IMG/VR virus record: IMGVR_UViG_3300029288_000065
Location: 96,001 to 160,000 of that record
Direction: 5' to 3' (one strand)
From: a virus
Lineage: Duplodnaviria > Caudoviricetes
DNA: 64,000 bases
The translations under genes and the position numbers were made by a program. The notes under the pieces are model-generated. The model saw only the letters and a list, made by a program, of their open reading frames with translations, ran no database searches and was not told the DNA's origin. Below are positions 1 through 64,000 of the stretch, one piece after another. How positions within the stretch are numbered: position 1 is the stretch's first letter; each line of letters begins with the position of its first letter.

Positions 1-3
1 GAA

Positions 4-1779
4 TTGGTTAATCGTGGTCAGTTAAGGTATAATAAGAGGATTGGAGAGCAGGGTCTTCGTGGTTTGAAGGGGCTTCCTGGACGTGATAGGTTGAATACAG
101 GTCCTGTTGGGGCGGCGGGGGCAAATGGGAAGAATTCTGTTTGGCCTGGAATTTTATCTCAGAGTACATCTGGGGTTGCCAATGATCCAAATCGTGCAGT
201 AGTAGACATTTCGGTTGAGAAAATTTCACCAACTGAGAATTATATTGTTGTTACACGGGGTAGTATAGTAAATTCTTCTTATTGTCCACAATATGTCAAA
301 CCAACATCTATGAATTCGAAGTGGGTTTTGGCGATTGATGATCGACCTGAAACTACGACTCAAATACGAGAATGTGATGTATCAGAACAATGTGGTTTTT
401 CTTGTACTGGGATTCGAACTTTAATAATTCCTTTCTGTACTACCAAATTATATTATTTTGATTTTTCAGAAATTGAGACTTCTATTTCTGATAGATTTAC
501 TACATTATTAGAGAAAATGAAATCCGAAAAAGAAAAATTGGCTAATGATTGGCTAAAAACTATGATTTCAGTATTTTCTGAACAGAAGTTAGCTCTTTGT
601 TGTGCTTTAGAAAATTGTAATACAAAATCAGAAAATAAGCGTACAAAAGAGTATATTGAGACTCAGCGTATTGCTGCTGCTCAAGCTGGTTTACAATTGG
701 TTATTGGTAAGAAGAGTGATAATGCAAATCAATATGATGCCAATCCTGGTACACTTTGTCAATATCCTCCACCAAGTACATCTCCAAATACGCCTATAAT
801 AGATCCTGATTCAAATCAGATTTGCCCTGCATTGGCGGTTATAAATTTGGATTCCAGAGTTAATTATAATAATTTAACTCCTGTGTCTATTGATATGCCT
901 GCTGGTCGTTATTTATGTGAGATCACTGATTGTTGTGCTATAAATTATAATTATAATTCATGGGGTGGTGTTTATTGGGTTTCATACCATAATCTTTATG
1001 CAGAAAAGCATAATCAACCAGATAGAAATACTTATCCTGTTGGTTTGCCCATGTGGCATCTGGATGTTGAAGGTCCACAACACCAATGGGATGGTTGTGT
1101 TCCTGGACCACCCTTGGGAAATGGACTTGTCAAGAATTGTTACTTCGCAACTGAAGCTGAGGCCATTGCTTCTTATAAAGGAAATAGTACTTTAATTGCC
1201 CATGGTGGTGGTATGATGCATTTCTGGTCAGGTATGGGTGATAAATGTTGCGTCAATGGACATATTCAAATAACACTGAGAGATGCTGACTGTATGAATC
1301 CGCAACCAGGTAGTGTTGGTGTAGAATGCGCTACAGAACCAGCTTTCGCTACTGATATTACAGGAGTACCAGATAGTGAAAATTATTTTTGTGATATAAA
1401 TTTGGAACAAATTTTGTGGTACGAGTATGGCTGGCGTACAGGTGCTTGTTGTGGTGTATTACTTGAAGCAGGTGGAACCACCTGGATCGTAGTAAAGAGA
1501 TCAATTGCCGATGATGTTACTTGCGGCGGTGGTGAGAGTTTAAATACCCCTTGTATCAAGGGAGCATATGAACTTGGTTTTCATCCAGCGTTTGCATTCC
1601 CAACTATTGACGGACAGGTCTTTTTAGGTAAACCGACTACTGTTCAGAGGGTTATTCGAGATATTGATTTGGAAGGTGAAATTATTTCAAAGTTATCTAA
1701 AGGTCTCTATATTGAAATAAAGGGTGATCCGCTACATAATTTTGAAGGAATTTTGTTCCCATACGATCTTGGGTCATAA
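4..1779 (+). CDS. Cys-rich putative virion structural/fibre protein with short collagen-like G-X-Y repeats (probably 5'-truncated by the window edge)
   Basis: GEQGLRGLKGLPG and GPVGAAGANGKN triplets near the N-terminus; many Cys; ORF open from the window start. Confidence 0.5.
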   Translation: MVNRGQLRYNKRIGEQGLRGLKGLPGRDRLNTGPVGAAGANGKNSVWPGILSQSTSGVANDPNRAVVDISVEKISPTENYIVVTRGSIVNSSYCPQYVKPTSMNSKWVLAIDDRPETTTQIRECDVSEQCGFSCTGIRTLIIPFCTTKLYYFDFSEIETSISDRFTTLLEKMKSEKEKLANDWLKTMISVFSEQKLALCCALENCNTKSENKRTKEYIETQRIAAAQAGLQLVIGKKSDNANQYDANPGTLCQYPPPSTSPNTPIIDPDSNQICPALAVINLDSRVNYNNLTPVSIDMPAGRYLCEITDCCAINYNYNSWGGVYWVSYHNLYAEKHNQPDRNTYPVGLPMWHLDVEGPQHQWDGCVPGPPLGNGLVKNCYFATEAEAIASYKGNSTLIAHGGGMMHFWSGMGDKCCVNGHIQITLRDADCMNPQPGSVGVECATEPAFATDITGVPDSENYFCDINLEQILWYEYGWRTGACCGVLLEAGGTTWIVVKRSIADDVTCGGGESLNTPCIKGAYELGFHPAFAFPTIDGQVFLGKPTTVQRVIRDIDLEGEIISKLSKGLYIEIKGDPLHNFEGILFPYDLGS

Positions 1780-1781
1780 TA

Positions 1782-2366
1782 ATGGGTAGATATGTCATTC
1801 GGACAAGTCAATATTGTGCCCTCTGTAAAGAAATAAAATTTCAAAAATGGCTTCATGATAATTCCGCGAATTTATATGAAAAATTAATGAATCACCTAAA
1901 AGATAGTACTAGTTGTAAATCCAACACAAAAAAAATGATGGAAATACAGATGGATCTTGGGAAAGAAGGAAAATTGGTTGATTTGGTAAAATTTTTATTG
2001 GTTGAATATCCAATTACTATTGACAAGGATGGGGACATAGATGAAAAGGCACCAGAAATTATATCGACCCCTGGTCCTCAGAGGAGTAGGTACTTAACGA
2101 AGATTGATAATGATGTAGTTTTTAAACACTATAATCCCCATATGCTGACATTTCCTCAGAAGTTGGTAATGCAGAATTCTGATTTAAAGCAATTGGAATT
2201 GGATGCAAAGGATTTTATTACTGGAAAATTGAATACTGATTATATTATTATTGATGATAAGGCATACATAGAATATTTTAAGTTGAAATATCAGGATGAG
2301 AGTAAGAAAATTCCAAAGGATAAACGTGAAATCTTTTTATATCGTACAAAGACAAATATAGTTTAG
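1782..2366 (+). CDS. hypothetical protein (N-terminal CxxC)
   Basis: 194-aa ORF tightly packed between neighbours; CALC motif. Confidence 0.6.
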   Translation: MGRYVIRTSQYCALCKEIKFQKWLHDNSANLYEKLMNHLKDSTSCKSNTKKMMEIQMDLGKEGKLVDLVKFLLVEYPITIDKDGDIDEKAPEIISTPGPQRSRYLTKIDNDVVFKHYNPHMLTFPQKLVMQNSDLKQLELDAKDFITGKLNTDYIIIDDKAYIEYFKLKYQDESKKIPKDKREIFLYRTKTNIV

Positions 2367-2367
2367 A

Positions 2368-2700
2368 ATGGCTACAAATACTACATATGTAAAACCAGGA
2401 CCTCAGCAACCACAACAACGTCCTTTAAAATGTCCAAAATGTAATTCAACAGATATTGTTGCTGGAAATTCCGAACATAAGAACAAGTGTGAGAAATGTG
2501 GGTATACATGGTTTAGTGATCCGGATTCCAAAAAAGACGTTGTCCCTGTTTTGACAGGGGATACAAAGACTGGGAAGCAAGTTGATGAATCGTTGGTTAT
2601 TGTTTTAAAATCACCAGAAATTCTTTTGACTTTAAACCAGAAACCAAAGACAAAATTTGAGAAGCAATTAGATGAGGAACTTTCTCGTCTTGGAGATTAG
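2368..2700 (+). CDS. Zn-ribbon protein
   Basis: CPKC...CEKCGYTW. Confidence 0.65.
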   Translation: MATNTTYVKPGPQQPQQRPLKCPKCNSTDIVAGNSEHKNKCEKCGYTWFSDPDSKKDVVPVLTGDTKTGKQVDESLVIVLKSPEILLTLNQKPKTKFEKQLDEELSRLGD

Positions 2701-2702
2701 AG

Positions 2703-3752
2703 ATGGAACCAAATGAGATTGCCAATTACCTTGGTGATGATGACCATGTTGAGAATGTAATTCAGGAAGTCGTTGATATTCCAGATGACAAGCTTTTGAC
2801 AGAAGCTGGTTTGCTTGGCAGAATTTTTACTTCAGTACTTCGCGAAGTATTCCCAAACTTGGGGATAGATATTACAGATCCGACTATAAAGAGAGCATTG
2901 GCTGTTCATCCTGATATTGGAAATATTGCAAAATTTGCTCAACAATATCAAGCTTCATTGGTTGGTTTAATGCAAGCTACCAGGTCCTATATAAAGGACA
3001 AAGCTGTTACTGAGAAGGTCCACGATGTATTGAGGAATGCTGTTAAGGTTGGTGTTCCAATTATTAAGGAAGCGGCTGCGGCTGCTGCTGAGAAGTTTGC
3101 TCAGGAAATGCGTCATAAGGGTGAGGGAGATCTTGAACGAAAGACTGATAAAGTTGAAGGTGATATTTCCAAGACGGTGGAACCTCCAAAACCTGCACAA
3201 CCAAAACCACAAGATCTAACTGGTAGAGGTGACGAGTTAAGAGGTACACCAGGATTACAGATGGCTTCCTTTAACCGTATAGGTTACAAAACTATTCTGG
3301 AAGCCGAACAGCCAGTACCATCCTCAGGACCAGTCAACACGCCAAAAGCAATAGACAAACCACGTGCTGGTCCAGTCTTGAAGAGTAAAGAACTTCTTGC
3401 TGGAATCCCAAGTAACCAAAAGCCTTTGAATAAACCAATTTCAAAACCAGCAGCAATGCCCCCGAGAGTGGAGTGTGTTATTGATTTAAAGCAATTAACG
3501 GAGATGATTCAGGCGGCTGGGGCGTCGACGGGTACTGATGAGGGAATAAAGCCTCTGGATATTCCCCCGAGTAAGAAGAAATTCACTACGATCCTTTTTA
3601 AGGATAATGGTCGTCCGAAATATAAGGTTGCTGTGAAGAATGATGGTCAGAATATTCATGAACTTGAGAATATTGCAAAACGAATAATTAATGGAAATCC
3701 CCCTGAAGGATGGGTTAGTGGAGAAGATTACGCAATAATTAGACTTGGCTAG
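2703..3752 (+). CDS. hypothetical protein, possibly virion-internal (L/I-x-E motifs, Pro/Lys-rich linker)
   Basis: 349-aa ORF; LLTEAG, ILEAE. Confidence 0.55.
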   Translation: MEPNEIANYLGDDDHVENVIQEVVDIPDDKLLTEAGLLGRIFTSVLREVFPNLGIDITDPTIKRALAVHPDIGNIAKFAQQYQASLVGLMQATRSYIKDKAVTEKVHDVLRNAVKVGVPIIKEAAAAAAEKFAQEMRHKGEGDLERKTDKVEGDISKTVEPPKPAQPKPQDLTGRGDELRGTPGLQMASFNRIGYKTILEAEQPVPSSGPVNTPKAIDKPRAGPVLKSKELLAGIPSNQKPLNKPISKPAAMPPRVECVIDLKQLTEMIQAAGASTGTDEGIKPLDIPPSKKKFTTILFKDNGRPKYKVAVKNDGQNIHELENIAKRIINGNPPEGWVSGEDYAIIRLG

Positions 3753-3780
3753 GTATATAACAACAACTGGGGATTTTTCA

Positions 3781-4671
3781 ATGCACATACAAGAAGCATT
3801 TGGGATATTTGATAATGCAAGAACTTTCGCACTTAGTACCGGAAAGAAACCAACAATAATACTTAAACAAACAGAGCATTTTGGTGATACGTTGTATGCT
3901 ACCCCAATTTTAAGACATTATCGGTTAAAGTATCCAAATGGTTGTGTATTATTCGTAACAGGTGATAAATTTGCTGATGTTCATAAATATAATCCTCATA
4001 TTGACAAATTGTTTATAGTTCCAGTTAAATCTGATTGGCGAGCATCTTACGTTCATAAGTTGTTTTCTCTGGAAGGAATTGATTTTAAACTGGCACCAGC
4101 TGTAATTTTTGGTACATTTCTTCCATCGCATGTTTGGTCGCTTCCAAATATTTTCGATCAATATATCAAAAATGCTGGAATAGACGGAGAATTACTTGGT
4201 GGTAGGCAGACAGTTGCTGTTACAGATAAGGATGATGAGGATTGGGTTACTTGGTTTTTGACGAAGAATCAAGTCGATCCACGTAGAGCTATCGCTCTTG
4301 AATATCATAGTTATTCTCATAGTCATGGTTGGTCTCATCTCGAATTTCAAAGGTTTTGTGAATTGTGTGTGAATAAGGTCTACGTAATTTCACTTGCTGG
4401 TTCTCATGAGAATATCTATGCAAAGACAGTTGATGGTCGTGGTATGTCTTGGAGAAGATCGGCTGCGTTACTAAATAGAATTCGTGGGATAGTTGGGATG
4501 AGTTCTGGGATGTGTGTTCTTGCATCTTCTTGTCCAAGTAAGCCTTTCATCTTTGAATTGAATTGTCCAGATAGTATCTCGATTAGGAAAATGGGTTTCA
4601 GTGAAAATTGCCAATCTCTGGTCGGATACAATGCTGACCAAGTCATTAAACTTGTTTGCGAGAGACTATGA
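3781..4671 (+). CDS. glycosyltransferase family 9-like (heptosyltransferase-type)
   Basis: HFGDTLYATPILRHYRLKYP N-terminal motif, NPHID, GMSSGMCVLA. Confidence 0.75.
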   Translation: MHIQEAFGIFDNARTFALSTGKKPTIILKQTEHFGDTLYATPILRHYRLKYPNGCVLFVTGDKFADVHKYNPHIDKLFIVPVKSDWRASYVHKLFSLEGIDFKLAPAVIFGTFLPSHVWSLPNIFDQYIKNAGIDGELLGGRQTVAVTDKDDEDWVTWFLTKNQVDPRRAIALEYHSYSHSHGWSHLEFQRFCELCVNKVYVISLAGSHENIYAKTVDGRGMSWRRSAALLNRIRGIVGMSSGMCVLASSCPSKPFIFELNCPDSISIRKMGFSENCQSLVGYNADQVIKLVCERL

Positions 4672-5693
4672 AATTTGATGTCTTTGTTTACAATATTCCA
4701 CATAATGCCTGGACGTATTGTCGTGGATATATAAATGCATTTCAGAAAATGGGTTTGTTAAATAATGCTGGTGACATACATCTTTGGCATAATCCAGCGA
4801 ATTATCCCGCTCTATTCAGTGGCCCAGCTAATTTCATAGTAATGATAGGCCCTGAACATCATCGAAGTCAAATCTTTGGAACACCAGAGAAAAGAGCTGC
4901 AATTCAGACCTTAAAGAGGCAAACCGGAAAGAAATTAATTGCCATATGTTATGAATCTTCTGTTGATCCTTTTGGAGCTGATTCTTGGCAGAGAGCAGGT
5001 TATCCTTGGCTTGCCAACAATCTTTTTAGATATGGAAGTAGATCATCCCAATGCTATAGTACGAATGGTCTTATTGAACAATTTAGATGTTTTGATTATG
5101 TCTTCACTCAAGATGAGATAGATATGCGTTTTTTCCAGAACAATAAAATTGTATCTCATTGGTTGCCAGCTTGTTGTGATATTGATGTTTTCAAGCCAAT
5201 GGTTGAGAGGCCTGTAAATAGAGCTGGATTTATTGGTAATGTTTGGTGGCCCAGGGAAGATTTAGTGAAGTTCTATCCTTTCAAGTTTGATATAATGACA
5301 GTTCCCAAAACCAGTTTTGATTCACCAGATGCTCTTGGGATGGCTACAAGCCTGGCTCAGGCTTTTGGTTCTTTTAATATTGGTGTCAATTTGCGATCTC
5401 CTTTTGCTGGTGTTTCTATGAGAACATTTGAATTGATGGCTTGTGGGATTTGTCCGATATTATATCATCCAGCTCCTGATAGAGTGTTGAATCGTGGTGT
5501 ATTTGGTGATTGGCCTCATGTTGCATGGTTTACTGAATGGTCGCCAGATGATTCCAAGAAAATTGCTGGGTATTATACACATATGGTTGCAAATTATGAA
5601 CAGACAAGACAACATGGTATTGAAAACAGGAAGTTGATTTGTGAGAAACATACTCCAGTTCATAGAATAAATACTATCTCCAAGTGTCTCTGA
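4668..5693 (+). CDS. GT-B glycosyltransferase (CgeB/Glyco_trans_1_2-like)
   Basis: GFIGN, MRTFELMACG, KHTPVHRI C-terminal motifs; ATGA overlap with upstream gene. Confidence 0.75.
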   Translation: MKFDVFVYNIPHNAWTYCRGYINAFQKMGLLNNAGDIHLWHNPANYPALFSGPANFIVMIGPEHHRSQIFGTPEKRAAIQTLKRQTGKKLIAICYESSVDPFGADSWQRAGYPWLANNLFRYGSRSSQCYSTNGLIEQFRCFDYVFTQDEIDMRFFQNNKIVSHWLPACCDIDVFKPMVERPVNRAGFIGNVWWPREDLVKFYPFKFDIMTVPKTSFDSPDALGMATSLAQAFGSFNIGVNLRSPFAGVSMRTFELMACGICPILYHPAPDRVLNRGVFGDWPHVAWFTEWSPDDSKKIAGYYTHMVANYEQTRQHGIENRKLICEKHTPVHRINTISKCL

Positions 5694-5733
5694 GCAGTAA
5701 TATTCCAGATAAATATATTATAAGGAGACCAAC

Positions 5734-6951
5734 ATGGATCATTTGAATACCATAACTCCAATACATGAATGTAGGATATGCAATCAAGTTTCACCTTTCA
5801 GGACAGTAATCGATTTGGGAAGTCAGTTTATAGCAAATGCTTTCCATCCGAAGTCTGATCCGCCAACATTAAAAGCCCCATTAAAATTAGTTAGATGTAC
5901 TAATTGTAGTCTTGTACAACTTGAACACTCTATTAATTGTGATTTGATGTACCGAAATTATTGGTATAAGTCAAGTATAAACCAGACAATGCGTGATCAC
6001 CTTGAAGGGTTGATAGATTCAATTCTCCAAATAAAAAGAGTAAAATCAGGAGATACGGTAATAGATATTGGATGTAATGATGGTTGGACTCTTGGATGTT
6101 ATAAGCCGACTATAAATCGCATTGGTGTTGATCCTTCGAATATTAAACCAAGTAATACCAGTAAATTTATCAATGGATATTTTACAGCTGAAAACCTTGC
6201 AGACACCCCGAAAGCAAAGATTATAACGTCAATTGCAATGTTTTATGATTTAAATAACCCAAGAAAATTTATAGAAGATATTGATTCTCGCTTGGATCGT
6301 GATGGGATATGGGTTCTTGAATTGGCTTATCTTCGTGATATTCTAAGTGCCAATTGTTATGATACTATTTGTCATGAGCATGTTACTTATTATAGACTTG
6401 GAACCTTTGAGCCTCTGTTAAGTGGTTTAAATCTGGAAGTCTTTAAGGTTGAATTCAATAAGATAAATGGTGGATCGTTTAGAATCTATGTTGGTCGTAA
6501 GGGCAATTATAAGGTGGATAATGAAGTTCTGAATACTAGAGAATGGGAGAAATATCTCTTCCTAGATTCTGATAGGCCATATATTGAATTTGCTGAACGT
6601 GTTAACTCATCCAAGAATCAGCTGATCAACTTCTTGACAGAACAAAAGAGGAACGGTAAAAAGATATTTGGATACGGAGCTTCAACCAAAGGCCAAATAA
6701 CAATGCAATATTGTGGCATTACGCCTGATCTTATTGAAGCGGTTGCAGAAAGAAATCCGGATAAATATAATTTATACACACCAGGCACAAATGTTCGCAT
6801 TTGTTCAGAAGAAGAAATGAGAAATGCAAAACCAGATTTCTTGATTGTTTTCCCTTGGCATTTCCTACCTGAATTCAGAGAACGAGAAAAGATATTGATG
6901 GAATCTGGGACGAAATTGGTCGTTCCTTTACCACGATTTGAGGTGATTTAA
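5734..6951 (+). CDS. NDP-hexose C-methyltransferase (Zn-binding N-terminus, SAM-dependent)
   Basis: CRIC...CTNC Zn site, IDIGCNDG, DTICHEH, GYGASTKG, PDFLIVFPWHF; SD AAGGAG. Confidence 0.9.
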   Translation: MDHLNTITPIHECRICNQVSPFRTVIDLGSQFIANAFHPKSDPPTLKAPLKLVRCTNCSLVQLEHSINCDLMYRNYWYKSSINQTMRDHLEGLIDSILQIKRVKSGDTVIDIGCNDGWTLGCYKPTINRIGVDPSNIKPSNTSKFINGYFTAENLADTPKAKIITSIAMFYDLNNPRKFIEDIDSRLDRDGIWVLELAYLRDILSANCYDTICHEHVTYYRLGTFEPLLSGLNLEVFKVEFNKINGGSFRIYVGRKGNYKVDNEVLNTREWEKYLFLDSDRPYIEFAERVNSSKNQLINFLTEQKRNGKKIFGYGASTKGQITMQYCGITPDLIEAVAERNPDKYNLYTPGTNVRICSEEEMRNAKPDFLIVFPWHFLPEFREREKILMESGTKLVVPLPRFEVI

Positions 6952-7592
6952 TGTGCAAATTCCTCACTGGACCCAGGGAAGCGAATAAAGCAACGGAATT
7001 TCTAATCCAGAATGGATATATTCCGAATTTTGCCTGTCAACCCAAAGATTGGGACGTAGCGCAAGTCCTACCGCAATTAAATGACGGTGATATTCTGGAT
7101 ATGGGGTGTCAGGGCTCAGTTATCCTAACAAATTGTGTGAAGATGGGATTAAAAGGAAAGAAGATTGGTATTGATTTCCAAGAAATTCCTGCGCCAGAAG
7201 GGGTAACACACATAGTTGGTGACTTAACCAAGACTGATTTCCCAGACAAAAGCTTCGATTTTATTACTTGTTTGAGTGTCATTGAACATGGCGTAAATGG
7301 ATATGTTTTCTTCCAGGAATGTTCAAGATTGTTGAAGCCAGATGGAAAATTATTCGTTTCCTTTGATTATTGGGAGCAGAAATTACATACTACTGCAACT
7401 GTCTTTGGTTTGCCGTGGTGCATCTTCTCAAGACAGGAAGTTGAGATTATCATCAACATTGCCAGTAAATATGGTTTGACCTTGTTGGGGCCGGTTGATT
7501 GGACCATAGGCGAACCAGTGATTCGTCCTGGTTTCTTTTCACCGTGCGAACATAGTTATACTTTTGGTTTACTTGGTTTTAAGAAGGCCTAA
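6951..7592 (+). CDS. class I SAM-dependent methyltransferase
   Basis: ILDMGCQG, FDFITCLSVIEH, RLLKPDG. Confidence 0.85.
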   Translation: MCKFLTGPREANKATEFLIQNGYIPNFACQPKDWDVAQVLPQLNDGDILDMGCQGSVILTNCVKMGLKGKKIGIDFQEIPAPEGVTHIVGDLTKTDFPDKSFDFITCLSVIEHGVNGYVFFQECSRLLKPDGKLFVSFDYWEQKLHTTATVFGLPWCIFSRQEVEIIINIASKYGLTLLGPVDWTIGEPVIRPGFFSPCEHSYTFGLLGFKKA

Positions 7593-8039
7593 GGCTTTCT
7601 TCTCTTCCTTGGTTAGTTTTTCAAGAGCTTTCTTTTTGAGTTGGACTTTGGTCTCTTTTTCTTTCCAGATTTTTTGTGCTTCTTCCATTGCTGATCTTGC
7701 CATTATCATGAACCATTTCTTGTGGTATCTGCTGACTGGGTGGACGGCTTCTGCCTCTTCGATGAATTTATCGCAGAGTGAAAAAACAGTGTAGCTTGGC
7801 TTTCTTTGGATTGCTTCAAGCATCTTGGCTTTTACTCTTTGAGTATCTTTCTCGTGGTGTCTTTCTCGCCAGGTAGAGAGTTGTGGATTGGTATATTTGG
7901 CGAATAATTTGTCCTCAACTAATTCACCACAGAGATAACAGAGTAATCTGGTTACTTCGTTTAATCTCCTTCTTTGGGATTTTATAACCTTATTACATTG
8001 TCCATGTTCATCGATCGGTCCGCTATCTTGACAAGGCAT
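7569..8039 (-). CDS. hypothetical phage protein
   Basis: 156-aa ORF with SD; C-terminal ALEKLTKEEKKALGL typical of phage proteins. Confidence 0.65.
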   Translation of the reverse strand: MPCQDSGPIDEHGQCNKVIKSQRRRLNEVTRLLCYLCGELVEDKLFAKYTNPQLSTWRERHHEKDTQRVKAKMLEAIQRKPSYTVFSLCDKFIEEAEAVHPVSRYHKKWFMIMARSAMEEAQKIWKEKETKVQLKKKALEKLTKEEKKALGLLKTK

Positions 8040-8049
8040 CCTTTTTCTC

Positions 8050-8253
8050 CTAGCAACAACATGCTGACATTGCTCTATTTAGTGTTCTGACTGCTCGTTT
8101 GCAGGTTTTGCATGGAGGTAAAGTATTATCTTTGTTTAGTTTTACTTCAAATAAGAAGGCATCTATTTTCCCACACATTGTCTTGCCGTTGGTAGATGCA
8201 TGCCACTTCTTGTCTGTCTTGAACCAATAGATAGTGGCTGCTCCATTATCCAT
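8050..8253 (-). CDS. small Zn-binding hypothetical protein
   Basis: H...C...CKTC; coupled to the upstream gene. Confidence 0.5.
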   Translation of the reverse strand: MDNGAATIYWFKTDKKWHASTNGKTMCGKIDAFLFEVKLNKDNTLPPCKTCKRAVRTLNRAMSACCC

Positions 8254-8474
8254 TATGCATTTCCCGTGAAAGAGACATCAATATGCATCTTATCCCTAAC
8301 TGCAATTGCCTGTTTCGGCAATACAGTCCCAGATTCATGTGTTCTTGGTCCACCTGTGAAAACAACTGTGTAGAGTGGTCTTGGGAATGCAAGGTCAACG
8401 ATCTCGGAGTATGACAAAGCCTTATCCGAGATTTCATGTGGTTTCCCGTTGATATAGATCGTTTTCTTTTCCAT
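8253..8474 (-). CDS. multiubiquitin-domain (bacterial ubiquitin-like beta-grasp) protein
   Basis: IYINGKPHEI..LSYSEIVDLAF..YTVVFTGGP..GTVLPKQAIAVRDKMHIDVSFT matches the Multi_ubiq pattern. Confidence 0.7.
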   Translation of the reverse strand: MEKKTIYINGKPHEISDKALSYSEIVDLAFPRPLYTVVFTGGPRTHESGTVLPKQAIAVRDKMHIDVSFTGNA

Positions 8475-8525
8475 GGTTTGTCTTATCAAAGTCAAGGCAG
8501 AGCATAATTTCATAATCAGGCTAGA

Positions 8526-8924
8526 ATGATAAAAGTAATTATGCAAATTCCAAATAAGCCAATCAACAGTCGTGGCTTCCAATCAATGTTCAAAAAGGAA
8601 CTGACAATAACAAAGTTCCATAAGCGTGTGAAAGACAGTGAAGAAGGAGAGATACTTCAAGTCAAGTTTAACGTCCTAAGCCAGGATTTCGCTGCGCCAA
8701 ACCAATCAATGATAATTGCGATGGTGGTTCGAGTCAATGAAAGGTGGGAACACCGTCCCTCTGGGAGGTGCGAAAAGAGAATTGAACATGTAAATTTGGA
8801 TATCGATAATAAGAGATTTTTCAAGAGAAATAATCCAAAGATTACGGTGAAATATAAGAATGGCGCTGTAGTGATTGAAAGAATAATGAAGCTTCTGGCT
8901 AAGGTGATGGGAGAGAAAACTTAG
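8526..8924 (+). CDS. hypothetical protein
   Basis: 132-aa ORF. Confidence 0.5.
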   Translation: MIKVIMQIPNKPINSRGFQSMFKKELTITKFHKRVKDSEEGEILQVKFNVLSQDFAAPNQSMIIAMVVRVNERWEHRPSGRCEKRIEHVNLDIDNKRFFKRNNPKITVKYKNGAVVIERIMKLLAKVMGEKT

Positions 8925-8933
8925 GAGAAATCC

Positions 8934-9248
8934 ATGTCTCAGCATGGCGAAGAACTAATCAGAGCCTGCACAGAACTAAGAATCCTGGAAGAGAACCACG
9001 CCGAGCACATCAAAGGTTGGAGATGTGGATTCTTCCCAGATGAGGATGTGCTGAAATATGCTCACGGAGAAGTAACAGAACTTGAAGAAGCACCAGATGA
9101 CATCAACGAAATGGCTGATGCACTAATCTGCCTGTTCTCCTATAGCGTAAGAAAGAAATGGAATATAGATGATGTGGGTAAAGCGATTCAATATAAATTA
9201 CGGAAGAGATTTAAAGACGTAGACAAACTCGTCTCAGGAAAATCTTGA
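8934..9248 (+). CDS. MazG-like/DUF550-type dNTP pyrophosphohydrolase
   Basis: GEVTELEEAPDDINEMAD = ExxE...ExxD all-alpha NTP-PPase motif; SD AGGAG. Confidence 0.7.
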   Translation: MSQHGEELIRACTELRILEENHAEHIKGWRCGFFPDEDVLKYAHGEVTELEEAPDDINEMADALICLFSYSVRKKWNIDDVGKAIQYKLRKRFKDVDKLVSGKS

Positions 9249-10178
9249 GATAATTGTTGTCAACTCGTTTGCCATATTCTGTGGATTCCAAGCATCATAG
9301 AAAGGCTGAAGTGGTACAAACCCACTGGCAACAATCTCAGGAATCGTTCTATCCTCAATACAAATCGAAGGTTTTGCATTCCAAAGATGCCTAAACATAT
9401 AGGTCTTATTCACGATTATTGGACGCTTTACTGCCAGAGCATAATCAATAGTACTGGAAATACCACGGTGCATTTCGTGGTAAAGGAAGATATTTGCTGT
9501 ATTGGCAGCTAAGAACTGGAGTAATCCCAATGGGGTTAAGAAATCGTGACTTGGGATAATCTTGATCCCAGGTTTCGTGATAACGCTTTGTGATTCTTGA
9601 ATTCTTGCTCTTGCTTCAGCGCCTGTTGGGTCAAAGAACTTACTATATCCAATGTGCATTTTAATTATTGCTTCGTCATATTTTTCTTGAATTTTTTGAA
9701 CTACAATCGGGAATCCTTTATTTTGGAACCCAAATCCAAATGTACCAAATGTTGGGATTGTTGGGATCGGATAAGGATTACCATATTGATAAATTGGTCG
9801 ACTGAATTTGGAGATGTGTGGATTTCCTGCTTGTAGTGTTGGGTCACTGGCAATTAGGTGGTGGAATGCACCAGGCCCTGTAGTTTGAGCGATTTCGTGG
9901 GTTATTTCATGGTAAATCCCGATACAAAGTCGTTTTGTCGCTTTGATTAAGTCAAGTCCGACCCAGGGCATTGTTGTTGGGTGGTAATTAAAAATTATTG
10001 CGTGTGGTTTGATACTTCCTACTGCTCTTAGTACATCTGCTGCTGATGCACAATATGAGATGTGCCAATTATAATGTGATTGTGCTGAGTAGAGGAGATT
10101 ATAGACGTTTACACCGAATTGGTATACTCCGCAGGCACTTTCTGTACTGTTTATTATCAGAACATCTTTTGCGCTCAT
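9234..10178 (-). CDS. GT-B glycosyltransferase-like protein
   Basis: CGVYQFG, FGTFGFGFQNKGF, GISSTIDYALAVKRPI; SD GAGGGA before ATG 10178. Confidence 0.65.
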   Translation of the reverse strand: MSAKDVLIINSTESACGVYQFGVNVYNLLYSAQSHYNWHISYCASAADVLRAVGSIKPHAIIFNYHPTTMPWVGLDLIKATKRLCIGIYHEITHEIAQTTGPGAFHHLIASDPTLQAGNPHISKFSRPIYQYGNPYPIPTIPTFGTFGFGFQNKGFPIVVQKIQEKYDEAIIKMHIGYSKFFDPTGAEARARIQESQSVITKPGIKIIPSHDFLTPLGLLQFLAANTANIFLYHEMHRGISSTIDYALAVKRPIIVNKTYMFRHLWNAKPSICIEDRTIPEIVASGFVPLQPFYDAWNPQNMANELTTIISRFS

Positions 10179-10848
10179 CGTTCTTCCCTCATGTAGAAGT
10201 GGTTGTAGCTGACTGCGTTGACTATTTGGTAACCCATTGCTCCAAGGACTGATGCTTCTTCGGCATTTCTGTTTGCATAGGGGCATTCTATCACGAAGAT
10301 TGATGGATATAATTCTTTTTTGTAAAACCACGTAGTACATCTAGTTCGCCGCCTTCAACGTCAATTGACATAACGTCTATTTTGTTTATTCCTTCAATTT
10401 GCGGGTATTCTTCTGGATGGCTGAAAATGTAATCCAAAGTCCGTACTTTCACTTTGACTATTTGTTTACCTTTGTAGATATTTCCTTTGGCTAGATCAGC
10501 TTCGACGTGAGCGTAGGGTTTTAGTGCTGAGGCAGCTTCCATGGTTACTACGCCACCTTCGAAACCTGCCCAATCTGTTGCTACAAGAATTTGGAAATCG
10601 ACGTTGTCAGCAATGTAATTTGCCAGTGCTACTTCTATTACTTTATTTCCTGCGTCTCTGTGCATTTTTGCAAAATGTGGATTGGCTTCAAAACCTACTG
10701 TGTTCCATCCGTTTTCTTTGAAATGTCTTGATTGTGAGATGAAATCTGGTCTTGCTGCTCCAACTTCAATAAATGTTCCTTTGTATGAGTAATCTGGGAA
10801 ATAAGATCTGATAACTGCGTCCGTTTTAAATTCTCCGTAGAAATTCAT
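10175..10848 (-). CDS. FkbM-family methyltransferase, completed only by a -1 frameshift at about 10315-10321
   Basis: FIEVGA, FEANP, IDVMSIDVEGGELDVLRG in frame 0; the -1 frame gives ELYPSIFVIE...LGAMGY...NHFY and stops overlapping the next ATG (ATGA). Confidence 0.8.
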
Positions 10849-10921
10849 TATGTCCTCCTAAGTGTATTTACTATTTATTTTTTAATGAAATTTACGTATT
10901 TTACTTCCAAAGGAGATAATC

Positions 10922-11194
10922 ATGTCAAAACCAGTTTGTGGTGATCCAAAAGAGGATGAGAAAGCTGAAAAGGCATTCAAAGCAATCTTTGATACTTTCT
11001 ATGCTGGTGGTCAATTCAAGACTAGTACTCTAAGAAACTTAACTATCGAGAACTTGAAGATCATGAGAAATATTTCTCGTGATTTTGCACGTGCCGAAGA
11101 ATATATTGTTGTTAGACTAGAACAATCTGACGGAGCTCAAAAAGCCCAAATAAATAGTTTGGAGAAGCGTGTTACGGAGTTGGAAAAGGTTTAA
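10922..11194 (+). CDS. hypothetical coiled-coil protein
   Basis: SD AAGGAG, 90 aa. Confidence 0.6.
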   Translation: MSKPVCGDPKEDEKAEKAFKAIFDTFYAGGQFKTSTLRNLTIENLKIMRNISRDFARAEEYIVVRLEQSDGAQKAQINSLEKRVTELEKV

Positions 11195-11195
11195 C

Positions 11196-11483
11196 ATGCA
11201 ATTTAAAGATGAATTGCGATCTCTTTTAAATAAGTATTCCAAAGAGAATGGATCTAACACACCAGATTGGATATTAGCAGAATATATTGAAGGATGTTTG
11301 GAAGTATTCGATAAGACTCAACAAAAGAGAGCTACATGGTACAATTCATGGTTTAAGAACGAAATATTAGATAGAAGTGGAAAAATACATGGGGTAGATG
11401 AATCGAATGATAACACAAATGGTGTGTTCCCATCTTCCACCGACACGAGAACGATTGATAGAAATCAATACAGTCCTATATAA
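11196..11483 (+). CDS. conserved phage hypothetical protein
   Basis: LLNKYSKENGSNTPDWILAEY motif recurrent in phage proteins. Confidence 0.6.
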   Translation: MQFKDELRSLLNKYSKENGSNTPDWILAEYIEGCLEVFDKTQQKRATWYNSWFKNEILDRSGKIHGVDESNDNTNGVFPSSTDTRTIDRNQYSPI

Positions 11484-12114
11484 TAATATAAATAATAAAT
11501 TTATTGCCAAAATATGTTTATTTGTTGAAGACATAAACCTCCAAAATAGCTCCTGGCCAGAAGCAGAACAAACCAGAAAACTTTGGACAAATCCAAAGAT
11601 CGAAGTAATAAGAACATTCAAAAGACAGACATATCAAGAATTATTTGATTTTGCCAATCATAATATTACTGGCATAACAATGATATCAAATTGTGATATA
11701 TATTATGATAATACACTTGAAAAATTGAATCAGGTTGATTTTTCTAAGTTTGCAGTTTGTCTAAGTAAAATAGAGATAATCGATAAGTTTGGGAAATTGT
11801 TTCGTCTAACACCTGAGATGTGTGGTTTTTCACAGGATACTTGGATTTTTAAGACTCCGATCAAGAAGATGAAGAATGCCAATTTTCATATGGGTGTCCA
11901 AAGATGTGATAATCGCATCTCTTTTGAATTTAAGGAAATAGGATTAATGCCAATTAATCCTGCCAATGATATAAATTCTTATCATTGGCATTTGTCCGCT
12001 GTTAGGACTTACAGGAAGGATATTGACTGTGTTCCTGGTCATGTTTGGATGCTTAGGCCACCTTATGACTTAACTGCGAAGCCAGAATTGATACCAGAAA
12101 AGTACGACGCTTAA
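11398..12114 (+). CDS. GT-A-like glycosyltransferase (paralog of 16897..17547)
   Basis: ISNCDIYYD, SQDTWIF, GVQRCDNRI, SYHWH. Confidence 0.6.
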   Translation: MNRMITQMVCSHLPPTRERLIEINTVLYNNINNKFIAKICLFVEDINLQNSSWPEAEQTRKLWTNPKIEVIRTFKRQTYQELFDFANHNITGITMISNCDIYYDNTLEKLNQVDFSKFAVCLSKIEIIDKFGKLFRLTPEMCGFSQDTWIFKTPIKKMKNANFHMGVQRCDNRISFEFKEIGLMPINPANDINSYHWHLSAVRTYRKDIDCVPGHVWMLRPPYDLTAKPELIPEKYDA

Positions 12115-12124
12115 GGAGAAGAAC

Positions 12125-12601
12125 ATGAAGAGTAATAATGTAATTATTGGTTCGTTGGTTGCGTTTAATGTTTTCGTCTTTGTAATAGCACCAATTACAG
12201 GATGCTCTTCAGGAGATCCGGAGAAGGACAAGCTTAGGAATGATTGTGCCCAATTTCAAAGAGAAATAACCAAGCTGAATGGTTTACTGTCGGCTGAGAA
12301 GACTCCGCAGGTAGAAATGGTGGAGAGGATGGAGAAATTAAATATCCAACACAGGCAGAATCTAGAGAAGTTGAATAATCAACACAAGCAGGAATTGGAT
12401 AAACTTCAAGGAAAAATTGTTCAAATGACAAAGGAGATGAAGGAGAAAGAGATTTATGTTCCGCTGGCTGGTCTGGCGGCAGAATTGAAGGAAATTCGAG
12501 CTGAAAATCAGGCTCAGGCAGCAAACATTCAGAAACTTTTTCAACTTTGTGATAATTTGGAGAAAACCAAGTCTGAGAGAGGTCATTACAAGGGTGATTA
12601 A
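12125..12601 (+). CDS. putative lipoprotein/membrane-anchored coiled-coil protein
   Basis: hydrophobic N-terminus ending ITGC, long heptad region; SD AAGGAG. Confidence 0.55.
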   Translation: MKSNNVIIGSLVAFNVFVFVIAPITGCSSGDPEKDKLRNDCAQFQREITKLNGLLSAEKTPQVEMVERMEKLNIQHRQNLEKLNNQHKQELDKLQGKIVQMTKEMKEKEIYVPLAGLAAELKEIRAENQAQAANIQKLFQLCDNLEKTKSERGHYKGD

Positions 12602-12603
12602 CA

Positions 12604-12699
12604 GTGAAAGGGTTATGGATAAAAATCCGATGTTTGTTTGGATACCATGAATATGTTCGTGGATTGGGATTATGTCGACATTGTTGGAAGAGACTATAG
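12604..12699 (+). CDS. tiny Zn-finger-like peptide (DUF1660-like), 31 aa
   Basis: GTG-start MKGLWIKIRCLFGYHEYVRGLGLCRHCWKRL; C-x3-4-H...CxxC; below the ORF-track cutoff. Confidence 0.45.
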   Translation: MKGLWIKIRCLFGYHEYVRGLGLCRHCWKRL

Positions 12700-13482
12700 A
12701 GGAATTAGAAAGTTCGATAAATAAACCCAATTTGGAACTATGTCATAATTTTCCTGACCTATAAAATGCTTTACACATTCGGGATGCGACCCATAAAAAT
12801 TAGGATGTTGCTTGCACCAATTTATAGCATTAAGTCGTTGTTCAGGTGTTTGAGCATGTCCCAAATATAGTTTAAAGTGATTTACAGATTTCGCAGCGAC
12901 CTGATTACAAAAACAATAACTGTATCTGTGTATAGTGCCACCCTCCAGAGGCCATATAGCAAAATTGTTGCCAGGAGGAACCCAACAACCATCACCGTGA
13001 TCAAGCCCTTTTTGTTCTCTTGAATAGATTCTAGGAGCTTCCCCATAACCATACCCCTGACCACCGTCAAAATTGAAATTTCCCCAGAAATGCCTGAACT
13101 TAAATGCAAGAGGACGAGCACCTATTAAAATATTTGGATAACAATCTTCACATAAAATCTCATTCGCCTGAAGATTTAGAACAAAGGGGGTGGAACATTG
13201 ACTGAGTAATTCTTGGGTAGCAAGACCAATTGCCGTACCACCAGTTTCAGGCTGCCACCTTCCTTTTACAAAAGTAATTGGGGCATATTTTGATAGAGTT
13301 TTAAACACTTCCATTGTTGAGTCGGTACACCCGTAGTCACCAACCAGAAAATTGCAACCAAGCGGCATTGCAGACACGAATGATTCAATAAATGGGTAAA
13401 AAAGTGAGACCAGATTATGAGCAACAATTATAATGGTTAGATTTTTGTTTTCTTTGGATTGTGTCCATTTTATTTTGTGCAT
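12694..13482 (-). CDS. GT2-like glycosyltransferase
   Basis: VGDYGCTDST, LNLQANE (DxD-like position), IHRYSY. Confidence 0.6.
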   Translation of the reverse strand: MHKIKWTQSKENKNLTIIIVAHNLVSLFYPFIESFVSAMPLGCNFLVGDYGCTDSTMEVFKTLSKYAPITFVKGRWQPETGGTAIGLATQELLSQCSTPFVLNLQANEILCEDCYPNILIGARPLAFKFRHFWGNFNFDGGQGYGYGEAPRIYSREQKGLDHGDGCWVPPGNNFAIWPLEGGTIHRYSYCFCNQVAAKSVNHFKLYLGHAQTPEQRLNAINWCKQHPNFYGSHPECVKHFIGQENYDIVPNWVYLSNFLIPL

Positions 13483-14255
13483 AATTTCTCTCTTAGAGTA
13501 GCTGCCAGCTGGTCGTAATTCTGTACAACCAAAGCTGCATTATCCCAGATCTTATATGGATAATTAAATCCAAAAAAGATCCTCAACTTTCCTAAATTAT
13601 GTTTTGTGTAAGTACAGGCATTTACACCACTTGCTTGGGTAATAAAGGCGACGCATTTATTGCTCAAGTCCGATAATTGTAATAGATTAAATTTTGAACC
13701 ATCGTGAACGTTTCTCATTGAAACGCCTGGAAGATGTGAACATAAGTATTGAAATTGTGGAAATTCAGTAGCTAATTTTCCAATATAGTATCCTATTCCA
13801 TGATTACATTGGCCAGACCAAGCTGGACCATTCTCAACAAGTATAGTATTTGGAGCAAGTTGTAATCCAAGATCTCGTAGATTTAATACGGCTTCCTCTG
13901 GTTTTGTTGGAAGGTCTAGAAAGTTGTGTGTGTTATGATAATGCATTTGTCGATTTATTGTGTGGATTTGGTTGGTTGGAGATAATCCATAATACCCAAG
14001 TATGTCCGAGAATGTTCCAAACCAGGTTTGGAAGAATTCATAACCAGGTGGGCATTGTGGTGTTGGATTTAATAAACTATAATCTTGTTGAGCTTCGAAA
14101 ATTTTTAACCCATAATCTGCCCAGAGATATTGCATTGGGGCTCGACATTGAAGTAACATTTCTGCGTGTGGATATTTTCTTCTAAACGCATCAATTATAA
14201 CTCTGGTTAAGAGTACATCTCCGTAGTGTAGACTATTATTTATGAAGATTTTCAT
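13470..14255 (-). CDS. GT9-like glycosyltransferase
   Basis: LHYGDVLLTR..RRKYP; ITQASG. Confidence 0.55.
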   Translation of the reverse strand: MKIFINNSLHYGDVLLTRVIIDAFRRKYPHAEMLLQCRAPMQYLWADYGLKIFEAQQDYSLLNPTPQCPPGYEFFQTWFGTFSDILGYYGLSPTNQIHTINRQMHYHNTHNFLDLPTKPEEAVLNLRDLGLQLAPNTILVENGPAWSGQCNHGIGYYIGKLATEFPQFQYLCSHLPGVSMRNVHDGSKFNLLQLSDLSNKCVAFITQASGVNACTYTKHNLGKLRIFFGFNYPYKIWDNAALVVQNYDQLAATLREKLCTK

Positions 14256-14283
14256 CGGTGTTCCTCTCTGGATATATATTTTT

Positions 14284-15129
14284 ATGCAGATCCTTTGTTT
14301 CGGTCACCATGGTCAAACAGGATATTACTTGGAGAAACATTGTCAAACTCTTGGCCACAAATTCTTCGGAGCATCAAGAAGAGATGGCCATTTCCGTGGT
14401 GATATAAAAGACCCAGTTTTTGTCGCTGAGGTAATCTTAAAATCAAAACCAAACATTATCTTTAACCTGGCAGCCAGAAGTTCTATACAACATAAGTATA
14501 TTCAAGAATATTACGACACGATTGTAATGGGAAACCTAAATATTTTATCCAGTGTTTACGAATATGACCCAAACATAAAAGTTTTTGTTACTGGTAGTGG
14601 GTTACAATTCAAGAATGAAGATAAACCAATCTCAGCAAATGATCCTTTCGATGCCAGAGATGCTTATTCAGCAGCCCGTATAGCGGCTGCTTACCAAGCC
14701 AGATACTTTAGAAAGCAAGGATTGAAAATATACATTGGTTATCTTTTCCATCACGAGAGTAAGTTCAGAAATGATTCTTGTATTAGTAAGAGAATATTAC
14801 ATGCAGCTCAGAAAGGTGAGAAATTGGGTATTGGTGATATAAATGCCGCAAAGGAATGGGGATTTGCTGGAGATATTGCCAAAGGTATTTGGACGTTGGT
14901 AAATCAGGACGAAATCTTTGAAGCAACTATAGGAACTGGTGTCGCTCATCAAATAAGAGAATGGTTTGATGTGTGTTATAGTCATTTTGGACTTGACTGG
15001 CAGAAGTATCATGAACAAATTGCTTTTAATCGGGATTTTAAAATTCTTGTTTCAGATCCAACTATAATGAAGTCACTTGGTTGGTCATGTGAATCAAATT
15101 TAAAACGTCTTCTTGGTCAGATGATTTAG
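14284..15129 (+). CDS. Gmd-family SDR (divergent GDP-sugar dehydratase/reductase)
   Basis: GHHGQTG, IFNLAARSS, YSAAR, LFHHES, KEWGFAGD. Confidence 0.8.
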   Translation: MQILCFGHHGQTGYYLEKHCQTLGHKFFGASRRDGHFRGDIKDPVFVAEVILKSKPNIIFNLAARSSIQHKYIQEYYDTIVMGNLNILSSVYEYDPNIKVFVTGSGLQFKNEDKPISANDPFDARDAYSAARIAAAYQARYFRKQGLKIYIGYLFHHESKFRNDSCISKRILHAAQKGEKLGIGDINAAKEWGFAGDIAKGIWTLVNQDEIFEATIGTGVAHQIREWFDVCYSHFGLDWQKYHEQIAFNRDFKILVSDPTIMKSLGWSCESNLKRLLGQMI

Positions 15130-15136
15130 GAGAATC

Positions 15137-15898
15137 ATGACTGAATTTGAAAAAATTCTAGATGAGAAATTATTTTACCAGGATGATATAGGTAATTTAA
15201 ATAAAATTCTTGATACAAACATTTTTGTTATTTCATTACCAAAATGTGGTACTACATCTATCCGTGAAGGATTTAAAAATCTAAACTTTAGGGTTATTCA
15301 TTGCCATATCAATAGTTCAACATTTAATAATATCTCCAATGGAGACATTTTAAAGGAAAATAATTGGGGTATGGAACATTTTGTAAAGTATAGATTAGAA
15401 TCGAAACCAGATGAAATTACAATATTTTCAGGTTTTAGAGATCCAGTAACATGGTATATGAGTATGGCTTTCTTCTGTAATAACATCCCACAAGATTCAC
15501 ATAACTTTTTGAAAAACTTATATTCTGAACCACCATGGTCAACGTATAATTTTAGAGAACATTTTGATTTAATAAAGAATATTACTGGAATTAACATATT
15601 TGAATATGAGTTTGATAGAGAATCTGGTTTTTTAATTTTAAAGAAAGATAGAATTAATCTTATAATATATAGATTTGATAAGTTAAAATCTTTGGAAACT
15701 TATATAAAAACATTATTCCCAGATTTCAATTTACCACTTTGTCGATTTACAATAGACCCAAGATATAAAGAATTCAAGAATAATTTCAAAGTCAGCATCC
15801 CTGATTTTGAGAAATTAGATAATGACCCTTATACAAAGTATTTCTTTGGAAATACTTTCAGAGAAAAGATTTCTGAATTTATCTCATCTCCCGTTTAG
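15137..15898 (+). CDS. sulfotransferase-fold capsular polysaccharide synthesis-like protein
   Basis: [12 protein letters not shown] (PAPS loop) and FRDPV motif. Confidence 0.65.
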
Positions 15899-16853
15899 CA
15901 AGTTTTAAATCAAAATCAACCATCCTGGAAACCAACTTCTTAAAACTAATTTTTGGAACCCAACCCAGTTGTTCTTTGGCCTTTGTTGGATTCCCCATTA
16001 AAAGATCAACTTCAGTCGGACGTTTATACTTCTCATCAATAACAACAAATTTCTGCCAATCAAGATTTAAATAATTAAAAGTCTCAGTAAGAAAATCTCT
16101 TATTGAATGTGTCTCGCCCGTTGCAACAACATAATCATCTGGGTGATCATGCTGGAGCATCATCCACATAGCTCTTACATAATCTTCAGAATCACCCCAG
16201 TCACGTTTTGCATCCAAATTACCCAAACGAAGATCTTTCTGTTGTCCTAAAAGTATTCGAGTAGCTGCTCTAGTAATCTTCCTAGTTACAAAAGTTTCAC
16301 CACGATATATTCCCTCATGGTTAAACAATATTCCATTACAGGCGAATAAATTATAAGCTTCACGATAATTAACTGTTAGATAAAAACCTGCGACCTTGGC
16401 ACAAGCATATGGACTCCGTGGGTAAAATGGGGTCTTCTCAGTCTGTGGTGTTTCTACAACTTTTCCAAACATCTCTGAACTTGCTGCATTATAAAATTTA
16501 ACAGGTTTGACTTTGTTCAATCTCCTAACTGCTTCAAGGAGTCGTAAGGTCCCTGTTGCAACTATATCAAAGGTATATTCTGGTATCTCGAACGATACTT
16601 TCACATGAGATTGAGCACCGAGATGGTACACCTCATCGGGTAATACATTAATTAAGATATCATTTAGACTATTTGAATCATGGAGATCTCCATAATGGAG
16701 GTGTAATTTATCGAAAATCTCATCAATTCTTGCTGTATTGAATGAAGAAGATCTTCGAATTATTCCATGAACTTCATATCCTTTCTCAAGAAGTAGTCTA
16801 CAAAGATTGGCCCCGTCTTGTCCTGTTATTCCTGTAATTAGTGCTATTGGCAT
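15879..16853 (-). CDS. gmd: GDP-mannose 4,6-dehydratase
   Basis: [54 protein letters not shown]; SD AAGGAG. Confidence 0.97.
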
Positions 16854-16896
16854 TGTTGCTCCTTTATTATTATATTTATCAAAAAATATATATTGT

Positions 16897-17547
16897 ATGA
16901 TACTTCTAGTTGGCGGGCACATTCCAAAATCCCAAGATCGACAAAAAGAATATGAATACTGCCTCTGGAAAAACCTTGAAAATCCAATAATTCAGAAAAT
17001 ATATCTATTCGTTGAAGATACCATTGAAGACTACATTAAACAGACCAACCCAGAATTACTTAAATGTGAAAAATTAAAAATCATAAAACATGGGAAGAGA
17101 GTCACTTTCCTGGATTTCTTTACATTTGCAAATACTGAGTTCGAAGTCGGGACATTGGTATCAATATGCAATGCTGATATATTCCTCGATACCACATTGA
17201 GTAACTTATCAGGATTTGACATGACTGGGGTATTTATAGTCTTAAGTAGAGCTTTTGATGTAACAGGTGGCCCCATAGTAGAATGTGATCCACAAAGATG
17301 GTGTGATTCCCAAGATACTTGGATTATAAAAGTACCGTGTACCATTACAAATTGTAATTTTGGTTTGGGAATCCGTGGGTGCGATAATAGAATGATTACT
17401 GAAGCTAGGCTAGCTGGTTACAGAGTTATTGATCCAGTTACAGTAGTTAAGAGTTACCATGTCCATGCTAGTCAATATAGAACATATGATAGTATTGAGC
17501 CAATTCCAGGGCCTTATCAGCATTGTTTTGATTATATTCTAAAATAA
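16897..17547 (+). CDS. GT-A-like glycosyltransferase (paralog of 11398..12114)
   Basis: [30 protein letters not shown]. Confidence 0.6.
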
Positions 17548-17567
17548 AAGATATCTTGAGGTGGAAA

Positions 17568-18560
17568 ATGGGTCTTTCTTGTGCACGACCAGGCGACTTT
17601 GATGGAAATCCTTACGAAACCGTAGGAGCAAACACATTATTTTGGAAACCAGGACATACACAACTGGTTTGTACATGGAGTATTTCAGCGGCATTGAAAG
17701 ACAAAACCTATAAATGGTTGTTTTATGTTGATGGAGTGGTTATTGATCGTAATGCCACTTCTCCAAAAGTCCTAACAGTAGTCCAAAATTACATTCCAAA
17801 GATTACTGCGGTAGCCATTCCTCCAGCAGTTGATTACGATAATGCCTATGATCCTCTTTGTGGTGGCCAGGAAGCCAATATCTTAACCTTTTGGGATTCC
17901 GGTTTGATAAACAATCCTTGTAATGCGATTTTGTCACCTTTGGATTGTAAAATAAAAGTCTACTTCAGGCGTTCTGCTTATTACTATTATCATCTCATTA
18001 TAAATGATGTTTTGGTTGATACAGATTCTCATTCTGGGGATGAATATAATTTTGGTACTGGTGTCTGTAGTGCTTTCCCGACAATTATTTTGGTCCCATT
18101 ACCAGCCAAGTCATCTGATATGTTGTCGTGGGGTGTAGAGTTTTGGAATTTATATGAGAATCGGATTTGTCCTGATGTGTTACTTCCCGAGTATGGGTAT
18201 GTTGCTCAGGAGTTTCCTTTGCAGGAGCAGGTTCTGGATAAAGTTAAGAAGAATTATATTAGTGTTTCAGATAAGCAGAGAGGTTTGACTGTTCCTCAGT
18301 CTGGTGAGAATATTACTGTTGCTCCGAGGCAGGCGTTGGTCAATGGTGTAGTTGTTACGAAGCCAGCTACGAAGAAAATGTGTAAGGGTGCTCAAGATTA
18401 TAGGTATGCTACTCAATTTGATAAGACCAAGTTTTACTCAATTTATGATATTACAAAGTTTACTGACCATATTCCGTGTGAGACTAAGGATTTGGCAAAG
18501 GGTACTGCTACGCAAATAAATACTCTTGATGAGACAATTCCAACCGATTTGGTGGAATAG
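17568..18560 (+). CDS. hypothetical (possible virion) protein
   Basis: about 330-aa beta-rich ORF. Confidence 0.55.
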   Translation: MGLSCARPGDFDGNPYETVGANTLFWKPGHTQLVCTWSISAALKDKTYKWLFYVDGVVIDRNATSPKVLTVVQNYIPKITAVAIPPAVDYDNAYDPLCGGQEANILTFWDSGLINNPCNAILSPLDCKIKVYFRRSAYYYYHLIINDVLVDTDSHSGDEYNFGTGVCSAFPTIILVPLPAKSSDMLSWGVEFWNLYENRICPDVLLPEYGYVAQEFPLQEQVLDKVKKNYISVSDKQRGLTVPQSGENITVAPRQALVNGVVVTKPATKKMCKGAQDYRYATQFDKTKFYSIYDITKFTDHIPCETKDLAKGTATQINTLDETIPTDLVE

Positions 18561-18562
18561 TC

Positions 18563-18814
18563 ATGCATGTTGTTGAGATAAAGAACCTTGGCCAAAAGTC
18601 AGTCTCGATTTTAATTTATGAACGTCCAAAGAGTCCAATTTTCCCTGGATATGGTCTAGTGAAGTTATCCAGAATGGGGTCTATTGTTGTTGAGTATGAT
18701 AGGGTTGATCTTGAGATATTATTAAAGAAAAAGAATATCCGGATTTGGCACTCAACCAGGTATGTTCCGCCTGCTGGTAGGGAATTGTACGTAACTAGTA
18801 GCAAAAATACCTAG
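18563..18814 (+). CDS. hypothetical protein
   Basis: 83-aa ORF coupled to neighbours. Confidence 0.55.
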   Translation: MHVVEIKNLGQKSVSILIYERPKSPIFPGYGLVKLSRMGSIVVEYDRVDLEILLKKKNIRIWHSTRYVPPAGRELYVTSSKNT

Positions 18815-18823
18815 GAGGCTTCC

Positions 18824-19525
18824 ATGACCATAAATGAGAAGTTGGATAGAATATTCACAGAAGAAGATCAAATAGACTTGGGAGGGATATTACCAGGAAT
18901 GAAGAAAAAAGGACCACCTCCTGTTGAAGAAGAAGAACCTCTGGACCCAAATCTCCCATCAAAAAATCAAGCCTCAGGAGATATCTCAACTTCAACCGCC
19001 CCAGAACCAGAAGCATTCCCAGAACTTGGTGACTCAACATTAGATAAACCAGAACAGGTACCACCATTGGCTGCAGATGAACCAGAAGCTGACGTAGCAG
19101 CACAGACCCCAGAAAAATTGGAATATTCCAAAGTAGCAGAAGCACTAACAACTGTAAATTCACAATTAAAATCAATGTTTGGTGAAGTAAAGGAAAATGA
19201 CGTCGTTGATGATAATACTGTAATTCCAGAATGGACTCAGCTTGGTTCAAAGCTTGGGATTGATGATGAGAGAGTTACCCAAGCATATCCTACAATTGGT
19301 GAACAATGGAATGCGTTGGGTGCTTTTGGCAAGCAATTTTTAATTTCTTTGAATGTTTTGGCGTCGAATGCTGGGAAAATTATTAGTGGTGGTATTAAGG
19401 GTCCTCCTGAACCTGAATCAACTCCCGAAGCTGTACCAGGAGCTGAAGAAGAGATTACGCCTGAGGATTTACCAAAGCCAAAGGGCTTGCAGCTTCCACA
19501 GCTTCCGCCTTTGACATTGAAATAG
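18824..19525 (+). CDS. acidic Pro-rich hypothetical protein
   Basis: SD AGGAGG; E/P-rich. Confidence 0.65.
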   Translation: MTINEKLDRIFTEEDQIDLGGILPGMKKKGPPPVEEEEPLDPNLPSKNQASGDISTSTAPEPEAFPELGDSTLDKPEQVPPLAADEPEADVAAQTPEKLEYSKVAEALTTVNSQLKSMFGEVKENDVVDDNTVIPEWTQLGSKLGIDDERVTQAYPTIGEQWNALGAFGKQFLISLNVLASNAGKIISGGIKGPPEPESTPEAVPGAEEEITPEDLPKPKGLQLPQLPPLTLK

Positions 19526-19534
19526 GAGTAATTT

Positions 19535-20860
19535 GTGGATATACTATCCAGGCTTAGAAGACTTCGTACAAGTCTTTCTGATATGACCAATGATTGGCGT
19601 TCAACTATGAATATAAAGTCCCCAGAGGAAGTATCCCCAGAAGAAGGTGAGGATGTGGACCTTAGTGACGAAAATTTAACTATGGGTCCTAAAGATATTC
19701 CTGAGGAACCGCCACCAGCTTTTGAAGAACCCACCGAACCTCCAGAAGATGTTGCTGATATTCCAGAAACTCCAGAAGAACCCAAAGATGACGTCGGAGA
19801 TATAGCTTCTGACGAAGAGAAGCCCAAGAAGCGCGTTTGGGAACCTATCACCCCTCCAGACAACGATATGAAGAGCTTAAGCTTTAGGAGTGACAAGGAA
19901 GGTATTTTCCTTGACATGAAGAGAATGGATATAGTTAGTGGTCTTTGGATAGCCAGATTATATAAGGATGGTAAGATTCTGGATTATGGTCAGATAATAA
20001 TTCCTAAAGATATCAGGGACCCCATTACCTATATCATGGAATTGGGTAATGCTATGTTGGATAATAGGTCGATGAGGTATGAGCAGGAGTGGCGAGCTTT
20101 CTATGATTCTAAGCGGAGGGAGAAGGAAGGGTCACAGAAGGCCAAGATTACTCCTGAGGCTGATGAGTTGAAGGCTGGTGAACCTTCTAAGAAGGAGCCA
20201 GAGGCTGAAGTTCCAGAAGTTCCTGAGGCAGGTCCTGAGGTTGGTCCAGCTCCTGGTGGTGATGAAGGATTGGATGATCTCTTCGGCGGTGGTACGCCAG
20301 CTGAGGAGGGTTCTGAAGAAGCTGAGATGGGCGAAGGGTTATTGGATGAACTTCTTGGTAAGGGAGAGATGGAAGGACCTGCTGAGTCAATTGAAATAAA
20401 TGCTGATGTTATTGTTGAGGAGACTGTTGACGTAATATGCGAGACTGATTTTGACGACAAGATTATTACTACTGCTATAGCTGTCTTTCGAGAAGGTGAG
20501 AATGGTAAGGAAGTTCTGTTAGGTCAGCGGAAGTCTGAGCCGGCTGCTGGTCAGTGGGCTATGCCTGGTGGTCATGAGAAGGAAGGCGAGACTCCTGAAG
20601 AGACTGCTCGGAGGGAGCTTCAAGAAGAGACAGGTATTGAGTCTGATAAGCTTACTTTGATTGCTATGCGTCCTGGTGATCAAAATCGCCGAAAAAGAGA
20701 TTATGTTTTTGCTACTGTTGTTGATTCTGATGTTGTTCCGAAGCCAAGTAGTGATTGTGGTGCTTTGAGGTGGGTGCCTGTTACGAAGTTGCCGCCTTTG
20801 GCTTTTCAGGACGATGAGTATATTTTGCAGTCTTTAAAGGAGATGTTTGTCGACAGTTAA
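19535..20860 (+). CDS. acidic low-complexity protein with C-terminal Nudix hydrolase
   Basis: Nudix box GGHEKEGETPEETARRELQEETGI; E/P/D-rich linkers. Confidence 0.85.
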   Translation: MDILSRLRRLRTSLSDMTNDWRSTMNIKSPEEVSPEEGEDVDLSDENLTMGPKDIPEEPPPAFEEPTEPPEDVADIPETPEEPKDDVGDIASDEEKPKKRVWEPITPPDNDMKSLSFRSDKEGIFLDMKRMDIVSGLWIARLYKDGKILDYGQIIIPKDIRDPITYIMELGNAMLDNRSMRYEQEWRAFYDSKRREKEGSQKAKITPEADELKAGEPSKKEPEAEVPEVPEAGPEVGPAPGGDEGLDDLFGGGTPAEEGSEEAEMGEGLLDELLGKGEMEGPAESIEINADVIVEETVDVICETDFDDKIITTAIAVFREGENGKEVLLGQRKSEPAAGQWAMPGGHEKEGETPEETARRELQEETGIESDKLTLIAMRPGDQNRRKRDYVFATVVDSDVVPKPSSDCGALRWVPVTKLPPLAFQDDEYILQSLKEMFVDS

Positions 20861-21077
20861 TTTTCTTACCGGTCAATTTTGTGTAAATCTTCCTAGCAAT
20901 CATATCAACGTCGGCGCTTCCTTCTTCAAATGTAGGTTCTCCTTTCTTACGACTCCAATGCGGAGTTTGTTGTACGCCACCCAGGATATCGAAGGCTTCA
21001 TCTAGCATCCGATGTAATTTGTAACATTCGGCTGCTGAACGTTCACCATTCCCCAGGAAGATCTGTTCTGGTTTCAT
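20781..21077 (-). CDS. hypothetical protein
   Basis: 98-aa ORF. Confidence 0.45.
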   Translation of the reverse strand: MKPEQIFLGNGERSAAECYKLHRMLDEAFDILGGVQQTPHWSRKKGEPTFEEGSADVDMIARKIYTKLTGKKINCRQTSPLKTAKYTHRPEKPKAATS

Positions 21078-21110
21078 AATCGCTGATATCAGTAGCTTGC
21101 ATGCTTAAAA

Positions 21111-22559
21111 TTATTGGGCGTGGAAAAATCTAATAAACGAACTGTCTATAGTAACTGCAACTCCATGATTTACTGCCCAGAAAGATCCAAACACACCATT
21201 GCATTTGGTCATTGTGAAACCAAAATCCGTTGACCTGTAAAGGTCGTTATTGTAATCTGGTTGAATGTATAGATTTTTACCATCAATTAAAGAATAAGAA
21301 CTTGGAATACTACCCATTTGAGATAGCTTATCAGTAGTCTGCAAATAAAAGACATTTGGATAAAGCCCAGGTGTGAGGTAAGTCTTTATCAATGACATTG
21401 TACTATCAATGCCCAATACCCAGAAAAAACCATCAACAATATTAAGAATTTCAGTCCAAGTGCGTCCAAAATCAAGCGATTGATAAACTTTCTTCCCATC
21501 TGAGGCAAAAGTAAGCAAAGTTGCACCTTGATAAACAACATAATCCCTGGTAAATGCCAAAGAACTTGTCTTCCTCCAAGTTAAGCCAGTATCTTCAGAA
21601 AGCCATACACCGAAATCATTAAAATAAAGGAATTCATTTGGTCGGTACGGTGTCCAAGCGAAACCTGGTGCTCCTTGCCACCACGGTGTTAAACCACTTA
21701 CAACTGCAGTCCAATCAATACCATTTTCAGTTCGATAAATTTTCTCACCGCCAATTAACCCAACACCATCCTGGTTTACAATTGCTCCTTTTGGATACCC
21801 ATCAAATGCAGGTACAATATTATTCCATGTAATACCATTATCATATGATTTATAGACATTTCCAATGGTGGTGTCAAGCATTAGGAAATAACCACCGAAA
21901 TCAACGATATTATATATTGAAACAGTTGGATCAGTAAACACCTCAGTCCAATTCACTCCATCAACTGATCTATAAATTGTCGAACTTATTAAGTTGTAGT
22001 CGACATCCCATAAAATATAAATGCAAAAGTATATGCCACCAACATATTTTACACTAACATCTGGGTTGTCACCTGTAGTATATGGTATATTTAATACTAA
22101 TTCCCAATTCCTACCAACACCATTATCAATTACAACAACACCATCATTTATTTGACTAATCACATCAGTTATAACTTCATTAGTATCAGATTGCTCTGTC
22201 ACATCGGCCAATGCGTTATTTGGCACATAATTATTTGATTCACCTCTATTTCTTTCTATATCAAATATATCAGAGGTTCCATCATTATAAGCAACAGTAC
22301 CATAGAGATGGATTGTGGCATCCAATATACTTTTCCCTGTGTTTATTGGAACGAAATTCCAGACTGCTGGCAGGAGGTGGTTCTGAAAGTCCACTATATC
22401 GGCAAAATTTGATCCAACTAGTTGTGAGAATACATCATCGGTTCCTGTTAGTTTTGCGGTTGTTTGGCTGTCGAAGGATACTTGGAAGGGTTCAGAAGTA
22501 TTGTCTTGGTAAGCTACCATACCAGACAGGTTGAATGTAAAGGACGTTACTGTTTTCAT
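21111..22559 (-). CDS. BNR/Asp-box beta-propeller protein (putative tail/receptor-binding)
   Basis: repeated SxDxGxTW (SVDGVNW, SYDNGITW, SEDTGLTW, SLDFGRTW, STDFGFT); duplicated N-terminal G-x-VAY-x-D-x-TS unit. Confidence 0.75.
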   Translation of the reverse strand: MKTVTSFTFNLSGMVAYQDNTSEPFQVSFDSQTTAKLTGTDDVFSQLVGSNFADIVDFQNHLLPAVWNFVPINTGKSILDATIHLYGTVAYNDGTSDIFDIERNRGESNNYVPNNALADVTEQSDTNEVITDVISQINDGVVVIDNGVGRNWELVLNIPYTTGDNPDVSVKYVGGIYFCIYILWDVDYNLISSTIYRSVDGVNWTEVFTDPTVSIYNIVDFGGYFLMLDTTIGNVYKSYDNGITWNNIVPAFDGYPKGAIVNQDGVGLIGGEKIYRTENGIDWTAVVSGLTPWWQGAPGFAWTPYRPNEFLYFNDFGVWLSEDTGLTWRKTSSLAFTRDYVVYQGATLLTFASDGKKVYQSLDFGRTWTEILNIVDGFFWVLGIDSTMSLIKTYLTPGLYPNVFYLQTTDKLSQMGSIPSSYSLIDGKNLYIQPDYNNDLYRSTDFGFTMTKCNGVFGSFWAVNHGVAVTIDSSFIRFFHAQ

Positions 22560-22591
22560 AATGTATTTTTGATATCCAGTATTTTACTGAC

Positions 22592-23023
22592 ATGGGTCGG
22601 ATTAAAGCTACGAATGTTTTGACCAATTTGACGAAACTGGTTCGTTCTCAGTTTATAAATGATCTTGGTATTGTTTTGCGGGTAAAGTCTCAGCAATATA
22701 CTCATGAGGAGGCTGATAGGCCTTTAATTTTGTATTCTATTTTGGAGAGTAAACCAAAGGAGGAAGTGCCTGAAATTAGGATTGAGAGGAGTCGTGGTTT
22801 TCGTGGGGCTGTTTGGGATTTGCCTGTTTTTAGTAGGGTTTTGTGTGTGTTATATGTGAGAATTTATACTAATAGAGTGAGTATTGGGATTTATAATGAT
22901 GAGTATTCAGTTCCTACGAGCGTTGAGGAGGATACGAGTCGAGTGGTTTGGGAGTTTGCTGATCCGAGTTTTCCGGAGGCATTGACTGTTTGGGTAAAGG
23001 AGAAACTTGATGAGCGGCACTGA
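22592..23023 (+). CDS. small protein, (F/W)x(L/I/M)A(D/N)P family
   Basis: C-terminal WEFADPSF. Confidence 0.6.
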   Translation: MGRIKATNVLTNLTKLVRSQFINDLGIVLRVKSQQYTHEEADRPLILYSILESKPKEEVPEIRIERSRGFRGAVWDLPVFSRVLCVLYVRIYTNRVSIGIYNDEYSVPTSVEEDTSRVVWEFADPSFPEALTVWVKEKLDERH

Positions 23024-23228
23024 GTATGTTATCTATGTTAGGGTTGATTTGGGTTTGAACTATAAGGATACGAAGGAGGCTGTTGGGAATATTTTGGCTA
23101 GTGGGTCTTTGAGTGTTGACAGGAATTTTATGAAGGAGAAGTTTCCGGATATGAAGAGTGGTACTATTCAGATTTTGGATGGGGAAGATTATCCAAAGAT
23201 ATCTGAGTTTGAGATGATTGATTTTTAG
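23010..23228 (+). CDS. hypothetical protein
   Basis: SD AAGGAG; 72 aa. Confidence 0.55.
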   Translation: MSGTEYVIYVRVDLGLNYKDTKEAVGNILASGSLSVDRNFMKEKFPDMKSGTIQILDGEDYPKISEFEMIDF

Positions 23229-23235
23229 ATTGTTT

Positions 23236-24021
23236 TTAGATAGTTTTTAGATAATTGCTGATTTTTTCTATTGCGTCTTCCATTCCTAGACAACAAGTGT
23301 ATGGGTTTCCGGCATGCCATCTATCGAATTTGTCTAGGTATTTTAGGAGGAACATTGGGATTCCTACACTATGGCAGAGGTGTGACATTCCGCTGCATAC
23401 ACCTACAAATAGGTCTGATTTGGCTGCTATTTCTATTTCTTCTTGGAGTGTTTTTCTTCCTCCTAATTTGACTAGTTTGAATTTTTTGAATATTAGTTGG
23501 AATCTTTGGATGTCCGTTGATTGTGGATTTTTTAGATTTCGTTCTGATCGTCCATCAAATTGATAACATATTTGGTGATAGGGTCCTGGTTGCCATTTGG
23601 TTTTGGTTGGGCAATATGGTAAATTATGTCGTTCGCTTACTTTTATTATTCTTTTCCCAGGTATATCTTTATTTTTATTTATGAATATTATTTTCCCTGG
23701 TGAGTCTAGGACTTCATATATGGCTTTTGCTTTATTTCCCCATCTTGAATCGTCGTAATATTTTGGTTGTTTGTCTTGTTCGCTTAATCTTAGGACGTAG
23801 TTGATTGTTCTCCAGTGATTTCCGAGTCCTGGTCCGTTGATTCCTTGATATATTTCTATTCCTGGTGGTGGCATGAATGCTGTTATTGGTATTGGTAATT
23901 TTAGTTCTTGTTTTGATGCTGGACCAATGAATTTTGGTCGTAGTAGTTGTGGTATGAATGTTGTTTTTCGTTGTTCGTACTTGTTCACAAATATATTTAC
24001 GAGATGGGATGGAGAATTCAT
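23236..24021 (-). CDS. GT9-like glycosyltransferase
   Basis: GLGNHW, DLFVGVCSGMSHLCHSVGIP; true start uncertain. Confidence 0.6.
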   Translation of the reverse strand: MNSPSHLVNIFVNKYEQRKTTFIPQLLRPKFIGPASKQELKLPIPITAFMPPPGIEIYQGINGPGLGNHWRTINYVLRLSEQDKQPKYYDDSRWGNKAKAIYEVLDSPGKIIFINKNKDIPGKRIIKVSERHNLPYCPTKTKWQPGPYHQICYQFDGRSERNLKNPQSTDIQRFQLIFKKFKLVKLGGRKTLQEEIEIAAKSDLFVGVCSGMSHLCHSVGIPMFLLKYLDKFDRWHAGNPYTCCLGMEDAIEKISNYLKTI

Positions 24022-24760
24022 GATTGTTTTGATATTAACAGCCGCAGTAAATCCTTCAGTTGGGCGAAGGAGACTTACTGTTAGAGATCCTAATATTAGA
24101 ATGATGGAATATAGAGCATCTCTTTTTAGATGGATTACTGAGACTAAGGTTGATAAATTTATTATTGCTGATGCTTCAAATACTAGTATTATTAATAGTT
24201 ATTTTCATGAATTGGCTAAATTATATAATAAAATTTTACAGGAATTTATATTTGATTTTTCTGATGTTTCAAGGAGATTTGGGAAGGGTAGGTCAGAGGC
24301 GATGTTAACTGATTCGATTATTCCTAATTTATCAAATGGTGATGTTATTTATAAGATTACTGGTAGATTATTTCTTAAAAATTTTAATATACTTATTACA
24401 GATAAATTAGAATCTATTATAGGTTCTGATTTTGATAATAGAAGAACCAAAAGAACTGATACCAGATTTTGGAAGACTACTAAACAATATTATATGGAAA
24501 ATTTAATTAAATTAACTAATAGAATTGATGAGAATAAAGGATGGTGTATTGAAGATGTTTATCAGAAAATTGGTGGGTTTGTTCAACAACCAGTTTTTAT
24601 TGGGAGATCTGGTGCAAGTGGCGATATGTATTCGGGGATGTTGAATATTGATTTGCCGCCTTTGCCAGAGAAGCAGCCAATCAAAAAATCACCTCTATTT
24701 AATTTTAGGGTTGCTTCGAAGCATAATTTGCGGAGTTTTAAGAATTATATTACACATTGA
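24020..24760 (+). CDS. GT-A-like protein (paralog of 32802..33593)
   Basis: LTAAVNP, GKGRSE, YKITGRLFLKNF, DTRFW. Confidence 0.6.
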   Translation: MIVLILTAAVNPSVGRRRLTVRDPNIRMMEYRASLFRWITETKVDKFIIADASNTSIINSYFHELAKLYNKILQEFIFDFSDVSRRFGKGRSEAMLTDSIIPNLSNGDVIYKITGRLFLKNFNILITDKLESIIGSDFDNRRTKRTDTRFWKTTKQYYMENLIKLTNRIDENKGWCIEDVYQKIGGFVQQPVFIGRSGASGDMYSGMLNIDLPPLPEKQPIKKSPLFNFRVASKHNLRSFKNYITH

Positions 24761-24804
24761 CGCGAAAGAACGGTTTGATATTATTTTGGTGAAAGGGGAA
24801 CACA

Positions 24805-25356
24805 ATGAAATTTCTAGCGATTTTTCTGGTTCTTGGTTCAGTTTTTTCTGAGGAAATTCAGCCGAAGACTGTTGGTGAGGCAGAGATGGCCTATAATAGG
24901 GAGTATAATACTGCTAAGGAGCAGTTTGATGCCAGAGTGAAGGTTGCACAAGATAAATTGGTTTTGTTTTTGAAAGATGAGATGAAGAGGTTGACCGTAA
25001 AAGGTGATTTGGATGGTGCTGTAGCGATTCGTGGGAAAATTAAAACTTTCGAAGAACCTGAAAAGCAAGTTGAAAAACCAATTTCTGAACCAATAGATAG
25101 AAGTAGTTGGTTAGTTGGTAAGAAGATTCTCTTTAGACATAAAACAGATATTGTCTTTACATTTAATAATAATAATTTATTTTTAAGAGATAAAGCTGGA
25201 AATCCGTTAGATAAATCAGGAAAATATTTCTTTGATGGGAAAATTTTAGTTATTACTCCTCTATCCAATTCCATTATAAATTTAAATTATGATGCTAAGG
25301 CTAATACATTTAAGACTGCTGATGGTTTTGTGGCATCTTTTATTCAACCAAAATAA
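24805..25356 (+). CDS. secreted protein with signal peptide
   Basis: MKFLAIFLVLGSVFS signal; helical TVKGDLDGAVAIR segment. Confidence 0.65.
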   Translation: MKFLAIFLVLGSVFSEEIQPKTVGEAEMAYNREYNTAKEQFDARVKVAQDKLVLFLKDEMKRLTVKGDLDGAVAIRGKIKTFEEPEKQVEKPISEPIDRSSWLVGKKILFRHKTDIVFTFNNNNLFLRDKAGNPLDKSGKYFFDGKILVITPLSNSIINLNYDAKANTFKTADGFVASFIQPK

Positions 25357-25389
25357 TTATTAAGATATCTATCTTTGATACTACCAAAC

Positions 25390-25663
25390 ATGATATACTC
25401 ATACATCTGTGACCCAAAAACGACCCCGAAAAACTCCTCAAAGAATTCAAGAATACCACAACTCAGAACTATTCCACCTACCAAACCTAGCAAAATTCCT
25501 TTGCTGGAAAGAAACCAAAGAAACATGGTACCTCCAACTTCGTCACTACCTGGACTTCGCATCAGAACTCATAGACGTCTGGGAACTCCTAAAACTAATA
25601 GAAGTCTTTGAACGCTCAAAAGAAAAAGAAGGATGGATACTGTTTAGGATAAAACGACTATGA
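25390..25663 (+). pseudogene. frameshifted paralog of 25660..26040 and 37004..37378
   Basis: two -1 shifts reconstruct MIYSYICDPKNDPEKLLKEF-x-EYHN...ELIDVWELLKLIE. Confidence 0.5.
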
Positions 25664-26040
25664 ACATAGACCTAAACAACCCAAACTGTGACATAGAAAA
25701 ACTCCTAACAGACTTCACAGCCTACATCATCATAAACTTCCAGTATAAAGACCCATCCACAGGAGGAGCACAATTCAGCGCAAGAATGGTCGGATCATGG
25801 ATAAGAACCAGAACAGATGGACACTTCCATTTCTCCGACATGGGACTATACGGAGACATAGACCCAAGATTTAAAGAAGATGCCATGCGCTTAATAAAAG
25901 CCTGGGAAGCAGTAAACCTTGTAGATGACACAGGAGAAATGACAAATGGATACCGCGTATTCTGTATACCATATAGTTTAGTAATAAAAACAAAATTAGC
26001 AATGGAAAAAGCAATCAAAGAACAGATAAAGCCTGACTAA
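25660..26040 (+). CDS. hypothetical protein, DP-x-x-D-x-EKL family
   Basis: MNIDLNNPNCDIEKLL...LIKAWEAVNLV. Confidence 0.65.
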   Translation: MNIDLNNPNCDIEKLLTDFTAYIIINFQYKDPSTGGAQFSARMVGSWIRTRTDGHFHFSDMGLYGDIDPRFKEDAMRLIKAWEAVNLVDDTGEMTNGYRVFCIPYSLVIKTKLAMEKAIKEQIKPD

Positions 26041-26626
26041 TCTCCTCATCAGTAAAAATCTTCTTCTTAGACCAACCATGCAAAAACTTAGACGAAGGAT
26101 TCAAAGAATTCCAATTATAAGCCTTATTATCAACCTCCAACCTCCCACCACCCCACTGAGCAAGAGACCTAGTCAAAGCCGGCTGATCACGCCCACCAAC
26201 AACCAACCACTCACTATGCCAAAGTCCAAATAAATCCCTAACTTTATCTGTAGAAAAAAGTAAAAAACCACTATTATATTGAGGTTTCCCACCAGAAGTT
26301 GGATGCACATCCCTCGTTAAAACCAAATCACCAGAAAAATCCCAAACCTCATCAAAGAGACCAACACACTTAACATCAGAATCCAAAAATAAAGTTCTCT
26401 CATATGGAGTATAATCACACAATTGAGTCTTTAACCACCTTGAAGGATTCTTATCCGTTACTTTTACCTGTTGTATTGTTGCTAGGGTATTCAAATACCC
26501 AGTATCACTCAAATCAGTTAGAACAGTAATTGGTTTGTTGGTAAATTCCCGCAATGAAAGTATACTACATGTACAGTTTATTAAGGCCTCTTCTCCGATT
26601 GCAATTTCAACTATTCCTTGTGTCAT
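26015..26626 (-). CDS. GT8/nucleotide-diphospho-sugar transferase-like
   Basis: TPYERTLFLDSD, YNSG, RDQPAL. Confidence 0.75.
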   Translation of the reverse strand: MTQGIVEIAIGEEALINCTCSILSLREFTNKPITVLTDLSDTGYLNTLATIQQVKVTDKNPSRWLKTQLCDYTPYERTLFLDSDVKCVGLFDEVWDFSGDLVLTRDVHPTSGGKPQYNSGFLLFSTDKVRDLFGLWHSEWLVVGGRDQPALTRSLAQWGGGRLEVDNKAYNWNSLNPSSKFLHGWSKKKIFTDEEISQALSVL

Positions 26627-26636
26627 ATTTTATTTT

Positions 26637-26808
26637 TGGTGCTCCTGGAAGGGTTCGAACCTCCAACCTTCCAATGGGATGAAACCCACCATCTAGTGCT
26701 ACGGATCAGACCCATCACACGAGTCGTCCCTTTAGATGACAGGTCATCACCCACTGGTGCTCCACCGACCCCACTACTGCGATAGTGGAGATTTTGAGCT
26801 ACAGGAGC
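26637..26808 (-). ncRNA. 172-nt tRNA-like RNA with D-loop hairpin insertion and extended anticodon arm
   Basis: acceptor GCTCCTG/CAGGAGC + A-CCA, TAGCTC/GAGC D stem, GGAGG-TTCGAAC-CCTTC T arm, long internal helices. Confidence 0.8.
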
Positions 26809-26816
26809 AACTCTTT

Positions 26817-27242
26817 TTACTCATCATCGTATACAAGTCTCGGAGGCTTATTCTCCTTGAAATAAGCCCTAACATGTTCCTTTACAACTTCATTAAAACC
26901 ATACTTATTCATAATCTCCTCCAAATTCTCAGACGGCTCATCGCCACCCAAATATGCCTTTTCACCAACACAAATCAAAATATTATCAGCAAACACCTTA
27001 TGATTCCCTCTCACCACGTATGGGGTGGCGTAGAGAGGAGAATCATTACAACACCCACAAGAATGCCTCATTGAGACACCCTCAGCAATCGCGTAAACCT
27101 TCTTACTGGTGAAGTATTGCTTTCTCCACCTGTCAGTTTTTACCTCCATATCTGGAAATTCAATCATCAAGTTCTCGATCTCTGCTACTTCAAGTGCCTT
27201 GCTCTTCAGTTCTGCAAGGTGTTTGTCGATGGACTCTGACAT
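26817..27242 (-). CDS. hypothetical protein (HSCGCC motif)
   Basis: SD AAGGAG; 141 aa. Confidence 0.7.
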   Translation of the reverse strand: MSESIDKHLAELKSKALEVAEIENLMIEFPDMEVKTDRWRKQYFTSKKVYAIAEGVSMRHSCGCCNDSPLYATPYVVRGNHKVFADNILICVGEKAYLGGDEPSENLEEIMNKYGFNEVVKEHVRAYFKENKPPRLVYDDE

Positions 27243-27252
27243 GTGTCTCTCC

Positions 27253-27558
27253 TTAGAGAAGCTTTAGTTCTCGGAACCAACCACTATCAACTGACGGGGA
27301 AATTGCCAATGCTGTGTGTGCGTTAATGTCTGGTTCATGGAAAATTGCGTGCTTAATTTCCTTGAACTTTTTCTCCCACGAGAGTAAGTCTTCCTCATCC
27401 TTGACGCCCAGGAGGACCATCGTCTTGTGGTTATTGTTCCAATCCTGTACCTATGGATCAGTTAGGTACCTGGAGAGGAACTCCGCTACAGCATGGCAAG
27501 CCTGTACTGCACGCTGAGAGGGCGAAAGATCCTTACGCACTAGCACATACAACTTCAT
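27253..27558 (-). CDS. pth2: peptidyl-tRNA hydrolase 2-like protein with in-frame amber at codon 36
   Basis: MKLYVLVRKDLSPSQRAVQACHAVAEF..P*VQDW..KTMVLLGVKDEEDL..FHEPD..TALAISP..LKLL; SD AGGAG; absent from the ORF track. Confidence 0.85.
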
Positions 27559-27919
27559 CTCGGAGTCTCCTTTCTTCCTGTATTTCCTTGCCCAGTTCCA
27601 ACCACTTTCTCTCGTATTTCTCGTCTCTGAGTTTCTCCATCAGACCAAATAAACTTCTGTTTGCGTAGGCTATGAGGTATGGGTATTTGTCTGAAATGTG
27701 ACAGGCTCGTTTGTCGTTCTCATTGCGATGGATGTGTAGTGCAATTAACCATTTGGAAGCTTCACGTTTATATCCTACGTAGGTTTTCCAGTTTTTTGAT
27801 TTTGGGTTGATGTGTTCGCCGATTTTGGTTCTAGAGTCTTGTTTTAAATCGGTGATTGCTTTGGCGTTTTTCCGGATGTAGTGCTTAATTACTTCTTCGA
27901 CCGTCAAATTCGTCGTCAT
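27533..27919 (-). CDS. basic hypothetical protein, first gene after the leader hairpin
   Basis: SD AAGGAG 7 nt before ATG 27919. Confidence 0.7.
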   Translation of the reverse strand: MTTNLTVEEVIKHYIRKNAKAITDLKQDSRTKIGEHINPKSKNWKTYVGYKREASKWLIALHIHRNENDKRACHISDKYPYLIAYANRSLFGLMEKLRDEKYERKWLELGKEIQEERRLRDEVVCASA

Positions 27920-27926
27920 CTTAAGT

Positions 27927-27975
27927 CTCCTTAACGGGTTTTGACCGAGGGGGTTGGCCATTACCCGTTAAGGAG
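27927..27975 (-). promoter_or_regulatory. SD-sequestering hairpin (13-bp perfect stem)
   Basis: CTCCTTAACGGGT ... ACCCGTTAAGGAG; the 3' arm contains the AAGGAG SD of ATG 27919. Confidence 0.85.
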
Positions 27976-28006
27976 GGTGAAGATCGATGTTTGGTACCTA
28001 ACGCAT
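27968..28006 (-). promoter_or_regulatory. leader uORF M-R-(TAG)-V-P-N-I-D-L-H-P-P-TAA
   Basis: own SD AGGAG; amber at codon 3; last codons overlap the 5' arm of the hairpin. Confidence 0.75.
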
Positions 28007-28047
28007 AACTGTCTCCTAATCTATTTTTATCTACGATTGTCAGTTTG

Positions 28048-28443
28048 TCAATAATCAACGCCTCTCATTTTCAATGTACCAAAATATTTCTCCATCCTCA
28101 AAAATTTCTTCTTTCTATCACTACAAAGGAAGATTAGGCAATCTACAAAGTGTTTCCAGAACGTGTCAGGGTCGAAATTCGGGTCTGCTAGTTCTATTTC
28201 ATAGAACACATAGCTTGGGTAATTTACATTATATTCTTTACTATAAAATATTTTTATGTCGGTATCTGAGATTTCTATAGAAGTTGCTCCGAGGATTCCA
28301 GTATCATAGTCCAGGCAACGTGGTGATTCACTTTTTATTGCAACCCGTCTAAGATCTTGCCCTAAGATTGAATATATTTCTTTCCCTAAGCGCTGGATTG
28401 ATTTTTCTATGGTATGCATGATTTCCAAATGATCTTCGTTCAT
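28048..28443 (-). CDS. small protein, ELADP family
   Basis: IELADPNFDPD. Confidence 0.65.
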   Translation of the reverse strand: MNEDHLEIMHTIEKSIQRLGKEIYSILGQDLRRVAIKSESPRCLDYDTGILGATSIEISDTDIKIFYSKEYNVNYPSYVFYEIELADPNFDPDTFWKHFVDCLIFLCSDRKKKFLRMEKYFGTLKMRGVDY

Positions 28444-28859
28444 TTTCGTTCCCCGAAATCTTTAAAATTATCCAGTACGTTACAGGCTTTGCTTCTTAAT
28501 TTTTTATGGTGTTCGATGCATTTTAGTGACGCATTTGTTATTCGTTCGCACTCGCTCGTGACATATTGTTTTATACTTTCAGCTGCTTCGTGAAAACAAT
28601 TGGGGTTTGCCATTTCGAATGTTAAATATTGTGTTTCACCATCAGAGCTGGTATTCAGATTGAAAACTAATAATAAATCACCTTCCACACTAATGGTTAT
28701 TTTTATAATAATTTTTGCAATATCATAATAATTATCCTTTAAACAGATTATTATTTCTTCGTAGGAATAATTTTTCTTGATTTCGAAAATGTCTGGGAGT
28801 CGTTTTTGTATTTCTGCCCAGATTTCGTTTATTATGGGGATTAGGGGGGTGTTATGCAT
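28440..28859 (-). CDS. small protein, EMANP family
   Basis: FEMANPNCF; ATG directly after the tRNA CCA. Confidence 0.6.
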   Translation of the reverse strand: MHNTPLIPIINEIWAEIQKRLPDIFEIKKNYSYEEIIICLKDNYYDIAKIIIKITISVEGDLLLVFNLNTSSDGETQYLTFEMANPNCFHEAAESIKQYVTSECERITNASLKCIEHHKKLRSKACNVLDNFKDFGERK

Positions 28860-28862
28860 ATT

Positions 28863-28938
28863 TGGCGCTTCCGGAGGGAATCGAACCCCCAACACACTGA
28901 TTTAGATTCAGCTGCTCTACCAATTGAGCTACGGAAGC
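28863..28938 (-). tRNA. amber suppressor tRNA (anticodon CUA)
   Basis: 76-nt cloverleaf GCTTCCG..TAGCTCAATTGGTAGAGC..GCTGA-ATCTAAA-TCAGT..GGGGGTTCGATTCCCTC..CGGAAGC-G-CCA. Confidence 0.92.
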
Positions 28939-28973
28939 GTCGTTCATAAGTATATATTATCGAGGAGACCAAA

Positions 28974-29459
28974 ATGGGAAAATCAATACCAACCAACCTC
29001 AAGAAATTAGCACAGCTAAAAATCAAAATTGATATACTAACTGAGAAGTACGAAAAAGACAAAGAATCCTACCAAAAACAACTCACGGAGCCAGGAGAAC
29101 GACTGGTAGATATAGACTCTGGACTTGCTTTAGTAATGATCCAAACCGAAAGACGACAATTTAATATTGAAGGTGTTAAAGCCAATGGAGGACAAGACTG
29201 CGTAGAAGAATCAGTAAGTGCAAAGAAATTTGATGCCAAATTCAAGAAAGGTGAGAAATATCTCCTCTCAGAAGACAAGATACAGGCTTGTTTCACGACA
29301 ACCAAACAAGCACCTTATATGAATTGGGAAGGACTTAAGGAATATCGAAGGAAAATTGAATCGATCCTCCAAAATACTGTAGGAAAAGTAATTAAAGAAG
29401 AGGAAAAACCCAATGCCAAGCCCAAAACCAATTCAGAGAACGGTATTGAAACTACCTGA
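28974..29459 (+). CDS. hypothetical protein
   Basis: SD GAGGAG; 161 aa. Confidence 0.7.
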   Translation: MGKSIPTNLKKLAQLKIKIDILTEKYEKDKESYQKQLTEPGERLVDIDSGLALVMIQTERRQFNIEGVKANGGQDCVEESVSAKKFDAKFKKGEKYLLSEDKIQACFTTTKQAPYMNWEGLKEYRRKIESILQNTVGKVIKEEEKPNAKPKTNSENGIETT

Positions 29460-29670
29460 ATCACTCCAGAGTAACAATATAGCTCTAAGTCTAAACCGAG
29501 AGCAAGCCACTATGCTCCTAAAAGGATTGGAAAGCCTTTCCGAAGACCAAAAGAAGACCGTAGTGTTTGCCAAGATGAAACGAGATCTCGAAAGTATTGT
29601 TGTAATCTGGGATAGACGAATTAAGAATACAAAACTTATTGAAGCTGAAAATGCTAAAAACACTAAATAG
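29413..29670 (+). CDS. hypothetical protein
   Basis: SD GAGG; 85 aa. Confidence 0.55.
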   Translation: MPSPKPIQRTVLKLPESLQSNNIALSLNREQATMLLKGLESLSEDQKKTVVFAKMKRDLESIVVIWDRRIKNTKLIEAENAKNTK

Positions 29671-30343
29671 GATTCTTACATCCTAATCCACAATTGGTAC
29701 ACTTCTGATCTAGTGTTAGAGTGAAATCATGTACAGTATAATTTAAGCCCCAAGATTTGGCTTGAATAGCATAATCTAATGGAGTTGAGATCATTTTCCA
29801 CATAACTGGTTTCCGCCCGAGAAGAATCCATTCTCTAAATTCTGAATCTTTGAATCCGTCAGAAACCATTTTTTCAAATGTCCCCCATGGTTTCCTACTT
29901 TCCAGAACTTGTTGATAACGGTTTATTGATGGCATCCAAGATGATACAACCATCGCATAATAGATAGTCGAAATTTTCCAATCTCTAATCCTCCACCACG
30001 CCCCATAAATCTTGGCAGATCCTAAGAGATTTTCCAAGTCCAAAGTCCAATCAAATTTGGGGATAAATCTACGAGACCACTTCACAAGAATTTCATGATG
30101 TTGACTTGAACACCAATGTAGACCTGCCAGCATTGATGCCACATCACCAACCTGGTGTCCAAATCTTATTGGTGACCCACGGTATGTGGCTCCATACTTG
30201 TAAGCCAAATTCCGAACTGAATCAAAATTCCCATCGTCGTGGACCAATATAGGAATTTTTGGGAAAAACCGTTTCGCAGATTCCAAGAAAAGATGAGTAT
30301 AAGCTGGAGATCCAAAGGTTGAATATACCGTCCCAAAACGCAT
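29663..30343 (-). CDS. GT2-like glycosyltransferase
   Basis: PILVHDDG, GHQVGD. Confidence 0.55.
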   Translation of the reverse strand: MRFGTVYSTFGSPAYTHLFLESAKRFFPKIPILVHDDGNFDSVRNLAYKYGATYRGSPIRFGHQVGDVASMLAGLHWCSSQHHEILVKWSRRFIPKFDWTLDLENLLGSAKIYGAWWRIRDWKISTIYYAMVVSSWMPSINRYQQVLESRKPWGTFEKMVSDGFKDSEFREWILLGRKPVMWKMISTPLDYAIQAKSWGLNYTVHDFTLTLDQKCTNCGLGCKNPI

Positions 30344-30400
30344 TTCCACATCCTTTATCAATATATTTGATTATAAATATAAAAAAGAGGTTTATCTTTG

Positions 30401-31219
30401 ATGTTAAAATCAATTAAAACTTGTATTCCGAGATTAAGAAAACGACCAGAAGTTAAACTCAATATCTTAGAAAAAAGAAACCCAATAATATATGTATATA
30501 CTATTGCTTATAATGAAGAGGTAATGATACCATTTTGGTTAAGACATTATTCAAAATTTGCAACTAAATTGATAATTTATGATAATTTTTCAACAGATTC
30601 AACGAGACAAATAATTACATCATTTCCTAACACTGAGATTAAACAATTCGATACCAAAAACACACTTGATGAAAATAATTTACTTAAAATTAAAAATGAA
30701 TGTTATAAAGAAGCGAGAGGATATGCCGATTTGGTCATCGTCTGTGATGTTGACGAAATTCTCTACCATCAGGATATAATTGGTTTTTTAAAATATTGTT
30801 TGGAACAAAAAATTACATTCCCACGGGTTCTGGGGTTTCAGATGGTTGGGAAACAAGTTCCAACATTTGGACAGATTTATGACCACATAAAAACAGGTGT
30901 CGAATTTGAACGTGAATCGAAACATATCATTTTTGATCCGTTGTTAGATATTAATTTTACAACTGGTGCGCACGAGTGTAATCCTATTGGGGCAATCAAG
31001 TCATCTGAAGATTCTTTTTTATTATTACATTATAAATTCTTATCTCTAGATTTCGTAATTAAACGATATAATCTACTATGTAGTAGATTATCTGAAAATA
31101 ATAAAACGAGAAAATGGGGATGGGAATATCAAGTTACAAATAATCAAATTAAGAATTGGTATTTTGATTTATTGAAGAAATCCAAAAATATTTTAGAAAG
31201 AGAATGGAAGAGATATTGA
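30401..31219 (+). CDS. GT2 (Glyco_tranf_2_4-like) glycosyltransferase
   Basis: AYNEE..PFWLRHY, YDNFSTDST, VCDVDE, GAH, LLHYK. Confidence 0.85.
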   Translation: MLKSIKTCIPRLRKRPEVKLNILEKRNPIIYVYTIAYNEEVMIPFWLRHYSKFATKLIIYDNFSTDSTRQIITSFPNTEIKQFDTKNTLDENNLLKIKNECYKEARGYADLVIVCDVDEILYHQDIIGFLKYCLEQKITFPRVLGFQMVGKQVPTFGQIYDHIKTGVEFERESKHIIFDPLLDINFTTGAHECNPIGAIKSSEDSFLLLHYKFLSLDFVIKRYNLLCSRLSENNKTRKWGWEYQVTNNQIKNWYFDLLKKSKNILEREWKRY

Positions 31220-31232
31220 TCAAAGATCATAT

Positions 31233-31991
31233 ATGTTAAAGTCAGTATTCCAAAAACCTGGATTTCCACCTCTGAGAAAAATTATCCCAAATCAAGAAAC
31301 AAACAAAATTAGATATAACAAAAATTTTGAAATAGATATAGTTGAATTTTGTTCATTATCATGTTTAAATTGTAATAGGTCATGTGCATCCCATCAAGCA
31401 CCATCCAATCGATTTATCTCTATTGATGCTATAAAAGATTTTCTTCATCAAGTGAAAATATTTAAATGGGATTTAGAAAATATACATATTGTTGGTGGTG
31501 AACCAACTCTTCATCCACAATTTTTCCAATTATTAGAAATACTACAAAAATCAGGTATCCCAAATTTACAATTAACCTTAATTACAAATGGATATAGTGA
31601 AAAAACCAAACAAATTTTAAATCAAGTTCCAAAATCAATTAAGATTTTAAATTCAAAGAAAACCTCAAATATACAGAAAAATTTCGTATCATTCAATGTT
31701 GCGCCAATTGACCTTGAAGATTTCAAGGGATCCAATTTTTCGCAAGGGTGTCAAATTTCAGCAAAATGTGGATATGGTCTTGGCGTGTCTGGTTTTTACC
31801 CATGTTGTGTAGCGGCTGGAATAGATAGAGTATTCAAGTTTAATCTTCAGCAATCTTCTTTACAAAGTCTAACAACACAATGGTATAATAAAACTTGCTC
31901 TATTCTGTGCCGTTTTTGCGGTCATTTTCATGGGAAATCTCACTTTGATCCAAATTTTAAATCTCAATCATGGGTGAAAGCATATGGATAA
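31233..31991 (+). CDS. radical SAM protein
   Basis: CSLSCLNC, GGEPTLHP, ITNG, C-terminal Cys cluster. Confidence 0.85.
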   Translation: MLKSVFQKPGFPPLRKIIPNQETNKIRYNKNFEIDIVEFCSLSCLNCNRSCASHQAPSNRFISIDAIKDFLHQVKIFKWDLENIHIVGGEPTLHPQFFQLLEILQKSGIPNLQLTLITNGYSEKTKQILNQVPKSIKILNSKKTSNIQKNFVSFNVAPIDLEDFKGSNFSQGCQISAKCGYGLGVSGFYPCCVAAGIDRVFKFNLQQSSLQSLTTQWYNKTCSILCRFCGHFHGKSHFDPNFKSQSWVKAYG

Positions 31992-32808
31992 GTTTCAACA
32001 GAGGATTTCAAAAAAATCAAGAAATTTACAACCTATTTTTATAAATCCAAAACTTACAAAACTTGAACCAAAAAGTATCGTTGAATCAAAAAATCATTTA
32101 TTTTTGAGAAATAATTTATATAATACTAATCCATGTTTAGTTCATTGTCCTAATATAGGAAATTCATTGAACAAATTTCCAAATTTATTATTCCTCCAAG
32201 ATTTTTTGGATCGGCCAGCAGTAAAAATAGACAGTAGTCAATATACTATTATATTTTATAATAACAAGAAAAATTCTATTCTTCAAAAAAGTATGCAAAG
32301 ATGGAATTTTAAAAATATAATACATTTAGGGCAGGATCAGATTTGGGAAAATTTTATGCAAAGAATAAAATTATTAATTCAATCATTTTCAAAAATAAAA
32401 ACTGAATTCTTTTTCTTTCTTGATGCTTTTGATGTTGTAATATGTAATGATTTAACTCAAGCTATAAAATCATTAACATCGAAAAAATGTGATGCATTAT
32501 ATAATGCAGAAACAGCTCAATATCCAATTGACTTTTGTACAAAATCATTTGAAAGATCCATTATTAAAGAAAATCCACAATGTTTTTTAAATGCAGGTGT
32601 ATCAGTTTGGAAGACCAAATTTTTTAAAGAAATTATGTCTGAATTTTTGGAAACCAGTATTGATAATGATCAATGTGTAATAAAGTTATTATATCAAAAA
32701 TATTTTCCACGTATTCAAATTGACTCAAACAGTGAATCTTTCCAAGTTATTTCACCACCAAATTGGGGTATATATATGAGACCTTATTTGGAGATTTTAA
32801 AATGTTAA
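31984..32808 (+). CDS. PLOD/LH3-type glycosyltransferase domain protein
   Basis: FLDAFDVV, YNAE, FLNAG, DNDQ, IDSNSESFQ. Confidence 0.7.
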   Translation: MDKFQQRISKKSRNLQPIFINPKLTKLEPKSIVESKNHLFLRNNLYNTNPCLVHCPNIGNSLNKFPNLLFLQDFLDRPAVKIDSSQYTIIFYNNKKNSILQKSMQRWNFKNIIHLGQDQIWENFMQRIKLLIQSFSKIKTEFFFFLDAFDVVICNDLTQAIKSLTSKKCDALYNAETAQYPIDFCTKSFERSIIKENPQCFLNAGVSVWKTKFFKEIMSEFLETSIDNDQCVIKLLYQKYFPRIQIDSNSESFQVISPPNWGIYMRPYLEILKC

Positions 32809-33593
32809 AATCAATGATAAAACCTGGATTTCCGAAATTACGTCGGCAATTTGTTTCTCCTACTCTTTCGAAAATTCAAAAATCCGGTGCTATTGTTTTA
32901 ACTGCATCTTTTATTGCTAATACGCCTACTCATGATCATAAAATTAAAGATGAATACAATAGAATTAGACAATATATATATTGTTTGCTTTCTTGGCCAA
33001 ATACTAATATACAAGACATAATATTTTGTGAAAACAATATAAAATTCCCATTTGATTTTAACGATTTGATAAGTATCTGCAATTCTAAGGGTACAAAACT
33101 TGAAATTCTTAGATTTGATAGTTCAAAACAAGATAAATATAAAGGATATGGTTTTCTGGAACATAATATTTTAAAATATGTTTTTGAAAATTCAAAATTT
33201 TTATTAAAACATAAAAATTTTTTTAAAGTGACAGGTCGTCTATTTATAGAAAATTTTAATGAAATAAATACAATGAATTTAACCAATAATAATGTATTTT
33301 CAAAATGCTATTTTGACAATCGTTTTTTGGATACAAGATTTTTCAAAATGTCATGTGATTTTTTTAGAGAAAATTTATATAATATACCTGAAGATCGTTT
33401 TGATTTTGCCAAAAATCATATAGAAAGTGTGTATACGCAACACATAAAAGACTTTGATTTTTTCAAAGAGAAACCAATAATTGTTGGTAGAGAAGCTTAT
33501 CATAATATTATTTATGATAAGGATTATTCTCAGGAACTGATCACATTTTCACAAAAATTTATCCCAGAGAGACCAATTAACCAAAAACGCTAA
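32802..33593 (+). CDS. GT-A-like protein (paralog of 24020..24760)
   Basis: LTAS, KGYGFLE, FKVTGRLFIENF, DTRFF. Confidence 0.6.
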   Translation: MLKSMIKPGFPKLRRQFVSPTLSKIQKSGAIVLTASFIANTPTHDHKIKDEYNRIRQYIYCLLSWPNTNIQDIIFCENNIKFPFDFNDLISICNSKGTKLEILRFDSSKQDKYKGYGFLEHNILKYVFENSKFLLKHKNFFKVTGRLFIENFNEINTMNLTNNNVFSKCYFDNRFLDTRFFKMSCDFFRENLYNIPEDRFDFAKNHIESVYTQHIKDFDFFKEKPIIVGREAYHNIIYDKDYSQELITFSQKFIPERPINQKR

Positions 33594-34248
33594 GAACCTT
33601 CGCCAATCTATCACTTAAAGCAGGTCTCACGACATCACGATGTGATCTCTTAGGATGAAAATGCACCACTCTGGCTGGTAATTGCGCGGTCTTAAACCTT
33701 TCCTGAAAACCAGTCACACCAATATTATATGTATTATCCAAGAAAGTAACCCTATCATTCTCGGAAAGAACCTCAAAAAGCGCCCTTTCCTCTCTTGGAT
33801 AATTACATTCCATGATTCTGTTTGTAACTTTCTCAATCAAATCTTTTGCTGAATCCCTAAGGAAGATACTCCCACCAGCCAATCTCTTGGTTGGGTATTT
33901 ACAAAGTGCCATATCTTTAAATTCTGGTTCTTCAAAAAATACATTCTGCCAAGCATCCAAATCGTGTAACCAGATACTGTCATTTATTGGTAAAATTTTT
34001 AAAATCCCAAATAATTTGCTTCCAGTTGGACAAATTTTATTCAATTCATAGACTCTAGATGCTATTCCTTGATATTCATATGGGAAATTTGATATTATTA
34101 TTATATCATCTTTTTCCCATCCTAGTGATAAACTATTTTCTATCTGTAATTCTAGATATTTCTTCATTCGTGCTATAAATCGCATTGAATCTTGGACTTT
34201 GTATATGTCTTCTACTGGTTGGATATTGACGACCATGACGTTTTTCAT
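33577..34248 (-). CDS. GT-A-like glycosyltransferase
   Basis: WLHDLDAW (DxD), GGSIF, YNIG, VVHFHP. Confidence 0.55.
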   Translation of the reverse strand: MKNVMVVNIQPVEDIYKVQDSMRFIARMKKYLELQIENSLSLGWEKDDIIIISNFPYEYQGIASRVYELNKICPTGSKLFGILKILPINDSIWLHDLDAWQNVFFEEPEFKDMALCKYPTKRLAGGSIFLRDSAKDLIEKVTNRIMECNYPREERALFEVLSENDRVTFLDNTYNIGVTGFQERFKTAQLPARVVHFHPKRSHRDVVRPALSDRLAKVLSVFG

Positions 34249-34895
34249 ATATCATACTTTAATTTCAACGTGTCTTCCCAAACTTTTTCTTCTGATTGTT
34301 CCGCATCTATGAATTGAATAGAATGTGGGCGTTCCCAGTTTCTCATTAGGTGGAGTGCGTTGTCCCAGAGTGTAGAAAGTGGGCGAGATATCTCTGTATA
34401 GGCATTACTTACTGCTTCGAAGTAGGTATCCCCTCGGGATTCTATCTTATCCAGGGTTGCTCTTGTTTGGATGCGTTTTTTGGCTATCTCCCATTTACAG
34501 AGATATATTATTAGTAGGTCAATTCGTGGTGTTTCAATCATCTTTTGAAGTTCAAGAAATCGTGAATCTAATTTTCCTGCTGCATATCCGTAGGCCAATC
34601 CTCCTATTAGATTGGATCTGTCACAAATTACTATTTTTCCTTCTTCTAGGGCTGGTTTGTGGATTTGGTTTGTGAAGCTAGTTAGGTCTGCCAGCATTAA
34701 TATTTGTTCTGTATATCTGTCTATTGTTACTTCTGGATCGTGTTTTACCAGGTGTCTTATTTTTTGTCCTAAGATGGTTGCTCCTGGATGTTTGGTATGG
34801 ATTGCTGTGTCACCCAGGTGGTTTTTGAGCCTGAGGCTCATGGTTGATTTGCCGCTTCCATCTATTCCTTCGAAGACTATGGTTTTCCCTGTCAT
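34245..34895 (-). CDS. tmk: thymidylate (dTMP) kinase
   Basis: IVFEGIDGSGKST, KHPG, VICDR, AYG. Confidence 0.93.
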   Translation of the reverse strand: MTGKTIVFEGIDGSGKSTMSLRLKNHLGDTAIHTKHPGATILGQKIRHLVKHDPEVTIDRYTEQILMLADLTSFTNQIHKPALEEGKIVICDRSNLIGGLAYGYAAGKLDSRFLELQKMIETPRIDLLIIYLCKWEIAKKRIQTRATLDKIESRGDTYFEAVSNAYTEISRPLSTLWDNALHLMRNWERPHSIQFIDAEQSEEKVWEDTLKLKYDI

Positions 34896-35104
34896 GTTTG
34901 TTTGTATCCTTTTTGTTTGTATCCTTTTATTTCACTACCGTCTTTCATATGGATTAGGACAAAATGTGGTATTCCTAGTGATGATGGGCAATATCCAGAA
35001 TTTTTTCTGGCCCAAGAGATTTCTTCGGGGTTTACCAGAACTCTTTGATATGATGCGTCTGGTCCTGGTACTTTATTGTCGATTGGGCCTATTTCAATTA
35101 GCAT
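34892..35104 (-). CDS. hypothetical protein
   Basis: 70 aa, ATGA-coupled to tmk. Confidence 0.5.
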   Translation of the reverse strand: MLIEIGPIDNKVPGPDASYQRVLVNPEEISWARKNSGYCPSSLGIPHFVLIHMKDGSEIKGYKQKGYKQT

Positions 35105-35118
35105 AATTCTTAAATACT

Positions 35119-35152
35119 GCGCGGCCCCTGATAGCCAATCCAGGGGCCGCGC
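35119..35152. terminator. GC-rich hairpin, probable terminator/processing stem
   Basis: GCGCGGCCCCTG / CAGGGGCCGCGC 12-bp inverted repeat right after the stop of the LolA-like gene; weak U tract. Confidence 0.65.
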
Positions 35153-35158
35153 TGTTAA

Positions 35159-35989
35159 TTACGACAGCCAATCCTTCTTCTCTAATTCTTGGATGTCCAA
35201 AGTTTTGGCTTCGGGTGGTATGGTGATATTGAAGATGGTTTCATTGTATTGTTGGTCCATAAGTACTTCACTGAAGTTGAATGTAATTTTGGCATCCTCG
35301 GTTACTGAGAAGGATACTTGGTGTGGGATTAGTTGTCCGTTTATTGTTTTGTAGTTGTCGAAAGAAATAATTCCTGTTAGGTCGCCGTTTTCGTCGTATT
35401 TGTAGATGTTTGTTATGATGATTTTTCCATCTGTTGTTCGTCCGAACACTACTTTCTTTAGTACTTTTACTATGTCTCCAGTGGTATTGATGACTACCAT
35501 CGTATTCTTTTCTCGGATATATCTCCTTTGCGTTGCGTTGGCGTCCCACGCGTTTGGAAACATCAGAGAGTACCCACACAGCTCTGATGTTAGTAAAGAG
35601 AACCAGCTTTTTAATTTACAGACGTCTACTTTGCTTCCGGTGAATACTACGTCCTTTCTTGGAAGGAATATTGTTGCTTTTTCTCCTGTTACTGAATAGT
35701 CTATTACTTGGGCTATTTCTGCGTAATTTATTCTGATTCTGGTGCTTTGGTTGGTGGTGAATACTACTGCATTTAGGTTTGTGTCTTTCCCTTTACTGTT
35801 TATGACTACTGTTCCTTTTACTAGGAGGTTGTCTAGTCCGTAGCCGCGTGTTTCCATGTCACAGATTTGTTGGTGATCTGTGTGGCTCGTGACTGCTGTT
35901 GTGAGGGGTATGTTGTTCATGGCTAGGTCTTGGGACAGACATAGACATGGTGATGCCACTACCGCGAGTAGCAGTAATTTCGTATTCAT
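35159..35989 (-). CDS. secreted LolA-like (lipoprotein-carrier fold) protein
   Basis: signal peptide; ISFDNYKTING..IPHQV..FSEV....ETIFNITIPPEAK. Confidence 0.6.
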   Translation of the reverse strand: MNTKLLLLAVVASPCLCLSQDLAMNNIPLTTAVTSHTDHQQICDMETRGYGLDNLLVKGTVVINSKGKDTNLNAVVFTTNQSTRIRINYAEIAQVIDYSVTGEKATIFLPRKDVVFTGSKVDVCKLKSWFSLLTSELCGYSLMFPNAWDANATQRRYIREKNTMVVINTTGDIVKVLKKVVFGRTTDGKIIITNIYKYDENGDLTGIISFDNYKTINGQLIPHQVSFSVTEDAKITFNFSEVLMDQQYNETIFNITIPPEAKTLDIQELEKKDWLS

Positions 35990-36006
35990 CGTGTCTCCTG
36001 TTTGTC

Positions 36007-36720
36007 TCACTTCTTGGGTGGTGGGAATTTTTCGCCTAAGGTGGAATTCACCCTAAGCTCTTCGGTTGCTGATTTCTCCTTTACGGCTTTCTGTAACTCC
36101 TGGACTGTAGTTGTTAGCTGTCGAAATGCTTGATCTTGTCTCGTTGCATTTTCTTTGATGCTTGAGACAATGGTTTCGACATTCTTATTAGAGGACACAC
36201 TCGTGCTGAGTGATGTCAGTGCTGTTTTGATTTCTGTCAGGTCTACTGGTCCTCCTTCCTTTGGGATGGAATCGAGCTTCTCCCCCAGACTTACGATCTG
36301 TTCTTGGACTTTGGCGAATTTCTGGTTGACGGCATCAACCAGCTTGTTCATGTTCTGGCTTGTTCCGTCAAGTGAAGTCGCAATTGTCCCCAGTGCGTGT
36401 TCTGTTCTCTGTGTTGCCTCCTTACTTGGTTCAACGCGTAGAACGGTTGGTGTTTGCGGAGCTTGGGCTGGTGCTGGTGCCATCTTTTGTTGCATGTTTT
36501 GGAGTACGGTCTGACCTGTGATTGTCAGGTAGTGCCCCAAAAAGATTGCAAAGAGACAAATCAACATGAAAACAGCTGCCCACAGAAATGGTAAGCCACG
36601 TTGTTCTTGATGTGGTTGGAAGGCACCTGCGACCTTATTGGTGAAACTTTCTCTCAGACCTTCTTTCATTTCCTTTGCCATTACTGCACTACTCTTGGCA
36701 ACTTCATTTTGTTGTTCCAT
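36007..36720 (-). CDS. single-pass membrane protein with coiled coil
   Basis: TM LPFLWAAVFMLICLFAIFLG; SD AAGGAG. Confidence 0.7.
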   Translation of the reverse strand: MEQQNEVAKSSAVMAKEMKEGLRESFTNKVAGAFQPHQEQRGLPFLWAAVFMLICLFAIFLGHYLTITGQTVLQNMQQKMAPAPAQAPQTPTVLRVEPSKEATQRTEHALGTIATSLDGTSQNMNKLVDAVNQKFAKVQEQIVSLGEKLDSIPKEGGPVDLTEIKTALTSLSTSVSSNKNVETIVSSIKENATRQDQAFRQLTTTVQELQKAVKEKSATEELRVNSTLGEKFPPPKK

Positions 36721-37003
36721 CGTACTCTCCTTTTTGTGATGATTTTTATCGCACCCGATAATTCTACCTGTTCTCCGAATTTGGTGAAGTATCGGATATT
36801 GACAACAGCGAACCAATGCGTTGTCTCATCGTACATCCTCCTCTATGTGTTATCAGGGCCTCAGCCCTGAAAGTACAGAAATCGGTCCATCAAATACATA
36901 CATTACGAAAATGTTGTTACATATTCTATCTTATTTTTGACAAAATGCAAGTATTCAGAAACCAAAAATAAGATTATCAAACATCAATATTGACATTCAT
37001 CCG

Positions 37004-37378
37004 TTAGAGAGCTAATGAATTTTTGATATGTAATATATTTACTCTTTTGAAAATAACATCATCATGCCATTTGCCATCATAATTCGTCTTTACACGGTCA
37101 AAATACTTCAATTTTTGCCAAGTCTCAGCCAAAACTCTGACATCTTCGACATCTGACCACCCGGAAACATACTTGCCGGCTAACCACGGACTTCTTTTCA
37201 ATCCGACCCAATCACAAATATCACTCATCATACCCTGCCAGGACCAAGAAAAACCAACATCCAACTCCTTAAAAGACTGACAGAAAGGTCTATCAATCTG
37301 ATTATAAAAGTAAACGCAAAAACTATCCCAAAGTTTCTCAGGATCAACTTTAGGATCACGAATATCAATGTTCATCAT
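37004..37378 (-). CDS. hypothetical protein, DP-x-x-DPEKL family
   Basis: MNIDIRDPKVDPEKLW...VLAETWQKLKYF. Confidence 0.6.
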   Translation of the reverse strand: MMNIDIRDPKVDPEKLWDSFCVYFYNQIDRPFCQSFKELDVGFSWSWQGMMSDICDWVGLKRSPWLAGKYVSGWSDVEDVRVLAETWQKLKYFDRVKTNYDGKWHDDVIFKRVNILHIKNSLAL

Positions 37379-37549
37379 TCGAAAATCCCGTACAAACCAA
37401 GATGTGCATTGGCCAAAGCTTGGAGTCGAACAATGTAAAAATCTTGCTTTCGAAGTCTCTCCAAACAATTTCTACACAACCAAAAACCACAAAGCTGGAT
37501 TTCAGCTTCTTGTTCCCAACCATTATCAAGACATGCTCTACACTTCACC

Positions 37550-38353
37550 TTATCCCTCCTTTTTATAGTTCGCCTTTATGTTGGCATCCGCGTAATCCCA
37601 GAACTTGTTCTTGATGTAGTATCTCTGATTCGCGGCTGTCACCTTCTTGAGAATCTTTTGTAGGAGATCAGTCCATTTGATCTTCTTGTGAATTTCCGGA
37701 TTCCACCTTGGATCAACCACTCCGATCTTTAGCTTTCCGGTTTTCCCACAGAGCATATCAACCACGTCCAATGCTTCCTTTTCGTCCATGATTGGCTCGA
37801 TACTTACCCAGGTTTTTTGTCCATCTTTGTGGGCTTGCCAGATCGCGTCAACTCTGCTCTGGATGCTGCTTGCGTTTGGCTCCCAGATTTGTCTTTGTGT
37901 TTCACTTGCCCAGACTATTGTCGTTGCTAGTTCGGTGTCATATCGCCGGATTAGGTCGTAGTCGTTTGAGATTGCCATTCCTGGATTTTTGGTTAGGATC
38001 GTTACTTTCATGTTGTTTTCGCCGAGGATTTCCAGAACTCGCCTGGTCATTCTCCATTCTTGTTCTAGAGGTTGGTATGGGTCGCTGGTGAAGCTTAGGA
38101 GGACTCTTCGTTTGTCATTTTTCATTTTCTTGGCTTTGTTGGTTAGTTTTCGGAAGAAGATCTTTTTCTTTTCATCGAAGGTTGCATCTGTTGGTCCGAT
38201 TAGTCCGAGTGTTGAGTCTACTTTCTTTCCTCCGATCATTTCCAGGAATCCTGGTACGTAGCAATATTTGCAGTTGTGTCCGCATCCTTTGTAGTAGTTT
38301 AGTGCCAGTGGGGCGTATTCCAGGGCTGGTCCTTTTGGTGCGTAGATTGGCAT
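37550..38353 (-). CDS. radical SAM protein (SPL/Rv2578c-like)
   Basis: GCGHNCKYCY, SDPYQP, ILTK, WVSIEP; SD AAGGAG. Confidence 0.88.
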   Translation of the reverse strand: MPIYAPKGPALEYAPLALNYYKGCGHNCKYCYVPGFLEMIGGKKVDSTLGLIGPTDATFDEKKKIFFRKLTNKAKKMKNDKRRVLLSFTSDPYQPLEQEWRMTRRVLEILGENNMKVTILTKNPGMAISNDYDLIRRYDTELATTIVWASETQRQIWEPNASSIQSRVDAIWQAHKDGQKTWVSIEPIMDEKEALDVVDMLCGKTGKLKIGVVDPRWNPEIHKKIKWTDLLQKILKKVTAANQRYYIKNKFWDYADANIKANYKKEG

Positions 38354-38396
38354 TTCGTTCTCCTTGTTGATAATATATCTCAGCGCGGCCATTCTT

Positions 38397-38921
38397 AAAT
38401 TCCACGTATTTGAGTCTCTATGAAAGCAAACGATTTCTGGTTAAGGTTGATTGAAAAAGCGAGATTTCTCCATCCACGACGCATTTTTGTTGTATCGTTT
38501 GGATTGTATACTGCTTTCAATAATTGTAGAAGTGGAGAAAGACGACCACAAAATCCCAATCCTCTTCAAGAACTCTTATATTTAATGAATAAAACAGAAG
38601 AAATATCGACATTAATTGCTACTCCTGCCAATAGCGAAAAACAAGATCGTTTTTTAAATGAAGTTGCGGTCTTAAAAAGAGAAGCAATTGTACCAAGAGT
38701 TGAGGTTAGAATACATCCACATAATCATTCGAAAATTATAATATTCATTTGTGGTAATAAATTAAGTGATGTACACATTTGGAATGGTAGTTTAAATTTC
38801 AGTAGTTCAAATAATAATCATTTTTATGACTTTTTATCAACTGTTACACTAAAAGAAGAAAAGATCCAGAGTCTCACTCTTTGTACGAAGATTCTTAAAG
38901 AATCAAAAATTCCACGTATTT
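38397..38921 (+). repeat. 15-bp direct repeat AAATTCCACGTATTT flanking the PLD-like gene
   Basis: identical copies at 38397-38411 and 38907-38921. Confidence 0.8.
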
Positions 38922-38923
38922 AA
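38420..38923 (+). CDS. phospholipase D-fold (HKD-like) nuclease
   Basis: HSKIIIF...WNGSLNFS. Confidence 0.65.
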   Translation: MKANDFWLRLIEKARFLHPRRIFVVSFGLYTAFNNCRSGERRPQNPNPLQELLYLMNKTEEISTLIATPANSEKQDRFLNEVAVLKREAIVPRVEVRIHPHNHSKIIIFICGNKLSDVHIWNGSLNFSSSNNNHFYDFLSTVTLKEEKIQSLTLCTKILKESKIPRI

Positions 38924-38958
38924 CTTCCGAGAATTTGGTACGTTAAAGGAGATAAAAA

Positions 38959-39147
38959 ATGGAAAGAACGCTTGATGCCACGATTGCAGATGATCTCCTA
39001 TCCAGGATAAACCCAAGTACGCAAGCAGACAGGCTGAGTAATGCCGTACGAGCTTGTAACATGGGTTCAAAACAGGCAGAGAGAGTAATACTTCGGGGTC
39101 TTGAACTCGTAGCGAAAGAAGCGAAAGAAAAGAAGGAAGAAAAATGA
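38959..39147 (+). CDS. hypothetical protein
   Basis: SD AAGGAG; 62 aa. Confidence 0.6.
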   Translation: MERTLDATIADDLLSRINPSTQADRLSNAVRACNMGSKQAERVILRGLELVAKEAKEKKEEK

Positions 39148-39290
39148 CGCCAGAAGAATTCCAACAGATTATAGCACGTCTGAATGAAGAACACGAAGAA
39201 AACAACAAGAAAATAGATAGAAGCTTCCGAAATATGATGATCTTACTGGTGGTGGTAGTAGTATTAGCATTAATAATTATGTGTATTTAA
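39144..39290 (+). CDS. small membrane protein (48 aa)
   Basis: MTPEEFQQII...MMILLVVVVVLALIIMCI; ATGA overlap; below the track cutoff. Confidence 0.55.
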   Translation: MTPEEFQQIIARLNEEHEENNKKIDRSFRNMMILLVVVVVLALIIMCI

Positions 39291-40353
39291 GAACATCACC
39301 AGAATAATACATCTCAATCTTCTCAATTACTTCCTCAGCAGAAATCATATCCATACACTTAGCAATAGAAATTGGACCCTTTTTTACCGGAGAAGGACAG
39401 AAATCAGTGACATCAGACTTATCATTGTCTCCTACTTTTTGACATCTGCTCTTCCAACACCCCCCATTATTGCAACACCACATAGTACCAACTCTATGGA
39501 GATATTGATGAAAAGGATAAGCCTCCCATTGAACAGGTTCTCTCCCACCAGCAATAACAATACAAGGACGGTGATTTGGTAATCTATTCCCAAAATTATC
39601 AACATCTCTCATTGGTGTAGCAGCAGCCAAATGCATAGCGAAAGTAATAGGACAAATCACTCCAACACTATGATACATTAAACGAACGAATTGCCTAATA
39701 TCAGTCTTCCCGACCAAATTAAGAACACCTTTCAACTTGGGATGGAAGTGATTTTTCTCACCACATTGTACGAACAATATTTTCTTTCTAAAGTGATCAA
39801 CAATCTTTTGATATTTCTGCGGGTCCCACCATTTGGTTGTAAAGTCAAATTTTCCACCAGCCATTAAAATCCAAAAATTTCTCTTTATCCCTCTTTCTTC
39901 TATTTGTGACATCCATCCTCGCTCTTCATCAGATAAGTGGATATCACCATTAAATTCAGTCATCGGTATTCTTATCCCCAATTTATTTTCCAGATCTTGG
40001 AGATATCCATGGATAAAGTGATAAGCACTGGAATTACAATAATTTATTGATGCTGGAAACTCACCATCATACACACATTTTATAATCTCTATTTTCTCAA
40101 ATTTTCTTATTTTAAATTTATGTTCATGGATCATTTCTTCATTCGATCTAACTTCCTCATCTGTATTCTCAACATCAAACTTCTTCCATTTGAGACTCGT
40201 AATATACGGATTGTTCTCGAATAGTTCTGGTACTGATGTTTCTATATCTGTTTTGAATTGTTTTGGATAGGCTTTGTGGAGTTCGCGGACTGCAGCCGTC
40301 AGCATCAATATATCACCAGGTGACAAGTGACATACAAGGAGTAACTTGCGCAT
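39277..40353 (-). CDS. GT9 ADP-heptose:LPS heptosyltransferase-like
   Basis: SPGDILMLTAAVREL, FENNPYI, NLVGKTDIRQ, TFAMHLAAA, AGGREP. Confidence 0.85.
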   Translation of the reverse strand: MRKLLLVCHLSPGDILMLTAAVRELHKAYPKQFKTDIETSVPELFENNPYITSLKWKKFDVENTDEEVRSNEEMIHEHKFKIRKFEKIEIIKCVYDGEFPASINYCNSSAYHFIHGYLQDLENKLGIRIPMTEFNGDIHLSDEERGWMSQIEERGIKRNFWILMAGGKFDFTTKWWDPQKYQKIVDHFRKKILFVQCGEKNHFHPKLKGVLNLVGKTDIRQFVRLMYHSVGVICPITFAMHLAAATPMRDVDNFGNRLPNHRPCIVIAGGREPVQWEAYPFHQYLHRVGTMWCCNNGGCWKSRCQKVGDNDKSDVTDFCPSPVKKGPISIAKCMDMISAEEVIEKIEMYYSGDVLKYT

Positions 40354-40393
40354 AATTTTGAAATACGATATAATTTCAGCCGGAGGATTCTCA

Positions 40394-41149
40394 ATGCATA
40401 AGAAGACGCGCATCTGGTGGACCGACATCGAAAAAGAGGAAATAACAAAACGAGCAGCCAATATCATTTTTAAGAACCCCGGTACTTCTCAACTTGATGC
40501 TCTACGTCGTTCCCAGGAGTCTTTCCTTCCCAAGGAACGACGACGTGTAGTGATTACTATTTCTTCCGTTCCTTGGTTTCCTGAGCTTTTGAATAAGGAA
40601 ATGGACGCCTTGAAGAAGGCTTTGGCTCAACCTCCTGAGAGGGAGGTTATTGAGCAAGTTATCTTCGAACCCATGAAGTTGACTGAAGTCCCTACTGAAC
40701 ATTTGATTTCTGAATTGATCCGGAGAATCTTGACTGCAGGTGGAAGTGGTCTGGTTTCTCAAGTAAACAATACCATTGCCCAGACGATCCACAACGAGTT
40801 GCCTGGTGCCATTTCGAGGTTGCGTGAGAAGACAAATGTTGTTTCTAGGGAACATCTGAAGAAGATTTTGGTTATTGGTCTTCTTCCTGAGCAAATCAAT
40901 GAAGTTCAGAAGATGTTTGATACTAGTTTTGAGTTGTCTTTCTGGACCGATGGTGATTCCAAGTCTCTGCAGCAGAAGGCTCCACACCAGGATAAGATCT
41001 ATATTATGAAGAGGTTTATTAGTCATAATGTGTATGACATGTTGAAGTCTGCGAAGGTGTCATACACGATTGTTCCTGGTGCTACGTCTGAATTGTGTGC
41101 CGTGATGGAGAAATATTTCTTTGAATTAAATCCTCTTACGGCTGGATGA
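40394..41149 (+). CDS. hypothetical protein with C-terminal DUF2325-like domain
   Basis: KILVIGL...IMKRFISH; SD GGAGG. Confidence 0.6.
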   Translation: MHKKTRIWWTDIEKEEITKRAANIIFKNPGTSQLDALRRSQESFLPKERRRVVITISSVPWFPELLNKEMDALKKALAQPPEREVIEQVIFEPMKLTEVPTEHLISELIRRILTAGGSGLVSQVNNTIAQTIHNELPGAISRLREKTNVVSREHLKKILVIGLLPEQINEVQKMFDTSFELSFWTDGDSKSLQQKAPHQDKIYIMKRFISHNVYDMLKSAKVSYTIVPGATSELCAVMEKYFFELNPLTAG

Positions 41150-41152
41150 GAT

Positions 41153-41557
41153 ATGACAAGTTCAATTGATATAGTATTAAGATTGGTCCGAAAAACACTC
41201 CAAAGGTACAAAATTAAATATCTTGAATCCTCATTTGCCTTGCAAAAAAAGAATAAAATCATTTTTATACAGTTTAACAAACAGGTAAAGAAATGCCGCA
41301 AATGTGCTCAACAAGATGAAATTAAAATGACGCAAAGAACAGAACATAGCCAAAACACATATTTCTGGGTACATGACCATGGGCAAAATGAATTTGAATT
41401 AGGATTTAAATATTATCTCTGGCCTGAACCGTTTACAATAAAATTCTTCCAGCATCAAACTTCTTTTAATTTGTGTGATCCAAAATCATTTCAAAAAATT
41501 CACGAATTCATTTCTCCGCATTTACGCAAGATAAGGAGAAAACCATGTGGGTCTTGA
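41153..41557 (+). CDS. small protein, FNLCDP family
   Basis: FNLCDPKSF. Confidence 0.55.
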   Translation: MTSSIDIVLRLVRKTLQRYKIKYLESSFALQKKNKIIFIQFNKQVKKCRKCAQQDEIKMTQRTEHSQNTYFWVHDHGQNEFELGFKYYLWPEPFTIKFFQHQTSFNLCDPKSFQKIHEFISPHLRKIRRKPCGS

Positions 41558-42204
41558 TAACCAAGAAAATACCTTGTGAAGTATCACCACCAAAAATGTC
41601 AGTCTTCTGGTCAACTCCCTGGCCACATCGAGAATGGGCAGAAAGACAAGCAGAGAAAAATGAGGTTGGTGAGAAAGAACTCGTCCCGACAGATAAATCA
41701 TATGCCGTATCAGAAGACGCTATTTTCGGTTTGGAGCCAAATTGGAATGGAGCACGACGAATTAGATTTGATGATAAGGATGTCCGAATTTTCCCGCACG
41801 AATTCAGCCCAATACCTCCAGAACGTCTTCGGCTTTATCTGGATGAAGGTGTTTTCGAACTTATCTCAGAAGGTGTAGCTAGTGAGCAAGTAATCAACGA
41901 TCTAATGGAGGGCGATAAGAGAGTTCTTTGGGAGCATGCTTTGGTTGATGGTTGTACAGATTCCGAAGCAAGAATGGTTGCTCTTGGTATGGATATTTCC
42001 ATACCAGATGCTGAGATTCCACCTGTTGGGTGGTTTAGGTGCAAGAAGGAATTTGCTCGATTTTTCTGTGAAGAGAATGAGATGGTTGAGACCAGGACTC
42101 ATGCTCCGCCTATGCCTGTCGCAAAGTCAATAGCGCCAGAGAAGAAAACCAGAGTAAGAAAAGTTCCTTTGAAGAAAACTACTTCATGTACTTCCCGAAA
42201 ATAG
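41545..42204 (+). CDS. hypothetical protein
   Basis: SD AAGGAG; 219 aa. Confidence 0.7.
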   Translation: MWVLITKKIPCEVSPPKMSVFWSTPWPHREWAERQAEKNEVGEKELVPTDKSYAVSEDAIFGLEPNWNGARRIRFDDKDVRIFPHEFSPIPPERLRLYLDEGVFELISEGVASEQVINDLMEGDKRVLWEHALVDGCTDSEARMVALGMDISIPDAEIPPVGWFRCKKEFARFFCEENEMVETRTHAPPMPVAKSIAPEKKTRVRKVPLKKTTSCTSRK

Positions 42205-42469
42205 AATTTCTTCCGATCCATCCGTTTATAAATCCATGATTATTTCCAATCTGGTATCTATTATCTTGAATGGCTTTAACCAGGTGTAGATATTCTTTCC
42301 CATGAACCTTACAGAGAACAATATCACCGACAGTGATTTCATCTTTAATAGGAGTTACTGTACATAATTGTCCTGATTCAATCTTTCCGGTCATGGAATT
42401 CCCATGAGGTCTGAATGTGACGGTCTCACCTGCTTGCAATTTTTCTATGTAATGTGAAGCCCACCCCAT
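42179..42469 (-). CDS. S24/S26 peptidase-like protein
   Basis: GNSM..I..G, GDIVL, HLVK, GNN. Confidence 0.65.
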   Translation of the reverse strand: MGWASHYIEKLQAGETVTFRPHGNSMTGKIESGQLCTVTPIKDEITVGDIVLCKVHGKEYLHLVKAIQDNRYQIGNNHGFINGWIGRNSIFGKYMK

Positions 42470-42477
42470 CATTCACC

Positions 42478-42693
42478 TCAACATGAAACCCTTACCAATC
42501 TAATTTCAAGAAAATGACTGGTTACTGGATTTTCTAAAAGTATTCTGTGTGATATCTCTCTGACTTCAAATTTCCGCCAAATCTTCTTTTTGTTTTCCCA
42601 AAAAGCCAATTCAACAGTCTCACCTTTTCGAGGAACACATGGTAATTCACAGAAGATAGGATCAAAATCCCCTACGAAGTTCACTTTGTTCAT
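42478..42693 (-). CDS. hypothetical protein
   Basis: VPRKGETV motif; SD GGAG. Confidence 0.55.
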   Translation of the reverse strand: MNKVNFVGDFDPIFCELPCVPRKGETVELAFWENKKKIWRKFEVREISHRILLENPVTSHFLEIRLVRVSC

Positions 42694-42748
42694 ATTATCT
42701 CCGATAGGAAACCTCCAGTATCATATCGATCGTCAATTCAAGAGGGAA

Positions 42749-42964
42749 TTACTTCTTTGTACTGATCGAAGTAAACTTCTTCAGATTCTTCAAAGACTTG
42801 TCATCTTTCTTGACAACAGCAGGAGTAGATGGTTTCGGAGACTTAGTCGGACCCTCGTTATGAGTTACCAGACCACTCCGCTTCAGTTGCTTGTTTACCT
42901 TGGCACCCCTGGCCTCAACAACGTTTCTTCTGGTTATTGGCGTGATTATCTTTACACCTATCAT
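42749..42964 (-). CDS. small basic hypothetical protein
   Basis: SD AAGGAG; K/R-rich. Confidence 0.55.
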   Translation of the reverse strand: MIGVKIITPITRRNVVEARGAKVNKQLKRSGLVTHNEGPTKSPKPSTPAVVKKDDKSLKNLKKFTSISTKK

Positions 42965-42977
42965 GGTCTCACTCCTT

Positions 42978-43688
42978 TTAATCTATATTTACACTAACCC
43001 TCTTAAAATGATTAATATTAGCCTCCCTACATTCCTGTAAAGCATTCGGGAAGGTTTCAATCTCATCCTTAATAAAATTAAAATCATCAAGAGTAATATC
43101 CCTACACACAGGAACTCTATACTTCATATAATTAAATTTATTATACTGACTAACACATAATACTTTCTTTCCCAATAACGTAGCCCAATAAACACCATGG
43201 TAAGAATTGGTTATAACAATATTAGCAGATCCAAGGAATTCGATTATCTCTTCAAATTGTCGATTATTATCTAATGTTCTGAAAGTAAAATTTGGTAATG
43301 GTTGTTTGGTATGCTTCAACATGACTACATCTTCTTTAATTGGGTATACTTTATCAAAAAGTTTACTCATACAACTTGCACAAGGAACCCAAGTGGAATT
43401 TGGGTATATATCACGAATTCCCTCCAATTTTAGATCTGGAGGAGATGTATTATTTATACCGACTCCCCAAAAACAATATCTATTTATTGCACATATTCCT
43501 TTTATGATTTCAATCCAACCTGGCCGAAATAAACCGCCACCACCAAAAATTACCAGCCCATGGTAATCCTGTATTTGTGCAGTCTGAATATCTATTCTTA
43601 TTGATGGTCCTAGATCAAAATAATCCAAAGGACTTGAAGCCATATCTCCAGTATTGTTATGATTTATTCTGTGTATGTTGACTATCAT
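42978..43688 (-). CDS. polysaccharide pyruvyl transferase-like protein
   Basis: NTGD, FGGGGLF, WGVG, IRD, ITNSYHGVYWATLLGK. Confidence 0.8.
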   Translation of the reverse strand: MIVNIHRINHNNTGDMASSPLDYFDLGPSIRIDIQTAQIQDYHGLVIFGGGGLFRPGWIEIIKGICAINRYCFWGVGINNTSPPDLKLEGIRDIYPNSTWVPCASCMSKLFDKVYPIKEDVVMLKHTKQPLPNFTFRTLDNNRQFEEIIEFLGSANIVITNSYHGVYWATLLGKKVLCVSQYNKFNYMKYRVPVCRDITLDDFNFIKDEIETFPNALQECREANINHFKRVSVNID

Positions 43689-43714
43689 ATATTATTTAAT
43701 TTCAAAAATATTTT

Positions 43715-44317
43715 ATGAAGCTTTCGAAATTAAGATCTCCAATAATGGAGGATTCTGGTAGAAAGAAAGTAATGTTTGTAAAAGTATATGAAATTGCCAA
43801 CAAAATTCATGAACTTCTCTCATCCCTTGACTCCAAAATAGCAGTATCAGATGAAGATTTCCATAAGATATCAAACTTATATGCTAGATTAAATCTAATG
43901 ATTAATGAGACCTTTCCGTCAGAAGGTGATCTGAACAAGATAATGAGGAGAATTTCATATCTTCTCCAGAGTAGTTGGACACCACAAAGTCAAACTATGC
44001 TATCTCCACAAGAAGTATCCCAGATGTTTGAAAGCACCACAACAATCTTCGCAGGGAAAATTCCAAAGATAAAACATATGATCTTTAAGATAAAGAATAT
44101 ATGTAATGAGATAATTATTGGCGATCCATCTTCCTGGGGTACAAATAGTAGACGTTGGAAGAATCACGTTCAACCAGCCTTTGACTTACTGGATGATATT
44201 ATGGCTGAAATTCAGAATTATGCCAAATATGATCCGGAATCAAGATTATTCGCCTCTACTGCCAGATTATCAGATACGAAAGTTCTACCAGCAATAGGTA
44301 AGAGACAAGCAAGTTAA
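43715..44317 (+). CDS. putative head-internal protein
   Basis: N-terminal MKLSKL..IME. Confidence 0.55.
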   Translation: MKLSKLRSPIMEDSGRKKVMFVKVYEIANKIHELLSSLDSKIAVSDEDFHKISNLYARLNLMINETFPSEGDLNKIMRRISYLLQSSWTPQSQTMLSPQEVSQMFESTTTIFAGKIPKIKHMIFKIKNICNEIIIGDPSSWGTNSRRWKNHVQPAFDLLDDIMAEIQNYAKYDPESRLFASTARLSDTKVLPAIGKRQAS

Positions 44318-44330
44318 TCAAAAATATCGT

Positions 44331-45521
44331 ATGAAGCTTAGGAATTTATCATCTCTTATTTGCGAAGTTGTTCAAGCATCAGTAGCAAAAGGTACCTACC
44401 CAGATCATGGTGACGGTAATCGACGAAGACGTTATTGGATGGTCTTGGGAAAATATGTTGATCCAAGAACACCAGAAAAAGGTGAACATATAGCGGTTAT
44501 TGATCTTAGAGGTGTCGTAAACGGAGGTATTAGAAAGAAGAAAGGGAAGAATAAGGAAACAGCTCTTCCTGGTTTTGGTGTTGAAGGTCTACAGAAACTT
44601 CGGATGTATCTCCCAGAGATTCTTGGCTTTGTGTCTGACAAAGAGTTGACAAAGAAACCGCAAGTATCAGTAGCAATGGTAACAGATATAATGGATAAAT
44701 ATGGTGAAGAGGGTGTAGAGAGATTAGGACAGATGTTGAAAGATCCAGAGATATTAAAAGACCCAACCAAAATTTTACGTCATGAGAAAATAAAGTATGA
44801 CAGGATGACGAAAGATATTTTAAATCAGATTGAGAATTTATCCTCTATGAAGATGAAACCAAGGCCTTTAAAGGGTACTACAGCCAGCAGTGGTAGGTAT
44901 CAGATGGGGAGGCATGTTGTTCCTGATTCGACTGTAAATGCAATTTTTGAACATTGGTATAGAACACCACTTCTGAGTGAATTTGGCGATATTTCCCATG
45001 ACGTTCTGACTGCTTTGGAGAAGCCTTCTGATCAAGAGCAAGCGAAGGAATTATTTAAAATTGCTGAGAGTCAAATTCGGGAGGTGGAGAAGGAAGTTCC
45101 GGAGATTACCAAACCTGAAGCTCCACCAGAAGAATTGGAACCTGAAGTTCCGGAAGCTCCTCCTGAAGAACCAGAGGTTGCAACACCGGAGGAACCTCTT
45201 TATGCTAAACCTGAGGAAAAGCCAGAAACGGCTACAAAGAAAATTGATCCTCAGAGAATTTTGAAGGCTCCAGCTCCCAAATTAAAACCTGAATTACAAC
45301 GGAAACCTGGTCAACCTGAGGCTGAAGTCGGGTTTGAGCCTACGACTGAACCACCAATTTCTGAACCTGAACAGAAAGAGATTGAGTCCAGGGCTAAAGA
45401 GACTATTAAGCGTGCTGATTTGCGTCCTGGGAGAGTTCCTGTACCAAAGAAACCTATTCTTAAAGCTACTCCAAAGAAGCCCCCTATTGAACCAGAGGAG
45501 ACTGAACCGGGGGTATTATAA
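44331..45521 (+). CDS. putative head-internal protein with E/P/K-rich tail
   Basis: N-terminal MKLRNL..LICE; PEE repeats. Confidence 0.6.
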   Translation: MKLRNLSSLICEVVQASVAKGTYPDHGDGNRRRRYWMVLGKYVDPRTPEKGEHIAVIDLRGVVNGGIRKKKGKNKETALPGFGVEGLQKLRMYLPEILGFVSDKELTKKPQVSVAMVTDIMDKYGEEGVERLGQMLKDPEILKDPTKILRHEKIKYDRMTKDILNQIENLSSMKMKPRPLKGTTASSGRYQMGRHVVPDSTVNAIFEHWYRTPLLSEFGDISHDVLTALEKPSDQEQAKELFKIAESQIREVEKEVPEITKPEAPPEELEPEVPEAPPEEPEVATPEEPLYAKPEEKPETATKKIDPQRILKAPAPKLKPELQRKPGQPEAEVGFEPTTEPPISEPEQKEIESRAKETIKRADLRPGRVPVPKKPILKATPKKPPIEPEETEPGVL

Positions 45522-45522
45522 A

Positions 45523-46122
45523 ATGGAGAAAATTGATCCTTTTCTTACTGATGATGAGATGGCACAAACTTGGGGTAAATCTCCACGGACTATTAGATTG
45601 TGGAAAAATGCTCAGGGGATATTTGGTAAACAGATTTCTGATAAGCATAAGACACCTCCTCGGAAACCAGTGACGAAGATTTTGGATACTAAAATTTGGA
45701 ATAATAGGGAGTGGCTTTTTGAGATGTATGTTAATCGTCGTATGGGTATTAGATCAATTGCCAGGGTTATTGATAGGTCTTATTTGGCTACGAGATTGCG
45801 GTTGATTCATTTTAAGATTCCAATTCGGTCTTTTGATGCTTCTACAAGGCCGACTCATCCTTGTTTTAGTGTTGAGTGGCTTGAGGATAATTATGAACTT
45901 CAGGGTATGTCTCGGAAGAAGTGTGCTGCGAAAGCTGGTGTTTCGACGAAGACTATTGGTAGTTGGTTGGTTTATTTTAAGTTCGAGATGCGAGATAATT
46001 ACGAACAACTTATGGGCGAACGTAATCCATCATTTGGTAAGAAGTGTATAATAAAGAAAGATGTTACCGTACATCAAAAGACGTCGAATGCTTCGGGTGG
46101 TCCAGGACAGACTCAGACATGA
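45523..46122 (+). CDS. multi-HTH DNA-binding protein with NUMOD3-like motif
   Basis: three HTH-like units; GERNPSFGKK. Confidence 0.6.
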   Translation: MEKIDPFLTDDEMAQTWGKSPRTIRLWKNAQGIFGKQISDKHKTPPRKPVTKILDTKIWNNREWLFEMYVNRRMGIRSIARVIDRSYLATRLRLIHFKIPIRSFDASTRPTHPCFSVEWLEDNYELQGMSRKKCAAKAGVSTKTIGSWLVYFKFEMRDNYEQLMGERNPSFGKKCIIKKDVTVHQKTSNASGGPGQTQT

Positions 46123-47083
46123 GCCTATTGTAGAGAAAGTAGAGTTTAATTGTCGTAGAATTAGGATTACTTTCAAAACTGGGTTACGCGAATCGTGGTG
46201 GCATAGGAATCCTGCAATTGTTAATCGTCATATAGATATTCCTGATGATCCTTTCCTTGGAAATGCGTTACATCTAACTACTCAGAAGAGTGTCTATAAT
46301 TGTGATACAAGTAAGCTTCATTTTATTTCTTTAGAGAAATGGTTTTCTGGTAACTTTTATGATCAGAGATTAATTATTCATAAATTAATAAATCAATATA
46401 TTGTTGATGGATATGTTGATATGAAATATATTCCTGAGGAATGTTTCCATGATTTAAAACGTCTTCAGAATTTTAATTATGGGAAATTAATTAGTAATAA
46501 TGTTTTCTTTCGAAGAGGATTTAAACATCCTCCTGGATTAAAGGTCATAGATCAATATTCAGACTGGGGAGAAAGCATTAAGAACTTTTGGACCCCCCGA
46601 AATATCTATTGGGCCATTTACAAATGCTTCAAGACCAATCGTGACCCCACAAGAGGGTCAGTGGGAAGGATAGTCGGACGTAGAAATGGTCTCTGGTTTC
46701 ACACACCACTATATTATATTACTATCTTAAGAACCCTTGGTATCTCTTCTGGGTCTATCTTGGACCCATACCCTACTCCAATAAAAGCTGTTGCTGCTAC
46801 AATTGTGGGATGCAAGTATCAGACACCCAAGGACTTTTCTGATTTATCATCCTTCCTGGGGACGAAGTTTGAGGCACCTGGTAGAGCAAATTTTTTGTTG
46901 TTAGACTATAATATTAGATCGTTTGGGAATTGGGCTGATGATGTTAGACTTTGGGGTAGGCAGACTGATTTCCAGATTATCCTTTCGAGGGATAGGATAA
47001 AGGGTGCTCTTAGGTATCTTCAGGTGGTTTTACGGCCTGATGATATACAGGGCTGGTTTTCTGTTTTGAGGATGCCAAAGTGA
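46061..47083 (+). CDS. hypothetical protein with degenerate methyltransferase-like C-terminus
   Basis: SILDPYP resembles an ILDP SAM motif lacking its glycines. Confidence 0.45.
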   Translation: MLPYIKRRRMLRVVQDRLRHEPIVEKVEFNCRRIRITFKTGLRESWWHRNPAIVNRHIDIPDDPFLGNALHLTTQKSVYNCDTSKLHFISLEKWFSGNFYDQRLIIHKLINQYIVDGYVDMKYIPEECFHDLKRLQNFNYGKLISNNVFFRRGFKHPPGLKVIDQYSDWGESIKNFWTPRNIYWAIYKCFKTNRDPTRGSVGRIVGRRNGLWFHTPLYYITILRTLGISSGSILDPYPTPIKAVAATIVGCKYQTPKDFSDLSSFLGTKFEAPGRANFLLLDYNIRSFGNWADDVRLWGRQTDFQIILSRDRIKGALRYLQVVLRPDDIQGWFSVLRMPK

Positions 47084-47352
47084 GATATTTCTATATTGGT
47101 GTAATAACTTCAGATAAGGGTATTTTGGAACTTCGTGGAGTTCACGATAGTATTGATAAAACTACGGCAGAGAAGGAATTATCAAGTTGTGGCTTGAATG
47201 TTATTGAGCTTAGGGAAGCAACACAAATTGATGATCGTCTCGAAAGATTAAAGAAACTTCGTAGAAATTTAATTACACCGCCAACCAAAAATATGATAGG
47301 ACCAGGACCCTCCAAGAGATCTATCTGGGATTGGTTGTTCCGGAGGAGATGA
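47080..47352 (+). CDS. small protein resembling the PilC/GspF N-terminal domain
   Basis: YFYIG..KG..RG..DS....A.KEL...GLNVIELRE. Confidence 0.5.
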   Translation: MRYFYIGVITSDKGILELRGVHDSIDKTTAEKELSSCGLNVIELREATQIDDRLERLKKLRRNLITPPTKNMIGPGPSKRSIWDWLFRRR

Positions 47353-47561
47353 TGCTGTGCAGGAACTGCAAGACACAAAATCCCTGTCCAAAGCATTGGG
47401 TAAATGATCAGATTGTTCTCTGTAACCTATGCTATAAAGCTCTTATGAAATTACAAAGAGAGAGTCCAGAGACATTCACAGCAATTTTGGCGATGCTAAT
47501 GGGAGCGGATTCACATTGCGTAATCCCTATAGATCAAATTGACTTAAACAGCGAACAATGA
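47349..47561 (+). CDS. Zn-finger protein
   Basis: CRNC...LCNLC. Confidence 0.55.
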   Translation: MMLCRNCKTQNPCPKHWVNDQIVLCNLCYKALMKLQRESPETFTAILAMLMGADSHCVIPIDQIDLNSEQ

Positions 47562-47573
47562 TAATAATTACCT

Positions 47574-48035
47574 ATGGAATGTGTACCGAAACCGAGATAC
47601 TTTGCCAAAAACCGAGATTGTAATATCTACAAGATATTCGTAGAATCAATAGTTACAGTAACTGAGAAAGGCGAGGTAACTCAGAAATTTATAAATGACC
47701 CAGAAGTAGAAGATTTCTGGTTTGTAGTAAAGCTTCATAATGATGGAAAATGCGCTTATGGAAAGCATTGTAAGTTCCATGAATTTGAGTATAGTAAATG
47801 GCATAAAAATTGGATTAAAGCTGATTCAAAGAGTGTTTATGTGGTACATCGTGATTTTGAAAAATATCATCATGTTGGATGTTGGGATATAAGAGATATT
47901 ATTTTTTGGCCGTCATCCAAAATGAATTTTTCGCGGGTTATACAGGGAATATGGCAGCCTGAATTGGGACCAAAGAATAGGATAAAGATAAAGACTGCTA
48001 TTCGGAAGTATTTGGAGCGGATTGTTCATGGTTAA
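47574..48035 (+). CDS. hypothetical protein
   Basis: 153-aa ORF. Confidence 0.6.
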   Translation: MECVPKPRYFAKNRDCNIYKIFVESIVTVTEKGEVTQKFINDPEVEDFWFVVKLHNDGKCAYGKHCKFHEFEYSKWHKNWIKADSKSVYVVHRDFEKYHHVGCWDIRDIIFWPSSKMNFSRVIQGIWQPELGPKNRIKIKTAIRKYLERIVHG

Positions 48036-48498
48036 TGTAGGATTTTTTGAAGCGCTCTTCAATAAAGTAAAATGCCCACCGCACCTTTATATGATAAACG
48101 CACTCACTGCCTCATTCTCTCATGTAAAATTCAATTTTGTAAACCAACATGAGGAAACAAGTTTTTTTAATAGAGACATTAAAATAGACCAAATCCAATC
48201 AACCCCAACTATTTGGCTTTTTGAGTTACGATTGCCGGTCTTTTGGAATAAAATAAGTATCCTGGTGGGCGACACTTATACAGTGCAGGATAGAAAAATC
48301 GGGGTATTAGGTTACCAAGATCACAATTTGGCATTCTCAACAATTGATTTATACCGAGAATGGAATATCGCAGACCCAAATTTTGACCCAGAAGAACTAA
48401 TTAAAAGAATAGAAGCTCTACTCCCACGTCCAGGTTTGAGCTACGACCAACCCGCCCCTAATTATACTGAGCCAACTGATCGTTCTTCGCACTCCTAA
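48028..48498 (+). CDS. small protein, WNIADP family
   Basis: WNIADPNFDPEE. Confidence 0.6.
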   Translation: MVNVGFFEALFNKVKCPPHLYMINALTASFSHVKFNFVNQHEETSFFNRDIKIDQIQSTPTIWLFELRLPVFWNKISILVGDTYTVQDRKIGVLGYQDHNLAFSTIDLYREWNIADPNFDPEELIKRIEALLPRPGLSYDQPAPNYTEPTDRSSHS

Positions 48499-48937
48499 AA
48501 CCAATATAGAAGAAAGTTAATAATAAATTCTTCTGAGGACAATAAGAAAACTTATCTATCTTGAAATGATTATGAGCCTTGTTCAAACCAGCAATCGCCA
48601 TGCTCCCAACACCATCAATCGTCAAACCAGCAACAATCAAAGCCTTTTTCTTGACCAACCGAACCTTCATCCTAACGCTGGAAATCAGAAACGTAGCAAC
48701 TGGGGTATGTCCTTTTTCAAAGAAATCATACCCCATCTTGAACATCAAGCAACATTGCCTCTTTCTTGATCTTGGTAATCCCTGTGCAAAATCTATTGGC
48801 AATGTCTCAAGTGATTCATCTTCATCGTTTGAAACAATTATGTTTATTCTGGGTATCACCCTCGTAACTTTTCTGCTCTTGAAAATTTTTTCAGTCTCTT
48901 CGGTGTGTAACTGGAGGTACTCTTGAAACTGAAACAT
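48458..48937 (-). CDS. hypothetical protein
   Basis: 159-aa ORF. Confidence 0.55.
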   Translation of the reverse strand: MFQFQEYLQLHTEETEKIFKSRKVTRVIPRINIIVSNDEDESLETLPIDFAQGLPRSRKRQCCLMFKMGYDFFEKGHTPVATFLISSVRMKVRLVKKKALIVAGLTIDGVGSMAIAGLNKAHNHFKIDKFSYCPQKNLLLTFFYIGFRSAKNDQLAQYN

Positions 48938-48942
48938 GGTGT

Positions 48943-49842
48943 CTACCCCGTGTCTGGTTTTTGGGAACTCATTTCCTTACTAAGTTCCCTGGCCCTGGTT
49001 GGCTCCATCTCCCCCATTGCTCTAGAAAGTAGACGCATCGCTTGATCAGCTCTCTCACTCTGATTCTTACCATGATCACTAAGTCTCGTCAGAGTAATCT
49101 TACCCCACATAAAAATACCAACTGCAATAATTGCCATCCAAAGAACATTCGTAGCAATAATAGTCCACATCATCTGAGTAGTAAACTGAGTAACATCCCT
49201 CCCGGCCTCAGTCTTCACAGTATCAATCTTATTGCTTAAACCGACCTGAGCCGCCACCTGAGCATCCAATCTGGCCTTCAACTCAGCATTCAACTTAATC
49301 TCACTCTCCAACTTCGCAGTCAAATCCCCAACCTGACTCTTAAATTCAGTCTTAATCTGGCCAATAGTATTGGTAAACTCAGCCCGCATATCATTCGTCA
49401 ACTTTATCTGATTGGTCAACGCCATTTCCATCTTATTTGTCAGAGTAATCTGGTTGTTCAATTTGGCATCCACATCGCCTACCTTACTTTCCAATTTATC
49501 TGCTACCTTTACAGTATTATTCATGGTGGCTTCAATACCTGTGAGTTTCCCAATGGTACTGGAGAGTGTAGCATCAAGGCCGGTCAATTTCTCGGCCAGC
49601 TTCCCAATTGGGACTCCGAAGAGTGCATTATTATTTTGTTGAATGGCGTTCTGACTGTCTGCTATCTTGGAATCGGTATATTTCTTGGCATCTTCACCTA
49701 CGGAAGCTTTTACTTTCTCGGCCACTTCTTGTTTTGCTTTTTCGATAAAATTGTTTATCTCTGGTTTTGATTCTGCGTTTTTCTGCTCTGCCGTGAAGCA
49801 ACCCGCCAAGAACACCAACGCCAGCAGAGGTAGGCATTTCAT
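48943..49842 (-). CDS. lipoprotein with long coiled coil and C-terminal TM helix (candidate unimolecular spanin)
   Basis: lipobox LAGC; heptad repeats; TM WTIIATNVLWMAIIAVGIFMW. Confidence 0.55.
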   Translation of the reverse strand: MKCLPLLALVFLAGCFTAEQKNAESKPEINNFIEKAKQEVAEKVKASVGEDAKKYTDSKIADSQNAIQQNNNALFGVPIGKLAEKLTGLDATLSSTIGKLTGIEATMNNTVKVADKLESKVGDVDAKLNNQITLTNKMEMALTNQIKLTNDMRAEFTNTIGQIKTEFKSQVGDLTAKLESEIKLNAELKARLDAQVAAQVGLSNKIDTVKTEAGRDVTQFTTQMMWTIIATNVLWMAIIAVGIFMWGKITLTRLSDHGKNQSERADQAMRLLSRAMGEMEPTRARELSKEMSSQKPDTG

Positions 49843-49852
49843 ACTTTTATCC

Positions 49853-52800
49853 TCAGACCATGTTATTGATGAAATACTCGAACAGGAGTTTTCTATCTTC
49901 CATTGTCATATTAACACATGCCAGACAATGATTCTTTGTTGTATTGTAAAGTTTCGCCATCCGAACCTCATCTCCCTCCTCCAAATATCTAACAACCCTA
50001 TTCTTGATAGGAGCACTGACGACACATTCAACGATCAACTTGGCCATTTCTCTTAGAGTTGGCTCTACATCTTCAAGATATAGGTTGTATATGTTCTGTT
50101 TGACTGTTTCGTCCTCTTTCTCCCAGGCGTTCAATGCTTCTTGTTCAATTTTGGCATGGAGGTGTTCTACTTCTTTCCTCTTTTCCTCATTTTCTTCGAA
50201 AGACTTATTTGGGTCAGGTTCAAATTCAAATCTCTTGTTTAGACGTTCTACTACATCATCAATATCCAGGAGTTGCCATCCCTTACTGGCGTCTGCTTCT
50301 TGTTCTTGCTGCCATTTGGCTTCCTTTTCTTCCTCTTCTTCCTGTTCTTGTGAGAGAGGTGTGAAACCGTATAATTTTCCTCTTCTGTCCTTTTCTTGTA
50401 GGAACATTGGCATATGGATTCTTGCCCATTCTGCCATGGCAGCAGGATCTTCACCGAATTTATACCGGAGGGCATATTGCCAGAATCTGTCCAAGTCCCA
50501 GTTAAAGAATACTCTAAATGTTGCGCGAGTACTTTCAACACCGGCATAAGGTTCGTTTTCTTGACGGTAAGAATCTGCAACGTCTCTGATCAATCCTATT
50601 GATTCATCCTCAGTCTCAGTTGCGAACAGCTTTTTCTCAGGCTCACTTTTCAGATCTATCACTTTACCAAGCAACTGAGTATTCCCACCAAATACCTTCT
50701 TCTTCCATTCATCTCTTGACATATAAGGATCACCCCATGAAGAAACAATAGCTGGATCATAAAGTAATACCAACTTTTTGAAGATTCTCTGTGCTCTGGC
50801 TGGACTAATTTCAAGTTGCATAGCCTTCCCGATGAAATTAATCTCTTTCTTCTTAATCATCTGAGCACGTGCGGCCAAGAAATCATCTCCAATTGGACCA
50901 CCATAAACCTTAGACTTCTGGTCAATATATTCCTTGTAAACTTTGGTCATATATTCATCGAATTTATCTCTAATAAAAGAACCTTCCTCGCCAGCAATAG
51001 AATCAGGTAAGCCGAATTTAATCCTATTGGCTTCAGCTCTGTAAAAATCATTCTTCCACAGGTTCTTATCGGCCTTTTGGTAGGTTCTGAGAACAGAATC
51101 ATTTATATCAAAATCGACATTATGGAGACCGAACCTATCCCCAACATTTACCTTTATACCCCTTGGGCCTGTGTAGGATACAGTACCAGTCTCTGGATCA
51201 AAATCTGTAACTTCAACTGTACCATTTGGAAGATCAACAGAAACATTCTCTCGGAAATTGACGTTTTGGTCAATCAGATCTTCTGAAGTGAATTTGTTGT
51301 GCGCTGGGACACTAGAAACATAACCAGTAATTACAGGATTCTTAAACTGTGAAACCAACTGTTCCTCAATAGCATTTCTAAGGCCTTCATGAGTGGTTAA
51401 TGTTTCTTGGTAAGTAGGATCGTTCTTGTCACTTGGTAATTCTATTCCCTTTATTGTCTTTCTTGGGATAGTAATATACATCTCATATTTCATATCTTTC
51501 TCACTCTCAATTTCTTTTTTGAAATAACGGGTGAACATTTCTACTTTTTTCTCAATGGGAACTTTTGCCATATTCTCTTGGAACTCTTCAAAATCAGTAA
51601 TACCATACTTGACAAAATCGTCCTTGTGCTGTTCCCAAGTCATCCTCTCATATTTCTCGATGTTGGACGTATTCCATCTAAATTTGGCACCTGCTACCCT
51701 ATCAACCGAGATGCCTGTTCCATTGGAAACCATAATATATGCTCTGTACATCCTGCCATTGACGTTTACTGCTTGTGGTTCTGGTAGATGTATTACCGTG
51801 AAACCTACGCCCTTCTTCATCAGTTCTGGTGGTGGTGGCTGATTCAGGACTACTTCACCTGTCTCAGGATTAAACAAGAAATCACCGTTGGTATCTCTCT
51901 TGACGTGGTAGGTTCCAGACCCAAGTTTGATAATGGTTGATTCATCTTTTAGGATCTTGCTAATTGTTGGAGTACTGGCACTTCTACCTCTTGCTTTGGA
52001 GAATGTAGCAGAGGTAATACTTGGGAGTTCAGGATTGGCGTCGTCAATTTTTCCATGGATCAGGTTTAGGTCGTCTATATCATATCCCTTCTTTAAATTC
52101 TTAAAGATAGTTGAGGTTACGTCATTGGCTAGTTGGACATAAGTTCTATCAGTAACATTTAATTCTTTGACATCACGGCTTACTTTCTCAAGTTCTCCTT
52201 GGATTAATTTGAACAGGCGTGGTCCATTGAATACTGAATTACCAGAGTGAATCATACCAGGAGGCATTTTCTGGTTTTTCTGAATATAACCATAGAGTTC
52301 TTTTTCGGAGAAGTCTTCCGCTGGTGTTTCAATAATCTGATCTACCATTTGGGATATTTCATCTCGTGCTGTGAAAAATTTCCCAGCAGCTTGACGCTTC
52401 GTTTTAGCTAATTTATACATATCCATTATGTCTTTTGGATTCTGTTTGGCGTCAAAGTCTTGCATGAACGCCATTAAATCTTTCTCCATCTGTGACATAA
52501 CCACCTTGAATTGTTGGATATAATCGTCACTTGTGCTTAGATCAAGAAATTCTCGTTTTGGAATATAGATCCAAAGTTCGTAATGTGCTGGAATTTTATT
52601 GCGTGGTGTAGAAGCTCGTTCAATTCTCTTGAATGGTTCCAGACCCTGTTCCTTCGAAGTTGGTGAAATCATATCTTCAGCATAGTATTGGTATATTTTC
52701 TCCAGAGTGTCCCGTAACATCTCATATTCAGCAATTTGTTCCTCGTTGAAACCTGAATTCTCAATGGAATAAAGTGATCTTCTTGAGCCATCAGATTCTT

Positions 52801-55213
52801 CACCCAGATCCATTAAAGTCCGTTCGTAGGAAGCTTTTCTAAATGCGTTTAATCTGTCAACGATATCTGTTAGATAAGAATCAAAAAATACTTCCTTTTC
52901 TGTCTCTTCCAATGGGAGAGATACTGGACGCTTCTTATTTCGCATGATTAGATTCTTCTGGTCATCGAACCACGACCCATATTTCTCAAACGCCGCAATA
53001 ATATAATCTTGGGTGGCTTTCCCAGAATCTGGGTCATTAAGCATCTCATCTAACGATGACGAAATCCTATCCAGGTATAATCTGACAAGCATTTTCTTCT
53101 TGGTTTCGCGGTCTTTTCTATACTCCTTACGAATTCTTCTATCATGATCTCTAACTTCTGGTGATTCCTTTATAGACTGGATCATATACATCCAGGATGG
53201 GTAAGATCTCCCACCACGAGTGAAAGGCTTAGATTTGTCAACTTTTTTCTGGATTGGAGGGGCAGCACCCTCAGCTTCACAAATTACTTGTTCCAAATGC
53301 TTAAAAATATCCTCTGCAACTGCTGGCATTTTGGATTTCTTTTGCTTTAATTCAGCTGGCAGTAGTTCCTCCAAAGATCGTCGTGATGTAAAAGGATCTT
53401 CCTTATCGCTATCTGTTTTCTTTATCTCAATCTTTAACTTTGGATTCCCAGAGATTACAGCCACCAAATTAAAAATCGTCCTACCCAAAGCAACTGTACC
53501 CAGTTCATACTTCGGCAATGTCCCCTCTTTCAATTTTCTGGTATCAACATTGGTATCAGCCAATTTCTCGACAACGGTCGCAGAGAGAGCAACAATGGGA
53601 TCTTTGGATGTCTTGTAAGAGTCAAAGTTCGCAGTTACAGATTCCTTGACATTATCCATCTGTTTCTTTTTGTGAGCTTGGAATTTCTCAAGAAGTCCTT
53701 TTATATAATTTAGATCATCGAGAGTGTCAATTTTCCCGATCTTTATCCGTTTAAGGAATTCTGGGTCTAAATTTTGTGACCCTATTTCTTTTACTGCTTC
53801 TCTGGTTGTATCGATAATATCTTCAAATCTTGCTGAACCACCAACTTTTCTATACTCATCCTGTAGAGTTTTTAGATCACCATTCTTTTTGGCTGTTGTT
53901 AATTTCTGGAGTAATGCTGTTTTCTCTTGTGAACCATACTCAACATATAATGTTTTTAGGCTTTCCAATGCCTTCATGTATTTTTCTTTTGTGTTTGGAT
54001 AAAGTTCCATTGCTCTCTTTGGGAGGTCTCCTATGCTCTTTAGGAGATCATTATATTCATCTTGGGTGATCATTTTTTGTTCGAGATTATACTTCAGTAG
54101 ATCGGAAGTATTCTTTTGGAGTCTCTTTAAAGCTGTCTGTAGGTCGCCTGATCTAACTTGGGACATTTCATTGAATAATTCCAATGTGAATTGGTCAGTT
54201 AATATATCTCTGAATTCGTCAAGTGTAATGTCACCAGCATCACTAAAGTCCAGTTTGATATTTTTTAGAATATCAACTTGTTCTCCTGAGAAGAGATCTG
54301 GTCTTGTTAATAATGCTGATAGCATTGTCATTGCATCGGCAGATCCAAGATTTTTCTCTTGGAGGAAATCTATTTGCCCATCTGATAATTTACTTCCACC
54401 AGAACCTATAAATGCTTTTCCACTTATCCTTATTGTGTTAAAACTAATCTGGTTTATGATTTGATTTATTCTCTGTACAGCTTCTGGATTTATTCCCTTG
54501 TCATTTCGTACATCGTTTATTCTATTTGTCAGAAATACTTCGTTGTCAATTTCATCTTGGGTTGTTGCCTGTTTCTTGGCTTTCATAATATTATCAATGA
54601 TGTTGTTTATAGTACATTTCCCTATTTTGTCATTAATATCATCATATTCACTCTTGACCTGATCAAAATCTTTCTTTGCTTTGATATATGATTGGTATGA
54701 TTTCTTACTGTGTTCTGTTGGTCTCGATACAAAGTCACTCCATGAGGAACCATACTCTTTTAAGAAGTACCTGATCTTCTCAATTGCTTTTTGTGTTTCG
54801 GCGTTTACTGCGTCACTGCCTTTCTTTTCATCAGTTGGTAGGATTGGATTATTTGGGAACCTGTCATTGTAGAGTTTCCAGAGTTCTGTTCCTGTGAATT
54901 CTGCGTGGGACCACTGGGTACTTTGGTCGCCACGTCGAAGTGCATCATATAATGCTGCTCCGAGGACTGCTTGCTGGATTTCTGGGTCCCAGTCTTTTCC
55001 AAGTTTTCTGGAGATTAGCTGAACTTGGCGTAGGATTTGTTTGCGTCGTCTGGCGTTCTGTAATCCTGTCTTTAGATTCTTGGTATCTTCGTCTCCTGTT
55101 TCTTCTGGTTCTATACTGGGGTCTACTCTTTTCCTTTGTTCTTCTTCTCCGGCTTCTGATAGTATACTGGGTCCATGGCTTGACAGCGGTAGAAACTTAT
55201 TCTTCACAGTCAT
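49853..55213 (-). CDS. giant (1786 aa) putative virion protein
   Basis: uninterrupted ORF, ILSEAG near the N-terminus, charged helical composition. Confidence 0.75.
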   Translation of the reverse strand: MTVKNKFLPLSSHGPSILSEAGEEEQRKRVDPSIEPEETGDEDTKNLKTGLQNARRRKQILRQVQLISRKLGKDWDPEIQQAVLGAALYDALRRGDQSTQWSHAEFTGTELWKLYNDRFPNNPILPTDEKKGSDAVNAETQKAIEKIRYFLKEYGSSWSDFVSRPTEHSKKSYQSYIKAKKDFDQVKSEYDDINDKIGKCTINNIIDNIMKAKKQATTQDEIDNEVFLTNRINDVRNDKGINPEAVQRINQIINQISFNTIRISGKAFIGSGGSKLSDGQIDFLQEKNLGSADAMTMLSALLTRPDLFSGEQVDILKNIKLDFSDAGDITLDEFRDILTDQFTLELFNEMSQVRSGDLQTALKRLQKNTSDLLKYNLEQKMITQDEYNDLLKSIGDLPKRAMELYPNTKEKYMKALESLKTLYVEYGSQEKTALLQKLTTAKKNGDLKTLQDEYRKVGGSARFEDIIDTTREAVKEIGSQNLDPEFLKRIKIGKIDTLDDLNYIKGLLEKFQAHKKKQMDNVKESVTANFDSYKTSKDPIVALSATVVEKLADTNVDTRKLKEGTLPKYELGTVALGRTIFNLVAVISGNPKLKIEIKKTDSDKEDPFTSRRSLEELLPAELKQKKSKMPAVAEDIFKHLEQVICEAEGAAPPIQKKVDKSKPFTRGGRSYPSWMYMIQSIKESPEVRDHDRRIRKEYRKDRETKKKMLVRLYLDRISSSLDEMLNDPDSGKATQDYIIAAFEKYGSWFDDQKNLIMRNKKRPVSLPLEETEKEVFFDSYLTDIVDRLNAFRKASYERTLMDLGEESDGSRRSLYSIENSGFNEEQIAEYEMLRDTLEKIYQYYAEDMISPTSKEQGLEPFKRIERASTPRNKIPAHYELWIYIPKREFLDLSTSDDYIQQFKVVMSQMEKDLMAFMQDFDAKQNPKDIMDMYKLAKTKRQAAGKFFTARDEISQMVDQIIETPAEDFSEKELYGYIQKNQKMPPGMIHSGNSVFNGPRLFKLIQGELEKVSRDVKELNVTDRTYVQLANDVTSTIFKNLKKGYDIDDLNLIHGKIDDANPELPSITSATFSKARGRSASTPTISKILKDESTIIKLGSGTYHVKRDTNGDFLFNPETGEVVLNQPPPPELMKKGVGFTVIHLPEPQAVNVNGRMYRAYIMVSNGTGISVDRVAGAKFRWNTSNIEKYERMTWEQHKDDFVKYGITDFEEFQENMAKVPIEKKVEMFTRYFKKEIESEKDMKYEMYITIPRKTIKGIELPSDKNDPTYQETLTTHEGLRNAIEEQLVSQFKNPVITGYVSSVPAHNKFTSEDLIDQNVNFRENVSVDLPNGTVEVTDFDPETGTVSYTGPRGIKVNVGDRFGLHNVDFDINDSVLRTYQKADKNLWKNDFYRAEANRIKFGLPDSIAGEEGSFIRDKFDEYMTKVYKEYIDQKSKVYGGPIGDDFLAARAQMIKKKEINFIGKAMQLEISPARAQRIFKKLVLLYDPAIVSSWGDPYMSRDEWKKKVFGGNTQLLGKVIDLKSEPEKKLFATETEDESIGLIRDVADSYRQENEPYAGVESTRATFRVFFNWDLDRFWQYALRYKFGEDPAAMAEWARIHMPMFLQEKDRRGKLYGFTPLSQEQEEEEEKEAKWQQEQEADASKGWQLLDIDDVVERLNKRFEFEPDPNKSFEENEEKRKEVEHLHAKIEQEALNAWEKEDETVKQNIYNLYLEDVEPTLREMAKLIVECVVSAPIKNRVVRYLEEGDEVRMAKLYNTTKNHCLACVNMTMEDRKLLFEYFINNMV

Positions 55214-55258
55214 ATGAATTCTCCGTTCTGTCTCTATATATTTTTGAATATAATTGTT

Positions 55259-58200
55259 TTAGATCTCTTCGAAATCACCACTTGGTCCAGGTTTCAGACC
55301 CAGTTGTCGTAATTTCTCTTGCCTCTTCAACTCTTGCTCACGAGATGCAGACTTTCCTGTAGGAATTGTAACCTTGGCACCAGGACGAGCCTCAATGCCA
55401 TAGTACCCATGTGGAGGTGCAGGAGATGGAGTAATAACCTCTTCTTCCTCACCCTCCTCACCCTTTTCAGGATGATATTTCGCAGGGCCAACATACCTCT
55501 GTAATACCTTCTTAACATTCGGATCTGTCTCCTTCTGATAGAGATCCCAAATCTTATCAAAAGATGTATTCTTCCACTTTCCACCACCAACCATCAAGCT
55601 CTTCAGAGCTGTCAACATAGTCTCATCCGGGCCAGCATCCAAAATTCTTGAGATTGTACTATCGACCATTTCCTGATTTGGTTCTTTTAGACGGTCAATA
55701 AGTGACACTGCAGTATTTTCAGAGATTCTACCACCACTATCAGCTGCGAAATGTGCTGAAGTAAGATTCTTGGAAATATATCCAGCTTCATCCCTCAATG
55801 CCAATAGGAAATCCTCTTCATTATCATAAGTATTTATATTCTCGTCCCCAACCCTATGAGCTTGGAATTTTACTTCCAAATCATCAGCCAAAGGACCAAT
55901 ATTGGCATTTGACAATTCATTTGCAATTGCAACCAAATCCTCATCGCTCATTTCTGATAGAGCTTTTATCTGCTTTTTGGAATTCTTTAATGATAGAAGA
56001 ATTGCTCTCTCATCGTCTTTATCTGGGAAAGTAACACCATACTTCTTACTATAATACTTGACATATCTAACATCCTTTGAGATATCAAGCTGAATATCAG
56101 CAATATCAGATGAAGAATAATATTTTCCAGTCTTTGAATCATAAAAATTCCTGGAATTCTTCAACTGTTCCAGTAACTTTTCTTGATCTGCCAAATCTCT
56201 TGTCAATTTGGCCTCTTCTGGACCTGGTTCAGCATTTCTCAATTTTGTCCTAATGGTAGAAATTGTACCATTAACTTTCTTGATTCTTTCTGTGTCAATA
56301 GCTGGACCAACTTTCCTCTTTTCTGGAGTAGTTGATACTTCTCGGAGTTTTAATCTCTTGGCTATCTCCTGTGCCTGACTAGCAATATTGGCTTTATATT
56401 CTTCTGTGTCTACCTTGGCCAGTCTTCCTGTTATTTCACCTGCGAACATCATAATGGCATTGGAAATCTGTTGTGGGTCAATAGCTTCACCAGTTTTTGC
56501 TGATTGTCTCTTTATAGCTGCTACCTTTTGACGTGTAGCGTAAAGTTCCAAGTCTGTGTCCAGGGAAGCCATTAGATTTTGGTGTACTAGTCGTCGTACA
56601 TCTTCTGGATTCTGTTGTGGGTCCATCCCTTCTGGGAGAGAGATAGCGAAGTTACTCTCTTTATCTTGCCAAGAGTTTGAAGCTTTCCTGCGTAGTAGTT
56701 CTCTTCTAACATCATCAGTCAATTTTATAAGGATTGGATCGTTTGGATTTTTTGGATCTGGTTCTCTTGGTTGTACGCTTTCAAGTCTATCTATAATCTC
56801 ATCGAATAATTTCATTGGATCATCTCCTTTTCGGAGGGATCCAATCATTTTCAACATGGTATCAACTTCTGTGTCAGTAAACTTTCTTACGCCTTGATCG
56901 TCTTGGACGCCACGGAGGGCATTTTTCATGATTTTTGGATCTGTTATTTGTTCGGTGTCAAATCGTTCTTTTATGTTCCTTGCGTGTTCGACCAGTTCGT
57001 CAAAGTCTGGACGAATTAGTTCTCTGAAGTATTCATCATCTGGGTCGAATGTTGGTGATGCCTCAAATGACATACCAGTCTCTGGATCTCTCCAGAGATT
57101 CTTGTTCGCTGGCATCTTGAAGCCAGTTACAGGATCATGCCACTCATACTTGAATACCTTTTTGGTACCAAGGAGATCTCTAAAGAAACCAACTTTGGCC
57201 TGATCGTCATGAAGTCCAAATTTTAACATCAATAGATTTCTCTCACGGTCTGTGAGAGATGGAATTTTCATTATCATGTCAACGGTATCATGAATTTGGG
57301 CTATTGTGTCTGGCGTTGGTACGCTTAGGGATTTCTGTGTATCTATTAATTGTTCTCTCTTATCGCCGGCTCCTTGTATTTCTTGGTCAAGTGATAGAGT
57401 TGTTGACAATGGGATTGGACGTACGAAAACAAATTTGTTCAAGTACCTCTTCATGTTCCAATCACTACTTAAGTCCAACAGAGCAACATTCTTGGCACTG
57501 TTGAGGGTTTGACTTCGACCTTCCTCATCCTTTACCTTGTCAGCATAACCATTAAGTACCTGTCTAATGGTTTTATTAACCTGGCGTATCTTATCTCTGA
57601 ACTCCTGAGAAGAAGATCTCCCCTCGGATCTCTCATAATCATTTCGGATAACATAAGGCTTCCCGCCACGACCAGCAACTCGAATAGGACCAAATCCTTC
57701 CGTAAAATGCTTCCCATTGAGTACATCTTCCACAGTCTTTGGTATATCCTTATCAGGAATCTTACCAGTCTCTTTAAGACGTATGCCATCATGAGAGTAA
57801 AGTTTTCCATCTTGTGGGTTTAGGAATGTGTAAATCCACATTACGTAAGCTTGTACTGGGGCACTTACAATCAAGACATCCCAAGTTCCACCGGCTGGGT
57901 GAGCTGTAATTCGTCTTGATGGACCAGCCATAAACCGGTTGGACAATTCTTTATTAATAGTGAATAATACATACCTGACAAAACCGGGATTGGACCTCTC
58001 CATCCTTCTTCCTTCCGGTCCTTCCCTGAGTTCGTTTACCTTCTCTTCAACCTTCTTGGTAGTGAAGTTCTTATTGGACACCAATTTCTTGGCAACTTCC
58101 ATTGGAGTTACATCTTTCCACCATGTTGGTCGACCATTTTCCAGAATATCATCCGTCCAATATAACGATCCTTCTATGAATTCCAATCCGTCATATACCT

Positions 58201-61200
58201 TCTTAGCTTGATCTGTAACATACTTTTCATCTTCTGGCGCTGTTCCTCTCAGAGAAGCTCTGATTACTCTTGTAATTTCATCCAAAGACGGTTTTTGATT
58301 TTCACCCTCACCTTTAAAGTATGAAGGTTTTCCATTCCCCTTTTGATACACCCACACATTTTGCTGTGGGTGGAATTCTGCTGTTTCAGCTACTTCAAGT
58401 GCCTCTTCAGGAGTTAATTTTACTGATCTCATAACTATATCACGGAGTTGGTCTTTATCAGGCTTCGTTGGATCTTGTGGATCATTATCCAAATCGGTGT
58501 AATACCGGTCTGATTGTGGGTCGAACCAAGTATTTCTGCGTTTATCATTCTCAAGTGCTTTGAAGACCAGTTTTCTAGCTTCTTCACGTACATCGTCAAG
58601 TTCTTGCTGTTTCTTATAGAGTTGGAACTTGTAATATATTCTGTCCGCTGCTGCGTCAACCAATCCACCAATTGTGTCGAAGATCTGTTCGACTGTCCAA
58701 CCAGTACCTTGGAGTTTTTGATCCAACCATCTTTGGTAGGAATCATCATCTGAGAATGCTCTGGCAGAGAAAGGATCTGAGGGATCCAATTTCTGTTTGT
58801 AATCGTTTGGATTTACTACATCGGAAGACTGCATTATATCAGTAATTCTGTCTAAGGTACGGAGTGAACGTGGGTTTTCATAATTTGAGATTACAAGTTT
58901 GCGCCCGCTTCTCGTCTCATATTCCACTTGTTCTCTTCCATGTGATACTTCCATGGTCTGGCTTGGGTCTTGTGGATTTCTGGTACGAGGTCTATATCCC
59001 AATTGTGCGCCAAAGAGAGAAAGTGCGAGTTCAGCATCTCTCAGTGTCTGGAATGCGAAAAGTTTTTCTGGAGCTGTATCGTCATTCTCGATACTTCCAT
59101 CTTCAGCACGCTTAAGACCTATAGGAGCTTCAAAGTCAATCTTTCCGTTTTCATCAGAGAGGTAGATGCCCCAAAGGTAATCACCTGGTGTATTCCAAAT
59201 TTTCCTACCACCAACACCTCTCTTGGGTATAAATGGACTCTTTCCACCAGACTTCTTAACAACTACTTTTAGTAAGAGTGCTATTGGGTCTATGGTTTCT
59301 TCTGTTTCCATTGCATCTACTTCAAGTCTGTTATCAATATCACCAAATTTGGCCCTGGCATAATTCATAGCGTTTTCTTCAGCTGTCTTATTTCCATTTC
59401 TGGATGGGCCAGTAAAAACTTCCCGTTCTCTTTCTTGACCATCAAGATCTGTATATTTTACAATATACTTCCTGAATGGAATTACATTACCTTCTTGATC
59501 GGAATAAGTTTCTTGAATATTCCTAACAGATTCAGGATCGAAGCCTATCTTTGTGATTTCTCCACTACCAGGAGGGAATTCAACCGAGATTGGTCTACTA
59601 AAGAGACTATTATAAATCCTTTGCTTAACCTCATCGGTCAGTCTATTCCCGTAAAGGTTCAACAGGAATGATGCTTCGTTTTCTGCCTCATCACCAGATG
59701 AAGTTCTGGAGATCTTTATGTCATTCCTTCTAACTACAGCAAGGTCTAATGGTTCTCCGTAGTACAATCCTTTGATTGTAGCAAGTTGTTCATCGTTATT
59801 CACCCATTGGAATTCTTCAACTGAGATGGGGGTATGTTTCTCTGCTAGTTTTCCACCCTCTTCAACTTCTGTTCTAAACTGTGTACATGCTGCTATGATC
59901 TTGGGTTTTGCAGCTTTAAAGTCTGCAAAATAGATTCTGTTCTTGATTGCATTATAATTCTCATATAAGCTTTCTTTTTCTTGAGTATTCATTGGTTGAA
60001 TACCAAGGATGTCTCTGCGGACTTTGGATACCCATGGTCTTAGGTTTTCTGGTAGTTTGGATTCGACTTCTTCATCCGATGAAGGTGGTGCGTAGACTAT
60101 TTTTGGTTTTTTCTGGAATTTTATTTCATATGCGATTAGTCGTTCTGTGGTCTGTTCGTCTATTTCTTCATCCGACACTGATAATCCTTGATCGCGGCGG
60201 TAAAGCAATTCGTCCATCGCTTGTTCTTTAATAATCTTGACAGTCCATTCTGCGTCTTCTTCGTCATACTCTCCAGATTCCATTATCCTGGCACGTTCCT
60301 CTGGTTCCACTCTGAAGTATAATTCTTTGATGGAGTCAAGGGCATTTCTGGCGAACATTGTTGCCAGATGCTTTTTGGTTTCGTCCTGGAGGTCCCCTTC
60401 AATAATATTATAGACAGGTTGCTGAAGTCCAGGGGGTGGTACTTTTGATGCTGCTATCTGGAGTGTATCTGTGGGTGAGAGAGCTTCCAGATCTTGTGCT
60501 TCAGCCTTCTTCAGTTTTTCCAATGACAAAGTTAGAGCTTTTTGAGCATTTTCTATGCCTGAACCGGTCTGCTTGGCATTATTTAGGGTTTCCCTTTTTT
60601 CTATTACGTCTTGTTGTGCTCTGTCTACGTAGATTGCTACTAGGCCAGTTAGATTATGTTTCTTGAGGGCATTCTTTATGTCTGCGACGTATGTTGCTAT
60701 TTCTTGGGTCGTTGGTGTTTCGAGGTGTGTTGCTTGTTCTGCTGCTGATGCCCATTCGGATACTTTGGTCTTTATGTGGTTGGCTATGCTTTGGAGTACT
60801 GGTACTTGTTTTTCGTCAGTTGGGTCCATTCTTCGTACGATACCATCTATGGTTAGTCTGCCGTTACTCCATTCGGCATCTTTATCGCGTCTTAGGAATC
60901 TATCTGCCCATCGTCCTGCTGGTACCCAGGCACCGGTAGTACTTATGTCTTTTCTGGTGGCTGCTTTTTCTGTCTTTGCTTGTGGGATTACTCTATATCC
61001 CATCATGACTTTTAGGATATTGTCTGAGATTGTGGAGACCATTCTGTTTATTGGTGGTGTGAAATCTCTATTGTTGGTTGTTAGGTATGTGTTGATTGCT
61101 GGCAACATTCTTTGTAGTCTGGTGTACATCTGTTCTTTGTTGGCAGTTATTTCTGTTTCTTCTTCGGTTTCTGCCATCCCTGCCAATTCTGGGTGTTCTT

Positions 61201-61681
61201 CCTCTTCTCCTTCTGGGGTTTCTTCTTCTTTGTTGATTTCTGTTTCTTGGATTTTCTCCATTCCGATTGTAATTGCGGTTTGGAGTCCTTCGATAAATCC
61301 TACTGGATCTCCCCATCCCAGTCTTTGGAGTGTTTCTACGTCAAGTGTTTTTACGTCGCTTGATGGTAATCCCCGATTATCTTCGTCTTCTTCATCTATT
61401 GGGCTGTATATTTCTTCTGTGATCATATGGGGGTGTTTTTCTTTGATGTATTCATATACTATTCGTGCTTCTTGTTTAATTTCGTTGATTATTCCTTTGG
61501 GTCTGGCGCAACCGATGTGGACCAGTCCGATGCTTCTGAAGATGTGTCCCAGGTCTATTACTGATTCGCAGAGGGTACAAAAGTCTCTTTGGTATGCTAT
61601 TTCTTCCAGTACGCTGATTGGTAGACAGGAGTAATACTTTGGTTTGATTATCCAATTCTTCTTCCCTAATACAGTTGACAT
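55259..61681 (-). CDS. giant (2140 aa) protein containing sigma70-like regions
   Basis: LSLDQEI..LID..P..LTDRERNLLMLKFGL; SD GGAGG. Confidence 0.7.
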   Translation of the reverse strand: MSTVLGKKNWIIKPKYYSCLPISVLEEIAYQRDFCTLCESVIDLGHIFRSIGLVHIGCARPKGIINEIKQEARIVYEYIKEKHPHMITEEIYSPIDEEDEDNRGLPSSDVKTLDVETLQRLGWGDPVGFIEGLQTAITIGMEKIQETEINKEEETPEGEEEEHPELAGMAETEEETEITANKEQMYTRLQRMLPAINTYLTTNNRDFTPPINRMVSTISDNILKVMMGYRVIPQAKTEKAATRKDISTTGAWVPAGRWADRFLRRDKDAEWSNGRLTIDGIVRRMDPTDEKQVPVLQSIANHIKTKVSEWASAAEQATHLETPTTQEIATYVADIKNALKKHNLTGLVAIYVDRAQQDVIEKRETLNNAKQTGSGIENAQKALTLSLEKLKKAEAQDLEALSPTDTLQIAASKVPPPGLQQPVYNIIEGDLQDETKKHLATMFARNALDSIKELYFRVEPEERARIMESGEYDEEDAEWTVKIIKEQAMDELLYRRDQGLSVSDEEIDEQTTERLIAYEIKFQKKPKIVYAPPSSDEEVESKLPENLRPWVSKVRRDILGIQPMNTQEKESLYENYNAIKNRIYFADFKAAKPKIIAACTQFRTEVEEGGKLAEKHTPISVEEFQWVNNDEQLATIKGLYYGEPLDLAVVRRNDIKISRTSSGDEAENEASFLLNLYGNRLTDEVKQRIYNSLFSRPISVEFPPGSGEITKIGFDPESVRNIQETYSDQEGNVIPFRKYIVKYTDLDGQEREREVFTGPSRNGNKTAEENAMNYARAKFGDIDNRLEVDAMETEETIDPIALLLKVVVKKSGGKSPFIPKRGVGGRKIWNTPGDYLWGIYLSDENGKIDFEAPIGLKRAEDGSIENDDTAPEKLFAFQTLRDAELALSLFGAQLGYRPRTRNPQDPSQTMEVSHGREQVEYETRSGRKLVISNYENPRSLRTLDRITDIMQSSDVVNPNDYKQKLDPSDPFSARAFSDDDSYQRWLDQKLQGTGWTVEQIFDTIGGLVDAAADRIYYKFQLYKKQQELDDVREEARKLVFKALENDKRRNTWFDPQSDRYYTDLDNDPQDPTKPDKDQLRDIVMRSVKLTPEEALEVAETAEFHPQQNVWVYQKGNGKPSYFKGEGENQKPSLDEITRVIRASLRGTAPEDEKYVTDQAKKVYDGLEFIEGSLYWTDDILENGRPTWWKDVTPMEVAKKLVSNKNFTTKKVEEKVNELREGPEGRRMERSNPGFVRYVLFTINKELSNRFMAGPSRRITAHPAGGTWDVLIVSAPVQAYVMWIYTFLNPQDGKLYSHDGIRLKETGKIPDKDIPKTVEDVLNGKHFTEGFGPIRVAGRGGKPYVIRNDYERSEGRSSSQEFRDKIRQVNKTIRQVLNGYADKVKDEEGRSQTLNSAKNVALLDLSSDWNMKRYLNKFVFVRPIPLSTTLSLDQEIQGAGDKREQLIDTQKSLSVPTPDTIAQIHDTVDMIMKIPSLTDRERNLLMLKFGLHDDQAKVGFFRDLLGTKKVFKYEWHDPVTGFKMPANKNLWRDPETGMSFEASPTFDPDDEYFRELIRPDFDELVEHARNIKERFDTEQITDPKIMKNALRGVQDDQGVRKFTDTEVDTMLKMIGSLRKGDDPMKLFDEIIDRLESVQPREPDPKNPNDPILIKLTDDVRRELLRRKASNSWQDKESNFAISLPEGMDPQQNPEDVRRLVHQNLMASLDTDLELYATRQKVAAIKRQSAKTGEAIDPQQISNAIMMFAGEITGRLAKVDTEEYKANIASQAQEIAKRLKLREVSTTPEKRKVGPAIDTERIKKVNGTISTIRTKLRNAEPGPEEAKLTRDLADQEKLLEQLKNSRNFYDSKTGKYYSSSDIADIQLDISKDVRYVKYYSKKYGVTFPDKDDERAILLSLKNSKKQIKALSEMSDEDLVAIANELSNANIGPLADDLEVKFQAHRVGDENINTYDNEEDFLLALRDEAGYISKNLTSAHFAADSGGRISENTAVSLIDRLKEPNQEMVDSTISRILDAGPDETMLTALKSLMVGGGKWKNTSFDKIWDLYQKETDPNVKKVLQRYVGPAKYHPEKGEEGEEEEVITPSPAPPHGYYGIEARPGAKVTIPTGKSASREQELKRQEKLRQLGLKPGPSGDFEEI

Positions 61682-61727
61682 GTTGGTCCTCCGATTTATC
61701 TATATTTTTGCTTATTTTCGGAGGATA

Positions 61728-62345
61728 TTACTTTTTGGGCAATGTTGGGAGAGGTTTTTTGTTTACTGTATCTTTATCTCCCACCAATTTTTCTTGTCTG
61801 GGTATTGCTGCAAGTGGAATACCCAATTTCTTTAATGTATCGACACTACCAGCTCTTCGTCCTCGCTCTATTTTACTTAATTCTGCTGAGCTGATTCCTA
61901 CTTTGTCTGCTAATTCTTTTCTGGTTCCACCTTTTAGTTTCTTTTCTACTGCTTGTGATACTGCTTTGATGGTTGGTGTTTTTGCTTCACCTTCGAATAA
62001 TTCTTTGACTTTCTCTGCTGTTGGTTTTTCCAGGAATATGTTATTTGGGATTCGTTCAACTGCTTCTTGGACGATTTGGTATATTTCTTTTTCTGCTGGT
62101 ACTCCTCTGAAGTTAAAGATTTTGCGGACGAGGATATGGAGATCTTCGGCGGTTATTGCTGGTGGGATTATTTGTCTGCATTCACAGAGTTGAATATAGT
62201 TCTTTACTATTGCTAGAATATCTTCTGAAGTGAATGTATTTTTCAGTTCTTTTGATAATCTTTCCCAGAGTGGTCCTTTTAGTAATCCTCTGTAGAGGTC
62301 TATTTCGTCCAGGGCTACGGTTAGTTCTTGATCAAAGTTTCCCAT
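61728..62345 (-). CDS. XRE-family HTH protein
   Basis: TRKELADKVGISSAELSKIERGRR..SVDTLKKL. Confidence 0.85.
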   Translation of the reverse strand: MGNFDQELTVALDEIDLYRGLLKGPLWERLSKELKNTFTSEDILAIVKNYIQLCECRQIIPPAITAEDLHILVRKIFNFRGVPAEKEIYQIVQEAVERIPNNIFLEKPTAEKVKELFEGEAKTPTIKAVSQAVEKKLKGGTRKELADKVGISSAELSKIERGRRAGSVDTLKKLGIPLAAIPRQEKLVGDKDTVNKKPLPTLPKK

Positions 62346-62349
62346 GCTC

Positions 62350-62727
62350 TTATTTTTGCTTTATAATTTTACGACAATATTTCATCATAGTTTTCTTCTC
62401 TTTGTCTCTGAGTTCTGTTATAAATGAGAAACCTTTTTGGAATGGTGTTACTGTTTTCTTGGTGAAATTCACGCACCAATGTGATAATCCTGATTGTACT
62501 TCGAAACATATATCATTCTTTGGATTATTGTAATCCCACCCATCCATCGTGTATACTTCGCAGTGTGCTTTTCTAATTCTGTTGTTTAGTCTCTCCCATA
62601 TTATCATATAGAAATTACCAATCATATTGTGCTCGTGTTCTCTTCGGTACGACATGATGGGGTTTACTTGTGGGAGTGGTGTTACAACTAATAACTTCTT
62701 CGCGACACTGGGGTAATTTAGTGCCAT
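62350..62727 (-). CDS. hypothetical protein
   Basis: 125 aa; N-terminus VAKKLLVVTPLPQ. Confidence 0.55.
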   Translation of the reverse strand: MALNYPSVAKKLLVVTPLPQVNPIMSYRREHEHNMIGNFYMIIWERLNNRIRKAHCEVYTMDGWDYNNPKNDICFEVQSGLSHWCVNFTKKTVTPFQKGFSFITELRDKEKKTMMKYCRKIIKQK

Positions 62728-63071
62728 GGTTCACCTTTGGAGTTATTTATAATATATTCTATAATAAATTGGCTTATATTTTCAAACATTTTAGGGTTAG
62801 CGATTTCAAAATATTTGCAGTCTGAATGTGTGGAATTATATTTTGTGAGTTTGGTAAACACATATAACATGTCTCTTTCCCATGAGAAATCTACATGCCA
62901 ATGGTATTTCCCTTTATAAATTACATTCCACCATACCCATTGAATTGGTATTGAAGATCTGACACAAAAGAATTCCGCTTCTTTCTCTATTTCGGTCATT
63001 GTCGTTTCAGCGATTTTTTCTACCAGATCTCTTTCTTTAAAATTATCCTTCATTGAGAACATTTTTCCCAT
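62718..63071 (-). CDS. small protein, FEIANP family
   Basis: FEIANPKMF. Confidence 0.6.
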   Translation of the reverse strand: MGKMFSMKDNFKERDLVEKIAETTMTEIEKEAEFFCVRSSIPIQWVWWNVIYKGKYHWHVDFSWERDMLYVFTKLTKYNSTHSDCKYFEIANPKMFENISQFIIEYIINNSKGEPWH

Positions 63072-63999
63072 CCTTTACTGTCGCCTGGAAGAACTTTTGT
63101 GCGGCTGTTTCAAGATGTTTATTTTGGTTCTTCCAGGCGGTCAGTTCATTGATTTCTTTATCGAGCATTTCCCTTTCTCTTGAAATGTCAACCAATCTCT
63201 GAGTATATCTGATGTAGGTGATAACTTCGTCGATTGTAGGCTGGATGGATTCTCCTGGCTCTGGATGGATGATTGACGGTTGTTGTTCTACTATTGGCGC
63301 AATCTTGACTTCCGGAGCCATCTTCTGTAGAACAGATCCAATCTTCTCTGTAGTTTCAGTTGCCTTTTGAAGGATTTGTGATGTTATTGGTATTCCTATT
63401 TCAATTAACCCTTCTTGGGTTAATGTGAAATGATCCCCTTTCTTTTCTAGGAATGGTTTCCATTTCACCGCTGTGTAAAGAGATCTAAATATACAAACAA
63501 CACCTCTTTTAGCAACATCCTTTGCATTATACTTGGTTTTTAACCAAGCAATCATATAATCATATGCTTCTTCCTTTTGTGCTGGTTTATCTCCAAATTT
63601 TGCAAAAAATGCTTCCAAAAATTCAATCCGTCTTTTAGGAAGTTTTGTATATGCAAGAAGTTCCAAATGTCCATCAGGATTTGGGATACCTGTAAAGACA
63701 TCGTTCTTGTCTGGATTTTCAGCGATACCGCTGGGAATGAAGCATTTATATGGTTCTTTTTTGTTGTCTGCAATTCCTACTCGGATGATCTTCCCGACTG
63801 GAAATTTATATAAGTCATTTCTGTCATAACTTTCCGATACTGACGGATCAGAGAGATCTACGAATCCTTTGTGTCTCTCATCGATTAGAATTTCCATTCC
63901 GTATCCTTTGTGTGCTATTACTTTGGCTGTTTTGAATTGGTTGACGGAAAATTCTGTTTCTTGTTGTGGTTCTTCAGTCGTGGTTTCTGCTTGTTCAAC
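63043..63999 (-). CDS. protein with S1-like OB-fold segment (runs off the window end)
   Basis: frame open to the window edge; AKVIAHKGYGMEILID..KGFVDLSD...FPVGKIIRV. Confidence 0.5.
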   Translation of the reverse strand, partial: VEQAETTTEEPQQETEFSVNQFKTAKVIAHKGYGMEILIDERHKGFVDLSDPSVSESYDRNDLYKFPVGKIIRVGIADNKKEPYKCFIPSGIAENPDKNDVFTGIPNPDGHLELLAYTKLPKRRIEFLEAFFAKFGDKPAQKEEAYDYMIAWLKTKYNAKDVAKRGVVCIFRSLYTAVKWKPFLEKKGDHFTLTQEGLIEIGIPITSQILQKATETTEKIGSVLQKMAPEVKIAPIVEQQPSIIHPEPGESIQPTIDEVITYIRYTQRLVDISREREMLDKEINELTAWKNQNKHLETAAQKFFQATVKDGKNVLNEG

Positions 64000-64000
64000 T

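What the first reader, a model, noticed from the sequence alone, without database searches (positions are those of the whole stretch)
26637..28938. Amber-gated translation-control operon (suppressor tRNA + amber leader + amber-split Pth2 + tRNA-like RNA)
Seen: within 2.3 kb on the minus strand lie a CUA tRNA, a leader ORF with an amber at codon 3, an SD-occluding hairpin, a Pth2-like gene with an internal amber, and a tRNA-like RNA. Both ambers share the context TAG-GTA-C. TAG is a normal terminator for many other genes here, and the 1786- and 2140-aa ORFs contain no TAG, so this is not genome-wide code-15 recoding. Inference: the phage uses UAG read-through (its own suppressor, or loss of RF1 activity) as a two-step switch. 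The first amber unlocks the operon and the second completes the peptidyl-tRNA hydrolase. I am not aware of this circuit having been described.
Basis: partly seen in the sequence, partly recalled or inferred. Interest (0 to 1): 0.95.

Follow-up and report, generated by a model that had tools for sequence, protein, structure and literature searches.

The report
Phage operon gated by suppressor tRNA
A large phage that uses the normal genetic code carries a tRNA that reads the UAG stop codon, and a small operon that can only be translated if that stop is read through twice; over 100 other phage loci keep this design, some with a different stop codon and the matching tRNA, which would explain why many standard-code phages carry apparently useless suppressor tRNAs.

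Summary
Observation confirmed. This 234-kb standard-code phage carries a CUA tRNA, a leader M-R-amber…H-P-P-stop lying on a 13-bp hairpin that hides the next ribosome-binding site, an unknown helical protein (OrfX), a Pth2-fold gene split by amber at codon 36, OrfY and a 172-nt tRNA-shaped RNA. The gene's amber is kept in a diverged clade. In 137 related loci a CUA tRNA is usually near, leaders end in in-frame Pro-Pro, and internal ambers sit at variable positions. The gate codon follows the tRNA: TAG with CUA (53 of 90 loci; TGA 0, TAA 1), TGA with UCA, TAA with UUA (including TAG-recoded Lak phages). No other amber-dependent gene was found in this genome. Cultured phage XacN1 has an amber at codon 3 of its HD/Pth2-like gene, a candidate for the suppressor target its authors could not find. 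The switch architecture is well supported (about 85%); its purpose is inferred (best guess: alarm and rescue for failing termination, about 40%). Hydrolase activity is unproven. I found no paper describing it; this scan noted the module before in at least 8 other genomes. Nothing is tested at the bench.

The parts
28863..28938 (-). Type I tRNA with CUA anticodon (amber suppressor); not a pyrrolysine tRNA despite the ARAGORN label
   Evidence: a CUA tRNA lies in 66 of 76 related loci with at least 2.5 kb on both sides; the next commonest anticodon occurs in 9 of 137 loci
28023..28051 (-). Sigma-70-like promoter candidate for the leader operon (TTGACA, 17 nt, 10 of 12 matches)
   Evidence: best site of the region, but the number of sites is at chance level; similar -35 box in L001, L004. 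Weak.
27968..28006 (-). Amber-gated leader: SD, then M-R-TAG-V…H-P-P-TAA; TAG at 28000-27998
   Evidence: the only such leader in the 234-kb genome
27927..27975 (-). Hairpin whose 5' arm is the Pro-Pro-stop end of the leader and whose 3' arm holds the SD of OrfX
   Evidence: z -3.3; 92 of 108 cells paired at stem positions 5-13 in 12 close loci with several pair types per position
27533..27919 (-). OrfX, 128 aa, basic helical protein of no named family; its stop overlaps the start of the Pth2-like gene (translational coupling)
   Evidence: an OrfX profile hits upstream in 95 of 116 loci (profiles were built from these loci)
27253..27558 (-). Pth2-fold gene, 101 aa, in-frame TAG at codon 36 (27453-27451) in a variable stretch at the start of helix 2
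   Evidence: pLDDT 95.7; Z 14.5, rmsd 1.8, 101 aligned to 1wn2
26817..27242 (-). OrfY, 141 aa with a Cys-rich motif, unknown; accessory gene of the close clade
   Evidence: follows the Pth2-like gene in L002, L004, L018, L197-L200; upstream of it in L139
26637..26808 (-). 172-nt tRNA-shaped RNA: acceptor stem with CCA and T arm, hairpin in the D loop, long rod in place of the anticodon arm; accessory
   Evidence: same position in L197, L198 (homologous rod, 6 of 50 pairs with two-sided change, 3 sequences) and a differently expanded one in L018/L199; absent in L004, L200

Best explanation
A translational switch keyed to stop-codon read-through by the module's own suppressor tRNA. OFF: the release factor ends the leader at the early amber, the hairpin stays shut and OrfX and the coupled Pth2-like gene are not translated; any leak is cut again at the amber in codon 36. 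ON: the tRNA wins at the amber, the ribosome reaches His-Pro-Pro-stop, pauses there on the 5' arm of the hairpin and frees the SD of OrfX; a second read-through completes the Pth2-fold protein. Two gates in series give a steep, leak-free response. Shown by sequence comparison: parts, conservation, match of gate codon and anticodon, tolerance of the gate positions, geometry of the hairpin. Inferred: charging of the tRNA by a host synthetase, stalling, direction of the switch. Purpose (inferred, about 40%): the tRNA is a sentinel that competes with release factors; when termination weakens during infection, read-through rises and induces a Pth2-fold enzyme plus OrfX that clear peptidyl- or aminoacyl-tRNA, a negative feedback like RF2 autoregulation. 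The stated confidence is for the architecture; the purpose is less sure.
For: Internal TAG in 54 of 137 Pth2-like genes, at three or more non-homologous places, in poorly conserved columns (0.10 against 0.44 core median; at least 7 changes on a weak tree). SD-ATG-x-TAG…Pro-Pro-stop leader in 39 of 116 loci against 0/98, 1/89, 0/103 in controls. Pro-Pro in frame 63:8:3, written with 12 codon pairs, preceded by H, K or R in 33 of 40; in several loci the anti-SD lies downstream of the Pro codons, so Pro-Pro is not only a by-product of the anti-SD. Predicted SD accessibility, median of 51 loci: 0.04 free, 0.02 with a ribosome at the amber, 0.51 with a ribosome at Pro-Pro. Purine after the gate TAG in 53/56 and 60/63 against 31/49 for terminal TAGs here (p about 6e-5 and 2e-5). 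Gate follows anticodon: 53 TAG, 0 TGA, 1 TAA in 90 CUA loci; TGA with UCA in L144, L153; TAA with UUA in Lak B1, Lak C1 and L194. The amber moves but is not lost in close leaders (codon 3 in L004, codon 7 in L198, both places in L200). The 247-kb genome of L006 has this tRNA as its only tRNA match. No other amber-dependent gene found here.
Against: No expression, charging, stalling or enzyme data. The tRNAs share no acceptor identity (discriminator A 39, G 29, T 24, C 8), so how they are charged is open; no GlnRS/GluRS-type or Pyl synthetase and no release factor in this 89% complete genome. The SD-opening calculation is partly trivial because a longer stretch is masked. Loci include near-copies and the searches were seeded with the amber-36 clade, so the fractions are not population frequencies. 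Opal and ochre cases are few (2 and 3). Canonical Pth2 catalytic residues are altered. Here the tRNA lies 0.9 kb upstream of the leader, not in the usual place just after the Pth2-like gene.
Confidence: 0.8

Rival explanations
1. Same switch, other purpose: the tRNA is an offensive tool that causes read-through of host (for example defence) genes, and the gated genes are a governor or clean-up crew that keeps suppression and the resulting peptidyl-tRNA within limits.
For: No other phage target found; host-directed toxicity of phage suppressors was proposed in PMC12386605; gate positions accept any residue.
Against: A fifth of this phage's own genes end in TAG, without enrichment of close back-up stops (median extension 18 codons against 16 and 12); an efficient ochre suppressor, as in Lak, would hit the commonest stop.
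Confidence: 0.25
2. Positive feedback: OrfX and the Pth2-fold protein activate the tRNA (block the release factor, or move an amino acid onto a tRNA without identity), making a bistable timer or copy-number switch and a stepping stone to full stop-codon recoding.
For: tRNAs lack a shared acceptor identity but keep the anticodon loop; the enzyme has its own invariant residues Q19, H22, E75, T82; serial gates suit bistability.
Against: No downstream amber-dependent genes to profit in this genome; in TAG-recoded Lak phages the module uses TAA and a separate UUA tRNA, so it is not their recoding machinery.
Confidence: 0.2
3. The Pth2-like protein (with its HD-domain partner in another sub-clade) is a tRNA-end repair or host tRNA attack enzyme that is harmful when leaky; the tRNA is just a private key that restricts it to a full infection.
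For: HD-domain genes fused to or beside the Pth2-like gene carry ambers too (XacN1, RAS14, Kaldavass, L074, L155, L164, L068); works like the synthetic leak dampener of PMC7969014.
Against: No HD partner in this genome; does not explain why up to three ambers and a stall motif are needed.
Confidence: 0.15
4. Genome-wide TAG recoding, pyrrolysine insertion, a pseudogene or a sequencing error.
For: CUA tRNA (labelled Pyl by ARAGORN) and an in-frame TAG.
Against: TAG is a normal terminator; no PylS; canonical tRNA shape; TAG kept across proteins about 50-65% identical; flanks of amber-split loci show no loss of long code-11 frames.
Confidence: 0.02

Closest known systems
Translational attenuators with ribosome-arrest leaders (SecM-secA, ermCL; RAPP-type ApdA/ApdP; RxPP and R/HxPP motifs, PMC10951233)
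   Same: Short upstream frame, Pro-Pro motif, hairpin hiding the next SD, stall position on the 5' arm.
   Different: The stall motif lies behind a stop codon; the input is read-through by a co-inherited suppressor tRNA. This window has H-P-P-stop, not RAPP; leaders are 8-18 codons.
RF2 (prfB) autoregulation by an internal UGA (from my own knowledge)
   Same: An internal stop codon makes a translation-related gene depend on failure of termination.
   Different: Read-through by a dedicated tRNA instead of a +1 frameshift; any of the three stops can serve; the product is not a release factor.
Stop-codon-recoded phages (code 15; Lak, crAss-like; bioRxiv 10.1101/2021.08.26.457843, PMC6784885)
   Same: Phage suppressor tRNA; gene expression conditional on read-through.
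   Different: Here only a leader and one gene depend on it and TAG stays a stop; in Lak phages the module persists with TAA and a UUA tRNA beside the recoding system.
Pth2 peptidyl-tRNA hydrolases (PF01981; 1wn2, 2zv3, 1q7s)
   Same: Fold (Z 14.5, rmsd 1.8, 101 aligned; TM 0.86) and the QxxH motif.
   Different: Far under the NCBIfam cut-offs (28 against 126 bits); the catalytic Lys aligns to Gln and the Asp-Ala-Gly-x-Thr loop to a shorter Glu-Pro-Asp.
Synthetic suppressor-tRNA leak dampener (PMC7969014); Streptomyces bldA/UUA gating (own knowledge)
   Same: A tRNA acts as key for genes that hold a codon only it can read; serial gates cut leak.
   Different: Natural, phage-borne, coupled to a stall-and-hairpin leader; bldA uses a rare sense codon.

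Membership tests
Stalling-leader translational attenuator | Upstream frame overlapping a hairpin that hides the downstream SD | tested here: met
Stalling-leader translational attenuator | Peptide motif under selection, placed so that a paused ribosome frees the SD | tested here: met
   Pro-Pro in frame 63:8:3, 12 codon pairs; folding with masked footprint
Stalling-leader translational attenuator | Ribosome actually stalls and induces the downstream gene | not testable with these tools
   needs toeprinting and reporters
RAPP-type arrest peptides | R-x-P-P motif | tested here: not met
   window leader ends L-H-P-P-stop; many relatives do have RxPP/RGPP
Genetic code 15 phages | TAG used as a sense codon in many genes and avoided as terminator | tested here: not met
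   49 of 248 genes end in TAG; one interrupted gene found
Pyrrolysine system | tRNA-Pyl shape (6-bp anticodon stem, 3-nt variable loop, no GG/TTC) | tested here: not met
   canonical 5-bp stem, GG and TTC present; criteria from own knowledge
Pyrrolysine system | pylS in the genome | tested here: not met
   no match in the 89% complete phage genome; host unknown
Pth2 peptidyl-tRNA hydrolase | Pth2 fold | tested here: met
Pth2 peptidyl-tRNA hydrolase | Catalytic Lys/Asp/Thr set | tested here: not met
   Lys aligns to Gln15, Asp to Glu75, Thr loop shortened; residue roles from memory, paper not found; rests on a sequence alignment
Pth2 peptidyl-tRNA hydrolase | Hydrolysis of peptidyl-tRNA | not testable with these tools
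   needs an assay
Known rescue or release factors (for OrfX) | Sequence or fold similarity | tested here: inconclusive
   only generic helical-hairpin matches
Decoding tRNA or known Rfam RNA (for the 172-nt RNA) | 7-nt anticodon loop with U33, or an Rfam match | tested here: not met
   no Rfam hit to E 1; no conserved anticodon among three homologues

The most novel reading that the evidence does not exclude
Jumbo phages widely carry a sentinel suppressor tRNA with no fixed amino-acid meaning whose only task is to report the balance between decoding and termination. It drives a multi-stop AND gate that induces a new Pth2-fold enzyme and OrfX against a host defence or stress that attacks termination or tRNA ends, and the gate can be re-keyed to any of the three stop codons.
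Probability: 0.35. Interest if true: 0.95.

Novelty: new variant of a known kind. Interest (0 to 1): 0.86.

Why it matters
Papers have asked why standard-code phages keep suppressor tRNAs: the XacN1 authors could not identify a target (PMC5852040), a 2025 paper asks what 'non-functioning' suppressors are for (PMC12386605), and the Lak phages list an unexplained TTA suppressor (PMC6784885 supplement). This module supplies concrete targets, missed because the stop sits at codon 3-7 or in a tiny leader, and makes the question testable in cultured phages (XacN1, RAS14, Kaldavass). It would be a natural sensor of stop-codon read-through, points to an uncharacterised Pth2-fold enzyme family with its own invariant residues, offers a reason for suppressor tRNAs to exist before recoding evolves, and gives ready parts for read-through reporters.

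Tried and rejected
OrfX: no Pfam, PHROG, NCBIfam or PDB sequence match; a confident model of a broad-family member (pLDDT 90) matched only generic helical hairpins (best Z 7.7) and two unnamed phage proteins; the link between the window's OrfX sub-family and the broad family is weak (hhalign E 0.0012, probability 19.5%) and rests also on position. Complex of OrfX with the Pth2-like protein (L093 pair): no verdict. OrfY: no family. The two genes between tRNA and leader (28048-28862) occur only in L001 and are not part of the module. TAG-GTA-C as a special signal: rejected. Other TAG-ended genes here with long in-frame tails are stop/SD overlaps before a new ATG, as common after TAA. Selection for back-up stops after TAG: not seen. 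The careful tree did not finish; FastTree only. DNA pattern searches for the amber-36 clade and the 172-nt RNA in viral contigs added nothing. Literature searches found no description of the module; papers on PP-stop stalling and Pth2 catalysis could not be fetched; subscription journals are not covered.

Full report
Setting. The window lies in a 233,959-base virus record, linear, 89% complete, with a tRNA cluster at the contig start and two isolated tRNA-like genes in this locus. It uses the standard code: TAG ends 46 of 266 long frames and 49 of 248 codon-scored genes. A scan for SD-ATG frames with an early TAG and a coding-like continuation returned the Pth2-like gene and one doubtful case; a scan for short amber leaders ending in Pro returned only this leader. 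So within detection the amber-dependent set is this operon alone.

Observation. The order on the minus strand is CUA tRNA, two unrelated genes, promoter candidate, leader, hairpin, OrfX, Pth2-like gene, OrfY, tRNA-shaped RNA. The last codons of the leader (Pro-Pro-TAA) are the 5' arm of the hairpin that pairs with the SD of OrfX.

The internal amber is conserved. The closest database proteins are 55-57-residue C-terminal halves; their contigs all read Asp-Pro-TAG-Val with changed synonymous sites around. After searches of viral and metagenome contigs I had 137 loci with different Pth2-like genes; 54 have an in-frame TAG. About 27 form the clade of the window, with TAG at the column of codon 36 in proteins down to about 50% identity. 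Others have it at codons 3-7 or 43-66, places that cannot share one origin. The ambers sit in variable columns (0.10 against 0.44), so the inserted residue hardly matters; a few single cases at conserved columns may be errors or dead genes. Caveat: the set holds near-copies and was seeded with this clade.

The leader is a family. An SD-ATG leader with TAG in codons 2-7 and Pro-Pro-stop at its end lies upstream in 39 of 116 loci, against 0-1 in three control sets of about 100; with RGPP, RAPP, RSPP and GP-stop variants there are 63. Twelve have two ambers and three have three. Pro-Pro is in frame 63:8:3 and uses 12 codon pairs, with His, Lys or Arg before it in 33 of 40. RxPP and R/HxPP are described as strong stalling motifs (PMC10951233); slow termination after Pro-Pro is from my own knowledge. 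The hairpin keeps its pairing while its letters change (positions 9-13 show three or four pair types; 92 of 108 cells paired). Folding 51 loci gave a median SD accessibility of 0.04 free, 0.02 with a ribosome at the amber and 0.51 with one at Pro-Pro. Gate ambers are followed by a purine in about 95% of cases against 63% of terminal TAGs here, a context that from my own knowledge favours suppression.

The tRNA belongs to it. A CUA tRNA is present in 66 of 76 loci with long flanks, often 1-50 bases after the Pth2-like stop; the next anticodon occurs in 9 of 137. One 247-kb relative has it as its only tRNA match. The 103 tRNAs share the anticodon loop but not the acceptor stem or discriminator. 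The strongest test is co-variation. In 90 CUA loci the gate is TAG in 53, TGA in 0 and TAA in 1. L144 has a TGA-gated leader ending RGSP-TGA beside a UCA tRNA, and L153 an in-frame TGA near the start of the Pth2-like gene beside a UCA tRNA. Lak B1, Lak C1 and L194 have TAA-gated leaders ending RGP, RGSP or RGPP beside a UUA tRNA; Lak phages use TAG as a sense codon (PMC6784885), so the gate has moved to a codon that is still a stop. An earlier scan note suggested this match; I tested it here.

The outputs. The read-through protein folds as Pth2 but the catalytic Lys and the Asp-Ala-Gly-x-Thr loop are replaced (roles from memory), while Q19, H22, F73, E75 and T82 are invariant or nearly so in 135 sequences: probably an active enzyme on acylated tRNA ends, substrate unknown. 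OrfX is a basic helical protein of no named family, overlapping the next start in nearly all loci. A second sub-clade lacks OrfX and the leader, puts the amber at codon 3-5 of the enzyme gene and often has an HD-domain partner that is amber-gated too. Cultured phages belong here: XacN1 and RAS14 have M-K-TAG at the start of an HD/Pth2-like fusion annotated from a later start, Kaldavass has TAG at codon 4 and another in its HD gene; all three encode CUA tRNAs. The XacN1 paper could not name a target for its suppressors. Only 10 of 185,579 prokaryote genomes gave a locus, all assembled from metagenomes, so this is a phage module.

The tRNA-shaped RNA. It keeps acceptor stem, CCA and T arm but has no usable anticodon. 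A homologue follows OrfY in L197 and L198, with some two-sided changes in the rod (three sequences only); L018/L199 has a differently expanded tRNA shape at the same place (z -4.95); L004 and L200 have none. It sits where the suppressor sits in most distant loci and may be a derived copy serving as decoy or substrate; that is a guess. It is accessory.

Mechanism and verdict. The architecture, a stall-and-hairpin attenuator behind a stop codon plus a second stop in the effector, both keyed to a co-inherited tRNA, is strongly supported by comparison and untested at the bench. For the purpose I favour a sentinel of failing termination with negative feedback (about 40%), because the tRNA has no other target, no fixed identity and any stop will do, and the product is built like a peptidyl-tRNA hydrolase; a governor for host-directed suppression (25%), positive feedback (20%) and a leak-proof key for a harmful tRNA-end enzyme (15%) remain open. 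I found no paper on it. This scan noted the same module in at least 8 other genomes; those notes are not independent evidence. What this locus adds is the doubly gated clade, the ochre and opal re-keying with counts, the cultured-phage targets and the accessory RNA.

Noticed in passing
G000:C1:3555-3836 (outside the window): tRNA-Leu(UAA) interrupted by a 195-nt insertion that looks like a group I intron.
   Followed up: no
G000:C1:128-199: tRNA called Arg(TCT) with C at position 33 and an imperfect acceptor stem; its loop differs little from the suppressor loop.
   Followed up: no
window:27445-27474 minus strand: The amber of the Pth2-like gene lies in the 3' arm of a 7-bp inverted repeat; the repeat is not kept in relatives.
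   Followed up: partly
L173:940-1800, L174:940-1800, L175:1470-2400: HD-domain genes fused to or next to the Pth2-like gene carry in-frame TAGs in cultured phages RAS14, XacN1 and Kaldavass; the annotated starts miss the true 5' ends.
   Followed up: partly
L181:13600-13880 minus strand (Kaldavass): An enlarged tRNA-shaped sequence lies about 150 bases after the CUA tRNA.
   Followed up: no
L177:18429-18503 (RAS14): A second suppressor-type tRNA with TTA anticodon besides the CUA one; target not sought.
   Followed up: no
L039, L098, L099, L120, L123: Five CUA tRNAs have C instead of U at position 33.
   Followed up: no
window:26015-26626 and 29663-34900: A run of glycosyltransferase-like and radical-SAM-like genes surrounds the locus; only the first was scanned (weak Glyco_transf_8); the rest judged by eye.
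   Followed up: no
L006:5795-5868, L007:2543-2616, L022: In some doubly gated loci the CUA tRNA is on the opposite strand, so co-transcription is not required.
   Followed up: no

What the first reader, a model, noticed from the sequence alone, without database searches (positions are those of the whole stretch)
26637..26808. 172-nt 'giant tRNA': intact acceptor, D and T arms with a hairpin in the D loop and a very long anticodon arm
Seen: GCTCCTG/CAGGAGC-A-CCA, TA-GCTC...GAGC and a T arm with a TTCGAAC loop. An extra 8-bp hairpin CTCCACTA/TAGTGGGG sits in the D loop. The anticodon arm is replaced by CCAGTGGG/CCCATTGG plus ACCTGTCATCTA/TAGATGGTGGGT (many G-U pairs) enclosing a 37-nt loop, with no canonical 7-nt anticodon loop. 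It also contains ATCTAAA, identical to the suppressor's anticodon loop, with its CTA paired to an internal TAG. It is too short for a group I intron and lacks the G3-U70 of tmRNA. Inference: a tRNA mimic (decoy for anticodon nucleases or synthetases, ribosome-rescue RNA, or a precursor spliced by an unknown route), co-transcribed with pth2.
Basis: partly seen in the sequence, partly recalled or inferred. Interest (0 to 1): 0.85.

Follow-up and report, generated by a model that had tools for sequence, protein, structure and literature searches.

The report
Anticodon-less tRNA-shaped phage RNA
An uncultured 234-kb phage encodes a conserved 172-base RNA with the upper half of a tRNA and a CCA end, but a long double-stranded rod where the anticodon should be, so it cannot read codons and most likely acts as a protein-binding tRNA look-alike whose job is untested.

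Summary
On the minus strand at 26637-26808 lies a 172-nt RNA with a 7-bp acceptor stem, A73, an encoded CCA, a D stem, GG in the D loop and a canonical T arm. It also has a hairpin inside the D loop. In place of the anticodon arm there is an 8-bp plus 13-bp rod capped by two small hairpins.

No Rfam family matches it. I found four further lineages in metagenome contigs, each 6-9 nt downstream of the same 141-aa gene (P0001). Across them 97% of the modelled pairs hold and 18 pairs show compensatory changes. The rod is 94% identical between two phages whose synonymous sites are 64% identical.

The D-loop hairpin and the rod tip are lineage-specific; one member has a plain 22-bp hairpin. The "AUCUAAA" anticodon-like string is not conserved, because CUA becomes CCA with a compensating change. 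No single excision recreates an anticodon loop.

Best reading: a non-decoding tRNA mimic, in effect a natural "tRNA scaffold" displaying a conserved dsRNA rod, cut out of an operon transcript. Its partner and function are unknown, and no expression data could be obtained.

The scan has noted other anticodon-less phage tRNA look-alikes on other DNA, but not this family.

The parts
26637..26808 (-). Whole 172-nt tRNA-shaped RNA gene. The RNA 5' end is at 26808 and the CCA-3' end at 26637.
   Evidence: Sequence read. Structure checked. CM R1 and R2 self-hit. Homologues found.
26802..26808 (-). Acceptor stem, 5' strand GCUCCUG.
   Evidence: Pairs perfectly with 26641-26647. It covaries in L089 and L091, which have GCUGGU/ACCAGC and ACCGGC.
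26637..26647 (-). Acceptor stem 3' strand CAGGAGC, discriminator A73 and genome-encoded CCA.
   Evidence: An NCCA end is present in all five lineages: ACCA in four and GCCA in one.
26759..26799 (-). D arm: stem GCUC/GAGC and a 33-nt D loop that keeps GG (18/19).
   Evidence: The D stem is 100% paired, with 3 of 4 pairs changed on both sides across the family.
26769..26790 (-). Lineage-specific hairpin inserted in the D loop (CUCCACUAU-CGCA-GUAGUGGGG).
   Evidence: Present only in the giant RNA and L087, with a different tip. Absent in L088, L089 and L091.
26671..26757 (-). Rod that replaces the anticodon arm. It has an 8-bp proximal helix, a 4x4 internal loop, a 13-bp distal helix carrying the invariant GACCUG/YRGGUU motif, and a tip.
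   Evidence: Helices 4 and 5 are 100% paired, with 5 of 8 and 6 of 12 pairs compensatory. 82 of 87 nt are identical to L087, against 64% at 4-fold sites.
26696..26732 (-). Rod tip: 37 nt predicted to form two hairpins at a three-way junction.
   Evidence: Conserved in L087 and partly in L088 (shared CUCGUGUGAUGGG). Replaced by other sequence in L089 and by a GGUU tetraloop in L091.
26648..26664 (-). T arm GGAGG-UUCGAAC-CCUUC.
   Evidence: Aligned to the Rfam tRNA T arm. The UUCRA motif is conserved in all members.
26817..27242 (-). P0001, a 141-aa Cys-motif protein (RHSCGCC). Its stop codon lies 8 nt upstream of the RNA 5' end. It is the only gene that always accompanies the RNA.
   Evidence: The stop-to-RNA spacer is 6-9 nt in all five lineages. 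No Pfam or PHROG family and no fold match.
27253..27558 (-). Pth2-like peptidyl-tRNA hydrolase gene with an in-frame TAG at codon 36 (27451-27453). It lies upstream in the same gene string.
   Evidence: Relatives carry PF01981, and close relatives are called as split 35 + 55-57 aa genes.
28863..28938 (-). Canonical amber-suppressor tRNA (anticodon CUA) at the head of the same gene string.
   Evidence: ARAGORN. Rfam tRNA at 67 bits.
26015..26626 (-). P0002, a 203-aa downstream gene. Its ATG lies 10 nt after the CCA and has no Shine-Dalgarno sequence.
   Evidence: A homologue follows the RNA in L087 but not in L089 or L091.

Best explanation
This is the gene of a stable, non-decoding tRNA mimic. 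It belongs to a small, uncatalogued RNA family that sits just after one phage gene, P0001.

Shown:
- The RNA keeps the parts of a tRNA that processing and tRNA-binding proteins recognise: the acceptor stem, the NCCA end, the D stem, G18-G19 and a UUCRA T loop, which together form the elbow.
- The anticodon arm is replaced by a base-paired rod of about 22-24 bp. The rod carries an invariant wobble-rich segment (5'-GACCUG / 5'-YRGGUU).
- The rod tip and some other sites carry lineage-specific expansions.

Inferred:
- The RNA is transcribed with the suppressor tRNA - Pth2 - P0001 gene string.
- RNase P frees its 5' end, 6-9 nt after the P0001 stop codon, and it is trimmed to the encoded CCA.
- It folds into an L shape whose long arm is too long, and too fully paired, to enter the ribosomal decoding centre or to be cut as an anticodon loop.
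- The tRNA frame then works like the engineered 'tRNA scaffold'. It supplies processing, folding and nuclease resistance, while the conserved rod, possibly together with the CCA end, is presented to a protein.
- The most likely partner is either P0001, the co-conserved upstream protein, or a host tRNA-directed factor that the RNA titrates as a decoy.
For: - Anatomy was read directly and verified.
- The fold is more stable than all 200 shuffles (z = -4.45).
- No Rfam family reaches its threshold. The tRNA model gives only 16.6 bits, on the 3' part. Homologues also have no Rfam match.
- Four more lineages were found with a covariance model of the RNA: L087 at 145 bits, L088 at 74 bits, and L089/L090 and L091 at about 25 bits. 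Each lies directly after a P0001 homologue.
- Covariation is strong. 97.4% of cells are paired and 18 pairs are changed on both sides, reached by 0 of 500 shuffles. Slid controls pair at about 45%. Both rod helices are 100% paired.
- Purifying selection acts on the rod. It is 82 of 87 nt identical between the giant RNA and L087, and 4 of the 5 changes form two compensatory pairs. Four-fold degenerate sites of the flanking genes are 64% identical (p about 2e-11).
- The NCCA end, G18-G19 and UUCRA are kept in all members.
- L091 carries a plain rod with a tetraloop, so no anticodon or tag ORF can be essential.
- No excision restores an anticodon loop in three of the five members.
- No terminator or better-than-chance promoter lies between the genes.
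- Engineered tRNA scaffolds, with the insert placed in the anticodon stem, are processed and stable in E. coli (PMC3753655).
Against: - There are no expression data.
- The family is small, with five lineages, and the alignment was fitted to the model, which favours the structure.
- P0001 occurs without the RNA in two lineages (L003/L004 and L140), so it is not an obligate partner. Those contigs are short.
- The acceptor/T junction has a mismatch in L088, L089 and L091. This is unusual for a tRNA that must be charged.
- The P0001 fold gave no RNA-binding clue.
Confidence: 0.55

Rival explanations
1. It is a cis-acting processing and mRNA-end element ('tRNA punctuation'). The tRNA shape exists only so that RNase P and 3' trimming cut the operon transcript between P0001 and the next gene. 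This would set the P0001 mRNA 3' end and the short leader of P0002, much as the MALAT1/mascRNA module or mitochondrial tRNA punctuation does. The released RNA would have no function of its own.
For: - The RNA sits 6-9 nt after the P0001 stop codon in all five lineages, even where the 5' part of the RNA has grown.
- It lies 10 nt before an ATG that has no Shine-Dalgarno sequence in the giant RNA and L087.
- No promoter or terminator lies between the genes.
- The RNA is never found without P0001 in 73 related phage records or in a pattern scan.
Against: - RNase P needs only the acceptor/T domain. That would not explain a rod that is 94% conserved against 64% at neutral sites, an invariant GACCUG/YRGGUU segment, or a conserved tip motif shared with L088.
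- The downstream gene differs between lineages.
Confidence: 0.17
2. It is a chargeable tRNA-like amino-acid carrier used off the decoding pathway. It would be aminoacylated by a synthetase that ignores the anticodon. It would then work as an amino-acid donor for a transferase, as a Pth2 or EF-Tu ligand, or on split 50S subunits in a rescue-type reaction.
For: - The NCCA end, G1-C72 and a purine discriminator are kept in all members.
- The frame most resembles amber-suppressor tRNAs of related phages, with an identical 5' acceptor strand GCUCCUG in L046-type CUA tRNAs. Suppressor tRNAs must themselves be charged independently of the anticodon.
- The gene lies in a string with a suppressor tRNA and a peptidyl-tRNA hydrolase.
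Against: - There is no G3:U70, no long variable arm and no tag ORF, and ARAGORN's tmRNA mode calls nothing.
- There are mismatches at 7:66 or 49:65 in three members.
- The similarity to suppressor tRNAs is weak (29 of 70), and the tRNA set compared was enriched in CUA tRNAs.
- No aminoacyl-transferase was recognised nearby.
Confidence: 0.08
3. It is a precursor of a normal tRNA that carries unconventional introns (compare the 'enigmatic introns' of Lak megaphage tRNAs). The D-loop hairpin and most of the rod would be removed to give a decoding tRNA.
For: - ARAGORN in intron mode forces a tRNA call on exactly these coordinates.
- Oversized tRNA genes have been reported in huge phages (PMC6784885).
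- The same genome has a true intron-bearing tRNA-Leu(UAA).
Against: - ARAGORN's model has a 3-bp mismatched D stem and an AUC anticodon.
- No single excision gives a 5-bp stem plus a 7-nt loop with U33 and R37 in the giant RNA, L087 or L088. The chance solutions in L089 and L091 give different anticodons.
- There is no Intron_gpI signal at E <= 10, against 41.9 bits for the tRNA-Leu intron of the same genome.
- I saw no bulge-helix-bulge geometry by eye.
- No RtcB was found, and only a sub-threshold ligase-domain hit, in the 89%-complete genome.
- The rod pairs across the whole would-be exon-intron boundary and covaries.
Confidence: 0.06
4. It is a decaying tRNA pseudogene that has picked up junk palindromic insertions.
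For: - Insertions sit at different sites in different lineages: the D loop, position 8/9 and the rod tip. L089 carries a 24-nt tandem duplication.
- The element is absent from two P0001-bearing lineages.
Against: - Compensatory changes occur in every helix.
- The rod is much better conserved than synonymous sites.
- The NCCA end and the elbow nucleotides are kept in all members.
Confidence: 0.03

Closest known systems
Engineered 'tRNA scaffold' RNAs (Ponchon, Dardel and co-workers; PMC3753655)
   Same: The acceptor stem, T arm and D arm are kept. The anticodon stem-loop is turned into an insertion site that must remain a hairpin. The fusion RNA is processed and protected like a tRNA in E. coli. 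The architecture matches this RNA: the insert sits exactly at the anticodon stem.
   Different: The scaffold is man-made and its insert is arbitrary. Here the design is natural, the insert is a conserved rod under selection, and there is a second expansion site (the D loop, or position 8/9).
tmRNA (SsrA) tRNA-like domain with helix P2
   Same: Both have an acceptor stem with a CCA end and a T arm. Both have a long helix in place of a decoding arm, and neither has an anticodon.
   Different: tmRNA has G3:U70, no D stem, pseudoknots and a tag ORF. This RNA has U3-A70, a full D stem and no ORF, since the tip is dispensable in L091. ARAGORN's tmRNA mode is silent on it.
YrlA, the tRNA-mimicking bacterial and phage Y RNA (Rfam RF02553; PMC4201824)
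   Same: Both are tRNA-like modules with T and D arms and tertiary-contact nucleotides, joined to a long helix that binds a protein (Ro60/Rsr). YrlA is recognised by RNase P, the CCA enzyme and tRNA-modification enzymes.
   Different: In YrlA the RNA ends lie in the long helix and the 'acceptor' is a closed hairpin. Here the ends lie in the acceptor stem and the rod is closed, so the topology is permuted. There is no GNCGAA Rsr motif in the rod, no RF02553 match and no TROVE/Ro60 gene in the phage. The host is unknown.
'Enigmatic introns' in Lak megaphage tRNAs (Devoto et al. 2019, PMC6784885)
   Same: These are oversized tRNA genes in huge phages that use or tolerate amber suppression. Their inserts are highly conserved and their role is unknown.
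   Different: The Lak cases were read as intron-bearing tRNAs with an assignable anticodon. Here no anticodon loop can be reconstituted. No sequence relationship was tested.
mascRNA / MALAT1 3'-end module (own knowledge)
   Same: It is a tRNA-like structure embedded in a longer transcript. RNase P cuts it out, it is CCA-ended, and it lacks a conserved anticodon loop.
   Different: It is eukaryotic, about 61 nt, and has a short anticodon arm rather than a 22-24-bp conserved rod. It is not related by sequence.

Membership tests
Canonical tRNA (Rfam RF00005) | Score at or above the family's gathering threshold (29 bits) | tested here: not met
   The score is 16.6 bits (E = 1.4), and only for a mis-registered 3' part. 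There was no hit at the gathering threshold. ARAGORN without intron mode gives no call.
Canonical tRNA (Rfam RF00005) | Acceptor stem, D stem, T arm with a UUCRA loop, G18-G19 and an NCCA end | tested here: met
   Read directly and checked. Conserved in five lineages.
Canonical tRNA (Rfam RF00005) | 5-bp anticodon stem closing a 7-nt loop with U33 and R37 | tested here: not met
   The arm is an 87-nt paired rod. No contiguous excision restores such a loop in the giant RNA, L087 or L088.
tRNA with group I intron | Group I catalytic core (Rfam RF00028) | tested here: not met
   There is no RF00028 match at E <= 10 in 26400-27000. As a positive control, the tRNA-Leu(UAA) intron of the same genome scores 41.9 bits (E = 1e-8). 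The insert (about 70 nt in the arm) is far shorter than that 195-nt intron.
tRNA with archaeal-type (BHB) intron | Two 3-nt bulges separated by a 4-bp helix at the exon-intron borders | tested here: not met
   By inspection of the verified structure, the only interruption in the rod is a symmetric 4x4 internal loop, which is 2x2 in L089 and L091. This was a check by eye, not by a dedicated program.
tmRNA | G3:U70 alanine identity pair | tested here: not met
   Position 3:70 is U-A in the giant RNA, L087 and L088 and in L089, and U-G in L091.
tmRNA | Internal tag-peptide reading frame flanked by pseudoknots | tested here: not met
   ARAGORN's tmRNA search is negative here, while it finds tmRNAs in related phages. 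The whole tip is replaced by a tetraloop in L091.
YrlA / Y RNA | Match to RF02553 or RF00019, with 5' and 3' ends in the Ro-binding helix carrying a GNCGAA-type motif | tested here: not met
   No such Rfam match was found. The ends lie in the acceptor stem. The motif as defined in PMC4201824 is not in the rod.
YrlA / Y RNA | A Ro60/Rsr (TROVE) gene nearby | tested here: not met
   PF05731 is absent from the 234-kb record, and the controls were positive. The host genome is unknown, so a host Rsr cannot be excluded.
Box C/D or K-turn RNA | Conserved RUGAUGA and CUGA boxes able to form tandem sheared G-A pairs | tested here: not met
   There are weak sR7 and SNORD hits only (11.6-18.9 bits against gathering scores of 37-40). 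GUGAUGA becomes GGGAUGA or GGCAGA, and CUGA is lost in L088, L089 and L091. The opposite strand of the internal loop has no GA.
Lak-type tRNA with 'enigmatic intron' | Oversized phage tRNA gene in which an anticodon and an excision point can be assigned from intron-less alleles | tested here: not met
   No intron-less allele was found. Lineages that lack the RNA lack the whole gene. No consistent anticodon can be assigned.

The most novel reading that the evidence does not exclude
The RNA is the dedicated partner of P0001. It would be a phage ribonucleoprotein built on a chargeable, anticodon-less tRNA, with the wobble-rich rod as the docking site. Together with the amber-gated Pth2 and the suppressor tRNA of the same gene string, it would act on the host's tRNA or termination machinery. 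One possibility is that it soaks up a tRNA-targeting defence enzyme. Another is that it tunes how much suppressor tRNA is charged. Either would be a new class of phage translation-control RNP.
Probability: 0.15. Interest if true: 0.85.

Novelty: new variant of a known kind. Interest (0 to 1): 0.62.

Why it matters
Phage tRNA genes are usually explained by codon supply or by escape from anticodon nucleases. A conserved tRNA-shaped RNA that cannot decode fits neither explanation. It suggests that phages also use the tRNA frame as a chassis: it is self-processing, stable and recognised by host enzymes, and it displays another RNA element.

This family offers a compact, testable case:
- It is 107-213 nt long, depending on the member.
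- It has one invariant helix segment.
- It has one constant neighbouring gene.
- It sits inside an operon that already links an amber suppressor tRNA to an amber-interrupted peptidyl-tRNA hydrolase.

If a partner is found, it could explain part of the oversized or 'intron-bearing' tRNA genes reported in huge phages. It would also provide a natural precedent for tRNA-scaffold RNA expression.

Tried and rejected
- Exact-pattern and single-protein searches of IMG/VR with the T arm plus acceptor, with P0001 and with P0002 found nothing. The same search with the P0001 alignment also found nothing.
- BLASTN against GenBank phages matched only the T arm of ordinary tRNAs.
- Models R1 and R2 run over 73 Pth2-bearing IMG/VR records found no further rod-bearing member of this family. 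The hits were ordinary tRNAs, short odd-armed tRNA-likes, or unrelated oversized tRNA genes. A degenerate rod plus T-arm pattern scan likewise returned only ordinary tRNAs.
- For the P0001 structure (pLDDT 71.6), Foldseek against PDB gave no hit at E <= 0.001. VIA-align wide gave a best Z of 3.8. ESM Atlas gave a best TM of 0.42. None is informative.
- The C/D-box, K-turn and SECIS reading of GUGAUGA...CUGA was rejected because the boxes are not conserved.
- The idea that the rod is a circularly permuted Y RNA Ro-binding helix was rejected. There is no motif and no TROVE gene.
- The tmRNA-like tag reading of the tip was rejected because the tip is absent in L091.
- Descent from the amber suppressor remains only a weak lead.
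It was rerun from references.

Full report
**Where it lies.** The window is bases 96001-160000 of a 233,959-bp IMG/VR virus record that is 89% complete. The feature is on the minus strand. It sits in a run of minus-strand genes:
- a canonical CUA (amber-suppressor) tRNA at 28863-28938;
- an ORF at 27533-27961;
- a Pth2-like gene at 27253-27558 with an in-frame TAG at codon 36, whose relatives carry PF01981;
- the 141-aa ORF P0001 at 26817-27242;
- the RNA at 26637-26808;
- the 203-aa ORF P0002 at 26015-26626.

The RNA starts 8 nt after the P0001 stop codon. Its CCA ends 10 nt before the P0002 ATG. A consensus scan found no minus-strand terminator in 25800-29200, and promoter-like sites were no more frequent than in shuffled sequence. 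Co-transcription is therefore the simplest assumption, but it is an inference.

**Check of the observation.** I wrote the cloverleaf-plus-insertions structure out and checked that it matches the sequence base for base; its energy is -69.5 kcal/mol. The unconstrained MFE is -74.4 kcal/mol against -55.9 +/- 4.2 for dinucleotide shuffles, z = -4.45. It keeps the acceptor stem, D stem, D-loop hairpin and the whole rod. The 37-nt 'loop' is predicted to form two hairpins. The AUCUAAA string really is identical to the anticodon loop of the neighbouring suppressor tRNA.

**What it is not.**
- Rfam 15 has no family for it. Nothing reaches the gathering threshold. At E <= 10 there is only a 16.6-bit tRNA alignment of the 3' part, plus chance-level SECIS, snoRNA and miRNA hits.
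- ARAGORN calls nothing in normal or tmRNA mode. In intron mode it forces a 'tRNA-Asp(AUC)' with a 3-bp mismatched D stem and an 87-nt intron on exactly these coordinates. That is an artefact of the good acceptor and T arms.
- The same genome supplies a positive control for a real intron. Its tRNA-Leu(UAA) gene carries a 195-nt insert that scores 41.9 bits (E = 1e-8) on the group I model. The present insert gives no such signal.
- An enumeration of all single excisions shows that none restores a 5-bp stem with a 7-nt loop, U33 and R37 in this RNA.
- The phage record has no RtcB and no CCA-adding enzyme, and only a sub-threshold ligase-domain hit.

**Homologues.** Direct DNA and single-protein searches failed. 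I therefore went through the neighbouring genes.
- The Pth2-like protein has relatives in 75 IMG/VR loci. None of these holds the RNA.
- P0001 has only six relatives in the 5.8-billion-protein collection, and their contigs were informative.
- A covariance model built from the single sequence (R1) found the RNA immediately after the P0001 homologue in four places: L087 (167 nt, 145 bits), L088 (142 nt, 74 bits), L089/L090 and L091 (about 25 bits).
- In L089 and L091 the model mis-placed the 5' strand. Reading and folding the intergenic region shows that the true acceptor 5' strand (GCUGGU) lies further upstream, 8-9 nt after the stop codon. An extra hairpin is inserted between the acceptor stem and the D arm.
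- Two other P0001-bearing lineages (L003/L004 and L140) have a converging ORF in the slot and no RNA.

**What is conserved and what is not.**
- All five lineages keep the acceptor stem, a purine discriminator with an encoded CCA, the D stem, GG in the D loop and a UUCRA T loop.
- All five also keep a proximal helix of 8-10 bp, a small internal loop, and a distal helix that always begins 5'-GACCUG paired to 5'-YRGGUU. This gives the pattern G-U, A-U, C-G, C-G, U-G, G-U.
- The D-loop hairpin exists only in the giant RNA and L087.
- The two-hairpin tip exists in the giant RNA, L087 and L088, which share CUCGUGUGAUGGG. It is different in L089 and is reduced to a GGUU tetraloop in L091.
- The 'anticodon-like' CUA is CCA in L087, with the paired UAG changed to UGG. 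It is therefore helix, not mimicry.

**Statistics.**
- On the five-sequence alignment, 97.4% of pair cells are standard pairs and 18 of 58 pairs have changes on both sides. None of 500 column shuffles reaches the observed values. Sliding the 3' partners by 1-3 columns drops pairing to 42-48%.
- The two rod helices are 100% paired, with 5 of 8 and 6 of 12 pairs compensatory.
- One caveat: the alignment was fitted to the model, and five sequences are few.
- An independent test gives the same answer. Between the giant RNA and L087, the rod is 82 of 87 nt identical, and four of the five differences make two compensatory pairs. Four-fold degenerate sites of the flanking genes are only 64% identical. 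The binomial p is about 2e-11.
- The insert is therefore under stronger constraint than anything neutral nearby. That excludes junk and argues that the rod itself is functional.

**How it probably works.** What is shown is an RNA with a tRNA elbow and a CCA end but no decoding arm. The rest is inference from established knowledge.
- RNase P, 3' trimming, the CCA enzyme, EF-Tu, many synthetases and Pth enzymes read the acceptor/T domain and the elbow, not the anticodon.
- An anticodon arm lengthened by about 20 bp cannot sit in the 30S decoding site.
- Engineered RNAs of exactly this design, the tRNA scaffold with its insert in the anticodon stem, are processed and accumulate in E. coli (PMC3753655).

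I therefore read it as a natural tRNA scaffold and mimic. It would be cut from the operon transcript and stabilised by its tRNA frame, presenting a conserved wobble-rich rod, and possibly a chargeable CCA end, to a protein. The only constant companion is P0001. Its fold matches nothing known, so the partner may equally be a host tRNA-directed factor that the RNA titrates. I put 0.55 on this class of explanation.

**Rivals.**
- A purely cis-acting RNase P 'punctuation' signal fits the tight and conserved 6-9-nt spacing after the P0001 stop codon. It does not explain the constrained rod (0.17).
- A charged, non-ribosomal amino-acid carrier or rescue-type RNA fits the conserved NCCA end and the company of a suppressor tRNA and Pth2. 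It lacks any identity signature, and three members have junction mismatches (0.08).
- The intron-bearing precursor (0.06) and the pseudogene (0.03) are disfavoured.

**Comparison with known systems.**
- In how it would work, the RNA most resembles the engineered tRNA scaffold. In overall shape it resembles the tRNA-like domain plus P2 helix of tmRNA, and YrlA, which is a tRNA-like module fused to a protein-binding helix (PMC4201824).
- It is not a member of either natural family. It has no G3:U70 and no tag ORF, and it does have a D stem. It has no RF02553 match, its ends lie in the acceptor stem rather than in the helix, it has no Rsr motif, and the phage has no TROVE gene.
- The published 'enigmatic introns' of Lak megaphage tRNAs (PMC6784885) are the nearest literature on oversized phage tRNA genes. 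They were read as introns in decoding tRNAs.
- Earlier notes of this scan describe other anticodon-less tRNA look-alikes in unrelated phages. This kind has therefore been seen before on other DNA, but a sequence look-up found no copy of this family elsewhere.

**Verdict.** The finding is a real, selected, uncatalogued RNA family of narrow distribution. It is a new variant of the tRNA-mimic kind. The function, the partner and even transcription remain untested.

Noticed in passing
L005-L085 (IMG/VR loci around Pth2-like genes), e.g. L005:4001-4504: In about 70 of 75 phage loci, a CUA (amber-suppressor) tRNA lies within a few hundred bases of the Pth2-like gene, usually directly downstream. The linkage between a phage peptidyl-tRNA hydrolase and a suppressor tRNA is very strong, and it is much wider than this phage's clade.
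   Followed up: partly
L012:3273-3351; L077:3541-3627; L078:3536-3631: Three related tRNA-shaped genes share the T arm GGUGGUUCGAAUCCAUC. They lie 450-730 nt upstream of Pth2 and have non-canonical anticodon arms. One example is an 8-bp stem capped by GAAA in L012. They are the best non-family hits of the rod-RNA model, at 55, 46 and 50 bits. They may be short-armed cousins of the family.
   Followed up: partly
L141:3555-3836 (genome 3555-3836, outside the window): A tRNA-Leu(UAA) gene is interrupted by a 195-nt group I intron. Intron_gpI scores 41.9 bits (E = 1e-8), just under the gathering score of 50. From memory, the core resembles the cyanobacterial tRNA-Leu intron.
   Followed up: partly
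L124:1111-1266 and 1663-1817; L125:1368-1501 and 1010-1140 (minus strand): Two other Pth2-bearing phages each carry a pair of 130-160-nt tRNA genes with 60-90-nt inserts in the anticodon region. Within each pair the inserts share conserved blocks, for example GCACCAGGUAYGG...AAUCUCCGGAGAC. They are unclassified and unrelated to the rod family.
   Followed up: no
L021:7624-7852: A 229-nt structured RNA has tRNA-like ends (GGGGAAA...UUUCCCC-A-CCA) and a T arm. It lies 1.2 kb from a normal tmRNA gene in the same phage.
   Followed up: no
L089:1245-1295 (also L090): The 5' expansion of the L089 homologue contains a perfect 24-nt tandem duplication (CCGTCTGTCCTAGGTAACGGGCGG, two copies) that L091 lacks.
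   Followed up: no
window 26616-26640: The P0002 start codon (26624-26626) has no Shine-Dalgarno sequence. It lies 10 nt after the CCA of the RNA in an A-rich spacer, and the same is true in L087. P0001, by contrast, has a strong AAGGAG.
   Followed up: no
genome 1491-1577 (outside the window): An 87-nt stretch just upstream of tRNA-Val gives a weak hit to the rod-RNA/tRNA model (22.6 bits). ARAGORN does not call it.
   Followed up: no
L003:4609-5031; L140:1417-2139: In the two P0001-bearing lineages that lack the RNA, the slot downstream of P0001 is occupied by a converging ORF of unknown function. In L140 the C-terminus of P0001 is rearranged.
   Followed up: no

What the first reader, a model, noticed from the sequence alone, without database searches (positions are those of the whole stretch)
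27253..27558. Hidden Pth2-like gene with an in-frame amber after Asp-Pro, inside a 7-bp hairpin
Seen: a 102-codon frame with SD and Pth2-like motifs on both sides of TAG (27453-27451), with no other lesion. The amber follows Asp-Pro and lies in the 3' arm of GTACCTA-n9-TAGGTAC (27469-27447). Established: Asp-Pro/Glu-Pro before a stop gives inefficient release and so favours read-through; Pth2 recycles dropped-off peptidyl-tRNA. Inference: programmed read-through makes the enzyme only when termination at UAG is compromised.
Basis: partly seen in the sequence, partly recalled or inferred. Interest (0 to 1): 0.85.

Follow-up and report, generated by a model that had tools for sequence, protein, structure and literature searches.

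The report
Suppressor-tRNA-gated phage Pth2-like operon
A jumbo phage that uses the normal genetic code carries its own tRNA that reads the stop codon UAG and a small operon locked twice by UAG stops, so those genes are probably made only when that tRNA overrides the stop; I found no published description of this switch, and it gives puzzling phage 'suppressor' tRNAs a target.

Summary
In this 234-kb standard-code phage (TAG ends 57 of 314 ORFs) the read-through frame is Pth2-like (Pfam, predicted fold). The codon-36 TAG recurs in relatives at 52-91% identity, with dN/dS 0.02-0.05 behind it. Among 145 distinct relatives, 42 have an internal stop, always TAG. The gene belongs to a larger module: a CUA tRNA 1.3 kb upstream (within 2.5 kb in 78 of 95 long loci), an amber-gated Pro-Pro-stop leader over a Shine-Dalgarno-hiding stem, and a conserved unknown gene X. 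Where the tRNA reads UAA (Lak phages, one other) or UGA, the gate codon changes with it, so the module's own tRNA most likely decodes the gates (about 0.85). The 7-bp hairpin is not conserved; Asp-Pro is partly a fold feature. Best mechanism (about 0.5, inferred): prfB-like negative feedback in which X and the Pth2-like protein curb the charged suppressor. Hydrolase activity, inserted residue and trigger are untested. This scan already noted the module on other DNA (107 findings, at least 73 genomes); I found no paper describing it.

The parts
28863..28938 (-). tRNA with CUA anticodon (amber reader); canonical 76-nt cloverleaf, encoded CCA, G1-C72, C2-G71, U3-A70, G73, unusual A32
   Evidence: ARAGORN, Rfam RF00005 67 bits, fold; lies apart from the genome's main tRNA cluster
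28023..28051 (-). sigma-70-like promoter match (10 of 12) just before the leader; weak
   Evidence: the number of matches in the region equals chance
27968..28006 (-). leader ORF: Met-Arg-amber (28000-27998), nine more codons ending His-Pro-Pro, TAA; SD AGGAG 28017-28013
   Evidence: same design in 17 of 21 family-B and 28 of 52 family-A loci; 55 of 127 loci by strict pattern against 1 of 114 downstream controls
27927..27975 (-). 13-bp stem: 5' arm (27975-27963) overlaps the leader's Pro-Pro-stop, 3' arm (27939-27927) holds the SD of gene X
   Evidence: fold z -3.2; same stem with different sequence in four relatives; three pairs with changes on both sides, 9 of 500 shuffles, only five sequences; masking the leader end lowers SD pairing from 0.68 to 0.41 over 33 loci
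27533..27919 (-). gene X, 128 aa, basic all-helical protein of unknown function; its stop overlaps the start of the Pth2-like gene by 26 nt
   Evidence: family B in 23 loci, a second family A in 53 loci at the same place; confident model without a clear fold match; start at 27919 from SD and relative L066
27253..27558 (-). Pth2-like gene, 101 residues with in-frame TAG at codon 36 (27453-27451)
27447..27469 (-). 7-bp inverted repeat around the amber; probably incidental
26637..26808 (-). 172-nt oversized tRNA-like RNA (acceptor, D and T arms, CCA; extra D-loop hairpin; long helix instead of an anticodon loop); possible fifth part, uncertain
   Evidence: fold z -4.2; similar oversized elements 7 within 1 kb of the gene against 2 further away, Fisher p 0.015, not independent; absent in close relative L010

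Best explanation
The gene is one part of a self-gated operon in a standard-code jumbo phage. The phage's own CUA tRNA, charged by a host synthetase, competes with RF1 at two ambers. (1) At codon 3 of a leader: a ribosome that reads through reaches Pro-Pro-stop, pauses, and opens the stem that hides the ribosome-binding site of gene X. (2) At codon 36 of the Pth2-like gene, whose start is coupled to the end of X. Full-length Pth2-like protein therefore needs two read-through events. Shown by sequence comparison: the anatomy, conservation, selection and gate-anticodon matching. Inferred (about 0.85): the module's tRNA decodes the gates. Inferred (about 0.5 overall): the products feed back negatively, the Pth2-like protein hydrolysing the ester on the aminoacyl- or peptidyl-form of the suppressor tRNA (X as RNA-binding helper), holding read-through of the phage's many ordinary TAG stops low, as RF2 does at the UGA of prfB.
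For: Internal stops in the family are TAG in 42 of 42 cases, 39 of them in the variable loop at codons 32-37; about 20 further members have TAG within the first few codons and no start after it, against 1 TAA; 58 of 145 are gated inside the gene. The label needs 21 changes on a quick, poorly resolved tree, at least 5 forced, so gates arose or were lost repeatedly. CUA tRNA within 2.5 kb in 78 of 95 long loci; next anticodon 7 of 95. Gate matches anticodon: all 46 leaders beside a CUA tRNA are TAG-gated; UUA loci L186 and Lak-B1, A1, C1 have TAA-gated leaders; UCA loci L042 and L173 show TGA gates. For the negative sign: TAG ends 57 of 314 ORFs with no shortened extension behind it and no other split gene; no client was found for the CUA tRNAs of XacN1 (PMC5852040) or the UAA tRNA of 51 of 51 Lak genomes (PMC8346664); the fold is Pth2 (TM 0.83-0.86) and Glu75 and Thr82, which lie behind the amber and were not in the search patterns, are kept in 143 of 145; prfB precedent (PMC5009743).
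Against: Nothing is experimental: expression, charging, inserted residue and enzyme activity are unknown. The Lys of the Pth2 Gly-Lys-Gly-Lys motif is replaced and the Asp aligns with Glu, and NCBIfam Pth2 cut-offs are far from met, so the protein may not hydrolyse anything. The tRNA bodies show no single synthetase identity. Low read-through could come from a poorly charged tRNA with no feedback. Loci with an internal gate do not use more TAG stops than others (0.16 against 0.17; that split ignored early and leader gates). A pure self-limiting loop does not say what the phage gains. The UAA and UGA cases are few, and the L173 and L115 cases are ambiguous. About a third of loci show no gate by my patterns (85 of 127 do).
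Confidence: 0.5

Rival explanations
1. Termination-stress sensor with rescue output (closest to the first reader). The tRNA wins only when release factors are depleted, trapped or inhibited; X and the Pth2-like protein then free ribosomes or tRNAs stuck at stop codons, possibly with the tRNA as peptide acceptor that is then hydrolysed (a tRNA-based back-up release).
For: Gate contexts are those that slow release; no release-factor gene in the 89% complete genome; in Lak, where TAG is sense, the module reads the real stop UAA.
Against: A general back-up should favour UUA, which reads the commonest stop, yet CUA dominates. The three gate types involve different release factors. No known trigger was identified. 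To make the protein the tRNA must elongate normally.
Confidence: 0.2
2. Positive loop or timer. The tRNA's appearance or maturation during infection switches the operon on, and X and the Pth2-like protein either help the tRNA (recycling its dropped-off peptidyl form, or loading it) or do an unrelated job such as counter-defence or host takeover.
For: Gates within the first few codons would generate short peptidyl-tRNA drop-off (own knowledge; PMC10192219 listed, not read); two gates in series give a switch-like response; here the tRNA is 850 nt and two unrelated genes away from the leader, and in L001 and L002 it is on the other strand, so it can be expressed separately.
Against: A self-amplifying suppressor should select against TAG stops or for tandem stops, which the genome does not show; host Pth already recycles peptidyl-tRNA.
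Confidence: 0.22
3. Genome-wide or regional TAG recoding (code 15) or pyrrolysine insertion, with the amber in this gene a trivial by-product.
For: A CUA tRNA is present and ARAGORN labels it Pyl by anticodon; Lak phages, which are recoded, carry the gene.
Against: Opening TAG adds no more coding than opening TGA in the window or in most amber-bearing loci; ORFs of 1786 and 2140 codons are open under code 11; the tRNA has ordinary D- and T-loop motifs; no PylS or Glu/Gln synthetase gene; exactly one TAG at a non-conserved loop position.
Confidence: 0.03
4. Pseudogene, sequencing error, or a split gene with re-initiation at Met47.
For: Gene callers do call a 55-aa ORF from Met47.
Against: TAG conserved across saturated synonymous divergence and in an independent study; no SD-like sequence before Met47 in relatives; residues 37-46 between the amber and Met47 are conserved.
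Confidence: 0.03

Closest known systems
prfB (RF2) autoregulation by an in-frame UGA (PMC5009743)
   Same: An early in-frame stop in a gene for a translation factor makes synthesis depend on failure to terminate; weak termination context.
   Different: Bypass is by a dedicated stop-reading tRNA, not +1 frameshifting; a second gate sits in a leader; the product is Pth2-like; the feedback sign is not shown here.
Arrest-peptide translational attenuators (SecM, RAPP/RGPP and Pro-stop uORFs; PMC10987492)
   Same: A short leader ending in Pro-Pro or Gly-Pro near a stop overlaps a stem that hides the next gene's SD.
   Different: The arrest motif is reachable only after stop-codon read-through; no secretion signal; stalling not tested.
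Stop-codon-recoded phages with suppressor tRNAs (code 15; Lak, crAss-like; bioRxiv 10.1101/2021.08.26.457843, PMC8346664)
   Same: Phage-encoded tRNA with a stop anticodon; in-frame stops as proposed expression control.
   Different: The genome keeps TAG as a stop; the only visible clients are the module's own genes; in Lak it is the unexplained UAA tRNA, not the recoding CUA tRNA, that lies beside the module.
Archaeal/eukaryotic Pth2 (PF01981; PDB 2zv3, 1wn2, 1xty, 1q7s) and phage families phrog_1866, phrog_3668
   Same: Fold, the Arg-x-Asp-Leu and Gln-x-x-His-Ala motifs, Trp40, Thr82.
   Different: Gly-Lys-Gly-Lys loop shortened with its Lys replaced, Asp replaced by Glu-Pro-Asp; below NCBIfam cut-offs; activity unknown. 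The motif pattern recalls human PTRHD1 (from memory, not tested).

Membership tests
Pth2 (PF01981) | Profile match above the gathering score | tested here: met
   44.5 bits against 23
Pth2 (PF01981) | Pth2 alpha/beta fold | tested here: met
   model pLDDT 96.6; Foldseek E 5e-8, TM 0.83-0.86 to 2zv3, 1wn2, 1xty
Pth2 (true orthologue, NF003314 / TIGR00283) | Equivalog score cut-off | tested here: not met
   27.8 against 126 and 26.4 against 82 bits
Pth2 (true orthologue, NF003314 / TIGR00283) | Active-site Lys, Asp, Thr (assignment from memory of P. horikoshii Pth2) | tested here: inconclusive
   Lys aligns with Gln/Arg, Asp with near-invariant Glu75, a Thr is kept at 82; no paper with the assignment was retrieved
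Pth2 (true orthologue, NF003314 / TIGR00283) | Hydrolysis of peptidyl-tRNA | not testable with these tools
   needs an assay
Code-15 (TAG=Gln) recoded phage | TAG is sense in many genes; coding density jumps when TAG is opened | tested here: not met
   Lak-B1 as positive control jumps from 0.39 to 0.79
Code-15 (TAG=Gln) recoded phage | Suppressor tRNA with a Gln-type body (U1-A72, G2-C71, G3-C70, G73) | tested here: not met
   G1-C72 in 85% and C2-G71 in 67% of 106 CUA tRNAs, unlike the Gln tRNAs in the same loci
Pyrrolysine system | pylS gene and tRNA-Pyl body | tested here: not met
   no TIGR02367 match in the 89% complete genome; ordinary GG and T-psi-C motifs, 5-bp anticodon stem; the host was not examined
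prfB-type autoregulation | Conserved early in-frame stop in the regulated gene | tested here: met
prfB-type autoregulation | +1 frameshift at a slippery site with internal SD | tested here: not met
   the frame continues unchanged after the TAG
prfB-type autoregulation | The product lowers bypass of the stop | not testable with these tools
   inferred only
Arrest-peptide attenuator | Leader end overlaps a stem that hides the downstream SD | tested here: met
Arrest-peptide attenuator | Ribosome stalling at the leader end induces the downstream gene | not testable with these tools
   needs toeprinting and reporters

The most novel reading that the evidence does not exclude
A dedicated stop-anticodon tRNA, protein X and the Pth2-like enzyme form an undescribed machine acting at stop codons as stops: either a tRNA-guided back-up for release factors or an RNA toxin with a self-induced protein antidote. 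It would be switched on by its own read-through and re-tuned to whichever codon is still a stop, and would be a ready source of the suppressor tRNAs from which phage recoding evolves.
Probability: 0.2. Interest if true: 0.92.

Novelty: new variant of a known kind. Interest (0 to 1): 0.72.

Why it matters
Suppressor tRNAs in phages that show no recoding are a stated puzzle: no target was found in XacN1 (PMC5852040), and all 51 Lak genomes carry an unexplained UAA-reading tRNA (PMC8346664). This module supplies conserved targets whose stop codon matches the anticodon. It would be a natural circuit that measures stop-codon read-through with its own tRNA. It is directly testable in cultured phages whose genes are mis-annotated because of the gate: GAP32 (TAG at codon 4, CUA tRNA 2.8 kb away), ME3 (TAG at codon 3, CUA tRNA 0.5 kb upstream), Bxz1 (ATG-TAG before the annotated start). 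A protein that limits a suppressor tRNA would also be useful for genetic-code expansion, and could hint at what Pth2-like proteins with altered active sites do.

Tried and rejected
Hairpin around the amber as a stimulator: not conserved. Gln or Pyl as the required residue: un-gated close relatives have Ala or Arg there, and the Gln in P0005 is a gene caller's TAG reading. Other in-frame TAG clients in the genome: none convincing; in-frame neighbours after TAG mostly have their own TAGGAG-type SD and are no commoner than after TAA (small genes could be missed). More TAG stops near internally gated genes: no difference. Gene X: no Pfam or PHROG family for family A or PHROG family for the window's protein, no usable Atlas hit, no fold match above background, families A and B not detectably related. 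Predicted complex of X with the Pth2-like protein (un-gated pair from L064): no answer, not used as evidence. Sequencing runs: no RNA holder listed. Homologues of the 172-nt element by sequence: none. Ten literature searches found no description of the module; the library lacks most subscription papers. The careful tree did not finish; the quick tree has few supported forks. Aeh1, XacN1 and RAS14 homologues have no stop-reading tRNA nearby and no gate that I could see, so not all distant family members belong to the module. The host is unknown.

Full report
Observation. The 102-codon minus-strand frame 27558-27253 is as described: SD, ATG, one TAG at codon 36 after Asp-Pro, a 7-bp inverted repeat, TAA. 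Read through, it matches Pfam PTH2 above the cut-off, with the two halves matching consecutive parts of the profile. The model is confident and matches solved Pth2 structures at TM 0.83-0.86. The amber falls at the start of helix 2.

Source and code. The window lies in a 233,959-bp virus record, 89% complete, found in landfill and groundwater metagenomes. It uses the standard code: TAG ends 57 of 314 called ORFs, extensions behind TAG are no shorter than behind other stops, and no other gene looks split by TAG. No release factor, PylS or Glu/Gln synthetase gene was found. A canonical tRNA with a CUA anticodon lies 1.3 kb upstream on the same strand, far from the genome's tRNA cluster.

The amber is conserved. 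It stands at the same codon in relatives at 52-91% identity and in an independent study's contig. Synonymous sites are near saturation while dN/dS behind the TAG is 0.02-0.05. Among 145 relatives distinct at 90% identity, 42 have a stop inside the aligned domain, and it is TAG every time; 39 lie in the variable loop at codons 32-37. Prompted by earlier notes of this scan I looked upstream and found about 20 more with TAG among the first few codons and no start codon after it, against one TAA; a few have both. A quick tree needs 21 changes of the internal gate, at least 5 forced by supported branches.

The tRNA travels with the gene. A CUA tRNA lies within 2.5 kb in 78 of 95 loci with long flanks, often within 50 nt; the next commonest anticodon occurs in 7. 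The tRNA bodies vary widely (discriminator A, G or U; mostly G1-C72 and C2-G71) and are not Gln-like, so the inserted residue cannot be predicted. The position tolerates Ala, Arg or gaps in un-gated relatives.

A second gate. A note on this same window pointed to a leader, which I checked. At 28006-27968 an SD-led ORF reads Met-Arg-amber and, if read through, ends His-Pro-Pro-TAA. Its end overlaps the 5' arm of a 13-bp stem whose 3' arm holds the SD of gene X (ATG 27919). The stem is kept with different sequence in close relatives. The design (Met, one to five codons, TAG, a few codons, Pro-Pro or Gly-Pro, stop) occurs 70-130 nt before gene X in 17 of 21 family-B and 28 of 52 family-A loci; a strict pattern finds it in 55 of 127 loci against 1 of 114 downstream controls. 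Asp-Pro-, Gly-Pro- and Pro-Pro-stop are the most avoided C-terminal pairs in bacteria, and Asp-Pro and Pro-Pro stall termination (bioRxiv 10.1101/751305). Gene X is a basic helical protein with no identified family or fold; its stop overlaps the Pth2-like start.

Gate and anticodon change together. All 46 leaders found beside a CUA tRNA are TAG-gated. L186 and Lak-B1, A1 and C1 carry a UUA tRNA and have TAA-gated leaders with the same kind of ending; L186's relative L191 has CUA and TAG at the matching places. L042 has a UCA tRNA and a TGA-gated leader; L173 has a UCA tRNA and a TGA after the first in-frame Met, though a second Met follows it. The non-amber cases are few, but this is the best evidence that the module's own tRNA decodes the gates. 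It also bears on the unexplained UAA tRNA of all 51 Lak genomes (PMC8346664): where TAG is sense, the module uses a codon that is still a stop.

The hairpin is not conserved: 7 of 39 relatives pair the TAG upstream, equal to controls, although three close relatives keep some pairing. The residue before the internal amber is Pro, Thr or Gly in 35 of 42 cases and the next base a purine in 38 of 42, against 7 and 23 of 39 at ordinary TAG stops of this genome; this fits weak release, but the relatives are not independent and the Pro is also present in M. jannaschii Pth2.

Mechanism. Shown: anatomy, conservation, selection, gate-anticodon matching. Inferred with about 0.85: X and the full-length Pth2-like protein are made only when the module tRNA out-competes release factor, twice in series here. 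The purpose is less sure. I favour negative feedback (0.5): the genome is not adapted to strong suppression, the tRNA has no visible client outside the module, the fold acts on tRNA esters, near-invariant Glu75 and Thr82 lie behind the gate, and prfB gives the logic (PMC5009743). Rivals are a termination-stress sensor with rescue output (0.2) and a positive loop or timer (0.22). The altered active site leaves hydrolase activity open.

Novelty. Each part has precedent (suppressor tRNAs, arrest-peptide attenuators as in PMC10987492, prfB), so I file it as a new variant of stop-codon-sensing autoregulation; it fails membership of recoded phages, of the Pyl system and of true Pth2 orthologues. Ten searches found no paper on the combination. 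This scan has reported the same module on other DNA many times (107 findings, at least 73 genomes; leader and anticodon matching); those notes are not independent evidence, and the counts above are my own. Cultured phages GAP32, ME3 and Bxz1 carry gated versions, so the claim can be tested now.

Noticed in passing
window 26637-26808 (-): 172-nt tRNA-like RNA with intact acceptor, D and T arms and CCA, an extra D-loop hairpin and a long helix in place of the anticodon loop; it contains the same seven bases as the CUA tRNA's anticodon loop, paired internally. Similar oversized elements lie just downstream of the gene in L159, L175, L116, L130, L106, L207 and, L187, L190, L014.
   Followed up: partly
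window 26817-27242 (-): 141-aa ORF with a Cys-Gly-Cys-Cys motif directly after the Pth2-like gene, SD overlapping its TAA; kept there in L010, L012, L066, L067 and found upstream of the gene in L158; no family match.
   Followed up: partly
genome G000, several genes (e.g. genome 104508-105248, 162732-163439, 164987-166027, 177878-180052): Many TAG stops form part of a TAGGAG ribosome-binding site with the next gene in frame, so suppression would fuse neighbours; not more frequent than for TAA.
   Followed up: partly
window 49853-61681 (-): Two very long ORFs (2140 and 1786 codons) are in the same frame, separated by one TAA and 15 codons; no PHROG match for the parts tested.
   Followed up: no
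genome G000 3555-3836: tRNA-Leu(UAA) with a 195-nt intron in the anticodon loop.
   Followed up: no
L212 1781-2112 (GAP32), L216, L213, L204: Public annotations of cultured phages start the Pth2-like gene downstream of the amber gate (GAP32_397 loses its first strand), so the gene is mis-called.
   Followed up: partly
L205 3461-4300 (XacN1), L211 2015-2800 (RAS14): The Pth2-like domain is the C-terminal part of a 260-280-aa protein, without a nearby stop-reading tRNA.
   Followed up: no
L201, L202: The gene with a CUA tRNA also occurs in bacterial genome bins (Bacteroidota, Planctomycetota; the latter on a 2-Mb contig), both with a TAG just before the core.
   Followed up: partly

Follow-up and report, generated by a model that had tools for sequence, protein, structure and literature searches.

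A probable readthrough-gated translational attenuator beside a phage amber suppressor tRNA

Some bacterial genes are controlled by the translation of a short leader. In cat/ermC, SecM-secA and MifM-yidC2, a ribosome stalled at a particular codon opens a stem in which the Shine-Dalgarno (SD) sequence of the gene downstream is buried. The gene for RF2, prfB, is autoregulated by frameshifting at an in-frame UGA. SD-hiding timing hairpins of the soc/e/49 type are known in phage T4. Termination is slow where Pro-Pro stands before a stop codon (Hayes, Janssen; reviewed in PMC3985003), and Asp-Pro is also listed as slow. A further group of arrest peptides, RAPP/RxPP, comprises ApdA, ApdP and CruR (PMC10951233). 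Many phage tRNAs with a CUA anticodon work with host synthetases, and the residue that they insert in E. coli extract is mostly Gln; 90 of 162 were strong suppressors in an extract that was optimised for UAG (PMC12636597). XacN1 (PMC5852040) and the Zeta crAss-like phages (PMC12386605) use the standard code and carry a suppressor tRNA for which no target was found; both papers raise the question of why such a tRNA is retained. The locus described here places such a tRNA beside a leader with an in-frame amber codon. No description of this module was found in the open literature, to which the search was confined.

The leader, the stem and their neighbours

The window is the whole 64,000-nucleotide stretch of DNA that was analysed. 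It is part of a 234-kb viral genome that is 89% complete, and the window elements described in this section lie on the minus strand. The leader ORF (27968-28006) has 13 codons, reads M-R-amber-VPNIDLHPP-TAA and ends CAC CCT CCT TAA, with Pro-Pro immediately before the stop codon. Its amber, TAG, is codon 3 (28000-27998). A spacer of 6 nucleotides separates the leader start from an AGGAG SD (28013-28017), which is the commonest SD of the genome and is invariant in near relatives. The Pro-Pro-stop codons overlap the 5' arm (27975-27963) of a stem. This arm, the anti-SD, is the exact reverse complement of the 3' arm (27939-27927) over 13 base pairs, and the 3' arm contains the AAGGAG SD of gene X', 7 nucleotides ahead of the X' ATG at 27919. 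All of these elements agree base for base with a preliminary description of the locus. It had placed the amber about 22 nucleotides upstream of the stem, and the gap counts to 22. It had also proposed folding as a check, and the 13-base-pair stem, with an inner 5-base-pair hairpin, is present in both the minimum free energy and the centroid folds (z −2.1 over 151 nucleotides). An in-frame ATG in the loop (27961) was rejected as the X' start since it is not open in the relative L010.

The 234-kb genome contains a single leader composed of an SD, an ATG, an amber and a terminal Pro-Pro-stop, where shuffled genomes average 0.03, and the stem at 27975-27927 is the only perfect stem of at least 10 base pairs in the genome that buries an AGGAG start. 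The pattern of leader and stem is therefore not due to chance. It has the layout of a cat/erm-type attenuator: a short leader with its own SD precedes the regulated gene, and the end of the leader overlaps an SD-hiding stem whose structure is conserved.

A candidate sigma-70-type promoter (28023-28051), composed of TTGACA, a spacing of 16-17 nucleotides and a −10 box, lies just upstream of the leader. It has 10 of 12 matches and is weak alone, with seven such sites against 5.2 in shuffles. The TTGAC...GTAGATA pattern is kept in every near relative with upstream DNA. This conserved motif bears on another use of the stem, as a timing hairpin that silences X' on long early transcripts until transcription from a late promoter within the stem releases the SD, with the leader incidental. 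The T4 hairpins provide a precedent, and promoter types of the phage's own, beyond a sigma-70-type search, are possible; no sigma-70-type site was found inside the stem by a search limited to that type. Such a hairpin is very improbable here. It sits poorly with the motif upstream of the leader, and it leaves unexplained the in-frame ambers, the triplet indels, the conservation of Pro-Pro and the matching of stop codon to anticodon described below.

Gene X' (27533-27919) encodes a basic, all-helical protein of 128 amino acids and holds the position of phage family X elsewhere. Its end is overlapped by the start of a PTH2-like gene (27253-27558; 101 codons; Pfam PF01981), of which codon 36 (27453-27451) is a TAG in frame, preceded by Asp-Pro. 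The next ORF on the strand (26817-27242; 141 amino acids) has its own SD and no amber and is kept in near relatives; it has no match in Pfam, PHROG or NCBIfam. A 172-nucleotide tRNA-shaped RNA (26637-26808; z −4.26) forms the end of the putative transcript. It has long inserts in the D loop and the anticodon arm, and its acceptor, T arm and CCA are intact. A rod of about 85 nucleotides replaces the anticodon loop and is conserved in L012 (1988-2155) and L016 (1378-1520), even where the tRNA scaffold differs. The insert has no match in Rfam or viral contigs. The RNA occupies the position that the CUA tRNA has in most related loci, and its acceptor resembles some of theirs.

The amber suppressor tRNA (28863-28938) has the anticodon CUA (28905-28903) and an encoded CCA, and was identified with ARAGORN and as an Rfam tRNA (67 bits). 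It lies 0.85 kb upstream of the leader and is conserved in L010, L013, L014 and L015. The cloverleaf of tRNA-Pyl lacks the D-loop GG and the T-loop consensus and has a 3-nucleotide variable loop. The window tRNA was rejected as a true tRNA-Pyl because its cloverleaf is canonical, with the GG, a TTCGA loop, a 5-nucleotide variable loop and a full-length match to RF00005.

TAG terminates 54 of the 278 predicted genes and 26 of the 134 long genes. It is a normal stop under the standard code, so an amber-recoded phage (code 15) was rejected. A genome-wide scan, crude enough to miss the known PTH2-like case, found no further amber-split genes above the TAA/TGA background. Neither a release-factor gene nor a Glu/Gln synthetase (GlnRS) gene was found in the 89%-complete genome. 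Outside the window, a 765-codon frame on the plus strand (G000:C1:10096) does not end at its TAA: another 345 codons that look coding follow, lacking an early start, and a frameshift, readthrough or an assembly error may account for this. The main tRNA cluster of the genome contains an ARAGORN tRNA-Leu(UAA) with a 195-nucleotide intron (G000:C1:3555-3836).

Conservation in near and distant relatives

The near-relative set has five distinct metagenomic members, in which X' is 50-81% identical. In all five, the SD, the start and the final His-Pro-Pro-TAA are kept, as is an in-frame TAG with a Val codon after it, and their leaders contain indels of triplets only. The amber of L016 is shifted to codon 7, and L020 has two ambers. 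CCT CCT, which is the anti-SD itself, is invariant in this subfamily. The stem shows three compensatory pairs and is 95.6% paired, above all slid controls, in seven sequences that are few and related. The amber of the PTH2-like gene never varies among relatives that are 55-92% identical, and the codons on either side of it have changed synonymously; this conservation led us to reject a sequencing error or a pseudogene. TAGGTAC was rejected as an exact shared readthrough motif, as relatives vary (TAG GTN, TAG ATN). GT or AT follows the amber in 47 of the 58 leader ambers.

More distant loci, 92 in all, were gathered by way of the PTH2-like protein, with exact duplicates removed and some near-copies remaining. 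A CUA tRNA lies within about 3 kb in 72 of them. The strict leader pattern (start, amber and a final Pro-Pro-stop) is present upstream in 30 of the 92 loci. Controls gave two matches downstream, none on the reverse strand, none with TGA and one with TAA as the inner stop. A relaxed search matched in 45 of 56 X loci, or 42 once mis-picks were removed; it selects for Pro-Pro, and the fair test of enrichment is the strict-pattern count only. About 11 of the 56 X loci have no Pro-Pro leader by the search pattern, several of which bear amber leaders with other ends. The amber leaders of L053, L086, L055, L065 and L039 end R-S-P in frame with X, or N-T-S-stop, and these ends are possibly further stall motifs. 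At L006 (3282-3701), a long amber-gated upstream ORF overlaps the X start and no short Pro-Pro leader is present, a coupling variant.

The 42 leaders form two almost exclusive classes, each with a known type of stall signal (PMC3985003, PMC10951233): those with Pro-Pro-stop (21) and those with Arg-x-Pro-Pro and a sense codon (14). A further 6 have both features, and a single leader has neither. Pro-Pro-stop is thus present in 27 leaders, Arg two residues before Pro-Pro in 20, and one or the other in 41. The last amber is always at least three codons from Pro-Pro, and Pro-Pro lies 46-104 nucleotides before the X start, which leaves room for a second ribosome. The first amber is found anywhere from codon 2 to codon 13 and leader lengths vary; the two-codon minigene and peptidyl-tRNA drop-off, which the preliminary description had offered as a rationale, were for this reason rejected as a general role.

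Thirteen different pairs of Pro codons occur among the leaders, and CCT CCT is the commonest (17 of 42). Its rank, together with its invariance in the subfamily of the window leader, would suit a switch without a stall, in which Pro-Pro is there as the CCUCCU anti-SD and X' is turned on by simple translational coupling: any ribosome that has read through opens the stem as it moves along it, or starts again on X'. We consider this improbable, since 25 of the 42 leaders use other Pro codons, several carry a second Pro-Pro before an internal amber, and re-initiation is inapplicable to the 14 leaders in which Arg-x-Pro-Pro is followed by a sense codon.

The stop codon of the leader changes with the tRNA. 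L089 and Lak-B1 have a UUA tRNA, and their leader stop is UAA instead. Loci without a visible leader often have an amber at the start of the PTH2-like gene or inside it. Internal ambers are present in 26 of 94 rows of the PTH2-like alignment and at several positions, with at least seven changes forced by supported branches; judged from these sequences, ambers inside the gene arose repeatedly. In L101 (XacN1 ORF364) and L062, an HD-like domain is fused to the PTH2-like domain, and the protein starts M-K-amber or M-N-L-A-amber. In XacN1 the ORF364 region begins M-K-amber, in frame with the fusion, and the suppressor tRNAs of that phage probably act there.

Besides XacN1 with its start-proximal amber, two cultured phages have related arrangements. 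Stenotrophomonas phage DLP5 (L115:1367-1871) has a minimal module, an amber leader that ends Lys-Pro-Pro-stop, followed by X and a tRNA-Sup-CTA, and no PTH2-like gene is present in it. Mycobacteriophage Breeniome (L104:2096-2851) has two start-proximal ambers beside a CUA tRNA, one before gp158 and one in frame with the annotated peptidyl-tRNA hydrolase. The PTH2-like protein occurs in more than 200 mycobacteriophage records. L002 has an odd tRNA (3273-3349) between X and an amber-split PTH2-like gene, with an 8-nucleotide anticodon loop and '???' as its ARAGORN call. The PTH2-like genes of L043, L085 and L094 are apparently split by homing-endonuclease or intron-like inserts.

As far as sequence comparison goes, the leader design is conserved in dozens of phages. 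Several features are particular to the window locus: a leader of the His-Pro-Pro-stop subtype whose stem is strong and covaries, an X' that has diverged, a further amber preceded by Asp-Pro, the upstream tRNA and the downstream tRNA-shaped RNA.

Footprint folding and the proposed switch

The cost of opening the X' start was computed with an assumed ribosome footprint of 28 nucleotides. Free RNA requires 18.7 kcal/mol. A ribosome placed at the amber leaves the cost at 18.3, and one placed at Pro-Pro brings it to 6.7; the drop falls between codons 7 and 10. As in cat/erm-type attenuators, the SD is freed in silico from the stall site but not from upstream. At Pro-Pro the cost falls by more than 1 kcal in 38 of the 42 leaders and rises in no leader. 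The effect disappears when the sequence that is covered between the two positions, and no other, is shuffled (mean 7.5 versus 1.2 kcal; it exceeds the shuffled value in 41 of 42). The parts of the locus, their conservation and their geometry were established here, as were, within the folding model, the energetics. The polarity, ON with readthrough, follows from the footprint folding and agrees with the PTH2-like gene's own need for readthrough.

The locus is very probably a readthrough-gated translational attenuator that would be ON when the leader amber is read through, the reading that the preliminary description had put forward. It is now supported by the conservation of the leader, the covariation of the stem, the footprint folding with its shuffle control, the linked CUA tRNA, and the UAA leaders that accompany UUA tRNAs. 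Leader translation, the stall at Pro-Pro and tRNA activity are the parts that we infer. In the OFF state, host RF1 would terminate the leader at UAG and the ribosome would leave 22 nucleotides before the stem, which would keep the X' SD paired. The PTH2-like protein would not be made either, its gene being coupled to X' and itself split by a UAG. In the ON state, the UAG would be read by the CUA tRNA of the phage, which a host synthetase has probably mischarged, and the inserted residue would be unimportant. The ribosome would then reach His-Pro-Pro-UAA and pause in slow termination atop the 5' arm; that the window peptide stalls is assumed from the Pro-Pro-stop rule. The SD, 51 nucleotides downstream of the last Pro codon, would be free for a second ribosome. 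A second readthrough would be required for the full-length PTH2-like protein and would sharpen the response.

The position of the tRNA bears on whether the switch could be a positive feedback or timer. Accumulated tRNA would then turn on X' and the PTH2-like protein, which would further weaken RF1 or mature the tRNA and so lock the phage into a phase of suppression, as a forerunner of stop-codon recoding. The genes under control are directly followed by the tRNA in most loci, where untranslated mRNA could also cut tRNA transcription, and the module is present in the recoded Lak-B1. The window tRNA, however, is upstream of the leader and of the candidate promoter, the genome has no other convincing amber-split gene that would gain, and the Lak-B1 leader senses UAA rather than the codon that Lak-B1 has recoded. 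A feedback of this kind is unlikely.

The putatively gated proteins, their possible purpose and known systems

The canonical X family has 2,277 clusters at 50% identity and a confident four-helix model. X' shares the four-helix order of X in the models, as well as its position in the locus, and it lacks the canonical X motif R-H-x-H-I-A-Y. The match between them is weak, with 41% in hhalign over the N-terminal 30 columns and an HMM score of 3.7 bits. Fold searches with X and X' gave generic helical hairpins only, with no informative or shared match. X also occurs fused to the PTH2-like protein, in loci that share the leader logic and the tRNA, which points to a joint function. The PTH2-like protein scores 44.5 bits against PF01981 (gathering score 23 bits) and falls below the NCBIfam equivalog cut-offs (27.8 versus 126 and 26.4 versus 82 bits). 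In its alignment, the RxDL and QxxHA motifs are kept, the GK lysine is replaced by Gln, and DAGHT (DAGxT) by EPDxx. The Lys and DAGxT are the canonical catalytic residues of Pth2. Peptidyl-tRNA hydrolase activity, which the drop-off rationale would require, is doubtful given the loss of this Lys.

Granted the attenuator, we suggest tentatively, from the PTH2 fold, that the ends of tRNAs, or ribosomes that have stalled or are terminating, are the targets of X' and the PTH2-like protein, and that both are made in proportion to suppression. Their purpose may be to limit suppression or to clear its by-products.

The same switch could also be an alarm for release-factor failure, in which a weak sentinel tRNA wins only when a host defence or stress disables termination and X' and the PTH2-like protein form a phage rescue or release system. 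Double ambers would give it a steep threshold. Because 54 of 278 genes end normally in TAG, a tRNA that suppressed strongly at all times would come at a high cost. The acceptor stems and discriminators of 70 module CUA tRNAs share no common identity in a rough tally, the leader of Lak-B1, where TAG is apparently sense, uses UAA, and the 89%-complete genome yielded no RF or GlnRS gene. On the other hand, we know of no anti-phage system that targets RF1, and the PTH2-like protein lacks the catalytic Lys of Pth2. Weakness of the tRNA is also not obligatory, as many phage CUA tRNAs suppress strongly (90 of 162; PMC12636597). We regard the alarm as possible though doubtful. Feedback that limits suppression or clears its products is thus favoured over the alarm, and the alarm over positive feedback.

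A broader and speculative reading, possible though doubtful, is that of a widespread phage circuit in which the suppressor tRNA is a probe of translation termination and not a recoder. It would gate a new two-part factor, the helical X together with a non-canonical PTH2-fold protein. Some component of the host's termination or tRNA machinery would be replaced, inhibited or repaired by this factor, perhaps to counter a host defence.

If the attenuator is as proposed, long-unexplained phage suppressor tRNAs gain a concrete target, hidden from annotation in a 13-codon leader and a split gene. Stop-codon readthrough would join the inputs of bacterial leader attenuators. The locus also points to a large unnamed X family and a non-canonical PTH2 branch that may act on translation, and it may represent a stepping stone to phage code reassignment. 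For genetic-code engineering, the locus could serve as a compact amber-suppression sensor that already exists.

The proposed switch would join attenuation of the cat/erm or SecM type to a Pro-Pro-stop stall and would sense what prfB frameshifting senses; its combination with a phage suppressor tRNA had no precedent in the open literature searched. The locus resembles cat/ermC, SecM-secA and MifM-yidC2 in its short leader with its own SD and its stall-melted stem over a downstream SD. It differs in that the phage stall looks constitutive and the passage of a stop codon takes the place of a drug, a metabolite or a pulling force as the input. The leader ends in Pro-Pro-stop as in TnaC and other Pro-Pro-stop systems, and the PTH2-like amber follows Asp-Pro, but in the phage an amber gate precedes the putative stall. 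With Arg at the second residue ahead of Pro-Pro, 20 of the 42 leaders resemble the RAPP/RxPP peptides. The window leader ends L-H-P-P-stop, with Leu where those peptides have Arg (or His), and the known RAPP/RxPP peptides have no internal stop. A phage-encoded CUA tRNA is shared with code 15 phages, XacN1 and the Zeta crAss-like phages; unlike the code 15 phages, the present genome is not recoded, and where the papers on XacN1 and the Zeta crAss-like phages found no target, two conserved candidate targets adjoin the tRNA here. The PTH2-like protein matches the fold family of archaeal and eukaryotic Pth2 (PF01981; 2zv3) and keeps two of its motifs, but it departs from Pth2 at the Gln and EPDxx replacements and lies far under the equivalog cut-offs. 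In prfB, as here, an in-frame stop gauges the competition at termination and controls a translation-related product; the amber within the PTH2-like coding sequence comes near to the prfB arrangement. In the phage, readthrough would be by a dedicated tRNA and would be relayed through a leader and an RNA switch, with no in-gene frameshift.
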